Positions 1 to 64,000 of a stretch of DNA of 64,000 nucleotides are shown one piece after another. A model generated the notes under the pieces. That model was not told where the DNA came from. It saw nothing but the letters and a program-made list of their open reading frames with translations, and did no database searches. Position 1 is the first letter of the stretch; the number at the start of each line of letters is the position of its first letter. The translations under genes were made by a program, and so were the position numbers. The DNA comes from Myxococcota bacterium (GTDB lineage: Bacteria; Myxococcota_A; Polyangia; Nannocystales; Nannocystaceae): positions 96,001 to 160,000 of the forward strand of contig JBCCHT010000012.1 in assembly GCA_039028615.1 (NCBI GenBank). The letters run 5' to 3'.

Positions 1-1703
1 AGCACGGCGGCAAGATGAACCCGACGACCGGGTCCTACGATCGCATCCGACAGATTCGTCGCCTCCAGCTGGTCGACGAGCTCGCGTCGATCTCCACTCG
101 CTCGAAGGCCTACGCCGACTACCTCGAGGAGGGGGACACCCCGGGCTTCGTCGGCGCCGAGCTGGCCGCCATCGACACTCTCGACGAGCAAGAGATCCAG
201 GCCGCCTGGCGCGATGTGTTTTCACGCGACCGCGCGATGCTCATCGAGCTGACGCCGACCGAAGATCCGGGCCGAGTCCAAATCGACCCCGAGCCCTTCG
301 CGTACGACCCTACGCGCCACGAACGGCTATATCTGCCCGACGACATCGGGGCGGACGAAGCCAACCGTCCCCTCGAGGTGGTGGAGATCGCCCCGCCCGA
401 CCTCGACCTGGTCGCCTACCGCACGAGCAACGGCATGCGGGTCGTCCTGGCCGCCTCGTCGCAGTTTCCCGTGATGCACACCCAGCTCATGGTCGGGGCC
501 GGTACCGCTCATAGCCGGCGCCACCCCGAGACGGCGAAGCTGGCGATGGACCTCTATCGCGTCCACGCTCGGGAAAGCGCCAAGGTGTTGCGGCAATTCT
601 TCAATGCGGGCGGCGTGTACAGCCGCTCGATGGACGCCTACAGCACGACCTACCGCGCCCAGGGCCTGTCCATCTACCTCGACTTCATCCTGGCCGGGCT
701 ATCGGATCGCATCCTTCAAGCGCAGTACTCGAACGATGGCTTCGATCAGTGGAAGAAGACGGCGCGTGTACTCGCCGAGAACCCGAAGATCGCAGCGGCG
801 CTTCGTCGGCGGCAGCTGCTTCTGAGTTCGCTCTACGGCGAGGGACATCCGCTGGCCCGCTCTCCGGGCGGCCCCAAGGACATCAAGAAAGTCCGAGGCG
901 TCCCCGTCAACCGATTCCGCAGCCGCTACTTTCGGGCTCCCAACGCCACGTTGGTCGTGACCGGCAACTTCGACATGGCCCTGGCCACCGACCACATCGA
1001 AGCCGGCTTCGGCAAGCCTCGGAACACCAACCAGTTCACGGTGTGGAACCGTCGGATGGACTACACCACGCCCGAGATACCCCCCATCTCGCCACACTGG
1101 GGCCGCACGCTCACCCAGGTGGACGACGATCGGGTCCAGACCGAGGTCCAGCTCATCTATCCGATGGACTCGGTCTACGGGCGACGGCATGCCGCCCTCC
1201 TGGTCCTCGCCGCGATGCTCGACCTCAGCGTCAGCCGCGTACGCGAGGAGCTGTCCGTCTCCTACGGAGCGAGTGCCTTCCTGGATCGAGATCAACCGAG
1301 CCTGGTGGTCACGGCCAGCCTCGACAGCGGCCGGGCGAACGAGGGCCTCGAGGCACTCCGAGCGTCCATCATCGCGGCGACGTCGGCCGATGATTTCGAA
1401 CGTCGCTTCGCCTTCGCGCGCCGCCAGCAGATGGAGTCGATGCTCCTGACCCATGGTGACCCCGGCCGCCTCGCCGACGAACTCGCCACCGCCGTGCGGC
1501 ACGAGGGCAGCGTCAACTACTTCTATGCACTCGCCGAGCGGATCGCCGTGCTCCAGCCCAGCGACGTCGTGGCCGTGGCGCACGAGCTGTTCGACCACGG
1601 GGGGCCCATCACCCACGTCATCGGACCCGGGGACAGCATCGAGCAGATCGTCGCCGGCCTCGACCCGAGCACCGTGCTCGAGCTGCCCGAAACTCCACGA
1701 TGA
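1..1703 (+). CDS. M16 (pitrilysin/insulinase) family peptidase, C-terminal part; 5' end probably outside the window
   Basis: Frame is open to the window edge. M16-like segments NGMRVVL, YGEGHPLAR, YFRAPNATLVVTGNFD and VREELSVSYG are present. No HxxEH in this half, as expected for the inactive second M16 domain. Confidence 0.75.
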   Translation, partial: HGGKMNPTTGSYDRIRQIRRLQLVDELASISTRSKAYADYLEEGDTPGFVGAELAAIDTLDEQEIQAAWRDVFSRDRAMLIELTPTEDPGRVQIDPEPFAYDPTRHERLYLPDDIGADEANRPLEVVEIAPPDLDLVAYRTSNGMRVVLAASSQFPVMHTQLMVGAGTAHSRRHPETAKLAMDLYRVHARESAKVLRQFFNAGGVYSRSMDAYSTTYRAQGLSIYLDFILAGLSDRILQAQYSNDGFDQWKKTARVLAENPKIAAALRRRQLLLSSLYGEGHPLARSPGGPKDIKKVRGVPVNRFRSRYFRAPNATLVVTGNFDMALATDHIEAGFGKPRNTNQFTVWNRRMDYTTPEIPPISPHWGRTLTQVDDDRVQTEVQLIYPMDSVYGRRHAALLVLAAMLDLSVSRVREELSVSYGASAFLDRDQPSLVVTASLDSGRANEGLEALRASIIAATSADDFERRFAFARRQQMESMLLTHGDPGRLADELATAVRHEGSVNYFYALAERIAVLQPSDVVAVAHELFDHGGPITHVIGPGDSIEQIVAGLDPSTVLELPETPR

Positions 1704-1807
1704 TCCCGCGAGCACGCGCCCCTCGAAGCTCGGCGTGCGCGGCTCGTTCCGCACGACCGCCGAAGAGGCGGCTCGAGCAGCCGAAGGCGCTGCTCGAGCG
1801 GTGAGCC

Positions 1808-2416
1808 CTACTTGGCGTAGAACTCGACGATCAGCTGGGTGTCGACCTCGAGCAAGACGTCCTGCGGGGTCGGCATCGCGACCACCGTGGCCACCTGGTT
1901 ATTCGAGTCCCAGCTCAGCCACGACGGCGGCGAAAAGCGGGGCTGGGCCAGCGATTCCTTGACGATCTCGAAGCCGCGCGAGCGCTCGGTCATCTCGATC
2001 CGGTCGCCCACCTTCACTCGAATCGAAGGGATGTCGACGCGACGCCCGCCGACGATGAGGTGGCGATGATTGATGAGCTGCCGCGCCCCGGGAATGGTCG
2101 GCGCGATGCCGAGCCGAAACGCCACGTTGTCGAGACGCCGCTCGAGCAGGTTGAGCATGTTGTCGCCCGTGATCCCCTTGGCCGCGTGGGCCTCTCGGTA
2201 GATCCGGCGAAGCTGGCGCTCGGTGAGACCGTAGTTGTAGCGAAGCTTCTGCTTCTCGAGCAGCTGCATCGCGTACTCGGAAGGGCGTCGACGTGGCCTC
2301 GAGCCATGCTGGCCGGGGCGTTGCGGGCGACGATCACGACTCTTGCGGGTGAGGCCAGGCAGCTCGCTGTCGAGCGCCCGCATCACCCGTACTCGGGGAC
2401 CGGTATAGCGACTCAT
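1808..2416 (-). CDS. rpsD: 30S ribosomal protein S4, Cys-free (zinc-independent type) paralog
   Basis: MSRYTGPR...PGQHG...SEYAMQLLEKQKLRYNYG...LERRLDNVAFRLG...ARQLINHRH...IVEFYAK. ATG at 2416 with GGAG 5 nt upstream; 202 aa. Confidence 0.95.
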   Translation of the reverse strand: MSRYTGPRVRVMRALDSELPGLTRKSRDRRPQRPGQHGSRPRRRPSEYAMQLLEKQKLRYNYGLTERQLRRIYREAHAAKGITGDNMLNLLERRLDNVAFRLGIAPTIPGARQLINHRHLIVGGRRVDIPSIRVKVGDRIEMTERSRGFEIVKESLAQPRFSPPSWLSWDSNNQVATVVAMPTPQDVLLEVDTQLIVEFYAK

Positions 2417-2448
2417 GGGTACTCCGTTGGGGTAAGGACGGAAGGCGA

Positions 2449-3378
2449 TCAGCCGACCAACGCCGGCCAGACCAACGCGAGCATCCATATGCTCGCGACC
2501 ACACCCGACAGCATCACGACCCAGCCAACGCGACGAAGACGACGAAGCTGCCACCACATCACAACCCCAGTGATGCTCCACATGATCAGGCAGAAGATCG
2601 TCAGATCTACGACGAAGGCGTGGATCCACGGCACCCCGAATTCGGCGGGGTAGGTGTGGGTCATGTGCAGCCGAGCAAGAATTCGGCTGGTTCGAACCTC
2701 GGGTTCTTCGATTTCCTCGAACTCGGGTTTCTGGGTCACCGCGTCGTAGGTGACCCGCCAAGGGCGACCGTCGATGGTCGCCACGAACTCGATCTTCGGC
2801 GCAGACTCGAGCTTCAAGGCCTCGGGCTCGTCGAGCCACGGCTCGGCCGCGGCCTCGACCATGCGCTCGAAGATGGCCGGCTCGAGCGCATCGACCGGCA
2901 TCGACTCGACCTCGGCGAAGGCCTCGGGCTGCGCGGGCTCCTCGACCGGGCTCATGCGCAGCGAGCCGTTGCCACTGCGTGCGCCCAGGAATAGACGCAC
3001 GCGCTGGTCGTCGATCTCGCCTCGGGCGCGTAGCGACCCCCCGTACTCGGGGAGCGGCGTCGGCTGCAGCTCGATCTGCGCGTCGGGGGCCGTGGCTCGC
3101 ATCGCCTCTACCGCAGCCTCGGCGGCGGACTCGGGCGTGGGCACGTCGGCCAGCACCTGCGGCGGCAGATCATCGCGGACGAAGCGATGCACGCCCGGCG
3201 AACCCGACAAGCTCGGGTGATTGAAGAGCAGGCCGCTGATGGCGTACATCAGCACCCAGGGCACCATGGCGAGCCCCGCGTACAGGTGCGTACGACGAAT
3301 GATCTTCAAGATCTTCGCGTTGCGTGCCGCGCGAGCGCGGTCCCGTGCGGGCGGGCGAGCCATGGTGTCCGGGGTCAT
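2449..3378 (-). CDS. PepSY-associated TM-helix membrane protein
   Basis: N-terminal RRTHLYAGL...ISGLLFNHP and C-terminal LARLHMTH...ITGVVMWW TM motifs with conserved His. Confidence 0.75.
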   Translation of the reverse strand: MTPDTMARPPARDRARAARNAKILKIIRRTHLYAGLAMVPWVLMYAISGLLFNHPSLSGSPGVHRFVRDDLPPQVLADVPTPESAAEAAVEAMRATAPDAQIELQPTPLPEYGGSLRARGEIDDQRVRLFLGARSGNGSLRMSPVEEPAQPEAFAEVESMPVDALEPAIFERMVEAAAEPWLDEPEALKLESAPKIEFVATIDGRPWRVTYDAVTQKPEFEEIEEPEVRTSRILARLHMTHTYPAEFGVPWIHAFVVDLTIFCLIMWSITGVVMWWQLRRLRRVGWVVMLSGVVASIWMLALVWPALVG

Positions 3379-3383
3379 CGTGT

Positions 3384-3986
3384 CTAGAGGTTCGCGCTGT
3401 GCTGCGCGAGGTAGTCGGCCACGCCCTCGGGGTTGGCCTTCATGCCGGGGTCACCCTTGTTCCAGCCGGCGGGGCAGACCTCGCCGTGCTCCTCGTGGAA
3501 CTGCAGGGCGTCGACCAGGCGCGTCAGCTCGTCCATGTTCCGCCCGAGCGGGAGGTCGTTGACGATCTGCGAGCGCACGGTGCCCTCGCGGTCGATGAGG
3601 AAGCTGGCGCGCAGAGCCACGCCGCCGTCGGTCTGGACCCCATAGGCCTGGCAGATCTCGTGCTTGACGTCGGCGACCATGGTGAAGCCCACCGGTCCGA
3701 TGCCGCCCTTGTCGACCGCGGTGTTCCGCCACGCGTGGTGGGTGAACTGCGAGTCGATGGACACGGCAATGACCTCCACGTTGCGCTCGCGCAGCGCGGG
3801 CACTCGGCGGTCCAGAGCGATCAGCTCCGAAGGACACACGAACGTGAAGTCCAGCGGATAGAACACGAGCACGCCGTAGCGAGACTTCAGCGCATTCGAC
3901 ATGGACCAGTCGTCGGCGATCGTGCCGTCGGGCAGGACGGCGGAGGCCGAGAACATGGGAGCGGGACGAGTAACGAGTACGGACAT
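3384..3986 (-). CDS. ahpC: 2-Cys peroxiredoxin (alkyl hydroperoxide reductase C)
   Basis: FYPLDFTFVCPSE (peroxidatic Cys) and GEVCPAGW (resolving Cys). ATG at 3986; 200 aa. Confidence 0.95.
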   Translation of the reverse strand: MSVLVTRPAPMFSASAVLPDGTIADDWSMSNALKSRYGVLVFYPLDFTFVCPSELIALDRRVPALRERNVEVIAVSIDSQFTHHAWRNTAVDKGGIGPVGFTMVADVKHEICQAYGVQTDGGVALRASFLIDREGTVRSQIVNDLPLGRNMDELTRLVDALQFHEEHGEVCPAGWNKGDPGMKANPEGVADYLAQHSANL

Positions 3987-4000
3987 TCGGATGAACCTGA

Positions 4001-4115
4001 TTAGATTTTGAAAATCAAAATCGACAAACTCGATAGAACGGTTCAATCGCCGTTTCAACTCATTAATCGAGAAATGATGAATGCGCTTGCTCACCAATTG
4101 AAATCCCATATCATC
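4001..4115 (-). promoter_or_regulatory. AT-rich promoter/operator region of the ahpC-PepSY-rpsD operon
   Basis: Sharply AT-rich against the flanks. Palindrome GATTTT-G-AAAATC at 4004-4016 and a Fur-family-like TGAAATCCCATATCA at about 4099-4113. Confidence 0.5.
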
Positions 4116-4230
4116 CGGGATCCTCCGTGGGCTCGCCGCTCGACGCGGCGGCACGAGCGTCGGTCCCGCCGTCGATCCGCGGACCGCGTCGACACGGCGC
4201 AGTTTCTGTGGGCTCGCTCGAACGATCGGC

Positions 4231-4845
4231 TCAGTCGTCGCCGCAGCGCAGCGCCACGAAGCCGCCTTGGACCGCGCTGCCCGAGGCGGCGAACGTGTCC
4301 GCCGTATCGATCAACCGACCGATCACACACTCGTCGGTGACGCTGATGATCTCGAGGTCGCCCTTGGCGAAGCCACCTTCGAGCTGCTCGTCCACGCACT
4401 CCCCCTCTTCGCGCCACACGTGCGAGAGGTTGAAGCCCTGGCCGTAGTCGTTGAGCACGAACTCTCCGACCACGGGATCGGAGCCTCGCAGCACGATATC
4501 GGTGGCCCAGGCGCGGGGACAGGTGAGCGGCTCGGCCGCGAGCTCGTCGTCGCAGCTCACCTCGTCATCGGACAGACGCAACACCATGCTCGCGGTGGGC
4601 ACGTTGAAGTTGGTCTGGTTGTCCTTGGTGGGGATCGCCGTAACCGCCCACGCCGTCCGCAAGCCGCGAATCAACTCCACGTCTTCGGGCAACGGACCAC
4701 ACCGTTCCATCGCGGTGTGGATGTTGCCTTCGGGCTCGAGCAAAAGCGCGTCGTGGTCGACGATGTCGAGGTCGGCGCAGGCGCTGGCGGCCACGACGAG
4801 CGCAAGGCTCGCAATTGCCTTCGATGCCCCCATCCACATACGCAC
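4231..4845 (-). CDS. hypothetical lipoprotein
   Basis: Signal peptide with lipobox-like ASAC; several Cys; coding-type codon bias. Start may be 4833-4845. Confidence 0.65.
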   Translation of the reverse strand: MRMWMGASKAIASLALVVAASACADLDIVDHDALLLEPEGNIHTAMERCGPLPEDVELIRGLRTAWAVTAIPTKDNQTNFNVPTASMVLRLSDDEVSCDDELAAEPLTCPRAWATDIVLRGSDPVVGEFVLNDYGQGFNLSHVWREEGECVDEQLEGGFAKGDLEIISVTDECVIGRLIDTADTFAASGSAVQGGFVALRCGDD

Positions 4846-5056
4846 GATGCGTCTGAGTATGCCCGACCAGGGTGCAAAGCGCCCAACCCAAAATCATGCC
4901 GAACCTCATATTCCCGATATCGCTCGCGTTTTTCGCGGGCGGAAAGGAAACCGGACCCATTGGTTCGCGTGGTGAGGACGGCGGCGGCTATGCTCGAACC
5001 TGCGGGAGCCAAGAACTGCGATCCGCGATCATGGGCGGACTCGCAATGCGGAGGAG

Positions 5057-6265
5057 ATGGTGATTACTGCGCTACTAGCGCTGGTTCTCGCTCCGGCACC
5101 CGTGTACGTGGAAACCGTCCCGCCGACGGAGAGCCGCGAGACGCGCTCACTTCGAGCCCAACTGATGCTGCGTTTGCTGGAGGAGGGCTACCCCCTCGCG
5201 CCGTCGGCCGAGCACGCCACGCGCACGCTGTACGTCACGCCGACCGACAGCGGGTTGCGCGTGGAAGCGAGGGGCTTGGACATCCAGGCCTTCGAAGTGG
5301 CGACGGGTCCGGTGCTTCCGCTCGAGGCAGTGCACCGCGCGATGCAGGCGCTCGACGAAGTGACGCCGCGGGCCGATCCGACGGCCGTGCCTCCGCCTCG
5401 CTTTGCGGTGCACGTGACCGACGCCCCGGAGTCGACCTCGCCCGAGGCGGTTCGCGAGGCGCTGGTCGATCGACTGCTGGCCGCGAACGGAGCCGTGGTC
5501 CCGCTGTCGGCGAACCCGGACGGCGTGTTCTGTGCCGAAGCGCTGGGCAACGACCTGTCCGTGTCGCGGGGCCAGAGCCTCGACGACTGCGGGCTGCAAC
5601 CAGCGCTGGTGCCGATGGACGACGACCAGGTCGATGCGACCGCGCTCGCCAGCTCGGTGCAGGAGCTGATGCGCGACCCCGACGTGGTCGACCTGCAGCC
5701 GCGCGACACCACGACGAAGCAACCACCGCGACGGGACATCGAGACCACGACCGACAACGAGCCGCCGCCCCGCAACGGCAAGACGCGGGTTCGGGTCGGA
5801 GCGCGGGCGGGCATCTTCGGGCGCATCAGCTCGGCGGATGCCGCGGTCGGCACTTCGTTGCGAGTCGGTCGCGAGCCGGGTCCGGGCGGTCTGCTCGACC
5901 TGACGATGGTGCCCACGTCCGCCCCCGACATCTCGATCTTCGAGACCAGCGTGAGCGGCGGCTTCGGCTGGATGTGGGCCGTGTCGCCGATCGTGGCCAT
6001 GCGAGTGCAGGGCCTGGTCGGCGTACAAATTCACCGCTTCCGGCAGCGTGGCGACGTCACGGGTCACCGCGTGGACTGGACGGCAGAGATACCCGTAGGA
6101 ACCTCGCTCCGATTGGCGCGTGGCCTTCGCCTCGACCTCACGGTTCGTGGCGGACGCTCGGGGCGAGACAGAGAACACCGAGTCGACGACGTCATCGTAT
6201 GGGCCCGCAGTGCGTGGCGCATTGGAGCATCGGTCGGCTTGAGTTACGGTTGGAGGGCGCGATGA
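5057..6265 (+). CDS. secreted protein with C-terminal beta-barrel-like domain (first gene of an ECF cassette)
   Basis: GGAGGAG upstream; signal peptide; C-terminal alternating beta-strands ending GLSYGWRAR; ATGA overlap with the sigma gene. Confidence 0.7.
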   Translation: MVITALLALVLAPAPVYVETVPPTESRETRSLRAQLMLRLLEEGYPLAPSAEHATRTLYVTPTDSGLRVEARGLDIQAFEVATGPVLPLEAVHRAMQALDEVTPRADPTAVPPPRFAVHVTDAPESTSPEAVREALVDRLLAANGAVVPLSANPDGVFCAEALGNDLSVSRGQSLDDCGLQPALVPMDDDQVDATALASSVQELMRDPDVVDLQPRDTTTKQPPRRDIETTTDNEPPPRNGKTRVRVGARAGIFGRISSADAAVGTSLRVGREPGPGGLLDLTMVPTSAPDISIFETSVSGGFGWMWAVSPIVAMRVQGLVGVQIHRFRQRGDVTGHRVDWTAEIPVGTSLRLARGLRLDLTVRGGRSGRDREHRVDDVIVWARSAWRIGASVGLSYGWRAR

Positions 6266-6858
6266 ACGAGATGGGTGAGATGGGTGAGCTCGAGTCGAGC
6301 TCACTGTTGATGCTGGAGGACACCGCTGCGAGCGATCCCTCCGCGGCCAACGCGGCCCGCATTGCGGGGCTGTACCGGCAGCACCGCGACCAGGTCTACC
6401 GCCTGGCGCTGCGCTACGGCCGGGGCGACCGCACCTGGGCCGAGGACGTCACCCAAGACGTCTTCGTGTCGCTGTGCAAGGTCATCCACCGCCTCGAGGA
6501 CGACGAAGCCCTCAAGGGCTGGTTCTACCGCGTGGCCACCAACCGCTGCCTCAGCCGGCTGCGCCGCGAGGCGGTCGCGGGTGCGCCCGCCGTGCGCTGG
6601 CTGCTGGGGCGCTCGATCAAGACGGCCGAGGACCCCGAGGCCCAGGCCACGGAGCGTCGCGACCTGCGACGGGTCGATGCGGTGCTCGCCACCCTGCCCC
6701 CCAAGCAGCGCATCGCGTTCTGCATGTATCGCCTCGACGGCAAGGAGCAGCAGGAGATCGGCGAGATCCTCGGCTTCTCCAAGAGCTACGTCTGCAAGCT
6801 CATCAAGCGCGCCGAAGCCAAGATTCGCGCCGCGGGTTGGGAGGTGGGCGATGAGTGA
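6262..6858 (+). CDS. ECF RNA polymerase sigma-70 factor
   Basis: Region 2 (LYRQHRDQVYRLALRY, AEDVTQDVF, WFYRVATNRC) and region 4 (LPPKQR, EIGEILG). ATG at 6262. Confidence 0.9.
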   Translation: MNEMGEMGELESSSLLMLEDTAASDPSAANAARIAGLYRQHRDQVYRLALRYGRGDRTWAEDVTQDVFVSLCKVIHRLEDDEALKGWFYRVATNRCLSRLRREAVAGAPAVRWLLGRSIKTAEDPEAQATERRDLRRVDAVLATLPPKQRIAFCMYRLDGKEQQEIGEILGFSKSYVCKLIKRAEAKIRAAGWEVGDE

Positions 6859-7963
6859 TCAGCCATCCTTCGTCGCCGCCCTGCGCGAGCTCGACGAGAC
6901 CCGCCAGGCCGAGCGCCTGCGTCCCGGGGCCGTCCATCGCATCACGCGTCGCCTCGACGCCGAGCTGCTGCAGACCGAGCTGCCCAAGAAGCGCCGCGGC
7001 TTCATCCCCATGGTGAGCTTCGCCGCCGGGGCAGCCACCGTGCTGGCCGTGTTCACCTTGAGCTCGGGCCCCGACGCGGTCCTCGAAGAAACGACCGACG
7101 CCCCCGCGCCCATGCACGCGTCGTGGGAGGTCAGCGGCAGCAACTGCCACACCACCAACGGCAAGACCGAGCTGACCCTCGACGGCAGCTGCCACGTGGT
7201 CGTGCCCGGAGCCGACCTCGTGGTGGAGAGCCGCAAGACCACGCGACTGCGGGGCATCGAAAACGGCGTCGCGATGATCGACGGCACCGCGCTATTCGAC
7301 ATCACGCCGGACATCCAGGGCCCGCCGCGTCGAGTGGTGGTGCCGGGCGGCACCATCGAGGTGCACGGCACCCGGTTCTCGGTCGTCGTCCGCTACGGCG
7401 CCGGTCATGTCGATCTGCTCGAAGGCTCGGTGCACTTCATCGACGACGCGGGCAAGACCCACGAGCTGTCGCCGGGTCAGCGCTTCATGTTCTCGGCCAA
7501 CGAGACCATCGCCGCTGCGCCTTCGCCCACGCCGACCAGCACGGGAGGCATCGTCGAGCCCGAGGTCGCGGCCGAGACCGAAGAGGCGCCCGCCCTGCCC
7601 CTGGCGGCGGGCGAGCGGCTCGCCGCGCTGGCCAACGAGTACAAGGACAAGCACTCCCGTCCCGCTCGCTCTCGGGCGCCCTCGTCCGAGGAGCTGCAGG
7701 GCATCGTGCAGCAGATCGCCGAGTTCCGGGCCCAGCGGAAGTACGACGCCGCGGTGTCCTTGCTTCGCGGCGCCTTGAACAAGCGCTGGGATCGACGCAC
7801 GCGAGAGGTCCTGAGCTACGAGCTGGGCACCATCCTGTCCAACCAGCTCACCAATCGCGAGCAAGCCTGCGCGCACTGGCAGAACCATCGGCGGCAGTTC
7901 CCGTCGGGCCAGTACGCACGGGCGATCGAACGCGTCGAAGCGCGGCTGACCTGCGAGAAGTAA
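6851..7963 (+). CDS. FecR-family anti-sigma factor with C-terminal TPR-like helices
   Basis: Single TM; FecR motif TIEVHGTRFSV...VDLLEGSV; C-terminal helical repeat ending in the FPSGQYA motif; overlaps the sigma stop codon. Confidence 0.8.
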   Translation: MSDQPSFVAALRELDETRQAERLRPGAVHRITRRLDAELLQTELPKKRRGFIPMVSFAAGAATVLAVFTLSSGPDAVLEETTDAPAPMHASWEVSGSNCHTTNGKTELTLDGSCHVVVPGADLVVESRKTTRLRGIENGVAMIDGTALFDITPDIQGPPRRVVVPGGTIEVHGTRFSVVVRYGAGHVDLLEGSVHFIDDAGKTHELSPGQRFMFSANETIAAAPSPTPTSTGGIVEPEVAAETEEAPALPLAAGERLAALANEYKDKHSRPARSRAPSSEELQGIVQQIAEFRAQRKYDAAVSLLRGALNKRWDRRTREVLSYELGTILSNQLTNREQACAHWQNHRRQFPSGQYARAIERVEARLTCEK

Positions 7964-8199
7964 GTCGGCGAGGCGACGGCCGCGGGCCCACGGAGACCCG
8001 CGGCGAGGCCTCGCTGCCCAGGTCGACGAGTCACGAGTCGTCAAGCCGTTTGAGCCAAAAAGACGCGTGATGGCGTCGCGTCGAAAACGAGATCCCTAAA
8101 CGCGACCGCTCCGAAGTCAATGTGGCCGGAGTCGGGCGCACCGCAGCGCACCGAACTTTCACCGGGCCCCGCCCGGATCGGGGCACTACACTCTTTTCC

Positions 8200-9963
8200 A
8201 TGCAAGGCTTCGCGCCATCGCGCTGGGGAATGTGGATCCTGGCTCTCGGGCTCGGGATGTCGTCGTGCTCGGACTCCGACTCGGACAAGCCCGAGGCCAA
8301 GAAGGAAAACGCCGCGGAAGAGCCCGCCCCCGCCGAGCCTGTGGCCGACAGCGAAGACGGCGAAGAGGACGAGATCGAGCACGTGGGCGACGCCCCGCTC
8401 GAGGCGGCCGTCAACCTGATCGAGCCGGGCGAAGGCACGCCGAAGACGCTGCCCAATCGAACCGCGGGCCTCGGGCCCCAGCGCGTGGTCGTCGAGGTGA
8501 AGATCACCGAGGGCCGCAAGCGCAAGCTCCACGTGCCGGTGGTTCGCCTCGCGGGTGACCTCGACTTCGGCAGCATCGACGACAGCGGCTCGAGCTATCG
8601 CTGGACGCCGGTCGCCACCACCGTGCTCGCCGATGCCGACGACGAAGGGGTCGACCCCGAGTTCCTCGCCGGCTTCGAGTCCGCCCTCGCGGTCGGAGAT
8701 GCGCCCGCCCCTGTTTCCCTGACCACCGATCGCTGGGACGTGGTCAGCAGCTTCGCGTGGCCGGCCGCCACCACCGACCCCCACGTGGCCACCGTCGCCT
8801 ATGCGCAGCGCCTGGCGCTGGGGCACCTGGCGATCCCCATCCCCGAGCTGAGCATGAGCAAGGGCGCCCACTGGGAGGTGCACCGCAAGGTCGACCTGTT
8901 CGGGGTCACCACCTGGCAGAGCCTCGATTGCACCGCCAAGAAGATCGCTGGCGACCAACTCGAAATCACGGCCAACGTCTCGTACGTCGGCGTCACCGAC
9001 GATCCGATCTCCGGCAAGCCACTCGGGCTCGACTCGGTCGCGGCCCTGAGCGGCCGCGGCAAGCTCCGCGCTCGCTACGACCTGAAGACCGCGCTGCCCA
9101 TCGACATGCAGCTCACGGCCAAGCTCGACATCCGCCGCGAAGGCGCCGACCGAGCCAAGCGCTTCGGCTTCGAGGTCCGCGCCGACGAGGACTTCCTGGC
9201 CCGCCCCGACGAGCGCGTCAGCCTGAAGGGCAAGTTCGTGCAGGGCGGCCTCGTCACTGGCATCGTCCCCGCGGGCACCAAGGTCTGGTTCAACCGCAAG
9301 CGCATCGAGGTCTCGTCCGAGGGCGACTTCGTGGTCGGCTTCGGTCGCGATGCGCCTCCGCGCGCGCTGATGGCCTTCGCCTTCGACGGCGGCCCCGACG
9401 AGCGCCACGTGGTCCACGTCGAGGACCGCGAGTTCGAGCCCGAGGCGATCGATGGACTCCCACCGGAGATGGTCGACCTCGACCGCCCCACCCGCAAGGC
9501 GCTGGGCAAGGCCAAGGTGCGGATCAAGAAGGTCCGCAACAAGGTCAACAAGACCCCCTACTTCCGCGACGGCTTCGAGTGGCCCATGAAGGGCAAGATC
9601 ACCAGCACCTACGGGCGCAAGCGGATCCTCAACGGCGAGGACAAGGGCTTCCACTGGGGCGTCGACCTGGCCGCCCCCGTCGGTCGCAAGGTCCGGGCCC
9701 CCGCGGGCGGCGTGGTGATCTTTGCCGAGGCCGACGTGCCACTGTCCGGGACCCTGCTCATCCTCGACCACGGACATGGCCTGAGTTCATCGTTCCTGCA
9801 CCTCGACAAGCTGTCGGTCGCGCTCGGCGACGAGGTCAAGGCCGGGCAGGTGATCGCGACCTCGGGCAACACCGGGCGCTCGACGGGGCCTCACCTCGAC
9901 TGGCGTATGAACCTGTTCGACACCCGGGTCGACCCGCAGACCTTGGTGAGCGCCGCGCCCTGA
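8200..9963 (+). CDS. lipoprotein with N-terminal uncharacterised beta-domain and C-terminal M23 metallopeptidase
   Basis: Lipobox-like GMSSC; M23 motifs HWGVD, HGHG and GPHLDW. Confidence 0.85.
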   Translation: MQGFAPSRWGMWILALGLGMSSCSDSDSDKPEAKKENAAEEPAPAEPVADSEDGEEDEIEHVGDAPLEAAVNLIEPGEGTPKTLPNRTAGLGPQRVVVEVKITEGRKRKLHVPVVRLAGDLDFGSIDDSGSSYRWTPVATTVLADADDEGVDPEFLAGFESALAVGDAPAPVSLTTDRWDVVSSFAWPAATTDPHVATVAYAQRLALGHLAIPIPELSMSKGAHWEVHRKVDLFGVTTWQSLDCTAKKIAGDQLEITANVSYVGVTDDPISGKPLGLDSVAALSGRGKLRARYDLKTALPIDMQLTAKLDIRREGADRAKRFGFEVRADEDFLARPDERVSLKGKFVQGGLVTGIVPAGTKVWFNRKRIEVSSEGDFVVGFGRDAPPRALMAFAFDGGPDERHVVHVEDREFEPEAIDGLPPEMVDLDRPTRKALGKAKVRIKKVRNKVNKTPYFRDGFEWPMKGKITSTYGRKRILNGEDKGFHWGVDLAAPVGRKVRAPAGGVVIFAEADVPLSGTLLILDHGHGLSSSFLHLDKLSVALGDEVKAGQVIATSGNTGRSTGPHLDWRMNLFDTRVDPQTLVSAAP

Positions 9964-9972
9964 GGCGCTCCG

Positions 9973-10377
9973 TCACGAGGCCTGGCAAAACTGCGCCAGG
10001 CGAGCCGCGCTGCCGATCGACTCGAGCAGCAGCGGGGGCGGCACGGGCATGAGCAGCACGTTCATCAGCGCGCCGTCCTTGTGCACCTCGCTGCGAAAGA
10101 ACGCGCGGACGTGGTCGCGCTCGCGCGTGAGCAGCACGCCGATGGTGCCCCGGTCGTAGCGCGCGAGGGAGGCGATGAGCTGCGGGCCGGACATCTCGGC
10201 CAGCTCGTAGGTCGAGCACACGACCTGGTACTCCTGGTTCTTTCGCTTCGCTCGCTCGACCCTATAGAGAGCTTCGGTAGCGCCGATGGCCGTGCGCACG
10301 TCGAAGTGCGGAGTGAGCTGCGAATGGAGCGCATCGAGCTCGACGCGGTCCTCCGATACCAACAAGACGCGATTCAT
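9973..10377 (-). CDS. atypical single-domain response-regulator receiver (pseudo-receiver)
   Basis: Receiver fold pattern RVLLVSED...VVCSTYELAEMSGPQL...VLLT...VLLMP; phosphoacceptor Asp and conserved Lys are replaced. Confidence 0.7.
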   Translation of the reverse strand: MNRVLLVSEDRVELDALHSQLTPHFDVRTAIGATEALYRVERAKRKNQEYQVVCSTYELAEMSGPQLIASLARYDRGTIGVLLTRERDHVRAFFRSEVHKDGALMNVLLMPVPPPLLLESIGSAARLAQFCQAS

Positions 10378-10415
10378 CCGTTCGGCTCCCCCTGCGGGCC
10401 GACGACGGCACAATG

Positions 10416-10448
10416 AACTGTTCAATTGACCCCATCAATTGAACAGTT
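10416..10448. promoter_or_regulatory. perfect 14-bp AT-rich inverted repeat (candidate operator)
   Basis: AACTGTTCAATTGA-CCCCA-TCAATTGAACAGTT, 38 nt upstream of the receiver start, in a divergent intergenic region. Confidence 0.6.
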
Positions 10449-10813
10449 TTGGCCATCGGCAGGCCAATTTCTCCGTTGCCACAGGGTGTCCCCCCGCAGC
10501 TGCCCCCGCGTCGCCCCTGCGACTGCCCACCAAACTAGAGGGGAACGGGCCGGTACAGGACGACGTAATCGACCTGAAATCCCGTTCCCGGTCGCTGGTG
10601 ACCGATCCAGAGCACGCGGTGCTCGTCGAGCCTTGCGCGGAATCGAGCCGTGAGAGAATGCACGCATTGAGCGCCAGGCACCCGCCGTTGGGAAACGGAC
10701 GTATTCGAGCAAACAAAAAAATCCATTTTTCGCTGGCCATCTGGTGCCGAAGCCCTCATAGTTCAGCGACCTGAACAGCACACTTGTAGGTGCAAGTTCG
10801 ACAAGGGGGACCA

Positions 10814-12598
10814 ATGACCGCTACCGTAGTGAACTTCTTCACGTTCTGCGCACGCTCTCGTGCCACCAGCCTGGCCCTTGGCGCGGGAATGCTCCTGACC
10901 GCCGGCATCAGTGGCTGCGCGACCGAGGGCGAAGATGAGCTCGTCGGAGACTTCGACCAGGACCGGATCATCGAGATCACCAGCGAGAGCACCTGCGTGC
11001 CGCTGGTCAAGCGACGGGGCTCCGTCGGCACCGTCTGCATGACGATCGACAACGAAGTCGACACCTCCGCCCAGTGTGGCGAGGGCTCCACCGGCGTCAT
11101 GAACGTGACCTTCGAGACCGAGGGCCCCTGGGAGCTGATTCGCGCCCGCGTCGGCGTCGGCCACAGCCTCGAGGACTTCCCCCGCAACCGCCGGGGTCGC
11201 GTCGTCCGCAACCAGCTTCCCCACCAGAGCGGCGAGATCCCGGGAGAGACCTCGCACACGCTCAGCGTTCCGCTGTGCGAAGTCGGCCTCGATGGCGCCG
11301 ACGAGGTCTGCGATCCGGTCAACGCCCACCTCGTGGCCCACGCCCGAGTTCGCCGGCTCCGCCGCAACGGCACCTACCGCAGCCGCTCCGTGTTCGGCGA
11401 CGGCACCATGGTCGGCAGCCGCCGCCGTCACGGTCGCCTGTTCACGCTCGAGCTGAGCTGTGCCGAGGGCGAGCCCCCTCCCCCGCCGCCCAACCAGTGC
11501 GAGACCGCCTTCGCGGCGGGCCCCGGTGCCACCTGCTTCCTGGGCAACGACTTCGACGGCGATGGCCTCGACGACGGCTTCGCCGAGTGGGGCTGGACCA
11601 ACGGTCCCGTCTCCCCCGGTACCTCCACGGAGTGGCCGGTCTACGCCGCGGTCAACGGCTGCGATCCCTCTGCGGGCGCGCACGTCGGCACCCTGGGCGT
11701 CTCGTACGACGGCAGCACCGCGTCCTTCGTCTTCAACCGCGAGGGCGACGTCACCCTCGACGGTGAGCAGCTGTTCGTGGGCAGCGAGGCCCTGCCGCGC
11801 GACGCAGACGGCGGCCTGAGCATCGACCCCTCCGACTTCCCGATCTCGGTCGACCTCGACGAGGCGACTCAGACCACGCACACCGTGTCGGGCCTGAGCG
11901 GCGACATCAACGTCGTCTACCACGCCACCGCCTGTGGCGAGGGCATCGAGGCCAACCCCGATCCCCTCACCGTGCTCACCGACGAGTTCTCCACCGAGGG
12001 CGACATGGGGACCTGGCAGCAGCACATGCCGCAGGACGCCACCGTCAAGGTCGAGGACGACGCGCTCGTCATCGAGCCCAACGCGAACACCTGGTGGTAC
12101 GCGCAGGACGAGACCCTGCACGTCTACAAGACCATCTCGGGCGACTTCGCGGCCACCACCAGCGTGGAGGTCACCACCCTCGACGGTGAGCCCGTCGCCC
12201 CCGGCGACCCGTACCGCATCGGTGGTCTCATGATGCGAGACATGACCAGCGACCTGCCGAACACCTACCACATGGGTATCGGCAACATGAACACCGCGGG
12301 CGTGGTCACCGTGTCCAAGAGCACCGACGAGGGCAGCAGCTCCATCGGCACGCAGCCCTGGAACGGCGTCGAGGCCGAGATGCGAATCTGTCGCGTCGGC
12401 GACGAGGTCCAGTCCTTCATCCGACTCGAGGACGAGCCCTGGCGACTCATCGACCAGCGCACCCGCGGCGACCTGCCCAACACGCTCGCGGTCGGCCCCA
12501 TCGCCTACGCCGGCACGGCCGTCCCCGACCTCCACGTGGAAACCGACTACGTCACCTTCCACACCGTCAGCTCGCTGCAAGACTGCTACCGCGACTGA
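10814..12598 (+). CDS. multidomain lipoprotein: tandem beta-domains plus C-terminal concanavalin-A-like domain
   Basis: AAGGGGG RBS; lipobox ISGC; Pro linker; C-terminal domain with ISGDFAATTSV...GGLMMR...EMRICRVGDEVQSF pattern. Confidence 0.7.
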   Translation: MTATVVNFFTFCARSRATSLALGAGMLLTAGISGCATEGEDELVGDFDQDRIIEITSESTCVPLVKRRGSVGTVCMTIDNEVDTSAQCGEGSTGVMNVTFETEGPWELIRARVGVGHSLEDFPRNRRGRVVRNQLPHQSGEIPGETSHTLSVPLCEVGLDGADEVCDPVNAHLVAHARVRRLRRNGTYRSRSVFGDGTMVGSRRRHGRLFTLELSCAEGEPPPPPPNQCETAFAAGPGATCFLGNDFDGDGLDDGFAEWGWTNGPVSPGTSTEWPVYAAVNGCDPSAGAHVGTLGVSYDGSTASFVFNREGDVTLDGEQLFVGSEALPRDADGGLSIDPSDFPISVDLDEATQTTHTVSGLSGDINVVYHATACGEGIEANPDPLTVLTDEFSTEGDMGTWQQHMPQDATVKVEDDALVIEPNANTWWYAQDETLHVYKTISGDFAATTSVEVTTLDGEPVAPGDPYRIGGLMMRDMTSDLPNTYHMGIGNMNTAGVVTVSKSTDEGSSSIGTQPWNGVEAEMRICRVGDEVQSFIRLEDEPWRLIDQRTRGDLPNTLAVGPIAYAGTAVPDLHVETDYVTFHTVSSLQDCYRD

Positions 12599-12623
12599 TC
12601 CGAGAGAATCGAACCGCATTTTC

Positions 12624-12661
12624 GGGCGGCGTCACTGGTCACGGTGGCGCCGCCCTTTTTT
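12624..12661 (+). terminator. intrinsic terminator
   Basis: GGGCGGCGTCAC...GTGGCGCCGCCC stem followed by TTTTTT, just after the 12598 stop. Confidence 0.8.
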
Positions 12662-12683
12662 GCGCCCGGAGCTCGAACCCCCT

Positions 12684-14336
12684 CTAGCGCGAGATGAGCT
12701 CGAGCTTCGTGGGGAGCGCATGGCGGTCCCCCAGCTGGGGAGCCGACCATGGAGCGGCGTGACCGTCGAGCCACGCGACCCAGTGCAGCGAGTCCAGGGG
12801 ACGATCGAAGACGGCTCGGATCTCCGTGGGGCGGCCCGCTCCGTTGACCGCGACGACCTCGATCACCGCCGTCGGTAGCTCCACCCGCTCTCCGACGCGC
12901 ATGGGGATGCCTTCGGCCCGAGCGATCCGGTTGAGCGGAGAGCCCATCCAGCCCCGGGGAGCCTCGAGCCGAAGCGTGTCGTCGGCAACCCGCTCCACCG
13001 TGACCAGCCCTTGCCCGGCGTATAGCGGCACCACGTGGTCGGGCCACCGCTGCCCGTGCTCGGCCGCGATCGCCTGCGGGTGCATCAGCAGGATGTCGTA
13101 GGGCACGTTGACCACCACGACCACCTCGCCTGGTGCCACGTCGTGATCGGTGACGGCGACGGACAGCTCCTGAGCGTAGCGGTCGACGTAGTACATCACC
13201 CACGACGACGGCACGAAGAGCAGGACCGAGATCCACAGGTGCAGGAGGAGCAGTCCTCGGCCCACCCACCGAGAGCCGCGAAGGCGGGGCGCAGGGGCGA
13301 GCGAGTCGGCGATGGCCAACGCCAGCAAGCCGCATCCACCGAGCCCGAGCGGGAGCAGGATGCGCCCCGAGGGGTCGGTGCTCGCATAGGGCAGTGCGCA
13401 GACCAGCATGCCGACGGCAAAGAACCGGGCCGTCGCCTCGCGACGCAGCAGCGGCAGGAGCCAGACCCCGAAGGCCAGCAGCCCGAGCGTGGCCCACAGC
13501 CAACCGTAGGGCATCCCTCGCAGGGGGCTGGCGACGGGGAGGGTGAGTTCGGCAAAACCGAGGATGCTGGTGTTGCGCACCGCGATGGGCAGCAGGCCGA
13601 GGGGGTCGGCCGCCGGATCACGGTACAGACCGCTGGCGACCGCGCCGTAGCCCGAGGCCACGTAGGCGATGCGCCAGGCGATGACGACCCCGAGATACGG
13701 CAGCAACGTCGAGACCCGACGCCACCACGGGCCGCGATCGAGGAATAGCGCGTAGGCGAACAGGTAGCCGCCGACGGTCAGGGCCGCCTCCGCGCCGCTG
13801 AGCGCCACGACGAGCAGGACGGGGGCCAGCCACCCACCCGGGTGCCAGCCGTCCCGTCGCCAGCGGTCGTGGGCCCACAGCACGGCAAAGCCTCCGAGCG
13901 TGGCGAGGATCAGGTTGCGGTTGGCGAGCCAACCCAGGGTCTGCCCGTGGGTGTCGTCGACGGCGAACAGCAGCGTGGCCAGCCCGGCCGCAAACCCGAC
14001 CCCGAGCAAGCGCCGATAGAGCCGACCGGCGACCCACACCAGCGCGCCGTACAGCAGCACCGAGGTCAGGTGCATCAGCCACGGCATGCGCCACACCCGG
14101 AAGTCGAGCGCATGCAGCAGCGACGACAAGGGGCGCAGGAACACCACCTGCAGCTCGGGCGCCGCCCACCAGCCCACCGTGCCCCGTGCCATCGCGGTCG
14201 CTCGCGTGCTCGGCTCGAACAGACGAAAGAGGTCCCACGCGGGCTGCGACACCGCGGCCTGACCCAAGAGGTGATCGTCGAGGGTCAGGCCGACGAAGAC
14301 CGAAGGGAAGCCGATCAACACGGCCAGCACGGCCAT
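12684..14336 (-). CDS. multi-pass membrane protein, GT-C (PMT/TMTC-like) glycosyltransferase fold; start uncertain, may be upstream
   Basis: Many TM helices; DD motif in the first loop (TLDDH); FLRPL, H..S..L and LFAV...WLANR motifs. Confidence 0.6.
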   Translation of the reverse strand: MAVLAVLIGFPSVFVGLTLDDHLLGQAAVSQPAWDLFRLFEPSTRATAMARGTVGWWAAPELQVVFLRPLSSLLHALDFRVWRMPWLMHLTSVLLYGALVWVAGRLYRRLLGVGFAAGLATLLFAVDDTHGQTLGWLANRNLILATLGGFAVLWAHDRWRRDGWHPGGWLAPVLLVVALSGAEAALTVGGYLFAYALFLDRGPWWRRVSTLLPYLGVVIAWRIAYVASGYGAVASGLYRDPAADPLGLLPIAVRNTSILGFAELTLPVASPLRGMPYGWLWATLGLLAFGVWLLPLLRREATARFFAVGMLVCALPYASTDPSGRILLPLGLGGCGLLALAIADSLAPAPRLRGSRWVGRGLLLLHLWISVLLFVPSSWVMYYVDRYAQELSVAVTDHDVAPGEVVVVVNVPYDILLMHPQAIAAEHGQRWPDHVVPLYAGQGLVTVERVADDTLRLEAPRGWMGSPLNRIARAEGIPMRVGERVELPTAVIEVVAVNGAGRPTEIRAVFDRPLDSLHWVAWLDGHAAPWSAPQLGDRHALPTKLELISR

Positions 14337-14479
14337 GTGCGCCGCAGCCCGAGGCGACGCGAGCCATTGTTGCCAACGTCGAACGCGGGGGCCCTCGGCG
14401 CGGTGGTCGGGTGAGGCGGTCAGAAGCGTCCGGGGGGTCGAGGTGATGGCAGAACCAACGAAGGGGCGGCGCGGCGGCG

Positions 14480-15241
14480 TCAGCCCTCGCCCGGCACGAG
14501 GTCGAGCTCTGGGTACGCCCGGAAGATCCCGTCCGCGTTGAAGTCCAGGCACCGCGCCGATGCTCGATAGGCGGCGATCCGCTCGAGTCCATCCACGTGC
14601 TGTCGAACCGCGACCAACCCGGGCAGTTCGCCGCGATAGTGCTGCCACGCCCGCGGGAACGCGTACTCGAGCCCGCGCACCATCTGGTTCATCGCCAGGT
14701 CCACGTAGCTCAGCGCGCCGCCGACCAGATGCCGACCGCCGCCCGCCTCGTTCGCTCGCATCACCGCCTCGAAGTAGCGCAGGAACTTGGGCATGCGCAG
14801 GTCGACGAAGTGCCGGGTCTTGCGGAGCGCTTCGACCTTTTGGTCCTCGTAGTACTCGCCCGTGCCTACCGGGTGGTGCGTGTCGTGGACCTCGTCGACC
14901 AAGTCGGCGAGGGTCAGCTGGAGCTGCATCGCCTCCGCGCGGGCACCTTCGGCCTGCGGGGCGAGGCCGTGCTGCGCCCCGAGGTACGCACAGATGTTGG
15001 CCATCTGCGCCAGCTGAAGCTCACCGTGGACGAGCACGGGCGGCGCGAGCGGGCGCAGGCCGGGGCCGGGCTCCTTCAGGTGCGCGACGATGGCCGCGGG
15101 CCCGCCTCCCTCGGCCGCCGGTCGACGGGCGAAGTCGTCGTACTCGGCTCCCGCTTGCTCGAGCACCAGCCGAACGAACTCGCCCCGCCCCGGGATGTTC
15201 GGCCAGTAGTGCAGCACGTACGGAGCATCGGCGTTCGGCAT
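14480..15241 (-). CDS. glutathione S-transferase
   Basis: LHYWPNIPGRGEFVRLVLE N-domain, LAPPVL cis-Pro region and LSYVDL N-capping motif. Confidence 0.85.
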   Translation of the reverse strand: MPNADAPYVLHYWPNIPGRGEFVRLVLEQAGAEYDDFARRPAAEGGGPAAIVAHLKEPGPGLRPLAPPVLVHGELQLAQMANICAYLGAQHGLAPQAEGARAEAMQLQLTLADLVDEVHDTHHPVGTGEYYEDQKVEALRKTRHFVDLRMPKFLRYFEAVMRANEAGGGRHLVGGALSYVDLAMNQMVRGLEYAFPRAWQHYRGELPGLVAVRQHVDGLERIAAYRASARCLDFNADGIFRAYPELDLVPGEG

Positions 15242-15506
15242 GGCTCAGCTGCCTTACCTGGGATCCCGGGCCATTTCCAGCCGCCGACATGCTCCCGATG
15301 ACTCTCGCCACACGAGGCCGCCACCCCCTTTGGGATTGGACCCCGATGGTAGGCCGAGGTCCGACATCGTCGCAGACGATCGTCCGTTGCCACCGCGCGG
15401 GGCCGTAGCCCCACCAATCCCAGTGGGCCTTGGAACGCCCGTCTACTTCGTGTTCTGCACGACATTGCGGCGTCGTGGTTCGCGGTGCGTCACAATCGAA
15501 GGGTCG

Positions 15507-16214
15507 ATGGAGGCAATCGAGGGAGGCGCCGAACCCGGACACCAGAGCTTGGTGTTGGCCGCCAGTGCCCCGCCGCGACCTCGGCTCGACCCCATGCCCC
15601 TGCAGGCGCCGCATTTTTCGGTCGGGTTCGCGGTCGGCTGGACCCTCACCTCCGCCGTGCTGGGCACCATCACCGTCACCTGGCTCGTCGGGATGATCGC
15701 CACCACGGTCTTTTGGCTCGCGGGCACGGGCAGCATCATCTCGGTGGTGGCGTTCGGCCTCACCGGCCTGCTGCTCGGTCGAGGCTGGATGGGCATGGCG
15801 CAGACGATGCACGGACGACTTCGTCACCGCGACCTCGACGACGGCGCCGCGCTGCCCATCACCTTCTGGTCGCTCGGGCCCGGCCTCCAGCGGTTGGTCC
15901 GGCACACCCGGAGCCTGCAGATCGTCGCGCGAGACCCCGAGCTCCCGCTCTCTCAGCTCGACCGCGAGATCTTCGAGTGGCTCTCCACCATGGGCCAGCT
16001 GACGTTCGAAGAGCGACGCTTCCTCGACAGCCGAACGCTCGTGCCCAGCCAGCTCCGCGAAGAGCTGGTCGATAGTCGCTACGCCGAAGATCGCCTGGGC
16101 GCCAGGCTCGGCCTCGGCCGTCGCTACGGTGCCGGACATCGCCAGCGCGTGTTGGCCTTGCTGTCCCGCTTCGAACGCGTGGTGCTCGAGGACGGCGGCG
16201 ATCCTTTTCGCTGA
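15507..16214 (+). CDS. hypothetical membrane protein
   Basis: Hydrophobic TM segments; coding-type GC3 bias. Start uncertain (15507 or 15594). Confidence 0.6.
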   Translation: MEAIEGGAEPGHQSLVLAASAPPRPRLDPMPLQAPHFSVGFAVGWTLTSAVLGTITVTWLVGMIATTVFWLAGTGSIISVVAFGLTGLLLGRGWMGMAQTMHGRLRHRDLDDGAALPITFWSLGPGLQRLVRHTRSLQIVARDPELPLSQLDREIFEWLSTMGQLTFEERRFLDSRTLVPSQLREELVDSRYAEDRLGARLGLGRRYGAGHRQRVLALLSRFERVVLEDGGDPFR

Positions 16215-16244
16215 GCTCCCCTTCGGGCGTCCTTCGAAACGAGA

Positions 16245-16284
16245 CCGGGCGACCTCCCTCGCTGGTCGAGGGGAGGCCGCCCGG
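16245..16284 (-). terminator. hairpin terminator between convergent genes
   Basis: CCGGGCGACCTCCCTCG / CGAGGGGAGGCCGCCCGG imperfect inverted repeat, with a weak U-tail on the minus strand. Confidence 0.55.
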
Positions 16285-16303
16285 CGCTCGGTGGTGGTGA
16301 TGG

Positions 16304-18424
16304 TCAGCCGGGGGAGAACGAGAAGGGGTAGGTGACCATCGCGCTTCCGCCCGACGACGGCTTGGGGAACTTCCAGCGCTTGACCGACTTGGCCACGCAG
16401 CGCCCGACGTTCGCGTCGCCGAGGGTGCTCTCGGTGACGGCCGCCGTGGGCACCGTGCCCCGAGGACCGATGGTGAACATCACCGCGACGCGACCGCGGA
16501 GGTTGGGGTCCTTGGCCAGCCCCTGGTTGTAGCAGTGACGCACCTCGTTGTGATGGTTGCGAACGATCCGGCGGATGATGTCCTTGTCGATGACACCGCT
16601 GATCTTGGCCTTGCCGCGACGGATCTTGGGGGCGCGCTTGGTCTTGCCACCAAACCCGATGCCGCTGCCTCGACCGTAGCCGGCGAGCCCGCCACCGCCA
16701 CCACCGCGACCGATGGTGCCGACCTGGCCCAAGCCGATGGTGCCTTCACCGTTGCCACCGCCACCGCGGCCCGTGCCGATGACTCCCATCCCGCCGACGC
16801 CGAACGCCGTGCCGACTTCGGTGCCCGTGAGGCCACCCCAGATGTCGTCTTCGTCGTTACCCGAGGCGATCGAGCCATAGGGCGACGCGATGAAGTGGCC
16901 GCTGTTGCTCTCCATCATGCCCAGGATGCCCGCCTGTCGAGCGGCCATCTCGGGGTCGAAGTCCCGGGCCATGGTGGGCATGGCGTTCTTGGGACCCTTG
17001 ATGGCGTACAGACCGGACTTGGTCTCGGCCGAGGGCTTGCCCATCTTGCCTTCGTCACCCGCGTGGCGCTTGCCTTCGCCGCCCTTGTCGTCGGCGACCT
17101 CGGTGGGCACGATTTCCTCTTCGGGCTCGGGCTCGGGCGTGAGGTCGGGCTGGTTCATGTAGCCGACGTAGCGGTTCTCGGCGGTGAGCTCGTCGACGCT
17201 CATCGACAGCGCGTCCTCGGGGATGAGGTGCACCAGCGCGAGCAAGCCGCCCAACACGCCGAAGGACGCCGCGTTGTAGGCCCAGAAGGGCTTGTCGGTC
17301 TCGCTACGCCCCGCCATCGCGCGCCCCTTGGGCACCGACGAGATCTGGTAGCTGACGCCCGCGTGCTCGACTCGAGCCTTGGCTCCGCTGGGCAGCGGGA
17401 AGGCATACGACGAGCCCGCCATGCCCGCCCGACCCGAGCTCGCGAGCTCGGCCAGGTCCATGCGCTGACCACCGATGGTGACCTCGCCCTTCATCTCGGG
17501 AGTGAAGCGCAGCAGGTAGTCGTCGCCGTGACGGCTCACCAGGGCAAAGGCCTCGTCGCTGCCCGGCAGGCCCTCGGTGGGCACATGGAAGGTGGCGTCG
17601 TGGGTCTCGCCCAGCGTGTACTTCTCGAGGCCGACGTCGTCGCGACGCGCCATGCCGAGGCCGAAGGGCACCAAGCCGAGCAGCGCCAGGCCGATGCCGA
17701 GCCCGCCGAGCCCGGTGCCGGGAGCCTCGGGCGCAGCCCGACCGAGCGTCGCCGCTTCGTCGCGCGCCGCCTGGTACGACTCCCAGTCCTGGTTGACCTC
17801 GTTGGCCAGCACGCCCGCGCCGGCCAGCAACATCATCGCACCCACGGCAAACATCGCGGGAGCCTGCCGACGGCGGTTGCGAACCTGGCCGACGTGCCGC
17901 ACGTCGAGCACGGTGCCGCCGTAGCTCGCGATGACCTCGGCCACGTGGTGCTCGGAGTCCTCGACCTCATCCAAGGAGACGGGCAAGGTCGCACGCGGAG
18001 CCACCGTGGTCGGAGGCGCGGCCGCAGGCATGGCGGGCGCCGCTGCGATCGACGACATCTCGACCCGAGGCGCCGCGGTGGCACCGAAGGGTGCCTGCGC
18101 CGCCGTCATCACCGTGGCCGCGGGACCGATCGACTTCACCTCGAGGCGATAGGGACCCACCGTGAGGCTGTCACCCACGCTCATGGCCGCGCTCTTCTCG
18201 ACGCGCCGCCCGTTGATGGAAGTCCCGGTGGCGCTGCCCAAGTCGACGAGGCGAAGGTCGGAGTCGGTCACTTCGAGCACGGCGTGCATTCGCGCCACCG
18301 AGTCGTCTTCGAGGAACAAGTCGCTGCTGCGGAGCTTGCCGATCTTGATGACGTCACGGGTCAGAGAGGTGCTGCCTACCAGCTGCTCGTTCTTGAAAAT
18401 CTCGAGGTCGATCGTGCGGGACAT
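16304..18424 (-). CDS. FHA + TM + TonB-C-like (AgmX/PglI C-terminal) protein, GltG-like gliding-motility family paralog
   Basis: N-terminal FHA (IKIGK...VARMHAVL...DLGSATGTSING); Gly-rich linker; C-terminal IRRIVR...VRHCYNQGL...GRVAVMFTI...FPKP...VTYPF. Confidence 0.8.
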   Translation of the reverse strand: MSRTIDLEIFKNEQLVGSTSLTRDVIKIGKLRSSDLFLEDDSVARMHAVLEVTDSDLRLVDLGSATGTSINGRRVEKSAAMSVGDSLTVGPYRLEVKSIGPAATVMTAAQAPFGATAAPRVEMSSIAAAPAMPAAAPPTTVAPRATLPVSLDEVEDSEHHVAEVIASYGGTVLDVRHVGQVRNRRRQAPAMFAVGAMMLLAGAGVLANEVNQDWESYQAARDEAATLGRAAPEAPGTGLGGLGIGLALLGLVPFGLGMARRDDVGLEKYTLGETHDATFHVPTEGLPGSDEAFALVSRHGDDYLLRFTPEMKGEVTIGGQRMDLAELASSGRAGMAGSSYAFPLPSGAKARVEHAGVSYQISSVPKGRAMAGRSETDKPFWAYNAASFGVLGGLLALVHLIPEDALSMSVDELTAENRYVGYMNQPDLTPEPEPEEEIVPTEVADDKGGEGKRHAGDEGKMGKPSAETKSGLYAIKGPKNAMPTMARDFDPEMAARQAGILGMMESNSGHFIASPYGSIASGNDEDDIWGGLTGTEVGTAFGVGGMGVIGTGRGGGGNGEGTIGLGQVGTIGRGGGGGGLAGYGRGSGIGFGGKTKRAPKIRRGKAKISGVIDKDIIRRIVRNHHNEVRHCYNQGLAKDPNLRGRVAVMFTIGPRGTVPTAAVTESTLGDANVGRCVAKSVKRWKFPKPSSGGSAMVTYPFSFSPG

Positions 18425-18958
18425 GATGCGGGTCTTCCTTGCGGTGCTCGGTCGACATGACATCGACCTGCGCAATGGGTTCCGCCCAACGAGCGCGCGT
18501 CCTCGTCCGCATCGACAACCGCATGCAAACCCGGGCTGCGCTGCCGATTTTCGAGGCCGCGATCATTTTCGAAAATCAAGGCGGAACTTGTTCCGCCCTT
18601 CGTTGTCATACCGCAGCCAGCCCCCGTCTCGACGGCGCCCGTCGCCATCGACTCCGGCCGGCCAAATGGCTCTCAAAGCCTCGAATTCGCCCGATTCGGA
18701 GCGATCTCGACAAACCGGGAACACGGCCGAACGCCGACCTCTCGAGGGTCTGTCGATGTCGCACCCGCGACCAACGCTGGAGCGAACGAAAAAAGACGCG
18801 ACGTCGTCGAACCCCGCGAGCGAGTTTCTGACACCCACGGGCTGGAGCTCACCGCGATGGCGAACACGCCGTCGCAACGAAGTCGCGAGCAGAAAGACAA
18901 CGACCCCCGATCGCTCACTGCGACCGGGGGTCCATGGATTCGAAGCGAAGCGTCGCGA

Positions 18959-20035
18959 TCAGGCAGCGCGCTCTTTGTCGAGCCCGCTGAGGATGGCGTC
19001 GGTCATCGCGTCGGTGCCCAGCGAGCCTCCGATGTCCGCGGTCCGAGCCCCCGAGGCCAGCGCGGCATCGATGGCCGACTCGACCGCGGTGGCCTCCGCC
19101 TCGAGCCCCAAAGAGTGACGCAGCAACATGGCCAGGCTGGCGATGGTGCCCACCGGGTTGGCCACGCCCTTGCCCGCGATGTCTGGCGCCGAGCCATGAA
19201 TGGGCTCGTAGAGCCCGCGCTTGCCCGCCCCCAGCGAGGCGCTCGGCAACAGACCCAGCGAACCCGAGAGCACGGAGGCCTCGTCGGTCAGGATGTCCCC
19301 GAACATGTTCTCGGTGACCATCACGTCGAAGTCGGCGGGGCTGGTCACCAGCCGCATGGCGGTGGCGTCGACCAGCTGGTGCTCCATCTCGACCTTTGGG
19401 AAGTCGCGGTGGACCTCGGTGGCCACTTGCCGCCACAGCCGCGACGACTCGAGCACGTTGGCCTTGTCGACCGAGGTGACCTTGCCGCGGCGACCGCCCG
19501 CGAGCTCACACGCCAAGCGAACGACCCGCTGGATCTCCACGTCGGTGTACTCGAGCGTGTCGACGGCTCGGGTCACGCCTTCTTCCCAGGTACGGAAGCG
19601 AGGCTGGCCGAAGTAGAGGCCTCCGGTCAGCTCGCGCACGACGAGCAGGTCCACGCCTTCGAGGCGCTCGGGACGGAGCGGCGAGGCACCGACCAGGCTG
19701 GGCCGCACCTTCACCGGTCGGAGGTTGGCGTACAGCTCGAGGCCCTTGCGTAGCCCGAGCAGCCCTTGCTCCGGCCGAACCTTGGCCGCCGGGTCATCCC
19801 ACTTGGGACCGCCCACCGCCCCCAACAAAATGGCGTCGGCCTCGGCACATGCGGCCAGGGTTGGCTCGGGCAGTGGTTGCCCGGTGGCGTCGATCGCCGC
19901 CCCGCCGATGATCTGGGTGCTGCAGTCGAAGCGGTGACCGAAGCGAGAGCCGATGGCATCGAGGACACGGCGGGCCGCGGCCACGATCTCGGGACCGATG
20001 CCATCGCCGGGTAGCAGTACGAGTGAAAAATTCAT
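18959..20035 (-). CDS. leuB: 3-isopropylmalate dehydrogenase
   Basis: [32 protein letters not shown] and [12 protein letters not shown] motifs. Confidence 0.97.
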
Positions 20036-20047
20036 GGGAGTCTCCGC

Positions 20048-20677
20048 TCAGGGAGCGGCCGTAGCCGGGATCTCGGTGAGGGTGGAAAAGGGCGCGCTGC
20101 GTTGCTCGTGGGCGATCACGGCGTCTTGGAAGCGCTGTAGATACCCCAGCTCGTCGAGTCCTTCGAGCAGGCACCGTTGCGCAAACGCATCGAGCTCGAA
20201 GCGCGCGGTGGGGCCGCCCGGGACGTGCAGGAAGCGCTCGGCGACGTCGACCTCGAGCTGCGTCTCGGGCTCCTGCTCGAGATGCGCCACGAGGGCACGG
20301 TGCAGCGCGGGGTCGAGCGCGACGGGCAGCAGGCCGTTCTTGAGCGCGTTGTTGCGGAAGATGTCGGCGAACGACAGCGCCACCACCACGCGAATGCCCC
20401 AGTCCACGAGCGCCCAGGGAGCATGCTCGCGCGAGGACCCACAGCCGAAGTTGCGACCCGCCACCAGGATGCTGCGCCCCTGGGACGCGGGTTGGTTGAG
20501 CACGAAGTCGGGCCGCGGCTCGCCTTGCTTGTCGTAGCGCCAGTCGTTGAAGAGCTGACGACCCAGCCCCTTCTTGACCGTCGTGGTCAAGAAGCGAGCG
20601 GGGATGATCTGGTCGGTATCGACGTCGTCGGCGTCCAGGACGATGGCGGCCGAGCGAAGATCTCGAAAGGGTTTCAT
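20048..20677 (-). CDS. leuD: 3-isopropylmalate dehydratase small subunit
   Basis: VDTDQIIPARFL, NFGCGSSREHAPWAL and SFADIFRNN motifs. Confidence 0.97.
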   Translation of the reverse strand: MKPFRDLRSAAIVLDADDVDTDQIIPARFLTTTVKKGLGRQLFNDWRYDKQGEPRPDFVLNQPASQGRSILVAGRNFGCGSSREHAPWALVDWGIRVVVALSFADIFRNNALKNGLLPVALDPALHRALVAHLEQEPETQLEVDVAERFLHVPGGPTARFELDAFAQRCLLEGLDELGYLQRFQDAVIAHEQRSAPFSTLTEIPATAAP

Positions 20678-20690
20678 CGGTGTGTTCCTG

Positions 20691-22087
20691 TCAAAGGAGG
20701 GCTCGTACGTCGGCGACGCAGCCCGAGACGGCCGAGGCGGCCGCGGTCAAGGGAGACGCGAGGAAGGTGCGCCCACCCGGGCCTTGGCGGCCCTCGAAGT
20801 TGCGGTTGCTGGTGCTCACGGCGTACTGGCCCGGCCGCAGCCGGTCGCCGTTCATCGCGATGCACATCGAGCATCCAGGGCTGCGCCACTCGGCGCCGGC
20901 GTCGGTGAAGATTCGATCGAGCCCCTCGGCTTCGGCTTCGGCCTTCACCGCGGCCGAGCCGGGTACGACGATGGCCTGCACGCCGGGGTTGACCCGGCGC
21001 CCCCGCATGACGGTGGCCGCCTCGCGCAGGTCGGAGATCCGCGCGTTGGTGCACGAACCGATGAACACCACCTCGATGGGCTTGCCGAGGATCGGCCGGC
21101 CCGGCTCAAGATCCATGTAGCGCAGCGCCTTGTCGAGGGCCTCGCGCTGGGCGGTGTCGTCGGCGTCGGTGGGCTGCGGCACGGCGGCGGTGACCGGGAT
21201 GCCCATGCCGGGGTGGGTGCCGTAGGTGATCATCGGCTCGAGCGCGGAGACGTCGAGCGAGATGCTGCGATCGTAGCGAGCCCCCTCGTCGGTGGGCAGC
21301 GCGCGCCAGCGCTCGAGCGCCGCGTCCCACTGCTCGCCCTTGGGCGCGAAGGGCCGCCCCGCGAGGTACTCGAAGGTGGTGTCGTCGGGCGCCACCATGC
21401 CCGCACGCGCCCCCGCCTCGATCGACATGTTGGCGATCGTCATGCGGGACTCCATGGACAGCGACGAGATGCCCGCGCCGCGATACTCGATGACGTGACC
21501 GGTGCCCACGCCGACGCCGTGCCGCGCGATCAGGGCGAGGATGATGTCCTTGGCCCCGACGCCGGAGGGCACCGTGCCCTCGAGGCGGACCTCGAGCGAC
21601 TTGGGCTTGCGCTGCAGCAAGCTCTGCGTGGCGAGCACGTGCTCGACCTCGCTGGTGCCGATGCCGAAGGCCAGCGCACCGAAGGCCCCGTGGGTCGCGG
21701 TGTGGCTGTCACCGCACACGATGGTCATGCCCGGCTGGGTCAGCCCCAGCTCGGGGCCGATGACGTGCACGATGCCGTTGTGGTCGGAGCCCATGCCAAA
21801 CAGGCGAATGCCGTGCTGGATGCAGTTGGCCTCGAGCTGCGTCAGCTGCCGCCACGCCGCGGGGGCCGGCTTGGCCTTGGCCGCGGTGGGCGTGGAGTGA
21901 TCCATGGTCGCGATGGTGCGATCGGGGCGACGCACGGGCAGGCCGCGGGCCTTGAGCCCGGCGAAGGCCTGTGGCGAGGTCACCTCGTGGATCAGGTGCA
22001 GGTCGACGTACAGCACACTGGGGCACTGCTCTTCGGTGGCGACGACGTGGTCGTCCCAGACCTTTTCGAACAGGGTGCGGGGGGCGT

Positions 22088-22091
<4 letters not shown>
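20691..22091 (-). CDS. leuC: 3-isopropylmalate dehydratase large subunit
   Basis: [25 protein letters not shown] and [12 protein letters not shown] motifs. Confidence 0.97.
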
Positions 22092-23313
<1,222 letters not shown>

Positions 23314-23320
<7 letters not shown>

Positions 23321-23595
23321 GCTACTGGCTCCGGCGCTCGTACCTTGGGTACCGACTCGGCGGGGGCGAACACGTCGCGCACCTCGTGAAGCTTGCGAAG
23401 ATGACGCTTGAGCACTTGCACGGAGCGAGGCATGCCCTTCGTCTCCACGTTCAGTGCGACATTGAGCGTTCCTGCCTCGCGACCCGGACGGGTGGCGATG
23501 CCCAGGGGCATGAAGCCCCGGCGCTCAATGAGCCCCAGCATTCGCACGAGGGCGCCTTCACGGAGATCGACCACGATTTCAATGGTGTGGGACAT
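23314..23595 (-). CDS. ilvM: acetolactate synthase small subunit, IlvM-like single ACT domain
   Basis: 93 aa, [16 protein letters not shown]...L.KL.EV pattern, directly after the large subunit. Confidence 0.75.
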
Positions 23596-23657
23596 GGCTT
23601 GTTTCGCTTTCGCTGTTCGTCGCTGCGTTCAAAGAGGAAGAAGAAAAATGGATGAGC

Positions 23658-25307
23658 TCAGGCGCCGTCGAGCATGACGGCGTTGGAGGCCCCGGGCGGC
23701 ACCAAGGGCCAGACCTGGGCAGTAGAGTCGATGCGCACGTGGGCCAGCACGGGGCCCTCGGTGGCGAAGAGACGCTCGATCGCATCGGGGACCTCGTCCG
23801 CCGTATCGACGGCGAAGGCCTCGATGCCCATCGATCGGGCGACCGCGGCGAAGTCCGGGTTGTCGGACAGGTCGACTTCGCTGCGGCGTTGGTCGTGGAA
23901 CAGGTCCTGCCACTGGCGCACGAGCCCCAGCATGGAGTTGTCGAGCAGGACGATCTTGATGGGCAGGTCGTAGCGCCGCATCGTGACCAACTCCTGGATG
24001 TTGATCATGATCGAGCCGTCGCCGGACACCGCCACGACCGCGGCATCCGGGCACGCGAGCTGAGCCCCGATGGCCGCGGGCAAGCCGTAGCCCATCGCCC
24101 CGAGCCCCGAGGAGCTCAGGTGCCGTGCGGGGTGATCGATGCGGCAGTGCTGCGCCGCCCACATCTGGTGCTGCCCCACGTCGCAAGTGACGATGAGGTC
24201 GTCGCCGCCCGCCATCGAGATCTCGCGGAGCAGGCGAGGGGCATGGATCGCGGGCCCGGGCGCGTCGTAGTGCACGCGGTGGGTCTGCTTGAGATCCTGG
24301 CAGTAACCCTGCCAACCCTCGATGTCCCCCGGCGACCCGAGCCGAGGCAAGGACGAGCGTAGGTCCCCCAGCACCGCCGCCTGGGCCTTGCGCAGCTTGC
24401 CGATCTCCGCCGCGTCGACGTCGAGGTGAATGACCGCGGCATCGGGCGCGAAGCCCTTGAGGTTGCCCGTCGCTCGGTCGTCGAAGCGTGCCCCCACGCA
24501 GATCAGCAGGTCACTGCCCTGCACCGCGAGGTTGGCCGCCTTGGTCCCGTGCATGCCCAGCATGCCCAGAAACTGCGGATGCTCGGTGGGCAAGGCGCCC
24601 AGCCCCTTGAGCGTGCCCACGGTGGGGATCCCCGTCCGCTCCGCGAAGTCCCGCAGCGGCTCGATCGCCCGGCCCAGGACGACCCCGCCACCGACGTAGA
24701 GCACCGGTCGCCGTGCCGCGGCCAGCAGCTCGTTGGCCTTGGCGATGGCCTCGGCCGTGGGCGCGGGCGGATCGACCGGCTCGGCCGAGAGCGCGGTCGG
24801 CCGAACCGTGACCTCGGCATTGGCCACGTCCTTGGGCAGGTCGATCAGCACCGGGCCGGGGCGACCGCTGGCCGCGATCTGGAAGGCCTCGGTGACGATG
24901 CGAGGGATGTCGTCGGCGTCGCGCACCAGGAAGCTGTGCTTGACCACCGACATCGTCATTCCGAAGATGTCGACTTCCTGGAAGGCGTCGGTCCCCATGA
25001 CCGAGGTCGGCACCTGCCCCGTGATCACCACCATGGGCACCGAGTCGATGTACGCGTTGGCGATCCCGGTGATGAGGTTGGTCGCCCCGGGTCCCGAGGT
25101 GGCGATGCAGACCCCCACCCGCCCGTTGGCGCGGGCGTAGGCATCGGCCGCGAAGGCCGAGGCCTGTTCGTGGCGGGTCAGGATATGCCGCAACGAGCTG
25201 TCCACCAGCGCGTCGTAGACCGGCAAGATGGCGCCCCCCGGGTACCCGAAGACCAGGTCCACGCCGAGCGCTTCGAGGGTCTCGATCAGTGCTCGTGCAC
25301 CGTTCAC
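23658..25307 (-). CDS. ilvG: acetolactate synthase large subunit (AHAS II / IlvG-like)
   Basis: [28 protein letters not shown] and ThDP motif GDGS...N; ends [14 protein letters not shown] start. Confidence 0.9.
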
Positions 25308-26317
25308 GAGGACCCCGGGGGTTGACGTTTATTCTCCAGCCAGGGCATCCGTGCGCGGAGTCGACGACCCACGTCCTCGATGGGGTGCTCGAGGTCTCGC
25401 GCCATCAGCCGGCGATAGCGAGGCCGGCCCGCTTGGTTCTCCAGGATCCACTCGCGGGCGAAGGTTCCGTTGCGGATCTCCTCGAGCACTTGGCCCATCT
25501 TCTGCTTGGCGTCGGCGTCCACCACCCGCGGGCCGCGGGTCAGATCGCCGTAGATGGCGGTCTCGCTGATGAACTCGTGCATCTTGCTCAGCCCGCCCTC
25601 GTGCAGCAGGTCGACGATGAGCTTGAGCTCGTGCAGGCACTCGAAGTAGGCGACCTCGGGTTGGTAACCGGCCTCGACCAGGGTCTCGAAGCCCCGCACC
25701 ACCAGCTCGCTGGCCCCGCCGCAGAGCACGGCTTGCTCACCGAACAGGTCGGTCTCGGTCTCCTCGGCGAAGGTGGTCTCGAGCACGCCCGCCCGGCCAC
25801 CACCGATGCCGCTGGCGTAGGCCAGCGCTCGCGCCCGACCGGAGCCCGTGGCGTCTTGCTCCACCGCGAACAGGCAGGGCACGCCGCGGCCTTCGGCGTA
25901 TTGGCGGCGCACCAGATCGCCGGGCCCCTTGGGCGCCACCAGCACCACGTCCACGTTGGGGGGCGGTTGGATCTGCCCGTAGTGCACGTTGAAGCCGTGG
26001 GCGAAGAGAATGGCCGCCCCTTCCTTGAGGTTGGGCTTGACCGAGTGCTCGAACACGGCCGGCTGGGCCATGTCGGGCACCAGCATCGCCACCAGGTCGG
26101 CCGAGGCCACCGCGTCGGCGGGGGTCATCAGATCCCAGCCGTCGGCGCCCGCCTTCTTCCACGAAGCCCCCTCGGGCCGCAGACCCACCACCGTATCGAC
26201 CCCCGAGTCGCGGAGGTTGAGCGCGTGTGCCCGCCCTTGGGATCCGTAGCCTACGACGGCTACTCGCTTGCCCTCGAGGGCAGAGTTGTCGACATCCTTA
26301 CCGGAGAACAGTTTCAT
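25304..26317 (-). CDS. ilvC: ketol-acid reductoisomerase (short class I)
   Basis: [27 protein letters not shown] and [16 protein letters not shown] motifs. Confidence 0.97.
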
Positions 26318-26324
26318 CTTCGCG

Positions 26325-27995
<1,671 letters not shown>

Positions 27996-28018
27996 GACCC
28001 CGTCTCCCCCGTGGTCGC

Positions 28019-28882
28019 TCACCAACCGGCGCAGGGCTCGAAGCGCGCTTCGAGCGTGTCCAGCACCGCTTGCCCCATTTGCCCCGCCGGAGCTCGCTTC
28101 GCCCCCGGCAGCACGTCGTCCACCGCCTGGCGGATCGACTCGGCCAGCCCGTAGCGCGCCGCGCTGTACTCGAGCAGCATCGCGGCCGAGCGCATGGCCG
28201 CGATGAGCTTGGCTCCCACGCCGTCGCTGTTCACCGCCGCGGGGGCGTACATCGCCCCGCCCTGCCCCAGCCACGCCAGCGGACCACTGCGGCGCGGCGG
28301 CTCCCCGTCGATGGCCAGGTCGGTGACCACCACGTCGAGATCCGCCGGGTGCCCCTCGAGCCGCCTGAACAGCTTGGAGGGGTTGTGGCTCTCGACGCAG
28401 ACCTTGGGGAAGCGCGGCGTCAGGTCGGCCAGCACCTCGGCCCAGATCTCCTCGCGCTGCGGCACGGGAGAGGCGGCGTAGGCCAGCGTCCGCTCGCGTC
28501 GCTCCGCGATATGAAAGGCTTGTTCCACCGTTCGACGCAGGCGCATCGGGGTGGCCCCGGGCGTGCCGCGGACCACCACGACGTCTTGCCCCGCCGCCTT
28601 CGGTTGGTGTTGCACCGTCGCAAACACCCCCAGCGACTCGCGCAGCGCGGAGAAGCGACGGGCCATCACCGGCTCCCAGCTGCCCAGCAAAACCGCGTCG
28701 GCGTGCAAGGCCGCCGCACAGACCGAGTCGGGCACGCGCCCGGTGGCATCGAGGTCGACGCTTCGCACCTCGAGGCCCAAGGGACCCGCATCGGCGGCCC
28801 AACGAAAGACCGAGATGGCTTCGTCCACGACCTCGGAATCGCGAGTCGCACAGTTGATTACGAGGATGTTTAGTGTCGTCAT
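28019..28882 (-). CDS. degenerate isocitrate/isopropylmalate-dehydrogenase-family protein (LeuB-like, catalytic motifs lost)
   Basis: Aligns by eye, end to end, with the LeuB at 18959-20035 ([34 protein letters not shown]). Intact 287-aa ORF with GGAG RBS. Confidence 0.75.
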
Positions 28883-29004
28883 CGGTGAATCACTCCGTGA
28901 AGAGGGCGCACGAGCCCCTTCGTGGCCGCGGTTCGTTCGAAACCGTGGCCGCGCCATCTCGGTGGCAGTACTTGCCTTGAGGAGCCAAAGCGCCTCAACG
29001 CATG

Positions 29005-29039
29005 AAAAAACCCCGCTCCGGGTCTCGGGCGGGGTCCTG
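29005..29039 (-). terminator. attenuator (intrinsic terminator) of the ilv-leu operon
   Basis: Minus strand reads CAGGA-CCCCGCCCG-AGACC-CGGAGCGGGG-TTTTTT: a GC stem followed by U6, upstream of the first operon gene. Confidence 0.85.
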
Positions 29040-29062
29040 TGTACCGTTTCCGGTGTTTTGGC

Positions 29063-29200
29063 TCAGGACCCCGTTGGCACTCCAATGATTAGAAGGACCA
29101 CAAGTAGAAGCTCGACTACCGAAACCACGCCCGCTACGACGACGAAGCGACCGAACTGGTTGCTCGTGGCGAAGGGCAGGCTGGGAAGAGCATCGACCAT
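29063..29200 (-). CDS. ilv/leu operon leader peptide (45 aa, MVDALPSLPFATSNQFGRFVVVAGVVSVVELLLVVLLIIGVPTGS)
   Basis: Translated by hand. 17 of 22 codons (residues 20-41) are Val/Leu/Ile, all five Leu there use rare CTT/CTA, and the stop codon lies in the antiterminator strand. Confidence 0.85.
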   Translation of the reverse strand: MVDALPSLPFATSNQFGRFVVVAGVVSVVELLLVVLLIIGVPTGS

Positions 29201-29211
29201 GCTTGATGGTC

Positions 29212-29240
29212 ACCATGAACGAGCGCTCAAATCCTGTCAA
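29212..29240 (-). promoter_or_regulatory. sigma70-type promoter of the ilv-leu leader
   Basis: TTGACA (29240-29235), 17-nt spacer, CATGGT (29217-29212); A/T tract upstream at about 29251-29260. Confidence 0.6.
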
Positions 29241-29626
29241 CGAGTGTCGCAATAAAAAACTGTATCGAAGAAGAAATAGCCATCGATGTTGGTGAGCGGC
29301 ACCTTTTGTTCGTGAATGGACCCCTTCCAATGGCTCTTTCCGCTTCGCGGAATGACTGGTTCGGAACGGAACCGAACGTGCCGAATTCATGCGCAGAAGG
29401 CTTCGCACGGCCAACTGGTGCTTTTTCCGACAATCCACGGGACAAATCTTCGGAAGCGAAAAAGCAGAAAACGATTCACGTTGGTTTGCCCAGACAGTCC
29501 AGTAAAAGAGACACCAAATCGTCACTCGAAGTCGCAGTGATTCGCGCTCATCGATTGATCGATCATCCAATGAAAAACGCCAGAGCATGTGCCCTGGCGT
29601 CTTCGTTTCGGCGTCCGATTCGGAGG

Positions 29627-30361
29627 CTAGAACCGGTACTCGACGGTCAGCGGCATGACCTCGAAACCGAGGAGGAATGCGCCGCTGCGCTCCTCCGCGC
29701 CGGCCAGCTGGGCGTCGGTGTGAATGAGGAACCCGAAGGGAATGTTGAAGTCCATGCCCACGCCGAGCTGGTCGAGCACGAAGATGCGGATACCGCCACC
29801 CGGCCGGAGGTTCAGGGTCCACGAACGGATGCGGCTCTGCTCGCGACCACCCGACACCCGGGGATAGGCCCACCACGCGAAGCCCAGCGAGCCCCGCACG
29901 AAGGGCACCAGCCAGGGTCGGTCCTTGAGCGAGAAGCGGTAGCTGTAGCCGGCGTAGACGTCCCAGCCGACCACGCTACCCGCGGAGCAGCTGAACTCGG
30001 CGGGGTCGCAGGAGTCGAGCCGGAAGTTCTCCCAGTCGCCGCGGTCGACGAGGAAGCTGACCCCGCCGTGGACCCAGTGCTGATAGAGATTGGCCGACAG
30101 CCAGCGGTCGTACTGGAAGCTGAACTTGGCCCGGGGCAGGTAGCCGACGGCCCCGATCTGAAAGGGCGCGACGAAGGTCAGGGCGTTGCCACCCACCACT
30201 CGCTCGGGCCAGTCGAAGTTGCCTCCGCTCGACGAGCCACTCGCACCTCCATTGGTGCTGATCTGTCCGCTGGCGGCGGGAGCAGCCTTCGCATCGCGGG
30301 GCAGAGCCACCACGGTGAGCAGAGCGACGACGAGCGGGGCGAGGAAGCGCAATCCGAACAT
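29627..30361 (-). CDS. outer-membrane beta-barrel protein
   Basis: Signal peptide; amphipathic strands (YAGYSYRF, VPFVRGSLGF, GGGIRIFV); C-terminal aromatic YRF. Confidence 0.7.
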   Translation of the reverse strand: MFGLRFLAPLVVALLTVVALPRDAKAAPAASGQISTNGGASGSSSGGNFDWPERVVGGNALTFVAPFQIGAVGYLPRAKFSFQYDRWLSANLYQHWVHGGVSFLVDRGDWENFRLDSCDPAEFSCSAGSVVGWDVYAGYSYRFSLKDRPWLVPFVRGSLGFAWWAYPRVSGGREQSRIRSWTLNLRPGGGIRIFVLDQLGVGMDFNIPFGFLIHTDAQLAGAEERSGAFLLGFEVMPLTVEYRF

Positions 30362-30849
30362 GGGGAGGCCGGCCTTTTCTTTGTGGCACCACTTTGGGTG
30401 CGACGCGATCCTAGCAGCCCGTCCGAGGGCGGCGCGAGCACGCGGGGCGGGTGAGCGTCGAGGCGTGCGATCGAGCCCGGCCCGTGACGACCGACCACGC
30501 CCCGAATTGCCCCGCGTGTGACGACCAGCACGGGCGACGTCGGGCGGGCGGCCTTGGGGTACCTGGCTCCATCTGTCACGCGGGCCGGCCGATCCCGAAC
30601 GACGGTTCGCGGCGCGCTCACGTCGCCGCGATCGAACTCGACCGCGACGGCACCACCGAGCACCGCCCCGTCGCTGGGCACGGAAGCGACGCGACGATGC
30701 ACTCACCGCTCAACCCCTCGAAACTGCTGTGCCCAGGTTGCTACGAGGAACGCGAGGCACCGCGCGCAGGGGGCTGCCTCACGGAGGGTGGGGGTGCACG
30801 GGCGGGCCTTGTGCCTCGACGGCCCCGCCGGCTGTGGTAGAGCCGGGTC

Positions 30850-32040
30850 ATGGCACTCGAGGCGACGCCCTACCTGTTGTCCATCGATCACCTGCTCACC
30901 GAGGAAGAGCGCCTCGTCTGGGAGTCGGCTCGCGACTTTGGTCGACGACGCATCGCCCCCTCCATCGAGAAGCACTACGAGGACGCCACCTTCCCGCGCG
31001 AGCTGATCCCCGAGTTCGCCGAGATGGGCTTTTTGGGCGCGCCCTACACCGGCTATGGCTGTGCCGGCATGAGCCCCGTCGCCTACGGGCTGACCATGGT
31101 CGAGCTCGAGCGCCAGGACAGCGGCATCCGCTCGTTCTGCTCCGTCCAGACCGCGCTGGCGATGTACCCGATCTACGCCTACGGCACCGAGGCCCAAAAA
31201 GAGCGCTTCCTGCCGGGCATGGCCAAGGGCGAGCTCATCGGCTGCTTCGGCCTCACCGAGCCCAACGCGGGCAGCGACCCCGGCTCGATGGTCACCCACG
31301 CCAAGCAGGACGGGCCCGACGGCGACTACATCCTCAACGGGGCCAAGTTCTGGATCACCAACAGCCCCATCGCCGACCTGGCCATCGTGTGGGCCAAGAC
31401 CCTCGACCACGGCTCCGAGGCCCCGGTCATCCGCGGCTTCATCGTCGAGCGCAACATGAAGGGCGTGTCGACCCCGGAGACCAAGGGCAAGCTGAGCATG
31501 CGGGCCTCGATCACCGGTGAGATCGTCCTCGACGAGGTGCGCGTGCCCAAGGAGAACCTCCTGCCGGGCGTGTCGGGTCTCAAGGGCCCGCTGTCGTGCC
31601 TCACCCAGGCCCGCTACGGCATCGGCTGGGGCGTGCTCGGAGCGGCCATGGACGTGTACGAGCGCGCGCGCCAGTACACCATCGACCGCGTGCAGTTCGA
31701 CCGCCCCCTGGCCAGCTTCCAGCTCACCCAGCGCAAGCTCGTCGAGTTGCACAACGAGATCGGCAAGGGCCTGTTGCTCGCCATGCACTTCGGTCGGCTC
31801 AAGGAGCAGGGCAAGCTCACCCCGCTGCAGGTCTCCTATCTCAAGCGCGACAACGTGCGCATGGCTCTCGAAGCCGCCCGCACCGCTCGAGCCATGCTCG
31901 GTGGAAACGGGATCATGGGCGAGTTCCACATCATGCGGCACATGTGCAATCTCGAGACGGTCTTCACCTACGAGGGCACGCACGAGGTGCACACGCTGGC
32001 CATCGGCCGCGCGTTGACCGGCTTGGGTGCCTTCGCCTGA
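30850..32040 (+). CDS. acyl-CoA dehydrogenase, glutaryl-CoA dehydrogenase-like
   Basis: GCFGLTEPNAGSDPGSM, LNGAKFWITNSP, CLTQARYGIGWG, LGGNGI and TYEGTHEVH motifs. Confidence 0.88.
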   Translation: MALEATPYLLSIDHLLTEEERLVWESARDFGRRRIAPSIEKHYEDATFPRELIPEFAEMGFLGAPYTGYGCAGMSPVAYGLTMVELERQDSGIRSFCSVQTALAMYPIYAYGTEAQKERFLPGMAKGELIGCFGLTEPNAGSDPGSMVTHAKQDGPDGDYILNGAKFWITNSPIADLAIVWAKTLDHGSEAPVIRGFIVERNMKGVSTPETKGKLSMRASITGEIVLDEVRVPKENLLPGVSGLKGPLSCLTQARYGIGWGVLGAAMDVYERARQYTIDRVQFDRPLASFQLTQRKLVELHNEIGKGLLLAMHFGRLKEQGKLTPLQVSYLKRDNVRMALEAARTARAMLGGNGIMGEFHIMRHMCNLETVFTYEGTHEVHTLAIGRALTGLGAFA

Positions 32041-32238
32041 GCCTCGACCCCTTCGTCCCACCGTCCATGGGGTGATCCAACCCCAGGACGGGTCCCGGGT
32101 TTATTGTCTTGCGCACTATACGCGCAGCGCCTAAACCCCCTTCAATCGCCCCCCTGGCCAGCCCGCGTGGCTCACAGCGTACCGCGCGGCTGTATCTCGC
32201 TACCCGCACGAGAATCCGTTACGCTGCCGATCCCGGTG

Positions 32239-32754
32239 GTGCATCCCGTTCAGAGCGTCATCGAGTCGTTGCAGGCAGCCAGCCGCTGCCCTCGGCTCCA
32301 CGTCAACGCCATGTTCGATGGCGTAGTTTGCCCTGATTTCATCCGCGATCAGTGGCGTGAGCGGCTCATCATCGACCTCGATCCGAGCTATCCGCTGGAC
32401 CTGACCTTCCTCGATGAAGTGCTGTCCGCGGACCTGTCGTTCGGTGGCTACGTGACCCGCTGTACCTTCCCGTACGGGGCCATTTACGTGGTCGCCGATC
32501 GAAGCACGGGGCGCGGCATCGTGCTCGATCAGAACATGCCCGAGTCGGTGAAGCGCAGTCGCTACGGCAAGGGCGACGAAGCCCAGCGACCCACGCTGCG
32601 CACGGTGGGCGGCTCGGACGATCCTTCGGGACCCGCCTCCGAGCCCGACGCCACCCGCAGCACGGACGAGCCGGCCACGGACATCGAGGCGACGGACGAC
32701 AGCCAGGTCAAAAAGCGCCGCGCGGCCTTCAAGGTCATCGACGGCGGCGGCTGA
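32239..32754 (+). CDS. sspB: ClpXP adaptor SspB-like protein
   Basis: LHVNA...GVVCP, LSADLSFGG...FPYGAI; acidic disordered tail ending FKVIDGGG. GTG start uncertain. Confidence 0.7.
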   Translation: MHPVQSVIESLQAASRCPRLHVNAMFDGVVCPDFIRDQWRERLIIDLDPSYPLDLTFLDEVLSADLSFGGYVTRCTFPYGAIYVVADRSTGRGIVLDQNMPESVKRSRYGKGDEAQRPTLRTVGGSDDPSGPASEPDATRSTDEPATDIEATDDSQVKKRRAAFKVIDGGG

Positions 32755-32771
32755 TCCGAGAGGTCGAGACG

Positions 32772-33089
32772 ATGAAGCCGGGCGTGCTTCCGAAGATCCT
32801 GTCCGCCAGCGTGTTCGGACTGACCTTGGCGCTGTTTTCGGTGTGGTGGTTCATGATCCGCGCACCGGGCCCGGCCGAGGTCTGCGAGCACATCCTGCAG
32901 GTCACCCTGCGCGAGGCGTCGGGCCAGGGCCTCAGCCCCGAGAGCCAACAGAAGCTGGTCGAGTCCACGCGCACGCAGTGCATCGAGCACAAGCAGGACA
33001 AGATCCAGCTGCGCGGGCGCATCAAGTACGCCACCTACGCCAAGTGCGTGATGGCGGCCCAAGACTTGCTGACCATCGGCCGCTGCTAA
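32772..33089 (+). CDS. small membrane-anchored protein with four Cys
   Basis: N-terminal TM; VCEHI, QCIE, AKCV and GRC; GAGG RBS. Confidence 0.65.
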   Translation: MKPGVLPKILSASVFGLTLALFSVWWFMIRAPGPAEVCEHILQVTLREASGQGLSPESQQKLVESTRTQCIEHKQDKIQLRGRIKYATYAKCVMAAQDLLTIGRC

Positions 33090-33095
33090 GCTGTC

Positions 33096-33488
33096 GTGGT
33101 GCTCGAGCTGCGGGTCCACGAGAAGGTAGAGCCCACGACCGAGGCGCGGCTTTCGGGCGTGGTCGCCCATCAACATACGCTGCGCGACGTCGTGGCCTGG
33201 ATGGCGGCGGCCGGGGGCACCCCGTCCATCGTGACGATCATCGAGCAGGACGAGTTCACCAGCGATGTCGTCGTCCGCGAGTCCGACGGCGTGTTCCTGG
33301 TCTACGACTGCACCTGACTGGGCGCGGTGACGGCGGTCGCCGTCTGGGCCCACGCTCCCAACGCCGACGAGCTGCTCGACGCGCGCATCAGCGCGGGATG
33401 GCGGCCCGTGCCCACCGCGACCGTCAACGGGCCCGTGATCATGGGCCACGCCGCCACCCGTTGTACGCCGCAGCTCGGCTGCCGCTAG
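33096..33488 (+). CDS. candidate selenoprotein (130 aa, in-frame UGA at 33315-33317 in a C-T-U motif)
   Basis: The 73-aa ORF ends ...FLVYDCT-TGA. The same frame continues for 56 codons (52 of 56 end in G/C) to TAG at 33486-33488, with a SECIS-like hairpin directly 3' of the TGA. Confidence 0.6.
33318..33352 (+). promoter_or_regulatory. putative bacterial SECIS element
   Basis: Lower stem TGGGC/GCCCA, upper stem GACGGC/GCCGTC, apical loop GGTC starting 17 nt after the UGA. Confidence 0.55.
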
Positions 33489-33609
33489 CTGGCCGAAAAG
33501 CGGCGCAGGACAGGGTTCTGCGGGCCTGGCCGCCCAAGGGTCCTTTTTTCGAGATTTTCGTGAACTCGATCGAACGGCCGACAACTACTCCGGCGAAGGG
33601 GTTGTCCGC

Positions 33610-34362
33610 ATGTCTCGTTCTCGCTCGTTGCTGATGCTGCTCGCCATTCCGTTCGCCACCGCCTGCGCCGGGGGGACCCAGAACGAAGGCGCGGGAAGCC
33701 TGTCCGGCGGATACAGCGCGGGCTCGCCCGGCGGGGGCATGACCGACGGCGAGGAGCCCGAGGGCAGCGACACCGACCCCTACCCCACCGCCAACCCGAT
33801 GCCGGCCGAGGGTAGCGGGGATGGAGGCACCGACGGCTGGACCTCGGGGCAGGGAGACGACGGCGCCCCGGAGTGCTGCGAGGTCGCGCCCACCCCCGGC
33901 TGCGGCAGCGAGGTCACCGAGGCCTGTGTCTGCACGTTGATGCCCGCGTGTTGCCAGCAGGTGTGGTCCGCGGACTGTGTCGATCTGGCCGTGGAGTGTG
34001 GCGATCCGTACTGCGTCGAAGGGGGCAGCGACGACGGCGACATGGGCACCACGGGCGGCGACCCGGTCGAGCTGCCCTGCGACGACGCGTTCGACTTCTT
34101 CCCGCTCCACCCCGCCCCCGGCGTCGGCTTCGACGGGATGTTCAGCGACCCCAACGGCCTGACCTGGGTGCACATGCGGGCGGAGGGACCGGGCGGCGTG
34201 ACCATCGACGGCAGCTGGGTCGGAGTGGAAGGCGGCAGCCCCTTCACCTGGACGTGGAGCTTCGCCGGGATGGCGGCCGGGACCTGGACCTTCACCTTCA
34301 CCCATCGGGAGAGTGAAGGCGGACCCGAGCTGGTGCACGGGACATGTCAGAAGCAGTTCTGA
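33610..34362 (+). CDS. Cys-rich lipoprotein
   Basis: Lipobox ATAC; Gly/Ser/Asp linker; CCEV...PGC...CVC...CC...WSADC module. Confidence 0.7.
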   Translation: MSRSRSLLMLLAIPFATACAGGTQNEGAGSLSGGYSAGSPGGGMTDGEEPEGSDTDPYPTANPMPAEGSGDGGTDGWTSGQGDDGAPECCEVAPTPGCGSEVTEACVCTLMPACCQQVWSADCVDLAVECGDPYCVEGGSDDGDMGTTGGDPVELPCDDAFDFFPLHPAPGVGFDGMFSDPNGLTWVHMRAEGPGGVTIDGSWVGVEGGSPFTWTWSFAGMAAGTWTFTFTHRESEGGPELVHGTCQKQF

Positions 34363-34364
34363 GC

Positions 34365-34859
34365 CTAGGGAGGCCCGGCTTCGGTGGTGAGCTCGATGCG
34401 GGTGGCCTCGAAGCGCGAGCCGTCGCGATCGAAGCGCGGCTGCCCCTCGAGGCGGTAGCGAGCGTCGAGGTCGAGCGCCTGGGCTCCGCACGGCGACGGC
34501 GGCGGCACCTCGCCATCGCTCGGCTCGGTGCAGCGGGCGGGCACCTCGATGCCCAGAGGACGAAGCACGACCGTCATCGAGCGCTCATCCTCCGCGTCGA
34601 CGAGCAGCCACGGCCCGGGGCCTTCGGCCTCGTAGCGCAGGCGGGCGAACAACACGATCGTCTCCCCGTTCCAGCGCGCGGGATGGCCGGCCATGTCGTT
34701 GACCCCCAGCGTGGCCGGGGCGGCGGGCGGGACATCGGGAGGCCGGGCGGAGTCCTCGGGTGATGGCTCGACCCGCGTCGGCGTGGGCTCGGGCCCGGCC
34801 GCGCGTGGGCCGGCGCACCCGAACGCCAGCATGCTCGTGGCCAGCGCGATCCGCTTCAT
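34365..34859 (-). CDS. hypothetical lipoprotein
   Basis: MKRIALATSMLAFGC lipobox; ATGA overlap with the upstream gene. Confidence 0.65.
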   Translation of the reverse strand: MKRIALATSMLAFGCAGPRAAGPEPTPTRVEPSPEDSARPPDVPPAAPATLGVNDMAGHPARWNGETIVLFARLRYEAEGPGPWLLVDAEDERSMTVVLRPLGIEVPARCTEPSDGEVPPPSPCGAQALDLDARYRLEGQPRFDRDGSRFEATRIELTTEAGPP

Positions 34860-35824
34860 GGATCGAGCTGCTTCATGCTCACCGACAGACCCATCTGCGT
34901 CTCGGCTTTCTGATGCTGCCCGAGCACCGTCAGGTCCATGACCATCGACATGTCCATCGTCATCGTCATCTCGACGGGCGCGGCCGCGCTCAGGTCGATG
35001 GTGCTCGACCCCTGGCCCGAGGCCCGAAACTCGCTCGCCCGCGCGGTGGACTCGGTCATGCCGGGCGCCTGCACGTTGGGATCGAGCAGCTCCTGCTGAA
35101 CCTGGACGTCGAACATCAGGCGGTCGCCGTCCCGCGACAGCAGGTGGTAGCGGCTCGTCTGGCGCAGCTTCATCCCGCTCTGCTTGATGTCCTCCACCGT
35201 CGTCCACTTCGCGCCCGGCCCCACCGCGGGCTCGGGCAGCGGCACCGACATCTGACCCAGGCTCTGGGTCATCTGCTGCATCATCGTGTGCACGTTGGCG
35301 GGCAGGTCGCGGGGAAGCTCGGCCTCTCCTCCCAGCACCGTGCCCCGGTCGTTCATCTCGATGCGCCCGCGATACTTCATCAGGGGCATCACCGTCTTCT
35401 CCACGTTCTCGACCACCGCAGGGGGGCTGTCTTCGGCCGCGGTGACGATGACGCCCCCGACCGATTGCTCGACGTGAAAGCCCGCGTCGCCCACTTCGGT
35501 GACCTTGCTCTCGAGCGAGACCGCGATCGTCGGGACCGGCAGCTCCACGGACTCTTCGGCCGCCTTCTTCATGGTCATGGTCGTGCCCATGGTGAGCTTC
35601 AGGACCTGGCTTCCCCCCGCCTTCGGGTGCAGCCGCAGCACCGCCCGGGGCTCCGCCCCCGCATCCTCGACCTTCACGGCCGGCGCCTTGCGAGCGGGGA
35701 TGGCGATGGTCTCGACCCCCTTCGCCGCCGTCGCGGCGCCCTCGGCCGCGTCTTCGTTCTTCTTTCCGCACCCGAGGCCGAGTCCGACCACGGCCAGCAT
35801 CATGACGAGAGCCCGCTTGTGCAT
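34856..35824 (-). CDS. lipoprotein with uncharacterised beta-rich domain
   Basis: Lipobox GLGC; PLPEPAVGPGAKW motif; strong coding bias. Confidence 0.75.
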   Translation of the reverse strand: MHKRALVMMLAVVGLGLGCGKKNEDAAEGAATAAKGVETIAIPARKAPAVKVEDAGAEPRAVLRLHPKAGGSQVLKLTMGTTMTMKKAAEESVELPVPTIAVSLESKVTEVGDAGFHVEQSVGGVIVTAAEDSPPAVVENVEKTVMPLMKYRGRIEMNDRGTVLGGEAELPRDLPANVHTMMQQMTQSLGQMSVPLPEPAVGPGAKWTTVEDIKQSGMKLRQTSRYHLLSRDGDRLMFDVQVQQELLDPNVQAPGMTESTARASEFRASGQGSSTIDLSAAAPVEMTMTMDMSMVMDLTVLGQHQKAETQMGLSVSMKQLDP

Positions 35825-35925
35825 GGAGGCTGGACGGTAGCAGGCCCCGTTCCTCCTTCCCCAGCGAAAACCCGAGCGCTCTCGCCCTGGTCTCGTGATC
35901 CACACCTCGCTCCCAATCCACGCCG

Positions 35926-37416
35926 ATGATGATGAGCACGCAATCCTCGCCCCGGTGGGTCGTCACGCTCGCCGCCACGCTGCTGGCCACGGCCCTGCCC
36001 TCCACGAGCGCCGAGGCCTGTCCCTGGGCCTATCCCATCGGCGACTCGGCCGTCAGCCCGGCGCCGCTGTTCAACGGGCACCCGGTCGGCGGCGGCAACC
36101 TCCCCAACTTGGGCGTGCACCTGGGCGCCGACTACTGGAGCGGAGGCGGCTGCACCGACCTCGGGCAGACGGTCTACGCGGTGGCCGACGGGGAGATCGT
36201 GGAGATCGTCGACGGCCTGGGCAGCTACCTCGACGTCGTCGTCATCCGCCACGAAGACGCCTCCGCGGGCACCGTGTACTCGATGTACGGCCACATCTCG
36301 CGCGAGGCCGGCCTGGCGGAGGGACAGCTGGTCGACTACCGCCAGCCCATCGGGTTCATCGACGACGTCCTGGCCTACTTCAGCCCCTGCCACCTGCACT
36401 TCGAGATCCTCAACGAGCAGGCCTACCAGCAGGGGCCCTTTTGCAATGGCTGCGCGGCGGCGGGCTTTCACGTGTCCCCCGGCTACGACCAGCAGGCGGG
36501 CGTCGTGGCGGGCATGGACCCCAGCGGCGACACCTGGCTCGACGTCGACGACGGCATCGCGGACAACCGCTGGTACCACACCGACGCGTTCATCGACGCC
36601 CGCCTCGATGCTACCTGCGGGGAGTGTGGAGACGGGATCTGCGAGGGCAACGAGACCTACGACGAGTGCCCCGCCGATTGCCCTCCCTGTGCCCTGATCC
36701 CTCCCGAAGGCGGCACGCTCGACGAGACGGGCGCGTGCTTCTTCGCGGGCGGGGACCCGACCTACTGGAACGTCGACAACGACACGGGCTTCGAAAGCAG
36801 CCTGCGGTGGACCCACACCACCGACTCCACGATCGTCGACAACTACGGGATCTGGAGCTTGGCCTTCGCCGAAGCGGGGCAGTATCGGCTCGAAGCCTGG
36901 ATCGAGCCGGGCTCCGCCGACACCGAGCTAGCGAGCTACCAGGTGCGGCACGCGGGCGCGATGGACACCGTGGTGGTCGACCAATCCGCGGGGGATGGCT
37001 GGGTCACGCTGGCCGAGTACGAGTTCGCGGCCGAGGGTGACCAGTGGATCCGGCTCGACGACAACACGGGCGAGGCCTTCTCCACGATGACGCGCATCGT
37101 GTTCGATGGCATTCGGCTGACGCGGCTCGATCCGACGCCGGGCGGCAGCGAGTCCGGCGAGCCCCCGCCTGCGACCACCTCGAGCGGCTCGGGTGCGGAC
37201 GAGAGCGGTGCCCCGGCGACGACGGATGACGCGACGGACGAGGGTGGCTCCAATGCCACGGACACCGGCTCCCCGGGCGGAGGAGGCCCGGCCCTACCGG
37301 GTGCGCGCGAGTCCGAGGACTTTGGCTGTACCTGCCACGAAAACCGGAGCGCCCCGCCGTGGTGGGCGTTGCTGCTGCTCCCCGCGTTCCGTCGGCGCCG
37401 CTCCAAGAGGGCCTGA
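35926..37416 (+). CDS. M23 peptidase + golvesin/CBM-like domain + MYXO-CTERM surface protein
   Basis: HLGAD and HLHFE zinc motifs; AGQYRLEAW...VVDQ...WVTL...DGIRL beta-domain; C-terminal GCTC...WWALLLLPAFRRRR. Confidence 0.8.
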   Translation: MMMSTQSSPRWVVTLAATLLATALPSTSAEACPWAYPIGDSAVSPAPLFNGHPVGGGNLPNLGVHLGADYWSGGGCTDLGQTVYAVADGEIVEIVDGLGSYLDVVVIRHEDASAGTVYSMYGHISREAGLAEGQLVDYRQPIGFIDDVLAYFSPCHLHFEILNEQAYQQGPFCNGCAAAGFHVSPGYDQQAGVVAGMDPSGDTWLDVDDGIADNRWYHTDAFIDARLDATCGECGDGICEGNETYDECPADCPPCALIPPEGGTLDETGACFFAGGDPTYWNVDNDTGFESSLRWTHTTDSTIVDNYGIWSLAFAEAGQYRLEAWIEPGSADTELASYQVRHAGAMDTVVVDQSAGDGWVTLAEYEFAAEGDQWIRLDDNTGEAFSTMTRIVFDGIRLTRLDPTPGGSESGEPPPATTSSGSGADESGAPATTDDATDEGGSNATDTGSPGGGGPALPGARESEDFGCTCHENRSAPPWWALLLLPAFRRRRSKRA

Positions 37417-37420
37417 ACGC

Positions 37421-38356
37421 TCAGCGGCGGTAGGGCGGCGGCTGAGCGAAGCCCGGCGCCACGTAGGGCCCCCGGGGGCGAGGCGGCGGCGGAGCCTGGT
37501 ACGTCGGCTGCGTGGTGACGCCTCGCGCCTGCAGCCCGACCATGCTGTCGTAGTACACGGTCACGAACGCATCGGGCCGACGACGACGGTGCCGCTTGAA
37601 TGCCACCTCTTGCACCGAGCTGTGCTGCGTGGCTCCGTAGCCCGTCCCCAGCTGACGCGGCTGCGCACGGGGGGCGAAGTCGCGGCTCTTCGCGGCCGCG
37701 GGCGCATCCTCAGCCGACTCGTCGTGGCTCGTCGCCCCCGCGTCCGGGAACGCACTCGGGGCGCGACGTTGCTCGGTCCCGCGATAGTAGGGCTCGTACA
37801 CGGGAGGCGGAGGCGTGGCCGCCTCCAGCTGCTTGCGGTACCGCCGAGCGCTGCGCCGACTCTCCTTGAACACCGCCACCCCGATCACCCCTGCGTTCTG
37901 TGGCGTGCCCCGCTGCGCGGTGTAGCTGTTTTCGAGGTTGGTGAACTGAAACGCGGCCACGTGATCGAGCGACTGGCGGAATCCATCGACGACGACGGTC
38001 GAGTAGGCCTCGAGCACATAGCCGCGCTGGCGCTTGTAGTTGCCCAGCTCTCCGCTGACCACGTCGCGACCATCCACCGTGACCACCACCTCGAGCCGCT
38101 CGCCGCTGTTGTTGGTCAGCCGCAGGCCGTAGTGCTGCCCCTCGGCGCCCGCGACATAGAGCGACCCGAGATGCATGAACGCAGGCAGCGAGGCACCCCC
38201 CGGCTGCACCACCTCGAGGCTCACCAGCGGATCGGACACGGGCTGCACCGGAGCGGGAGCAAAAGCGCGGCGAGGACGCGCTTGGGCCGGTTCGGCGACG
38301 GCGCCCGCGAGGACCAAGGACGCGAGGGCGATGAGGATCGAGCGGGATGGACGCAT
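37421..38356 (-). CDS. conserved secreted hypothetical protein
   Basis: Signal peptide; YGLRLTNNSGERLEVVVTVDGRDV...DGFRQS...GVIGVAVF...LGTGYG. ATG at 38356. Confidence 0.7.
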   Translation of the reverse strand: MRPSRSILIALASLVLAGAVAEPAQARPRRAFAPAPVQPVSDPLVSLEVVQPGGASLPAFMHLGSLYVAGAEGQHYGLRLTNNSGERLEVVVTVDGRDVVSGELGNYKRQRGYVLEAYSTVVVDGFRQSLDHVAAFQFTNLENSYTAQRGTPQNAGVIGVAVFKESRRSARRYRKQLEAATPPPPVYEPYYRGTEQRRAPSAFPDAGATSHDESAEDAPAAAKSRDFAPRAQPRQLGTGYGATQHSSVQEVAFKRHRRRRPDAFVTVYYDSMVGLQARGVTTQPTYQAPPPPRPRGPYVAPGFAQPPPYRR

Positions 38357-38467
38357 GACGAAGGCTTCCGAAGGTCGTATTCGGCACCGTAGGGCCGATT
38401 CGACGCCCGGAACGCCTCCCCGAGCCCAGCCCTTACAGGGGAGTCCTCGGCATGGCACAACCGCCTC

Positions 38468-39295
38468 GTGCCCCGCTGGACCGAGCGCCGTGGCTTCACC
38501 CTTCGGCTGGCCGATCTCTCGCAGCTCGTGAAGCAACCCGCCGAGGCGCGATACCAAGTGGTGCGCCTGTCGCTGGTCGAGCGCCGCGGGCTGACCGGAG
38601 CGTGGTTCAACGTACGCGAGGCCCGAGCCGAGCTGAGCGACGACGACCGCGACTCGCCGCTGGCCGGGGGTCGAGCCCTGTCGTGGCGATGGCTGCGACA
38701 GATCGAGGCCGAGCGCCTGCTCGACCAGCGCCTTCGAACGCTCCAGGCCCTCGGGTACCACATGGTCGACGCGGCCATGACCGGGCGCGGGCGCTGGGAC
38801 TGGCTCTACGATCTGGTGCGTCGCGGCCTGGAGCCAGCCACCCCCGACACGCCCGAGTCCGCCTCCCCCGGCCAAGCCCTGCACGACGCCCTCGAGCGCA
38901 TCGGGTTGTCGCCCGACGCGATCACCGAGGGGGTCGCCACCGTACTCGAGCTGTCGATCCACGATCTGCGCGAGCCCAGCGCGAGCGTGGTGGCGCGCGT
39001 CGACTCGGAGCAGCTCGGGGTCCTGCTGCCGTTTTTGGTGGAGCACGGACACCCGGAGATCCGGGGCATCGGCGAGAACTGGGTGGCCTGCCCCGGTGCC
39101 GCGTTCCAGCTGTCGCCATCCGCCGTCGAGCAGTGGCTGACCAACCCGGGGCGCATGGGCGACCTGCTCGCCGATCGCGTGCGTGGAGACGGCCTGGCCC
39201 TGCTCGGGCCCGATGCCCTGCTGCGGCTGTCGAAGGCCTCGTCGCGCAGCATGGTGCGGCAGTCGGCCGCGCAGTGGCTCGGCCGACTCGCCTGA
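38468..39295 (+). CDS. hypothetical protein
   Basis: 275-aa ORF with coding-type codon bias filling the gap; no recognised motif; start uncertain. Confidence 0.55.
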   Translation: MPRWTERRGFTLRLADLSQLVKQPAEARYQVVRLSLVERRGLTGAWFNVREARAELSDDDRDSPLAGGRALSWRWLRQIEAERLLDQRLRTLQALGYHMVDAAMTGRGRWDWLYDLVRRGLEPATPDTPESASPGQALHDALERIGLSPDAITEGVATVLELSIHDLREPSASVVARVDSEQLGVLLPFLVEHGHPEIRGIGENWVACPGAAFQLSPSAVEQWLTNPGRMGDLLADRVRGDGLALLGPDALLRLSKASSRSMVRQSAAQWLGRLA

Positions 39296-39460
39296 CCGCG
39301 AACGCTCGGTCGTTCGAGGGCTCGGCCCGTCGAAGCCGAATCTAAACATTTGAAATCATTGAAAAAGTTTGGAAATTCGTTCAACGGGCATGCCCTTGTG
39401 CAGCGCAATCGGTCCCCGCGAGGGTTGCGGCCGCATGGGCTGAGCTACCCTCCGCGTGCC

Positions 39461-40897
39461 GTGACGCGTTCGGCCCCCGCTCCCACTTCCGCTGTCGCTT
39501 CTTCGTTCCCCCTGCGTGGGACTCGGGCCACGTCTCGCCGCATCGCGATGGCCTTGGCCTTGCTCATGGGCGCGGCTCCGCTCGCATGCAAGACCTCCGA
39601 GCCCCCCGCGGGCTCGGCCGGAGCAAGTGCCACCGCGATGGGCAGCTGGTCGGAGTGGCAAGACCTCGGCCCGCTGGTCGAGGTCGCCCGCAACCACGCC
39701 GACGAGCGCACGGTCTCGGTGCTCGAGCAGACCCAGACCTTGTTGCGCGAGGGCAAGGCGGCCAGCGCCGATCGCCAGCTGTCGCAGGCCGCCGACACGG
39801 CGGGTCGACACTGGGTGGCCGTCGCCCGGGGCGACCTCGCCTCGCTGTACTTCACCGTCTGCATTCGCGGCGTGGCCTGGCGACTCGAAGACGGCCGACA
39901 GGGCGGCCCCACCGATCGCGAGGTCGACTTCTCGGAGGAGCGACGGATCAAGCCCGAGGACATCTCGGTCGAGGCCACCCTCACCAATCTCGACGCCGCG
40001 GTGTCCTCGGAGATCGACGCGCTCTCCGTGCAGGCTCGCATCGCCCGGGCCCGCGTCGCCGCCTATACCGAGCGCTGTCCGCCCAACGAGGACGTAGCCC
40101 GGCTCGCGCAGCGCATCCTCGACGCCGACCTGGCCACCTTGGCCGCGGAAGGCCACCTCACGCCCGATCTCGCCTATCTGTGGGCGGGCGTGCAGATGAC
40201 CCGCTTCTCGGGTTCCGCCGCCCAGCCCTTCCTCATGCAGGCGCGCGAGGGTGGCTTCGACCATCCCGCGGTCACGTACATGCTCGCGGTGATCTCGCTC
40301 GAGAACGGCGACCTCGACCGCGCGGACACGCTGGCGAGCGAGGCGGTCGCCACCTACGCCGAGCTCGGAGACAAGGCCCAGCAGGCCCAGGGTTCCTTCA
40401 TTCGCGGCGAGGTGTCCCGGCAGCGCAGCAAGATGGAGGACGCGCGCAAGCACTTCGAAGAAGCGCTAGCGCAGCAGCCCAGCCACATCCCCGCCCTGCT
40501 CGCCATCGCCGGCATCGTGCACGAAAACGACGGCGAAGACGCGGCCGTCGAGTACATCCACGGCGTGCTGCCAGCGCTGCTGCTCGACGGCGAGCTCGAT
40601 GCGGGACGTGCCCGCGAAGCCGCGGGCAACGTGGAGTCGCTGGTGATCGTGGCCGACACGCCCTTCCTCGCCCAGCTGTGCCGCGACGCCCTGCTCTTCG
40701 ACATCGACGACGAAGAAGACGCGATGCGCCGAGGCATTCGCTACTTCTACGTCGCCACGCTCGACGTCCGCCTGCGCGAGTACGAGATCGCCCAGGGGCA
40801 CGCCGTGTTGGCCAAGGACGAGTTCGAGGAAGCCTTCGTCCCGCCGCCGATCGACGTGCAGAGGTTCCTCGATCGGCTGTCCGAGTCGGGCGGATAG
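39461..40897 (+). CDS. TPR-containing lipoprotein
   Basis: Lipobox PLAC; TPR-like helices (ARKHFEEALAQQPSHIPALL). Start is 39461 GTG or 39548 ATG. Confidence 0.7.
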   Translation: MTRSAPAPTSAVASSFPLRGTRATSRRIAMALALLMGAAPLACKTSEPPAGSAGASATAMGSWSEWQDLGPLVEVARNHADERTVSVLEQTQTLLREGKAASADRQLSQAADTAGRHWVAVARGDLASLYFTVCIRGVAWRLEDGRQGGPTDREVDFSEERRIKPEDISVEATLTNLDAAVSSEIDALSVQARIARARVAAYTERCPPNEDVARLAQRILDADLATLAAEGHLTPDLAYLWAGVQMTRFSGSAAQPFLMQAREGGFDHPAVTYMLAVISLENGDLDRADTLASEAVATYAELGDKAQQAQGSFIRGEVSRQRSKMEDARKHFEEALAQQPSHIPALLAIAGIVHENDGEDAAVEYIHGVLPALLLDGELDAGRAREAAGNVESLVIVADTPFLAQLCRDALLFDIDDEEDAMRRGIRYFYVATLDVRLREYEIAQGHAVLAKDEFEEAFVPPPIDVQRFLDRLSESGG

Positions 40898-40921
40898 GCA
40901 CCGCCCGCTCGGCTCATCTGC

Positions 40922-41542
40922 TCACTCGCAGAAAAGCCACTTTTGGGGCACGCATTCGCCCTGGCCGTTGCACGCGTGCTGCGACTTCACGCGCGAGGCT
41001 CCTCCGATCACGACATCGGCAACGGGCTCTGGCAAGGTCTCGGCCAGGCACTCGATCTCGTAGGCATCGCTCGGTCCGCAGACCGCTCCGGGCAGGCACG
41101 GAGTCCCGCATTCCTCTCCGTCGGAGCACGTGCCGCTACCGCAGGCCTGAGGCCACAGTCCACAGGAACCTTCTTCGGTGCAGTACCCCGTGGCCACCTG
41201 GCCGCCGGGTCTCTCGATCATGCACAGGCTTCCGCAGGTGGTGCACTCAGGCCCTTCGGGCTCGACCTCCAGCGGCTCGCAGCTCTCCGAAATCCGGTCC
41301 ATACACAGGCCGGTCGAGTTGCAGCGATACAGCTCGAACGCGGGCAGCTCGTCCGCGGGGCCTTGGTTCACCACCCCTCCGCATAGCTTCCCGCAGTCGT
41401 CTGCCTCGTCACAGATGGCGAACTTGAGGCCTCGCTCCTCGAGCTCGGGCGACGCATCTTCGATCACCTCGAAGTCCGGATCGTCGTACTCCGAGCAGGC
41501 ACCGAGCATCAGCAACGCGAGGGGGATCAGGCATCGTTTCAT
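40922..41542 (-). CDS. Cys-rich lipoprotein
   Basis: Lipobox LGAC; repeated CG..C and C...G.C motifs. Confidence 0.7.
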   Translation of the reverse strand: MKRCLIPLALLMLGACSEYDDPDFEVIEDASPELEERGLKFAICDEADDCGKLCGGVVNQGPADELPAFELYRCNSTGLCMDRISESCEPLEVEPEGPECTTCGSLCMIERPGGQVATGYCTEEGSCGLWPQACGSGTCSDGEECGTPCLPGAVCGPSDAYEIECLAETLPEPVADVVIGGASRVKSQHACNGQGECVPQKWLFCE

Positions 41543-41672
41543 CGGGTCGGATAGTCCGGGCCGACGCCCTCATGATCACGAACGACGCGAACAAAACGCT
41601 CGCGTTGTTCGAAGGTGGGTCGGCCCGCCGTCCGGCCGTGGGTGGTCGACGCGGGAACGAAGCGGCCTGGCT

Positions 41673-42467
41673 CTAGCCCTGTCGACGACGTCGAGCAGCC
41701 GCCAACCCCAGCAACACGAACAGCGCCCACGTCGGCGAAGGCGAACGCGAGACGCTGCAGGTCCCCGCGTCCGAGAAAGGACGGCGCTCGATGTCCGTGG
41801 TGCAAAGCTCGCTCGTCGGCCCTCGGTTCCCGGCGAGGTCGAGGTACGAGGCGCGAACGCAGACCTGCTCGACTTGTTCGGGTCCGTCGAAGTAGCGACT
41901 CAGCTCGCCCACCTCGGCGTGGCGGGGAGCGACCAGTTCATCCGCGCCGCTGCTGCCGGAAAACTCGGCGTAGTCCCCTTCGATGAGCAGCCAGTGCTCG
42001 TGGGGCCCCTCCACCTCGACGTCGATGACCAGAGACTCGCGGCCGTACATGACCGCGTCGACCGCTTCGATCACCGGGGTGACCGTGACGGGCGAGGCGA
42101 CCTCGTCCACCACCTCGAGCGGGAGCATGACCTCGCGCGGGTCATCGCAGTACGGAGTGTGGAGCAGGCGGAGTGCGTACGACCCCGGCTCCAGCTCCTC
42201 GGGCGACTCGAAGACTTCAAACGTCCGATCGGTCTGCGAATCGAATGCCGGCTCCAGAGGGAGCTCGGTCCCCTCGGTGTCGACGAGCACGACCTCGCCG
42301 AGCGTCCCGTGGGGCTCGATTGCGATGAAGCCGTCGCGAACGGTCGGTTGGTTCGCCGTGTGGACAGCCGGTTGTTCCCCCGTCGGCCGACACTCGGAAT
42401 CGGCATGAGCCAGGCTCGGCAACAACGAAGCGACGATGACAGAGACAGTAAGGAAATATCTGATCAT
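41673..42467 (-). CDS. MYXO-CTERM secreted protein
   Basis: Signal peptide (AHA); C-terminal GTCSVS...WALFVLLGLAAARRRR. Confidence 0.7.
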   Translation of the reverse strand: MIRYFLTVSVIVASLLPSLAHADSECRPTGEQPAVHTANQPTVRDGFIAIEPHGTLGEVVLVDTEGTELPLEPAFDSQTDRTFEVFESPEELEPGSYALRLLHTPYCDDPREVMLPLEVVDEVASPVTVTPVIEAVDAVMYGRESLVIDVEVEGPHEHWLLIEGDYAEFSGSSGADELVAPRHAEVGELSRYFDGPEQVEQVCVRASYLDLAGNRGPTSELCTTDIERRPFSDAGTCSVSRSPSPTWALFVLLGLAAARRRRQG

Positions 42468-42505
42468 GCTACTAAGGGGTGAGGTCCACGACCGGACCTA
42501 TTGGA

Positions 42506-43051
42506 TCACTGCCACGTGCCGTTTTCCATCTCGATCGACAGCGTATTGCTCGGCGGGTCTCGGTGGGAGGGCAGGTCGTCGTACTCGATCGTGAAACCAA
42601 TCGACCACTGCATCGTGAACTCCAGGCTCCAGTCGGTCACGTCGCGGTCGAAGTAGAGGATCTGCGGCGTGCTGCACCGAGAGCCCGATTGGCCGCCCCA
42701 GGGCCCATCCGCGGGCAGCTCGAAGTGGAGACCCGTCGACCGATCCGAGACCGTGTCGATCGCCTGGCGCTGCAACCCGTCTTCGTCACCATCGATGGTC
42801 ATCCAGATGGAGCCTTCGCCCGTGCCCCGCCGCCTCACCACGTCACCCAGAACCGACGCGGTGGCAGTGACTCGTTCATCGCCCGGGCCGTCCATGCACA
42901 GCGTCACGCGGAACCGAGCCGGCGGATCGAACTCGGACAAGACGATGTCGTGGCCGACCTCTTCGACGTAGAGGCTCGGAGGCGAGCAGGCGGTCGCGCC
43001 CGCGATCGAGCCCACCAGCACAAAGCGGTATGCGATCGAAGACAACGACAT
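42506..43051 (-). CDS. hypothetical lipoprotein
   Basis: MSLSSIAYRFVLVGSIAGATAC lipobox; ATG at 43051. Confidence 0.55.
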   Translation of the reverse strand: MSLSSIAYRFVLVGSIAGATACSPPSLYVEEVGHDIVLSEFDPPARFRVTLCMDGPGDERVTATASVLGDVVRRRGTGEGSIWMTIDGDEDGLQRQAIDTVSDRSTGLHFELPADGPWGGQSGSRCSTPQILYFDRDVTDWSLEFTMQWSIGFTIEYDDLPSHRDPPSNTLSIEMENGTWQ

Positions 43052-43471
43052 CCAGTGGCGATAGTGTCTCGAACGCGGGCGACGATCACATCGATTTCGA
43101 CGTTTCTCACATGCCCGCGGGCGGCCCCTACGGGGGGTTCTGAGCGGTTCCAACCAACAGCATCGCAAATGGCGCCTGGCGAAGATCGGCCGCAATGGGG
43201 AAAACGTTGGTGGGATCGGAGGACATCGATTCGAACCGGCGGCCACCCCCGCGCGAACGACGAAGCTCACGCCCGCGGTGACTCGCTGAGCTGACGCCGT
43301 TCTAGTGGCGCCGGGCGACGAGCAAACCGCGGCAATGCGGGACTGCTCACGCAACGTGATTCGACGGCGCGAAGACGGGCCGGCATGACCCGGAACAAGG
43401 GGTTCCGTTGGCTGTGCGGACGTTTTATGGTCGCCACCCCGCTCGGAGGGGCACCTTCCAAGGACTCAGGC

Positions 43472-45061
<1,590 letters not shown>

Positions 45062-45081
45062 GCCGCTCGGCCCTAGGCCAC

Positions 45082-45125
45082 GACGAGGCCGGCTCCGTCG
45101 CTCGACGGGCCGGCCTTCGTCTTTG
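45082..45125 (+). terminator. intrinsic terminator after pckA
   Basis: GACGAGGCCGGCTCCGTCG / CGACGGGCCGGCCTTCGTC hairpin followed by TTT. Confidence 0.65.
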
Positions 45126-45254
45126 GTTGGCCGCTCGCCGACCCGCGCGCGACCCGAGGCTCGAAGCATCGGGGATTCCCCGGTCAGAGGCCGTTCAAAG
45201 CACTTCTGACCGCTCGGTAGACAACGACCGGCCCGCGTGCCTAGGCTGCCGCCC

Positions 45255-46319
45255 ATGCATCGCCTTGCCCTTTCCGTTGCTCTGGCTGCCTCTTTGCCCT
45301 GTTTCGCCGGCTGCGGCAGCGACCCGGACGATACGGACAGCGGAGCGGAGGGCACCACGGGCGGGGGCACCACGGTCGGCGAGACGGGGGCCGAGACCGT
45401 GGCCGCCGACAGCTCGGGCGCAGGCGAGACCGATGCCGTCGACACCACCGCCGCGGGCGAAGAGGAGAGCTCGGGCGACACCGGGCCCGGCGTGGAGTGC
45501 CAGCTCTCCGACGGCGAGAACCTCATCGACGTCAACGGCCAGATGCGCACCGTGTTCCTCGACCTGCCTTCCAACATCGAGGACGGCGGACCCTGGCCGG
45601 TCGTGTTCAACTGGCACGGCCTGGGCGACTCGGCGGGCAACTTCCGCCAGCTGGTCGCGCCCTACGTCGATGATCCCGAGTTCCCCTTCATCGGCGTGAC
45701 TCCGGAGGACACCGACTTCGCGCTCATGCTCCCGGGCATCGGCACCTTGCCGCTCGACTGGGAGGTGTTCATGGTCGACGAGGCCAACGCCGAGCTCGCC
45801 CTATTCGACGCCACGCTCGCGTGCCTCGACTCGCAGTACGGAGTGGATGCCGACCGCGTGCACACCATGGGCTTCTCGCTCGGCAGCATCCTGAGCGACC
45901 TCATCGGCAGCATGCGCGGCGACGTGATCGCCTCCATCGCCACCTACTCGGGCGGCTACTGGAACAACCCCAACTCCGACCTCGGCTTCGTGGCGCTGGC
46001 GGTGAGCTGGCCCGACCACCCGCACGATGTCCCGTACCCGCAGCTGTTCCTGCACGGGGGTGAGACCGACACCTTCGAGGTCAGCATCGCCGCGCTGTCG
46101 TTCTCGGACTTCGCCAACGCGGACGCGGCCTGGTTCGTGGACAACGGTCACCCGACCTTCCTGTGCGACCACGGCGGGGGGCATACCGCTCCCCCGGCCG
46201 CGATGGGCCCCGAGCAGCTGCTGCAGTTCTTCGCCGACCACCCGCGCGGCGTCGAGTCGCCCTACGTCGGGGCGGTGCCCGAGGCGTGGCCGGACTACTG
46301 CCAGCACGTGACCGAGTAG
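45255..46319 (+). CDS. lipoprotein alpha/beta-hydrolase (PHB-depolymerase/LpqC-like esterase)
   Basis: Lipobox FAGC; PVVFNWHG, GFSLG nucleophile elbow, HGGETD and GGGH motifs. Confidence 0.75.
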   Translation: MHRLALSVALAASLPCFAGCGSDPDDTDSGAEGTTGGGTTVGETGAETVAADSSGAGETDAVDTTAAGEEESSGDTGPGVECQLSDGENLIDVNGQMRTVFLDLPSNIEDGGPWPVVFNWHGLGDSAGNFRQLVAPYVDDPEFPFIGVTPEDTDFALMLPGIGTLPLDWEVFMVDEANAELALFDATLACLDSQYGVDADRVHTMGFSLGSILSDLIGSMRGDVIASIATYSGGYWNNPNSDLGFVALAVSWPDHPHDVPYPQLFLHGGETDTFEVSIAALSFSDFANADAAWFVDNGHPTFLCDHGGGHTAPPAAMGPEQLLQFFADHPRGVESPYVGAVPEAWPDYCQHVTE

Positions 46320-46339
46320 CGAGGTCTCGCAGCACGAAC

Positions 46340-46380
46340 GAGGGCGGCACCGCAGACGCGGTCGCCGCCCTCTTTTGTTT
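46340..46380 (+). terminator. intrinsic terminator
   Basis: GAGGGCGGCACCGC-AGAC-GCGGTCGCCGCCCTC followed by TTTTGTTT. Confidence 0.8.
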
Positions 46381-46392
46381 GGCCGGGCTCGG

Positions 46393-47223
46393 CTAGAAGG
46401 TGCCGGCCAGCGCGGCCTCGGGCGCCTCTTCGAGCGCGTCGCCCAGCTGCGCCTCGAGCAGCCCGGCCATCTTCGAGCGCTCCGCCTCGAGTTCGTCGCC
46501 TTCGATGCCCGTCTCGGCCTTGGTGTCGAACTCCCAGCGCGCTCGCTCGATGCGAACGGTGGGCGCAGGCAGGTACGACAAGATCGGCCAGACGTAGCGC
46601 TCGAGGGCGTGGTCGGGGCTGTCGGAGAGCCGCCAGCGGTTGCCGAGCATGAAGCGGTCGGCCCCCTCGATGGCCGCGGACAGCCGCACACCCAGCATGC
46701 CCATCACCAAGCTGCGCGCCTCGAGCAAGCGGGGCTGGACGCCGAAGGCATCGAGACGCTCGAGACGATCGGCCGCGGGATAGCGCTCGTCGCCGCGCCG
46801 AAACGCGAGCCACGACATGAACTCGTGACTGTGCCGCCAGACCAAGCGCTGCAGCTCGATGGTGGCGACCATGTTCGCGAGACGGCTGCCGTGCTTTTTC
46901 GTCAGCTCGGTCCCGACCTCGTTCATCTGCTCGCGGAGCTCGCGATCGAAGCGCGAGAGCGAGGCACCGCTGTGATGCTCGTCGAGCACCGTCAGCGCGA
47001 GCGCGGCTCCGAGCCCGACGTGACTGGCCAGCTGCACCTCGGTGGTGACCAACTGCTCGTACAGGTTGGGCATCACCCGCTGCTTGCCTTCGTCGTCGAG
47101 CTGCTCCACCTGCTGCAAGGCTTCTTGCTTCAGGTTCGTCAAATCGCGGCGAAGCTCGTCGACTTGGTCGTCTAGATCTGGAGTCCGTACCTGGGCAAGG
47201 AAGATCTCCCGAGCGCTCGACAT
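46393..47223 (-). CDS. hypothetical helical protein
   Basis: ATG at 47223 (MSSAREIF); strong coding bias; no recognised motif. Confidence 0.65.
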   Translation of the reverse strand: MSSAREIFLAQVRTPDLDDQVDELRRDLTNLKQEALQQVEQLDDEGKQRVMPNLYEQLVTTEVQLASHVGLGAALALTVLDEHHSGASLSRFDRELREQMNEVGTELTKKHGSRLANMVATIELQRLVWRHSHEFMSWLAFRRGDERYPAADRLERLDAFGVQPRLLEARSLVMGMLGVRLSAAIEGADRFMLGNRWRLSDSPDHALERYVWPILSYLPAPTVRIERARWEFDTKAETGIEGDELEAERSKMAGLLEAQLGDALEEAPEAALAGTF

Positions 47224-47443
47224 GCGAAAATGAGGGTATGCGGGGGCGGGGGCGCTTGTCACCACGCAGTTCCCGCTGAACAGGCGACTCGGTCCGAGGC
47301 CGGGCTCACTTCGGGTACCGGCCCTCGTCGGGACGTCGGGAGACTGCCCGACATGCAATAAAATCAGGGTCTTGGGCCGCAAGTCGGTCCGCTCAGACCC
47401 ATTGACCCCGCCATGCGTTCGGACGCGATCGCGAGGCCTCTTC

Positions 47444-50400
47444 ATGCCCGACAGCGCCGTCGAACCCACTTCAGACCCGCGGCTCCGTGCCGTTTTCTGC
47501 CTTTTGCTGACGCTCGGCTGCGGCTCCGAGCCCCCGCCCACCACGGCGGAGGCCCCCGCCGAGGCGGCCGAGACCACACAGGAGGCCGCGGCCGTCCCGG
47601 GCGGAGAGGTGGTGGCCATCAGCGGCCCGGGTGGCCTCCGCTCGCCCGCGCTGCCCCCCGGCACCTTCATGGGCCCCGGCGGCCGGCTCGAGGCGGGGCA
47701 ATCGCTCGAGACCCCCAAGGGCACGCTGGCCGAGCTCCGGCTCGAGACCGGCGTCCGCATCCGCATGAACGAGGACACCGCGCTGTCGCTGCCGGGCTCG
47801 GGCGCGGCATCGCGACTCGTGCTGACCCGGGGCGAGATCGTCGTGCTGACCGAGCCGGGGGTCACCGCCGACCTGGCCGTCGCCGCGGGCGATGAGGTCC
47901 TCACCGTGGCGCAAGGTGAGGCTCAGATCCGTCACGACGGCGGCACCCGACGCTTCGCGGTGGTGGTGGGTCGGGCCGAGCTGCAGGCCCCCACCCGCAG
48001 CCTGACCCTGTCGGCGGGCGAGAGCATCGAGGCCCCGCTCCCCGAAGAGCGCGCCCGCGTACCCGAGCTCAGCCTCGCCCCGCTACGGGAGACCGGTTGG
48101 TCGCGCACCTTCGAGACCGCGGCCCAGATCGCCAAGGACGTGCCCGCGGGCGTCGGTAGCCTCACCGCGCGGCGCCCCGGCAGCCAGGCCCAGCGCCAGC
48201 ACCTGCGCCTCACCGATCAGACGGTCCACGTGAGCATCGCGGGCCGGGTGGCGCATACCGAGATCGAGCAGGCCTTCTTCAACGACCAGCCCGCCGTGCT
48301 CGAGGGCACCTACCGCTTCCCGCTGCCCGGCGACGGCTCGGTCTCGGGCTTGGGCCTGTTGGTCGGCAACCGCTGGATGGACGGCGAGATCGTCGAAAAG
48401 ACCCGCGCCCGGCGGATCTTCAAGTCGATCGTCGACGCCACCATCCCTCGCGATCCCGCGCTGCTCGAGTGGGAGCAGGGCAACCTGTTCAAGCTCCGCG
48501 TGTTCCCCATCCCCGGCCGCGGCGAGCGACGGGTTCGGCTGTCCTATACGCAGGTGCTCCCGGTCGCGGACGACATGCTGCGCTACCGCTTCCCGCTCGC
48601 GGGCAGCGGCGCGGGCGGGACGGAGATCGAGCACTTCGAGTTCCGGGTCACCGTCGATGGCGAACACCTCGACGAGGCCACGCTCTCGGACATCGGCACC
48701 CCGATGATGGAGCTCGAGCGCACCATCAAGGGCTCGCAGGTCCAGCTGCACGCCGATCGCGAGCACTTCGTGCCCACCGCGGACATCGGGGTCGACATCC
48801 CCATCCCGCCCAGCGAGGCCGAGGTCCATACCGCGACCCACCTCGACCGCGACGGCCAGGCCTACTTCATGGTCTCGATGCAGCCCGAGCTCGAGCTGCC
48901 TCGCCCCGAGGGCCCCACCAGCTTCGCGTTCGTGCTCGACCGCAGCCACAGCATGTCTCCCGAGCTGTGGACCGTGGCCCGGGGCATGGTCGAAGCCTTG
49001 GCCACCTCGATGGAGCCCGAAGATCGCTTCGCCGTGCTCGCCTGCGACACCGCGTGCGACGAGGTCCCCGGCGGCATGCTCACCGGGGAGCCCGGTGATC
49101 TCGACGAGATGAAGCGCTTCCTCGATGCCCAGGACCTGGCCGGAGCGAGCGATCTGGGCGGCATGCTGACGTCGGCGGCCGAGACCCTCGAGCGCGGCGG
49201 CGCGTCGGGTGAGCGAGTCATCGTGTACCTGGGCGACGGCACCCCCAGCTCGGGCGAGATGGCGGCCGATCGCCTGGCCGAGCACGTGGCGACGCCGCTG
49301 CGAGGGACTCGGGTCATGGCGGTCGCGCTCGGCTCTCGCTCCGACTTGACCACGCTGGGCGCCATCGTCAAGCAGACCGGCGGCGACATCCTGCTCGCCG
49401 ATCCCCGCGACGATCGCCTCCAGCTCGTTCGCGAGCTGCGACTGCGGGCGCGGGTCCCCGTGGCCCACGACATCGAGATCGACGTGCCCGATGGCATGGT
49501 CGCGGTGCACCGCCACGGCACCGATGGCCTGCGCCCCGGCGACACCTTGGTGGTCCTGGGCAAGCTCAGCCGCCCGGTGCACGACGACGTGGTCATCCGC
49601 GCGCAGGGCCCCGAGGGGCCGATCGAGCGCCGCTTCCGGGTCGATCTCGAGGCCGATCGCGACTCGCCGGTCGAGCATCGCCACCTGCCTCGGACCTGGG
49701 GTCAGGCCGAGATCGCCCACCTCACCCAGACCAAGGGCTTCGACGCCCGCGAGGACATCGTCGCCCTGTCCAAGCACTACACCGTGATGTCGCGGCACAC
49801 CTCGTTGCTCGTGCTCGAGAACGACGCGATGTACCGCGAGTTCAACGTCGTGCGAGCGGCCAAGAACACCGACAAGTGGAAGGGTGATCTCTCGAAGACC
49901 GAGTCCAAGACGCAAGCCGACGCGGGCTCGACCGGCAAGAAGACCGCCACGGCGGCACCAGAGACGGTCACCACGGAAGAGCTCGGGGCCGCGTTCAATC
50001 GCCAGGACCCCGCGGCCGCGGGTGGCGAGGGGCGCGAGCGCGAAAAGAGCGAGGATGTCGATGAGCTCCTCGATCCCGTGCCCGAGCCGGAGCCCGATCC
50101 CCAACCGAGTCCCCCGCCCTCGTCCGCTCCCACCGTTCCCAACGGGATCTCGGGCGGCGTGCTCGGAGGCGTTCCCGGCGGAGTCGTCGGCGGCAGCGGC
50201 AGCGGCAACCACTCGGGATTCGCCGAGCCCGAAGAAGAAGAGAACCGCAAAGCGGCCGAGGTGCGCCCGCAGCAGGCCCCCAAGGACGTCGGCGACGACT
50301 TCAGTGAGGACGACGATCTGTCGGACGTCGAATTCGGCGACGAAGACGTCGATGCTCCCGCGATCGCCACTGGCCGGACCTCGGGCTCCTCGAAGTCGGG

Positions 50401-51472
50401 CTCCCGCGGCGCCCCGGCCAAGACGGACAAGCCCAAGAAGAAGAAGCGCAAGCCCGCCTCCAAGAGCCCGATGGGCGACGACTTCGGTGGAGGCGGAGGC
50501 TGGGGCGACATCGAGCCCAAGCGCCCCGGCGGGGGCTGGGGTGGCCACCGCCCGGTTCGCCAGCTGAAGTCCCGGCCGCTCTCCGGGCCTCCCAGCGCCC
50601 GCACCCTCGCTCGAATCGAGGACCTACGGCGCGCGGTCGCGGCCGACCCGACCCAGCGCGGCCCTCACGGCAAGCTGGTGCGAGCGGCCCTGCGAGCGGG
50701 CGACACCCGGTCCCTCGACTTCGCGCGAGCCTGGGCCGAGGTCGACCCCGACCATGCACCCGCCTTGATGTCGCTGGCCGATGCCATGGCCGCCGACGGT
50801 GATCCCATGGCCCTGCGGGCCTACGAGAGCGCGCTGGAGGTCAAGCCCTTCGTCCGTCGGCACCACGCCGAGCTGGCCCGGGCCTTCGAGAGCCGCGGCG
50901 ACATGACCCGTGCCTGCTCGCATCGTCGGGCGGTGGTGAGCATCGATCCCAAGGACGGAGACCACCACGCCGACCTCAGCCGCTGCCTGGAGCGGGCGCG
51001 CCGACACACGGACGCGCTCGATGCCCTCGCCGACGGCCATCGGCGGGCCATCACCGACACCAGCGTGTTGTCGACGGTGGGCGCCGAGCTCAGCTCGGGG
51101 TCCGTGCCCGCGGCCTCGTTCAGCCTGCACTCGGGCGCCCAGCTGTCGCTGACGCTCACCTGGGCCGGCGAGGACGACCTCGACCTCGCGGTGGTCGACG
51201 CCAAGGGCCGACGCCTGTCCGGCTCGAGGCCTCAGGGCAAGGCCCGCGTCCGTGAGTCGGAGGGTCGCGAGCAGCTCACCCTCAAGAAGGTCCGCAAGTC
51301 GGTCTTCGTCGAGGTGACCCGGCGCTCCGCCACGCGGGACCGTGCGGACTCGGGTGGCGCGCCCATCCGCGGCGAGCTGACCATCAAGACCCCGAGCGGC
51401 ACCCGGCACGTGCCGGTCACCGTCCGGGACGGCACGGTGCGGGTGGCCAAGGTCTTCTGGATCACCCGCTGA
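47444..51472 (+). CDS. large lipoprotein: FecR-like + VIT + VWA + low-complexity linker + TPR-like + C-terminal beta-domain
   Basis: Lipobox LTLGC; VIT (AHTEIEQAFFN...LEGTYRFPLP...DPALLEW...FPIP); VWA MIDAS DRSHS, GASDL and YLGDG. Confidence 0.8.
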   Translation: MPDSAVEPTSDPRLRAVFCLLLTLGCGSEPPPTTAEAPAEAAETTQEAAAVPGGEVVAISGPGGLRSPALPPGTFMGPGGRLEAGQSLETPKGTLAELRLETGVRIRMNEDTALSLPGSGAASRLVLTRGEIVVLTEPGVTADLAVAAGDEVLTVAQGEAQIRHDGGTRRFAVVVGRAELQAPTRSLTLSAGESIEAPLPEERARVPELSLAPLRETGWSRTFETAAQIAKDVPAGVGSLTARRPGSQAQRQHLRLTDQTVHVSIAGRVAHTEIEQAFFNDQPAVLEGTYRFPLPGDGSVSGLGLLVGNRWMDGEIVEKTRARRIFKSIVDATIPRDPALLEWEQGNLFKLRVFPIPGRGERRVRLSYTQVLPVADDMLRYRFPLAGSGAGGTEIEHFEFRVTVDGEHLDEATLSDIGTPMMELERTIKGSQVQLHADREHFVPTADIGVDIPIPPSEAEVHTATHLDRDGQAYFMVSMQPELELPRPEGPTSFAFVLDRSHSMSPELWTVARGMVEALATSMEPEDRFAVLACDTACDEVPGGMLTGEPGDLDEMKRFLDAQDLAGASDLGGMLTSAAETLERGGASGERVIVYLGDGTPSSGEMAADRLAEHVATPLRGTRVMAVALGSRSDLTTLGAIVKQTGGDILLADPRDDRLQLVRELRLRARVPVAHDIEIDVPDGMVAVHRHGTDGLRPGDTLVVLGKLSRPVHDDVVIRAQGPEGPIERRFRVDLEADRDSPVEHRHLPRTWGQAEIAHLTQTKGFDAREDIVALSKHYTVMSRHTSLLVLENDAMYREFNVVRAAKNTDKWKGDLSKTESKTQADAGSTGKKTATAAPETVTTEELGAAFNRQDPAAAGGEGREREKSEDVDELLDPVPEPEPDPQPSPPPSSAPTVPNGISGGVLGGVPGGVVGGSGSGNHSGFAEPEEEENRKAAEVRPQQAPKDVGDDFSEDDDLSDVEFGDEDVDAPAIATGRTSGSSKSGSRGAPAKTDKPKKKKRKPASKSPMGDDFGGGGGWGDIEPKRPGGGWGGHRPVRQLKSRPLSGPPSARTLARIEDLRRAVAADPTQRGPHGKLVRAALRAGDTRSLDFARAWAEVDPDHAPALMSLADAMAADGDPMALRAYESALEVKPFVRRHHAELARAFESRGDMTRACSHRRAVVSIDPKDGDHHADLSRCLERARRHTDALDALADGHRRAITDTSVLSTVGAELSSGSVPAASFSLHSGAQLSLTLTWAGEDDLDLAVVDAKGRRLSGSRPQGKARVRESEGREQLTLKKVRKSVFVEVTRRSATRDRADSGGAPIRGELTIKTPSGTRHVPVTVRDGTVRVAKVFWITR

Positions 51473-51482
51473 GGCGCGGGGA

Positions 51483-52094
51483 CTACTCCCCGAAGTGCTG
51501 GGAGTAGTCCTCGATCGAGGCGGCGATGACCGCCTCGGCGTGCTCGCGCCCGTAGGTCTTGTCGATGGACACCGCGGGCTCCGCCCCCGGCACCATCTTG
51601 TAGGTCGCGAAGTAGTGGCGCAGGCGCTCGACCAGCACCTCGGGCAGCGCCGTGATGTCGTCGACCTTCGACCAGATGTTGTCGTTCTCGAGGACGGCGA
51701 TGATCTTGTCGTCGGCCTCGCCGTGGTCGACCATCTGGAGGCCGCCGATGACCTTCGCGTTGAGGATGATCTCCGCGCGGTCGATGGGGCGCTCCGAGAT
51801 CACGCAGATGTCGAGCGGGTCGCCGTCGCCCCGGCTCGCGTTGGGAGACAGCGCGTTGACGCGGTCGCCACAGTAGGTCCGCGGCACGAAGCCGTAGATG
51901 GTGGGCGGCTGCGAGCTCGAACGCGAGGGTCGATCGACTCGTAGGTAGCCGGTCTCTTTGTCGACCTCGTACTTCACGTGATCGAAAGGCGTAATCTCGA
52001 CGAATGCATGCACCAGCCGAGGCGGCTTGGGTCCCGCCTCGAGCCCATGCCAGGGGTGCGGGCGAAAGCGGTAGTAGGGCTTCGGGAAGGCCAC
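51483..52094 (-). CDS. ppa: inorganic pyrophosphatase (family I)
   Basis: HPWH, KYEVDK, YGFVPRT, DGDPLD, DDKII and F..YK motifs. Confidence 0.93.
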
Positions 52095-52143
52095 GGGGGC
52101 ACAGAGTAGTCGCGAAAGCCCTCCAGGGCACGACGGACGAAGC

Positions 52144-52542
52144 TCACTCGAGCAGGGAACGAAGCCGAGCGCGCTCTAGTGGCCCCATCACTTCCGAAAG
52201 CCAGCGCGTGAGTTCGGACGGGTCGTCGAATGCCCGACGCTGCGGATGACCCGCCTCACGAATCATCCGCCCGATCTGGAGGGCGACCACGGGCGAGTCC
52301 GGCAGCATCGTTGCCGTTCGAATGAGCTGCTGTTCGGAGCGCATCACCGACACGTAGGCCTCGACCACGTCGGGCGGAAACACGCTCGCGCGACGAAGGT
52401 CGACGAAGCAGATGTAGGCTTCCCCGACCCCGTCGACGACCGCGTCGTGCTCACGCCCCCACTGCTCGACTTCGTCCAGCGACACGGGCGACCCGATGGC
52501 GATCTCGACGAGTCGACCGACCTGGTGCGCGACGCGATACAT
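52144..52542 (-). CDS. small STAS/SEC14 (SpoIIAA-like) domain protein
   Basis: 132 aa from ATG 52542; CFVDLR...F....L..WL pattern typical of this fold. Confidence 0.55.
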
Positions 52543-52577
52543 CGGCTCGAGGATAGCGCGCTCGCGGCCGGGGCTGC

Positions 52578-53891
52578 CTACGGCTCGTACTCGAGCACGA
52601 ACATCCCGGGCGCGACCGCTTCTGCGGCCTCGGTGGTGAGCAGCTCCAGGCTCCCCGGAGAGTCCCGCAGGTGGCCGTTGAACAGGCCGATCGCGAAGTG
52701 CCGCTGTAGCGGGAGCGCGAGTTCGGGAGCGATGTGCTCCTCGGTGCAGCCATCGTCGAGCGCAGCACTCAGGCCGATCTCGGTGGCCGCCTCGATCGCG
52801 GCCGGGTCGAGCACGCACATGTCGCTGAACGTAAAGTGACCGCCCTCGCGAACCGTCAAGCGGCTGCGGGGGGCGGTCATGCGCGAGTAGATGGTGTCGG
52901 CGTCCTCGGGGGTGGTGGTGGCGTCGACCTCACCCACCTGGAGCATCACGGGGATGGTGATGTCCTCGGGCTCGTTGGCCAGCGCGCCGAACCAGGTGAC
53001 CTCGTATCCCGGAGGCGCCTGGGCCACGGCGACATCGATGGGTCGGTCTTGGCCGAGCATGCGCAACGTGGTGAGCGCACCGAAGGAGTGCCCCGACATG
53101 CCGACGCGCTCGCCATCGACGATCGCCCCGAGCGGGTCCTCGGCCCCCAAGCCCTGCAGGTGCGCCAGCACGAAGCCCATGTCGTCCGGCCGCAGGCCGA
53201 GGCTCTCGAACTGCGCCTCCGTGCTCTGCTCGCCGGCCAGGACCGCGTCGCTGAGGGTATTGCCCGCGTGATCCGGGGCCGCGACCACATAGCCGTGGCT
53301 GGCGAGGAACACGGTGAGGAAGGTCGACTGCATGCGAACCCCCGACGAGCCGTGGCTGAACAGCACGATGGGGAACTGCTCGCCCGTGTCGCGGGGGTCG
53401 GCATCACGGACCGCCTCGGTGGCGAGCTCGACCTCGAGCTTGCCCTCGATCTGCGCCCGGGCTTCCTCGGTGAGCAGGTCTTCCTCGGTATAGACGTAGC
53501 CGGGCTGGTCGCGCGCGGCCTCGACCGCCGGGTACCACAGCTCGGTCACCAGTCGCCGCGGCTGGCCGTCGTCGTCGGGGCGCGAGTCGTCGAGCAACTC
53601 GACGGTCATCACCCCCACCGGGTACGGGCCCATCCTCGCGGGATCGGGCGCAGCGTCGGGCCCCGCCGGATCGAAGGGCAGGCTGTCGTCGGCCCCGGTT
53701 CCGCTGCTGCTGCCGTCACCGCTCTCGTCGGCGGCTTCGGTGGTCGTGCCCACGCCCGAGGTCGTGGTGGCGTCGGAACTCGTGCTCCCGGCCGCGTCGT
53801 CCGCCGCCGGCTCCGTGCTCTGGCACGCGGCCAGGCTCAGAGACACCAAAAAGATCGAGCAGGGGATCGTCGTTCGCAGGTCCAAGGCCAT
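52578..53891 (-). CDS. lipoprotein alpha/beta-hydrolase (dienelactone hydrolase/PAF-acetylhydrolase-like)
   Basis: Lipobox [33 protein letters not shown] and GGHFTFSD motifs. Confidence 0.8.
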
Positions 53892-54325
53892 CGTCCTCAA
53901 AAGAAAGGACGAGGGTACGCGGTCGCCGTCGCACGTGTCAGTGCGATGCGAGGCCCCGCGCGGGCGGACGCGAAGAGACTCGCCTCACGATTGCGCTAGC
54001 TCGGGAGCAAGCCCCGAGCGCGCTGGCGTTGAGACCAGTGACGCGCGGCCGCGACCTCCTTCATGATCCGGGCGTGCCGGCCGTCGGTGCGATCTTCGAA
54101 CACGAAGGGGAGCGTGGTCGCCGAGGACGCAACGGCGGCGTCGGGGGAGGAGGAGCGGGAATCTCGAGGGGTCGGTTGCGGAGTCATCGTCGTGGTTTTC
54201 AAGCTGGGTCCGGTTTCGGCGAGCGCAACCCCCCACGGGGCCTCCCACGCCACTTTGCGCGACTTCCGCGGTCGGGGTCTCCGCCTCCCCCTCGGTTTTC
54301 GTATAAGTCCCCTCCGAGGCACGCC

Positions 54326-56029
<1,704 letters not shown>

Positions 56030-56150
56030 GCCCGCCGACGCCGAGAGCCACGCGTCGTCGTCGAGGCGCGTGGCCTCGTCGCGAGAATCGGTCACAAAGC
56101 ACGTCCGCTCGGGGCCGCGCTCGTACTACGTATGTACGAGTCTGGTCTCC

Positions 56151-56681
56151 ATGGGTTCGTATCCGTCTCTCCCCTGTGTCCACCCGGTGGGGCTCGCCCT
56201 CGTCGTGGCGGGCCTGGGTGCCTGCGGCCCCTCCGTCGATGCCTCCGACCAACCGAGCGGGGTACTCGAGTACGAGACCCTCTACGTCGAGTTCTACCGC
56301 GACGGCCACCGCATCGAAGGCGTCCCAGGACACCTCTACGACGAGCGATTCTACAGCGACCGGATCGGGTGCCGAGTCCTCACCGACTGGGCCGTCGACA
56401 CCCTCGAAGGCACCATCGCCGGCCTCGACCCGAGCCGAGACTACGACTTCGGGATCGACGGCGAGGACTGCGGTTGGACCCATTCCCCTTCGGGCGAGGT
56501 CCACCTGCCGGACTTCGAGCGCAGCCCATTTTCCTGTGACTCCATGTGCTGCCAACGAGACCTCAGTCCAATCGGCCTCGTCTACCTCTACATCTTCAGC
56601 AACTATGCGGGCGAGACCATCCATGTCGTTGGCGAGGACGAGCCCAAGGTCGCGCTCGAGCCCGACGAGTCCTGCATGTGA
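56151..56681 (+). CDS. hypothetical lipoprotein
   Basis: Lipobox LGAC; several Cys. Confidence 0.55.
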   Translation: MGSYPSLPCVHPVGLALVVAGLGACGPSVDASDQPSGVLEYETLYVEFYRDGHRIEGVPGHLYDERFYSDRIGCRVLTDWAVDTLEGTIAGLDPSRDYDFGIDGEDCGWTHSPSGEVHLPDFERSPFSCDSMCCQRDLSPIGLVYLYIFSNYAGETIHVVGEDEPKVALEPDESCM

Positions 56682-56702
56682 ACGGTGTAGACTCGCCGTC
56701 CC

Positions 56703-57674
56703 ATGAGTTCGACCGCCGCGACCAAGACCCTCACGCTCAACAATGGGGCTTCGATGCCCGCGTTCGGCCTCGGCACCTGGAAATCGAAACCCGGTGAGGT
56801 CGGGCGAGCGGTGGTAGAGGCGGTGAAGGCCGGCTATCGGCACATCGACTGCGCGTGGATCTACGGCAACGAGGCCGAGATCGGTGAAGCGCTGGCGGGA
56901 CTGTTCGCCGAGGGCGTGGTGACGCGGGACGAGCTGTGGATCACCTCCAAGCTGTGGAACAACCGGCATGCCCCCGCCGACGTCGAGCCGGGGATCCGCG
57001 AGACGCTCGACGCCCTGAAGCTCGAACGCCTCGACCTGTACCTCATGCACTGGCCCGTGGCGCTGCGACGCGAGGTGGTCCTGCCCGCCGCCGTCACCGA
57101 TCTGATTCCACTGGACCAAGCCCCGCTCGCCGACACCTGGGCCGCGATGGAAGGCCTGGTCGATGCCGTGCTGACCCGATCGATCGGCGTGTCGAACTTC
57201 AGCGTGCCCAAGCTTCGCGCCCTGCTCGAGCACGCCCGGATCCCGCCCGCCAACAACCAGATCGAGCTGCACCCGTACCTACGCCAAGCGGCGATGCTCG
57301 AGTTCTGTCGCAGCTCGAACATCGCCGTCACCGCCTACTCTCCGCTCGGCTCTCGCGATCGGGTGGCCGCCCTCAAGACCGAAGGAGAGCCGGTCTTGCT
57401 CGAAGACCCGGCCGTCGCCGCGATCGCCCAGGCCCACGACGTGACCCCCGCGCAGGTCCTCATCGCCTGGGCCCTACAACGCGGCACCATGGTCATCCCC
57501 AAGTCGGTCGACCCCGGTCGCATCCGCCAGAACCTCGCCGCGACCTCGCTGCAGCTGCGCGACGAAGACATGCGTAGCCTCGACGCGCTCGATCGTCATC
57601 GTCGTTATGTCGACGGTCGCTTCTGGTCCAGTCACGGCGGCCCCTACTCGCCGTCCGCACTGTGGGACGAATAA
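56703..57674 (+). CDS. aldo/keto reductase
   Basis: GLGTW, GYRHIDCA..Y, ITSKLW, DLYLMHWP, IGVSNF and IPKS motifs. Confidence 0.95.
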   Translation: MSSTAATKTLTLNNGASMPAFGLGTWKSKPGEVGRAVVEAVKAGYRHIDCAWIYGNEAEIGEALAGLFAEGVVTRDELWITSKLWNNRHAPADVEPGIRETLDALKLERLDLYLMHWPVALRREVVLPAAVTDLIPLDQAPLADTWAAMEGLVDAVLTRSIGVSNFSVPKLRALLEHARIPPANNQIELHPYLRQAAMLEFCRSSNIAVTAYSPLGSRDRVAALKTEGEPVLLEDPAVAAIAQAHDVTPAQVLIAWALQRGTMVIPKSVDPGRIRQNLAATSLQLRDEDMRSLDALDRHRRYVDGRFWSSHGGPYSPSALWDE

Positions 57675-57811
57675 TCGCGTAGTCCTCGGTGCTCTCGTTG
57701 CACCCGATGTTCATGCGCCGACTCGATCGATGAACCCTCGATCGAGTACGCGGCCCATCCCGAGCACCAATCCTTGTCCGTCTCGCATTCGACGTGATAG
57801 TCGAATTTGCG

Positions 57812-59074
57812 ATGAGCTGGCATGGATCGACGCTGTTGGTGTGTCTCGGACTGGCATTGCTCGGGTGTGGCGACGACACCCCGGTGACCGGAGACGGCGG
57901 CAGCGGAAGTGGCAGCAGCGGTGGCGACCCGACGCCGGGCGCCACCGGATCGCCGTCCGCCCCCGAGACGTCCGGCGCCGCATCGACCGGCGAAGGCAGC
58001 GAGACGGGCACCAGCGGCGGTGAAGACTCGCTCGACGAGAGCGGCACCGGGTCAGAGCCTCCCAGCGGCAACCCGCTGCCCGAGGGCCCCGTCGGCGAGT
58101 GGACGTGGGTCGACGTGGAAGGTTCGATGTGCCGCGACGGCAGCATGGCCGGCCTGTCCGTACGCTACGGGACCTCTCCCAACGTGGTCATCTACCTGTC
58201 GGGCGGCAACGCGTGCTTCAACTTCACCTCCTGCTCGATCACGGGCAGCGACGTCTCCAATCAGCCCAACGGGGGCAACGTCGGCGTGCTGAACCGCGAC
58301 GACCCGGCCAACCCCGTCGCCGACTGGACGCACATCTACCTGCCCTACTGCACCGGGGACGTATTCGCGGGGAGCAATCCCGACTCCGAGCATCCCATCG
58401 TGCCGGGCGGGCCGCAGCAGTTCGTCGGCTACGACAACGTCACCCTCTTCCTCGAGCGCATCGTCCCGACCTTCCCCGACGTCGAGAAGGTCCTGCTCAC
58501 CGGTAGCAGCGCGGGCGGGTTTGGTGCCGCCTACAACTTCGACCAGACCGCCCAGGCCTTCGGTCCCGACGTCGACATGATCCTCATCGACGACGCCGGG
58601 CCGCCCATGGCCGACGAGTACCTGAGACCGTGCCTCCAGCAGCACTGGCGCGACGTCTGGGGCCTCGACGAGACCCTCCCCGCCGATTGCGACGAGTGCT
58701 TCGGCCCCGACGGCGGCGGCATCTCCAACTACGTCACCTATCTCGACCAGAAGTATCCCGACGCCACCCTGGGTCTGCTGACCTCACTTCAGGACTGGTA
58801 CATCCGCTTGTTCTGGGGCTACGGCAACAACGACTGCTCCACCCTCAACGCGGCCATCCCCCCGAGCTATAGTGGTGCTCAGTATCAGCTCGGGGTCGAA
58901 GACCTCCGCGACAACTGGGCCATCGGCGACCAATGGGGCACCTTCTTCGTGGCGGGTGACGAGCATACGTTCTTGGACAAGCCGATCTACTTCACGCAGA
59001 CGGTGGGCGACATGCTGGTGGTGGAGTGGGTGGCCGCGATGGTCGACGGCGAGCCCAGCCATCACGCGCCGTAG
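57812..59074 (+). CDS. pectinacetylesterase/Notum-family hydrolase lipoprotein
   Basis: Lipobox LLGC; CRDGS, GGNAC, PYCTGD and GSSAGG motifs. Confidence 0.8.
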   Translation: MSWHGSTLLVCLGLALLGCGDDTPVTGDGGSGSGSSGGDPTPGATGSPSAPETSGAASTGEGSETGTSGGEDSLDESGTGSEPPSGNPLPEGPVGEWTWVDVEGSMCRDGSMAGLSVRYGTSPNVVIYLSGGNACFNFTSCSITGSDVSNQPNGGNVGVLNRDDPANPVADWTHIYLPYCTGDVFAGSNPDSEHPIVPGGPQQFVGYDNVTLFLERIVPTFPDVEKVLLTGSSAGGFGAAYNFDQTAQAFGPDVDMILIDDAGPPMADEYLRPCLQQHWRDVWGLDETLPADCDECFGPDGGGISNYVTYLDQKYPDATLGLLTSLQDWYIRLFWGYGNNDCSTLNAAIPPSYSGAQYQLGVEDLRDNWAIGDQWGTFFVAGDEHTFLDKPIYFTQTVGDMLVVEWVAAMVDGEPSHHAP

Positions 59075-59076
59075 GG

Positions 59077-62000
59077 TCAGGGCGCTCGGGCGCCGCCGTG
59101 CTCGGCGATCCACTGCTCGATCTTCGCGACCTCGGAGCTCGTGTCTGGCAGGGCGCGCCGGTAGTCGTCGCACGCTCGCACGGCCTGCTCGCGGGCGAGC
59201 CGCGGGTTGCGGGGCTCCAGCGCCTGCGCCAGGACGAAGCGGCCTTCGGCCAGGAACTCGATCTCCACCCCGTTACGCTCACGAATGTCGACGGCGCGTC
59301 GGGCCCGGGCGATGGCGACATCGACCTCGCCCTCGGCCTCGGCGATCCGAGCCAACCCCACGAGCGCTTCGGCCATCCGTTCGTGCTCGGGACCGAGGGT
59401 CGACTCCACGAGGGGGACCGATTCTTCGAAGAGCGTGCGGGCCTCGGTCAGCGTGCCACGATCGACCAGGATCTCGCCGAGGAGGTTGCGGCTGAAGAGG
59501 GTCCTCGGGTGCTCTGGCCCGAACGCGGCGAGCCGGATTCGCAATCCCTCCCGCGCATGAGGCTCCGCCGCTTCGAGTTCGCCCAGTCGCTGATGGGCCC
59601 GAGCGAGAGTCAAATGGGGATCGGAGAGGTCAGGATGTTCTGCGGGCAACGCAGCCTCGAGAACGGCGATGGCATGCGTCACGGGCTGGATCGCATCCGA
59701 CCAACGCCCCTGAAGACCGAGCAGCCAACCTAGTTTCATGTAGCTGTGGGCGGTGATGGGATGTTCTTCGCCGAACTGGAACAACCGGAGTTCCACACTC
59801 TTTCGGAACAATCGCTCTGCTTCCACGTGCTGCCCCAAGTTCGGCAACGCTGTCGCAAGGTTCTCCATCGCCAGCGCGACCTTCATGTGACGGTCGCCGT
59901 AGTTGGCTCGATGAAGCTCGAGCCCATGACGAAGGTGGTCGACGGCGGCTCGGTGATGACCAAGCCGAGCCAGCGCCATCCCGACCGCAGCAACTTCCGA
60001 CGCCGCATCTGGATGAAGTGGACCGAGCGAAGCCTGCACGATCTCCAGCGCGCGTCGATAGTCCCTGAGCGCGTCGTGGTTGCGCCCCATCATCAAGTGG
60101 ATGGTGCCTCGCTCCGAGATCGTGGACGCGGTGATCGGGTGCTCCTCCCCCAAGCGCTCGACTCGAGCCTTCAGGACCCGTTCGATGAGGGCCAGCGCGC
60201 CGTCGTAGTCCGCCTTGTTTCTCAACGTGACCGCGAGGTTGTGCTCCATGGACAGGACCCGTGGGTCGAGCCGGCCGAGCGCGGTTTGGTAGTAGACCGA
60301 AGCTTCGCGAAAGGACGACTCGGCCGCGCCGTAGTCGTCGTCGTTCAGCTGCACTGCGCCCATGTTGCCGTGGGCCGAGCCCAGCAGCTCGAAGTCGTTG
60401 AGCAGACGGGCCTTGGACAAGGCGACCTGGCCCCAGACCTCACCGAGCTCGATCCGCCCGCGGGCGAACCCCGTGACGTAGGCCAAGGCCGACGCGGCCC
60501 GAGCCTCGGTCTCGTCGTCTCCCTGCTCGCTCGCGATTCGAAACGCGCTCTCCAGCTCCCGCTCGGACTCCTCGTAGCGCCCGAGGTGGTCGAGCAAAGA
60601 GCCGCGCGCGTGCAGGGCCCGCGCGACGAGGGGCGCGTAGCCCAGCCTTCGGGCCTCGCGGAGAACCGACTCGACCTCCTGGAGCGCTTCGTCGTAGCGA
60701 GCGAACCTCTCTGCCACCCGCGCCGCGCTCAGCCGCCGCCCGAGTTCGTCGACCGCCAGCTTCATCTCGGCATCGCCAGGCGGGGGCACACGCTCCCGCA
60801 GCGAAGAGAGCCGCAGGACGTCGTCGCAGCGCACGAGACTCGGAAGGGCCGCCGAGGCTTGGTGGACCTTCGAGAGCGTGGGACCGTCGATGTCCGACAG
60901 CTCGTCGACGGTGGAGCGAAGGTCCTCCCTCCGCTGTCGAAGGCAGTCCAGCCTCATCTCCATGACCGCCTCGCTCTGCTCCTCGCGAACCTTGGTGGCC
61001 TCGCAGACCTCGGTATGGGCGGACTCCCACGCATCGGCATAGTCGTCCAACTCCCGAGCCACCCGGTGCCAGGTCTCCTCGGCGTAGGTGACTCCGGTGG
61101 CCAGCAACGCCCCTCGGACCTCGACCCGGCGCCCCTCGTCCCATACCCCCTCGAGCTGGTTGCGTGCTCCTTGGCAACGGAAACCGACCTCCGCGATGCG
61201 GCCGAGCCCCAACCCCACAGCCACCATGCCCACCGCGACCCCGATCACGAGCCATTGCCGCGTACGCGGTGCGGCGAGCCGACGCAGCTCGACCAGCAGC
61301 GCGTCCATCGAAGGCCAACGCAGCTCGGGGTCGGCCGAGAGCCCACGGAGCAGCGCCTCCCGCAGACGCATCGGCACCGAGGCCGCGTACTGGGAACGCA
61401 CCGAACCTCTCGCGATGGACCGCCGCAGGGTCGCCATGGTCCGCCCCTTGAACGGCCGTACCCCGTACAGCGCCTCGTAGAGCGACACACAGAAGCTGAA
61501 CTGATCGCTCCGCGAGTCGATGTCCTCCCCGTGCATCTGCTCGAGGGCCATATACGCGGGAGTTCCCATTACCACGCCGGACCGTGTCAGCGGCTCGAAG
61601 TCGAGGCGGACCTGGGTCGTGCCCTCGAGCGTCTCGTCGACCGCGGGCACGACCGAGCCGCCCACGAGACCGAAATCCAGGACCTTCGGCCAGCCCTTCC
61701 GATCGACGACACAATTGGCCGGCTTGAAGTCGCGGTGCACCAGGCCGGCCGCATGGGCCGCCGCCAACCCGTCGCCCACCCGGATGTAGACGTCGATGCA
61801 CTCCCGCCACGGCCGGGGCTCGCTCTGCCACTCCGCGAGAGATACCCCGTCGATGAGCTCCATCGCGATGAACCACTGCCCGTCGGCTTCTCCGACCTCG
61901 TACACGTGCACCACGTTCGGGTGCGACAGCTTCGCCAGCGCCAGGGCCTCGCGTCGCAAGCGAACCGCGTGCTCCTCCGAGGTCTCGGGGTGAAGCAGCT

Positions 62001-62274
62001 TGATGGCCACCGTTCGCTCCAGCGACTCGTCGTACGCCTCGAGCACGGTGCCCATACCCCCACTCCCGAGCTCGCCGAGTACGAGGTATCGCCCCAGCGA
62101 GTCGCCGCGCGTGACCGCAGGCGGCTGTCTCGGCTCGACGCTCAGACCATCGTGGAGCCCGTCGATGAGCTCCGCCATGTGGTGATGAGCAGTGTCCCGG
62201 CAAGAGTCGACCCGTTCGTCCACGGGAACGGGACGAGGGAGAGTCGCTGTCGGGTCGAGTTCGGACGGATCCAT
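59077..62274 (-). CDS. Hanks-type Ser/Thr protein kinase with TM segment and C-terminal TPR array
   Basis: LGSGGMG, VAIK, HRDFKPAN, DFG, GTPAYM and DQFSFC motifs; multiple kinesin-light-chain-like TPRs (LGEEHP). Confidence 0.93.
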   Translation of the reverse strand: MDPSELDPTATLPRPVPVDERVDSCRDTAHHHMAELIDGLHDGLSVEPRQPPAVTRGDSLGRYLVLGELGSGGMGTVLEAYDESLERTVAIKLLHPETSEEHAVRLRREALALAKLSHPNVVHVYEVGEADGQWFIAMELIDGVSLAEWQSEPRPWRECIDVYIRVGDGLAAAHAAGLVHRDFKPANCVVDRKGWPKVLDFGLVGGSVVPAVDETLEGTTQVRLDFEPLTRSGVVMGTPAYMALEQMHGEDIDSRSDQFSFCVSLYEALYGVRPFKGRTMATLRRSIARGSVRSQYAASVPMRLREALLRGLSADPELRWPSMDALLVELRRLAAPRTRQWLVIGVAVGMVAVGLGLGRIAEVGFRCQGARNQLEGVWDEGRRVEVRGALLATGVTYAEETWHRVARELDDYADAWESAHTEVCEATKVREEQSEAVMEMRLDCLRQRREDLRSTVDELSDIDGPTLSKVHQASAALPSLVRCDDVLRLSSLRERVPPPGDAEMKLAVDELGRRLSAARVAERFARYDEALQEVESVLREARRLGYAPLVARALHARGSLLDHLGRYEESERELESAFRIASEQGDDETEARAASALAYVTGFARGRIELGEVWGQVALSKARLLNDFELLGSAHGNMGAVQLNDDDYGAAESSFREASVYYQTALGRLDPRVLSMEHNLAVTLRNKADYDGALALIERVLKARVERLGEEHPITASTISERGTIHLMMGRNHDALRDYRRALEIVQASLGPLHPDAASEVAAVGMALARLGHHRAAVDHLRHGLELHRANYGDRHMKVALAMENLATALPNLGQHVEAERLFRKSVELRLFQFGEEHPITAHSYMKLGWLLGLQGRWSDAIQPVTHAIAVLEAALPAEHPDLSDPHLTLARAHQRLGELEAAEPHAREGLRIRLAAFGPEHPRTLFSRNLLGEILVDRGTLTEARTLFEESVPLVESTLGPEHERMAEALVGLARIAEAEGEVDVAIARARRAVDIRERNGVEIEFLAEGRFVLAQALEPRNPRLAREQAVRACDDYRRALPDTSSEVAKIEQWIAEHGGARAP

Positions 62275-62433
62275 TTCGATATCTCCCGGGAGCCTCTCCG
62301 AGGGGGCACACGAGGCTCGCGCGCGGAGATCGATATCCGCCTCGCCGACGAAGTCTGACTCCGATCACTCGACGATTTTTTCGACGACGATCGGCAGCGG
62401 GCGCTTCGAAGTCGATGCGCTACGTTGCCGACC

Positions 62434-63054
62434 ATGTTGGATGAACGTGTGCTGCTGGAGCGGTGGCGAGGCGGTGACGCGGCCGCCGGAGAGAAACTCG
62501 TACGCGAGTACTACCGCGAGATCTTCAAGCGCTTGCGCCGAGACGTGAACGGCGACTCGGACCTCGCCGCCGACTTGGCGCAGCAGGTCTTCGAGGTTGC
62601 CCTCAAAAAACGCGACGACATCGTGACCGACTTCCGCCGGTATCTCCACGGCATCGCCCGCCGCAAGGTCTGGGAGCACGCCCGCATCCAGATTGGCCGC
62701 GGCCTCGAGTCGAAAATCTCGAAGCTCGTCGACCCCGCTCGCGGTGCGGTCTCGGTGTTGGCCAAGGCCGAGGACGGCAGTGCACTGGTCGCGGCCCTTC
62801 GCACGCTCTCGGTCGAAGAGCAGTCCTACTTGATGTGGTACTACGCCGATCGCCTGACCCAGGGGCAGATTGCCGAGCGGGTCGGGCTCAGCACCCCGCA
62901 GGTCAACGGACGGATCCATCGGGCCAAGGAGAAGCTGCGCCGAAAGTGGCGAGCGCTCGACCAGGGCACCTCGGAGGTCATGACCGAGGAGGGCTTCGAG
63001 TCCTACCTGCACTCGCTGCGGCGACGGGTCGAGCCATCGCAGCTCGCGGGCTAG
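62434..63054 (+). CDS. ECF sigma-70 factor, divergent from the kinase gene
   Basis: LLERWRGGD..AGEKL, ADLAQQVF, FRRYLHGIARR and region 4 (LTQGQIAERVG...RIHRAKEKLR). Confidence 0.85.
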   Translation: MLDERVLLERWRGGDAAAGEKLVREYYREIFKRLRRDVNGDSDLAADLAQQVFEVALKKRDDIVTDFRRYLHGIARRKVWEHARIQIGRGLESKISKLVDPARGAVSVLAKAEDGSALVAALRTLSVEEQSYLMWYYADRLTQGQIAERVGLSTPQVNGRIHRAKEKLRRKWRALDQGTSEVMTEEGFESYLHSLRRRVEPSQLAG

Positions 63055-63348
63055 TCGGCTCCGTCGTTCCGTTCTGGAAAAAAGGAACGTTCGGGAGTCA
63101 GAACTTCTCCGACGCAACGATATCCAACCAATGGCGTGGGAACCGTCGTTTTCGCCAGTTTGAGGGCCCTGGCTCGACCCGCTCCCCGGACGAACCTCCG
63201 GGAGGCCGTGCGCCTCGACGCGCGCAGTCGCGCTTCGCGAGCCGGGTCGCCGTTTGCGGGCGTCACGCGCAAACGCAAACGGGGCATGGCCGCAGAAGAC
63301 GGCCATGCCCCTTCGCATCACCCGTGCTCGAAGGTCACGGGACTGCGA

Positions 63349-63777
63349 TCACGATCCGGCGGGCACCGTCTCGATCCACATGTGCTTGACGTCGACGTCC
63401 CAGTCCCATCCGTCCACCGGCGGCAGATCGAAGGTGGTCACTTGCTTGTACGCGAGCGCGACATCCTCGAAAGTGAGATAGTGGAACTCGCCGTTGTCGA
63501 GCAGCACGGTGATCTCGATGTCACCCGACATGCCTTCGCTGTCGTCTTCGAAGTAGATGTCCAACGTCGGCATGCTCTCGGAGGAATCTTCCGCGGCCCG
63601 CCCCGAGTTGACCCGGCACAGACTGCAGGGCCCGTTGAGATCGCCGTCCCGCGGCTCATTGAGCAGCTGCGTGGGGATCGGGTCACCGCCGGGGGTGGCG
63701 TGGGAAACGAGGCCGAAACCTCCGGTGAGCAGGAAGGCCCCGAAAGCGAGGCACGAGGGGATGAAGGGGTTGCGCAT
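63349..63777 (-). CDS. hypothetical secreted protein
   Basis: ATG at 63777 preceded by GAGGAGG; signal peptide; acidic beta-rich mature part. Confidence 0.6.
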   Translation of the reverse strand: MRNPFIPSCLAFGAFLLTGGFGLVSHATPGGDPIPTQLLNEPRDGDLNGPCSLCRVNSGRAAEDSSESMPTLDIYFEDDSEGMSGDIEITVLLDNGEFHYLTFEDVALAYKQVTTFDLPPVDGWDWDVDVKHMWIETVPAGS

Positions 63778-64000
63778 GATGGCGCCTCCTCGATGCAGCG
63801 GACTACCGTTGACTCGCGACGCCCCGCTGCACCGTGGCGACGTCACGACAAACGACGAACCGAATCCTCCATATCGGGCCGTGAGCCTCCAATGACCACC
63901 GACCATTCGGGGGTCGAGCTCCATGCCCACCGGTCACGATCGTGGCGATGCCTCACCTCGTGGCCCGGCTACGACATCCCGGGCCATCACCCTGGGATGC

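Follow-up and report, generated by a model that had tools for sequence, protein, structure and literature searches.

An in-frame UGA, very probably read as selenocysteine, in an uncatalogued family of small bacterial proteins commonly split by gene callers

What is the role of the TGA at 33315-33317 on the forward strand of a 64,000-nucleotide stretch of Myxococcota DNA (the window): does it end a short gene, or does it specify selenocysteine (Sec) inside a longer one? The triplet directly follows ...FLVYDCT, the frame then stays open until the TAG at 33488, and 52 of the 56 codons 3' of the UGA carry G or C at the third position, just as a first-pass annotation of this DNA had described; 5' of the UGA the figure is 66 of 72. 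That annotation proposed a single selenoprotein of about 130 amino acids, belonging to a family that it did not recognise and that standard annotation would divide, and this core proposal is upheld by conservation of the TGA, the existence of Cys homologues, a covarying hairpin, and the presence of selA, selB, selC and selD. Judged from comparative sequence analysis, this is very probably a real selenoprotein gene in which UGA 33315 is decoded as Sec, and it would belong to a widespread, unnamed and uncatalogued family of small bacterial proteins that gene callers commonly split in two. The proposed length needs a slight correction. The single readthrough protein stands, and its start codon is more likely the GTG at 33099 than that at 33096, giving a coding sequence of 33099..33488 and 129 amino acids (130 if GTG 33096 is the start); the database gene call (P0002) also starts at 33099, and it ends at the UGA. 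The product is predicted to be one cytoplasmic alpha/beta domain with a putative Sec at position 73.

Conservation of the UGA codon extends far beyond the window. A search of 61 related genomes gave 14 matches, the window's own included, all with TGA at the site, and 351 genomes of the phylum gave 29 matches, comprising 18 full-length copies, three fragments and eight members of a distant sister family; TGA was found in 18/18 of the full-length copies. A GTDB-wide scan returned 436 stretches with the family pattern, 386 of which were confirmed as family, and TGA was present in all 80 of the best 80 of these 386. The family occurs mainly in Myxococcota, and also in Acidobacteriota, Gemmatimonadota and Chloroflexota, the named GTDB records including Myxococcus xanthus, Corallococcus, Nannocystis, Polyangiaceae, Kofleriaceae, Pyrinomonadaceae, Gemmatimonadaceae and one Chloroflexia genome. 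Among 251 Acidobacteriota genomes there were 11 matches, ten with TGA (the codon position was verified in nine of them) and one with the Cys codon TGT, and the one match in 401 Chloroflexota genomes was the query centre itself. A metagenome scan with a Cys homologue as query found one locus, of the TGA form. The first word-index protein search returned only two N-terminal halves, a single-protein scan of genome contigs gave no match, and phages, plasmids and viral contigs contained no match to the family.

With seven duplicate loci, the duplicate of the window (L023) and the fragments L038-L040 removed, 104 distinct full-length loci could be compared, and TGA occupies the site in all of them. 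The codon of L143 was left unparsed. Neither TAA nor TAG ever occurs at the site in the full-length loci or in the best 80 GTDB stretches. A nonsense mutation confined to this strain, or a sequencing error, is ruled out by the conservation of TGA across loci. Nine positions are invariant in 104/104 loci (D51, E52, U73, P87, L93, G100, W101, G116 and A118), and D56, R96 and G111 are each found in 103. The conserved Q50-D51-E52-x-T54-x-D56 segment (33246..33266), a turn followed by a strand, would lie on the same sheet edge as Sec73 according to the predicted meander topology. Around the site the family reads D-[TAS]-T-U-[LN]-[GA], with Thr directly before U in 102 of the 104 loci. The first-pass annotation had read C-T-U as a redox motif, but Cys at U-2 occurs in just three of 104 loci and is incidental. 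Two decayed gene fragments, L039 (G366) and L040 (G285), still keep both the TGA and a hairpin.

Could the UGA nevertheless be a true stop, leaving two separate genes of 72 and about 53 amino acids, the second starting at GTG 33327, or a tail that is a conserved noncoding RNA? Database gene calls do mostly represent halves (among 151 representatives, 70 are the C-terminal half only, 54 the N-terminal half only and 27 span the site), and the window copy has a GTG at codon +4. The comparison of loci tells against two genes. The downstream half is conserved in frame with the upstream half, the spacing across the UGA being fixed and gap-free, with P at +14 in 104/104 loci and D or E at -3 in 103/104. 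Half of the loci (52/104) lack an ATG, GTG or TTG anywhere in codons +1 to +5, which makes separate translation of the tail from GTG 33327, a possibility raised at first pass, unlikely. AlphaFold2 predicts one domain (mean pLDDT 93.2, pTM 0.86) whose strands are ordered as a four-stranded meander; residue 73 falls in the turn joining strand 66-72 to strand 76-83, at the tip of a beta-hairpin that a stop codon would, on this model, interrupt. Together with 43 known unsplit homologues, the exclusive use of TGA among the three stop codons and the Sec machinery of the carriers, these observations make a true stop highly improbable.

If the UGA is read, which amino acid is inserted? In the 43 unsplit, site-spanning database homologues, a subset of the 193 proteins from both protein searches, the site is occupied by C in 20, W in six, R in six, S in six, G in two and P in one, with a gap in two. 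A single base separates UGA from each of UGG, CGA, UCA and GGA, and these homologues are known here as protein only. Some of the R and S rows are divergent groups, and a thiol or selenol at this site is therefore not universal. The first-pass annotation had asked whether homologues conserve the TGA or replace it with Cys, and both are observed. In the single genomic copy with a Cys codon (TGT), the hairpin is lost (-2.4 kcal/mol), while selA and selB are still in the genome.

The Sec machinery is in place. The window genome encodes SelA, SelB and SelD above cut-off, its SelD being the Cys form, and a tRNA-Sec(UCA) scoring 68.6 bits, so that all four of the genes whose presence the first-pass annotation had wished to see confirmed are there. 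Of 45 genomes that carry the TGA form, 42 have SelA, compared with 219/351 and 39/61 genomes overall; the three carriers without SelA each have SelB over the cut-off, which brings genomes with selA or selB to 45/45, and tRNA-Sec was present in both of the two that were examined. As kin are not independent in these co-occurrence counts, we claim no P-value for them. The same genome (G000) holds five thioredoxin-like or ArsC-like UxxC genes, at C18:139362(-), C1:338912(-), C14:16632(+), C42:70173(+) and C65:40851(+) (L129-L133), with [GA]GU loops at +20 to +24 and NCBIfam scores below the curated cut-offs. Reading of the UGA as Cys or Trp by a route other than Sec, through a suppressor tRNA or a change of code, would fit the W found in six database proteins, and SECIS-dependent insertion of Cys by unusual tRNAs has been reported from some bacteria. 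The W rows, for their part, may be gene calls made under a code in which UGA is Trp. Against such a route, the only UCA-anticodon tRNA detected by ARAGORN is the canonical tRNA-Sec, ordinary genes here (sspB and the downstream gene) end in TGA, and the UGA form tracks selA/selB. It is a very improbable explanation.

Directly 3' of the UGA is the two-stem hairpin noticed at first pass, with the GGUC apical loop at 33335-33338 (+21 to +24), and it folds as claimed. The SECIS-like upper stem, of six base pairs, spans 33329..33344, and the lower stem pairs 33319-33323 with 33348-33352 (33319..33352 overall). The window hairpin, taken by itself, is weak evidence (z -2.2, 8/200 shuffles, for 35 nt; z -0.8 for 46 nt) and unconvincing, and so the case rests on comparison. 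Across 31 loci the upper stem is 95.7% paired, five of its six pairs vary on both sides and 0/500 shuffles reach that, while controls in which the stem was slid along are 26-77% paired. RNAalifold returned the identical 6-bp stem unprompted, and the covariation that had been suggested as a check is thus present. Some of the stem changes are synonymous on both sides, and in loci with this hairpin (type A, to which the window gene belongs) codons +5 to +8 are frozen at 95-96% one codon, compared with 39-70% elsewhere. The lower stem fared differently: it forms in the window copy but is 56.8% paired in the family, a level reached by 136/500 shuffles, and is not a conserved part of the element. 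Within the genome, a strict version of the hairpin follows 20 of 228,720 TGA triplets, and four of these pass a coding filter, the window gene among them. No meaningful Rfam match lies near the gene. The bSECIS model, in the part of PMC13188914 covered here, has a loop of 3-9 nt having G in its two leading positions, a stem of 4-16 bp located 16-37 nt from the UGA and an MFE <= -7.5; the window element has the 4-nt GGUC loop, a 6-bp stem, a spacing of 17 nt and -21.6 kcal/mol for the 35-nt hairpin, all within that model.

The resemblance to the E. coli fdhF SECIS claimed at first pass is real, the GGUC lying at +22 in fdhF and at +21 in the window gene. Both systems, fdhF with its UGA140 and the present family, have an in-frame UGA, a hairpin directly 3' of it and a need for SelA, SelB, SelD and tRNA-Sec. 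They differ in that the fdhF protein is unrelated to the family protein, the conserved element of the family is only a 6-bp stem-loop, and about one member in three has a second hairpin instead, whose loop lies at +27. In the window gene, the complex of SelB, GTP and Sec-tRNA(Sec) would bind the GGUC hairpin, 17 nt 3' of the UGA, and insert Sec73, and failed recoding would release a 72-aa fragment. Sec recoding in E. coli has an efficiency of 30-40% according to the part of PMC4513850 covered, and the 72-aa fragment is therefore to be expected as well.

The second hairpin (type B) replaces the first in a sizeable part of the family. The +21 stem is disrupted in 35 of the best 80 GTDB loci (42% paired), and an overlapping 6-bp stem, 98% paired in these 35 loci, presents a five-base loop at +27 to +31 with G as its second base. 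It lies 6 nt downstream, and what was the GGUC loop becomes its 5' arm (type-B loci among L054-L123). Covariation of the type-B stem is slight, involving two pairs, and codons +7 to +9 of type-B loci are 97% one codon. When a marginally altered rule was applied, 36 of the 104 loci counted as type B, and they cluster in Myxococcaceae and Kofleriaceae on a tree built by a quick method, from which neither an origin nor a succession of events is deduced. In type-B hosts, the loops of the five other selenoprotein hairpins that were folded lie at about +20 to +25, and type B may thus represent a displaced SECIS or else a weaker signal. The boldest reading, which we put forward tentatively, is that the family is a selenoenzyme on a scaffold without a solved relative, with a chemistry new for Sec, and that Myxococcaceae, Kofleriaceae and other groups display a natural switch of SECIS register. 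If true, the switch would show how SECIS elements move within coding sequence and could be tested in Myxococcus xanthus, the two alternative hairpins being a natural test of the tolerance of SelB for SECIS position.

Is the gene part of an operon? To the first-pass annotation it appeared co-transcribed with sspB and a small 4-Cys membrane protein gene. Neither of these adjoins any of the 110 other loci, and roughly every second family member carries its own -10-like box just ahead of the start. Within flanks of up to 1.5-3 kb, none of the 110 other loci matched sspB, the gene for the 4-Cys protein, the acyl-CoA dehydrogenase gene or the downstream gene, and clustering of neighbours by BLAST revealed no recurrent neighbour beyond genus-level synteny in 111 loci; one apparent neighbour cluster of 26 loci proved to be the antisense frame of the selenoprotein gene and was discarded. 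A TA-N3-T box is found 5-8 nt before an in-frame start in 52/101 family loci, compared with one and one in the other two frames and 9/870 upstream control windows. A -10-like box so close to the start suggests a leaderless transcript, with the start at 33099, and the gene is probably a stand-alone leaderless unit, in so far as sequence can tell. In the window the putative extended -10 box, TG-n-TAAGCT (33084..33092), lies 6 nt before the start codon, and its TAA also terminates the 4-Cys gene upstream. Owing to that overlap the box is possibly a coincidence here, and in the window genome the gene may also be co-transcribed, through readthrough transcription from the genes upstream. A generic promoter and terminator scan found none. 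The upstream gene itself (32772-33089, forward strand) encodes a membrane-anchored protein of 105 amino acids that contains four Cys and matches nothing in Pfam or NCBIfam, the stop of this gene doubling as the -10-like box, and downstream (33610-34362, forward strand) a 250-aa putative lipoprotein has an acidic linker, a Cys-rich stretch and a weak Ig-domain match (E 0.03).

What kind of protein carries the Sec? Neither Pfam nor NCBIfam (release 20.0) has a family for the window protein, and no model in them matches more than one of 36 members; thioredoxin, peroxiredoxin, glutaredoxin and ArsC profiles do not match the window protein, and no UxxC, CxxU or UxxT/S motif is present in the 104 loci. 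The thioredoxin-fold UxxC selenoproteins (Prx-like, TlpA-like and ArsC-like) share small size and alternation of Sec and Cys with the family, in which, unlike them, the Sec is predicted to occupy the tip of a beta-hairpin within a meander of four strands. Inspection of the family alignments by eye showed neither a lipobox nor a hydrophobic stretch at the N-terminus. Foldseek gave no PDB or viral match at E <= 0.001, and Rab-38, the only match in a PDB sequence search (E 0.07), was treated as chance. In the VIA wide structural search, the best Z was 6.2 for the window protein and 5.3 for a model of the sister family. The failed fold searches do not show that the fold is new. A natural Cys homologue retrieved only unnamed ESM Atlas clusters, at <= 0.77, and a sister protein retrieved unnamed clusters at 0.94, with at least 30 of them resembling it.

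The sister family (L041-L048) is Cys-only and unnamed, carries the signature Q-G-E-F-H-H-D ... T-N-C-N-G-G and has no Pfam or NCBIfam match. It aligns with the Sec family in hhalign (97% probability over 80 columns) with Cys placed on Sec, that Cys is invariant in 8/8 members, and the predicted models have the same order of helices and strands. The sister family differs in its Cys codon, in showing no SECIS-type hairpin by eye, in having a further two invariant Cys and in its longer tail, and SelA is absent from six of its eight genomes. A Cys at the aligned site suggests that the reactive position is older than the UGA form or is shared with it.

As for function, our best guess, to which we give about an even chance, is that the protein is a cytoplasmic selenol redox enzyme. 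Sec73 would be exposed at the beta-hairpin tip beside T72 and the invariant or nearly invariant acids D51, E52, D56 and D70, and could serve as nucleophile in a redox enzyme of non-thioredoxin type, reducing a substrate of the peroxide, sulfoxide or disulfide kind. A C-terminal Cys, where there is one, or an outside thiol would recycle the Sec: 74 of the 104 loci carry a C-terminal G-x-A-(A)-C, in five a Cys occurs later, and 25 lack a C-terminal Cys. The Sec/Cys families characterised so far are mostly redox enzymes, according to the part of PMC13188914 covered. Those 25 loci, the missing UxxC and CxxU motifs and the lack of a clue from fold or neighbourhood all count against redox chemistry.

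An unlikely but not negligible alternative is binding or processing of a soft metal or metalloid (Hg, Cu, Zn or As) by the Sec-containing protein, through Sec73 together with D51, E52 and D56, somewhat in the manner of the MerB-type SaoL. The invariant acids beside Sec would suit this, as would the H-H-D and the three invariant Cys kept by the sister family, and Table 1 of PMC13188914 includes selenoprotein families that handle metals. MerB-like SaoL and the CU-dipeptide selenoproteins, however, have a CU dipeptide and a conserved operon; the family has neither the dipeptide nor recurrent neighbours, and the MerB and SaoL models are unmatched. SaoL, SaoT and related proteins (Haft and Gwadz) and the deep-Sep DG, DW and DF groups, in the parts of those sources covered, are likewise UGA-cut proteins with Cys homologues and a function left open, the family differing from SaoL/SaoT and the like in having neither an NCBIfam model match nor an operon. 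Somewhat less probable still is a non-redox role for the inserted Sec, as the nucleophile of a hydrolase or transferase or as a tag on an OsmE/BLIP-like protein-binding module. Ser, Arg and Gly at the site in some homologues are compatible with it, and OsmE is the best structural neighbour (Z 6.2, rmsd 2.8, 81 aligned residues), followed by other interaction modules; OsmE/BLIP-like modules (PDB 4dm5, 3d4e) also have two helices on an antiparallel sheet. Sequence identity to OsmE is 12%, though, and a Z below 8 is within the background of this search; the best match of the sister model is a different protein, no Sec or Cys site is known in these modules, and retention of a costly UGA and SECIS over several phyla points to a chemical role. 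The selenol redox enzyme is the reading that we prefer.

How could such a family have been overlooked? It was hidden because annotation splits the gene. No family with this motif or a matching domain is in the 119-family Table 1 of PMC13188914 (2026), a motif search of four deep-Sep supplements (PMC12013277) gave zero matches, and the family was not found in BSepDB (PMC13326102) as far as that resource was covered, its family sequence table possibly lying outside the coverage. Full-text literature searches for the family motif, and for selenoproteins together with myxobacteria, also found none. The family was thus not found in those parts of the catalogues and literature that were searched. 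If so, the bacterial selenoproteome gains a family of some size (386 stretches confirmed in a single GTDB scan) that is without a thioredoxin-type motif and without a named or solved relative. The surprise is limited, as the decoding mechanism is established and new selenoprotein families are frequent. Its presence in cultured myxobacteria, including Myxococcus xanthus, makes both recoding and function testable.

The genome contains a further candidate selenoprotein, which would be its second, outside the window on the minus strand of contig C11 of G000 (L134/L136). This protein of about 1,030 amino acids has an in-frame TGA (UGA 235931; DVDL-U-SQFWR) followed by a hairpin with a GGUC loop at +21. 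It has an N-terminal membrane anchor, FG-GAP-like repeats, and a C-terminal TlpA-like CxxC domain. A search of 40 relatives at E <= 1e-20 revealed no close homologue of it, and the 119-family table of PMC13188914 has no such entry. The same genome also has tRNA clusters at C3:258280-258723, C23:6428-7170 and C27:171191-172216, which include a head-to-tail run of four Ser tRNAs and two arrays of mixed type whose isoacceptors are duplicates of ones located elsewhere, and these might be mobile-element tRNA arrays.
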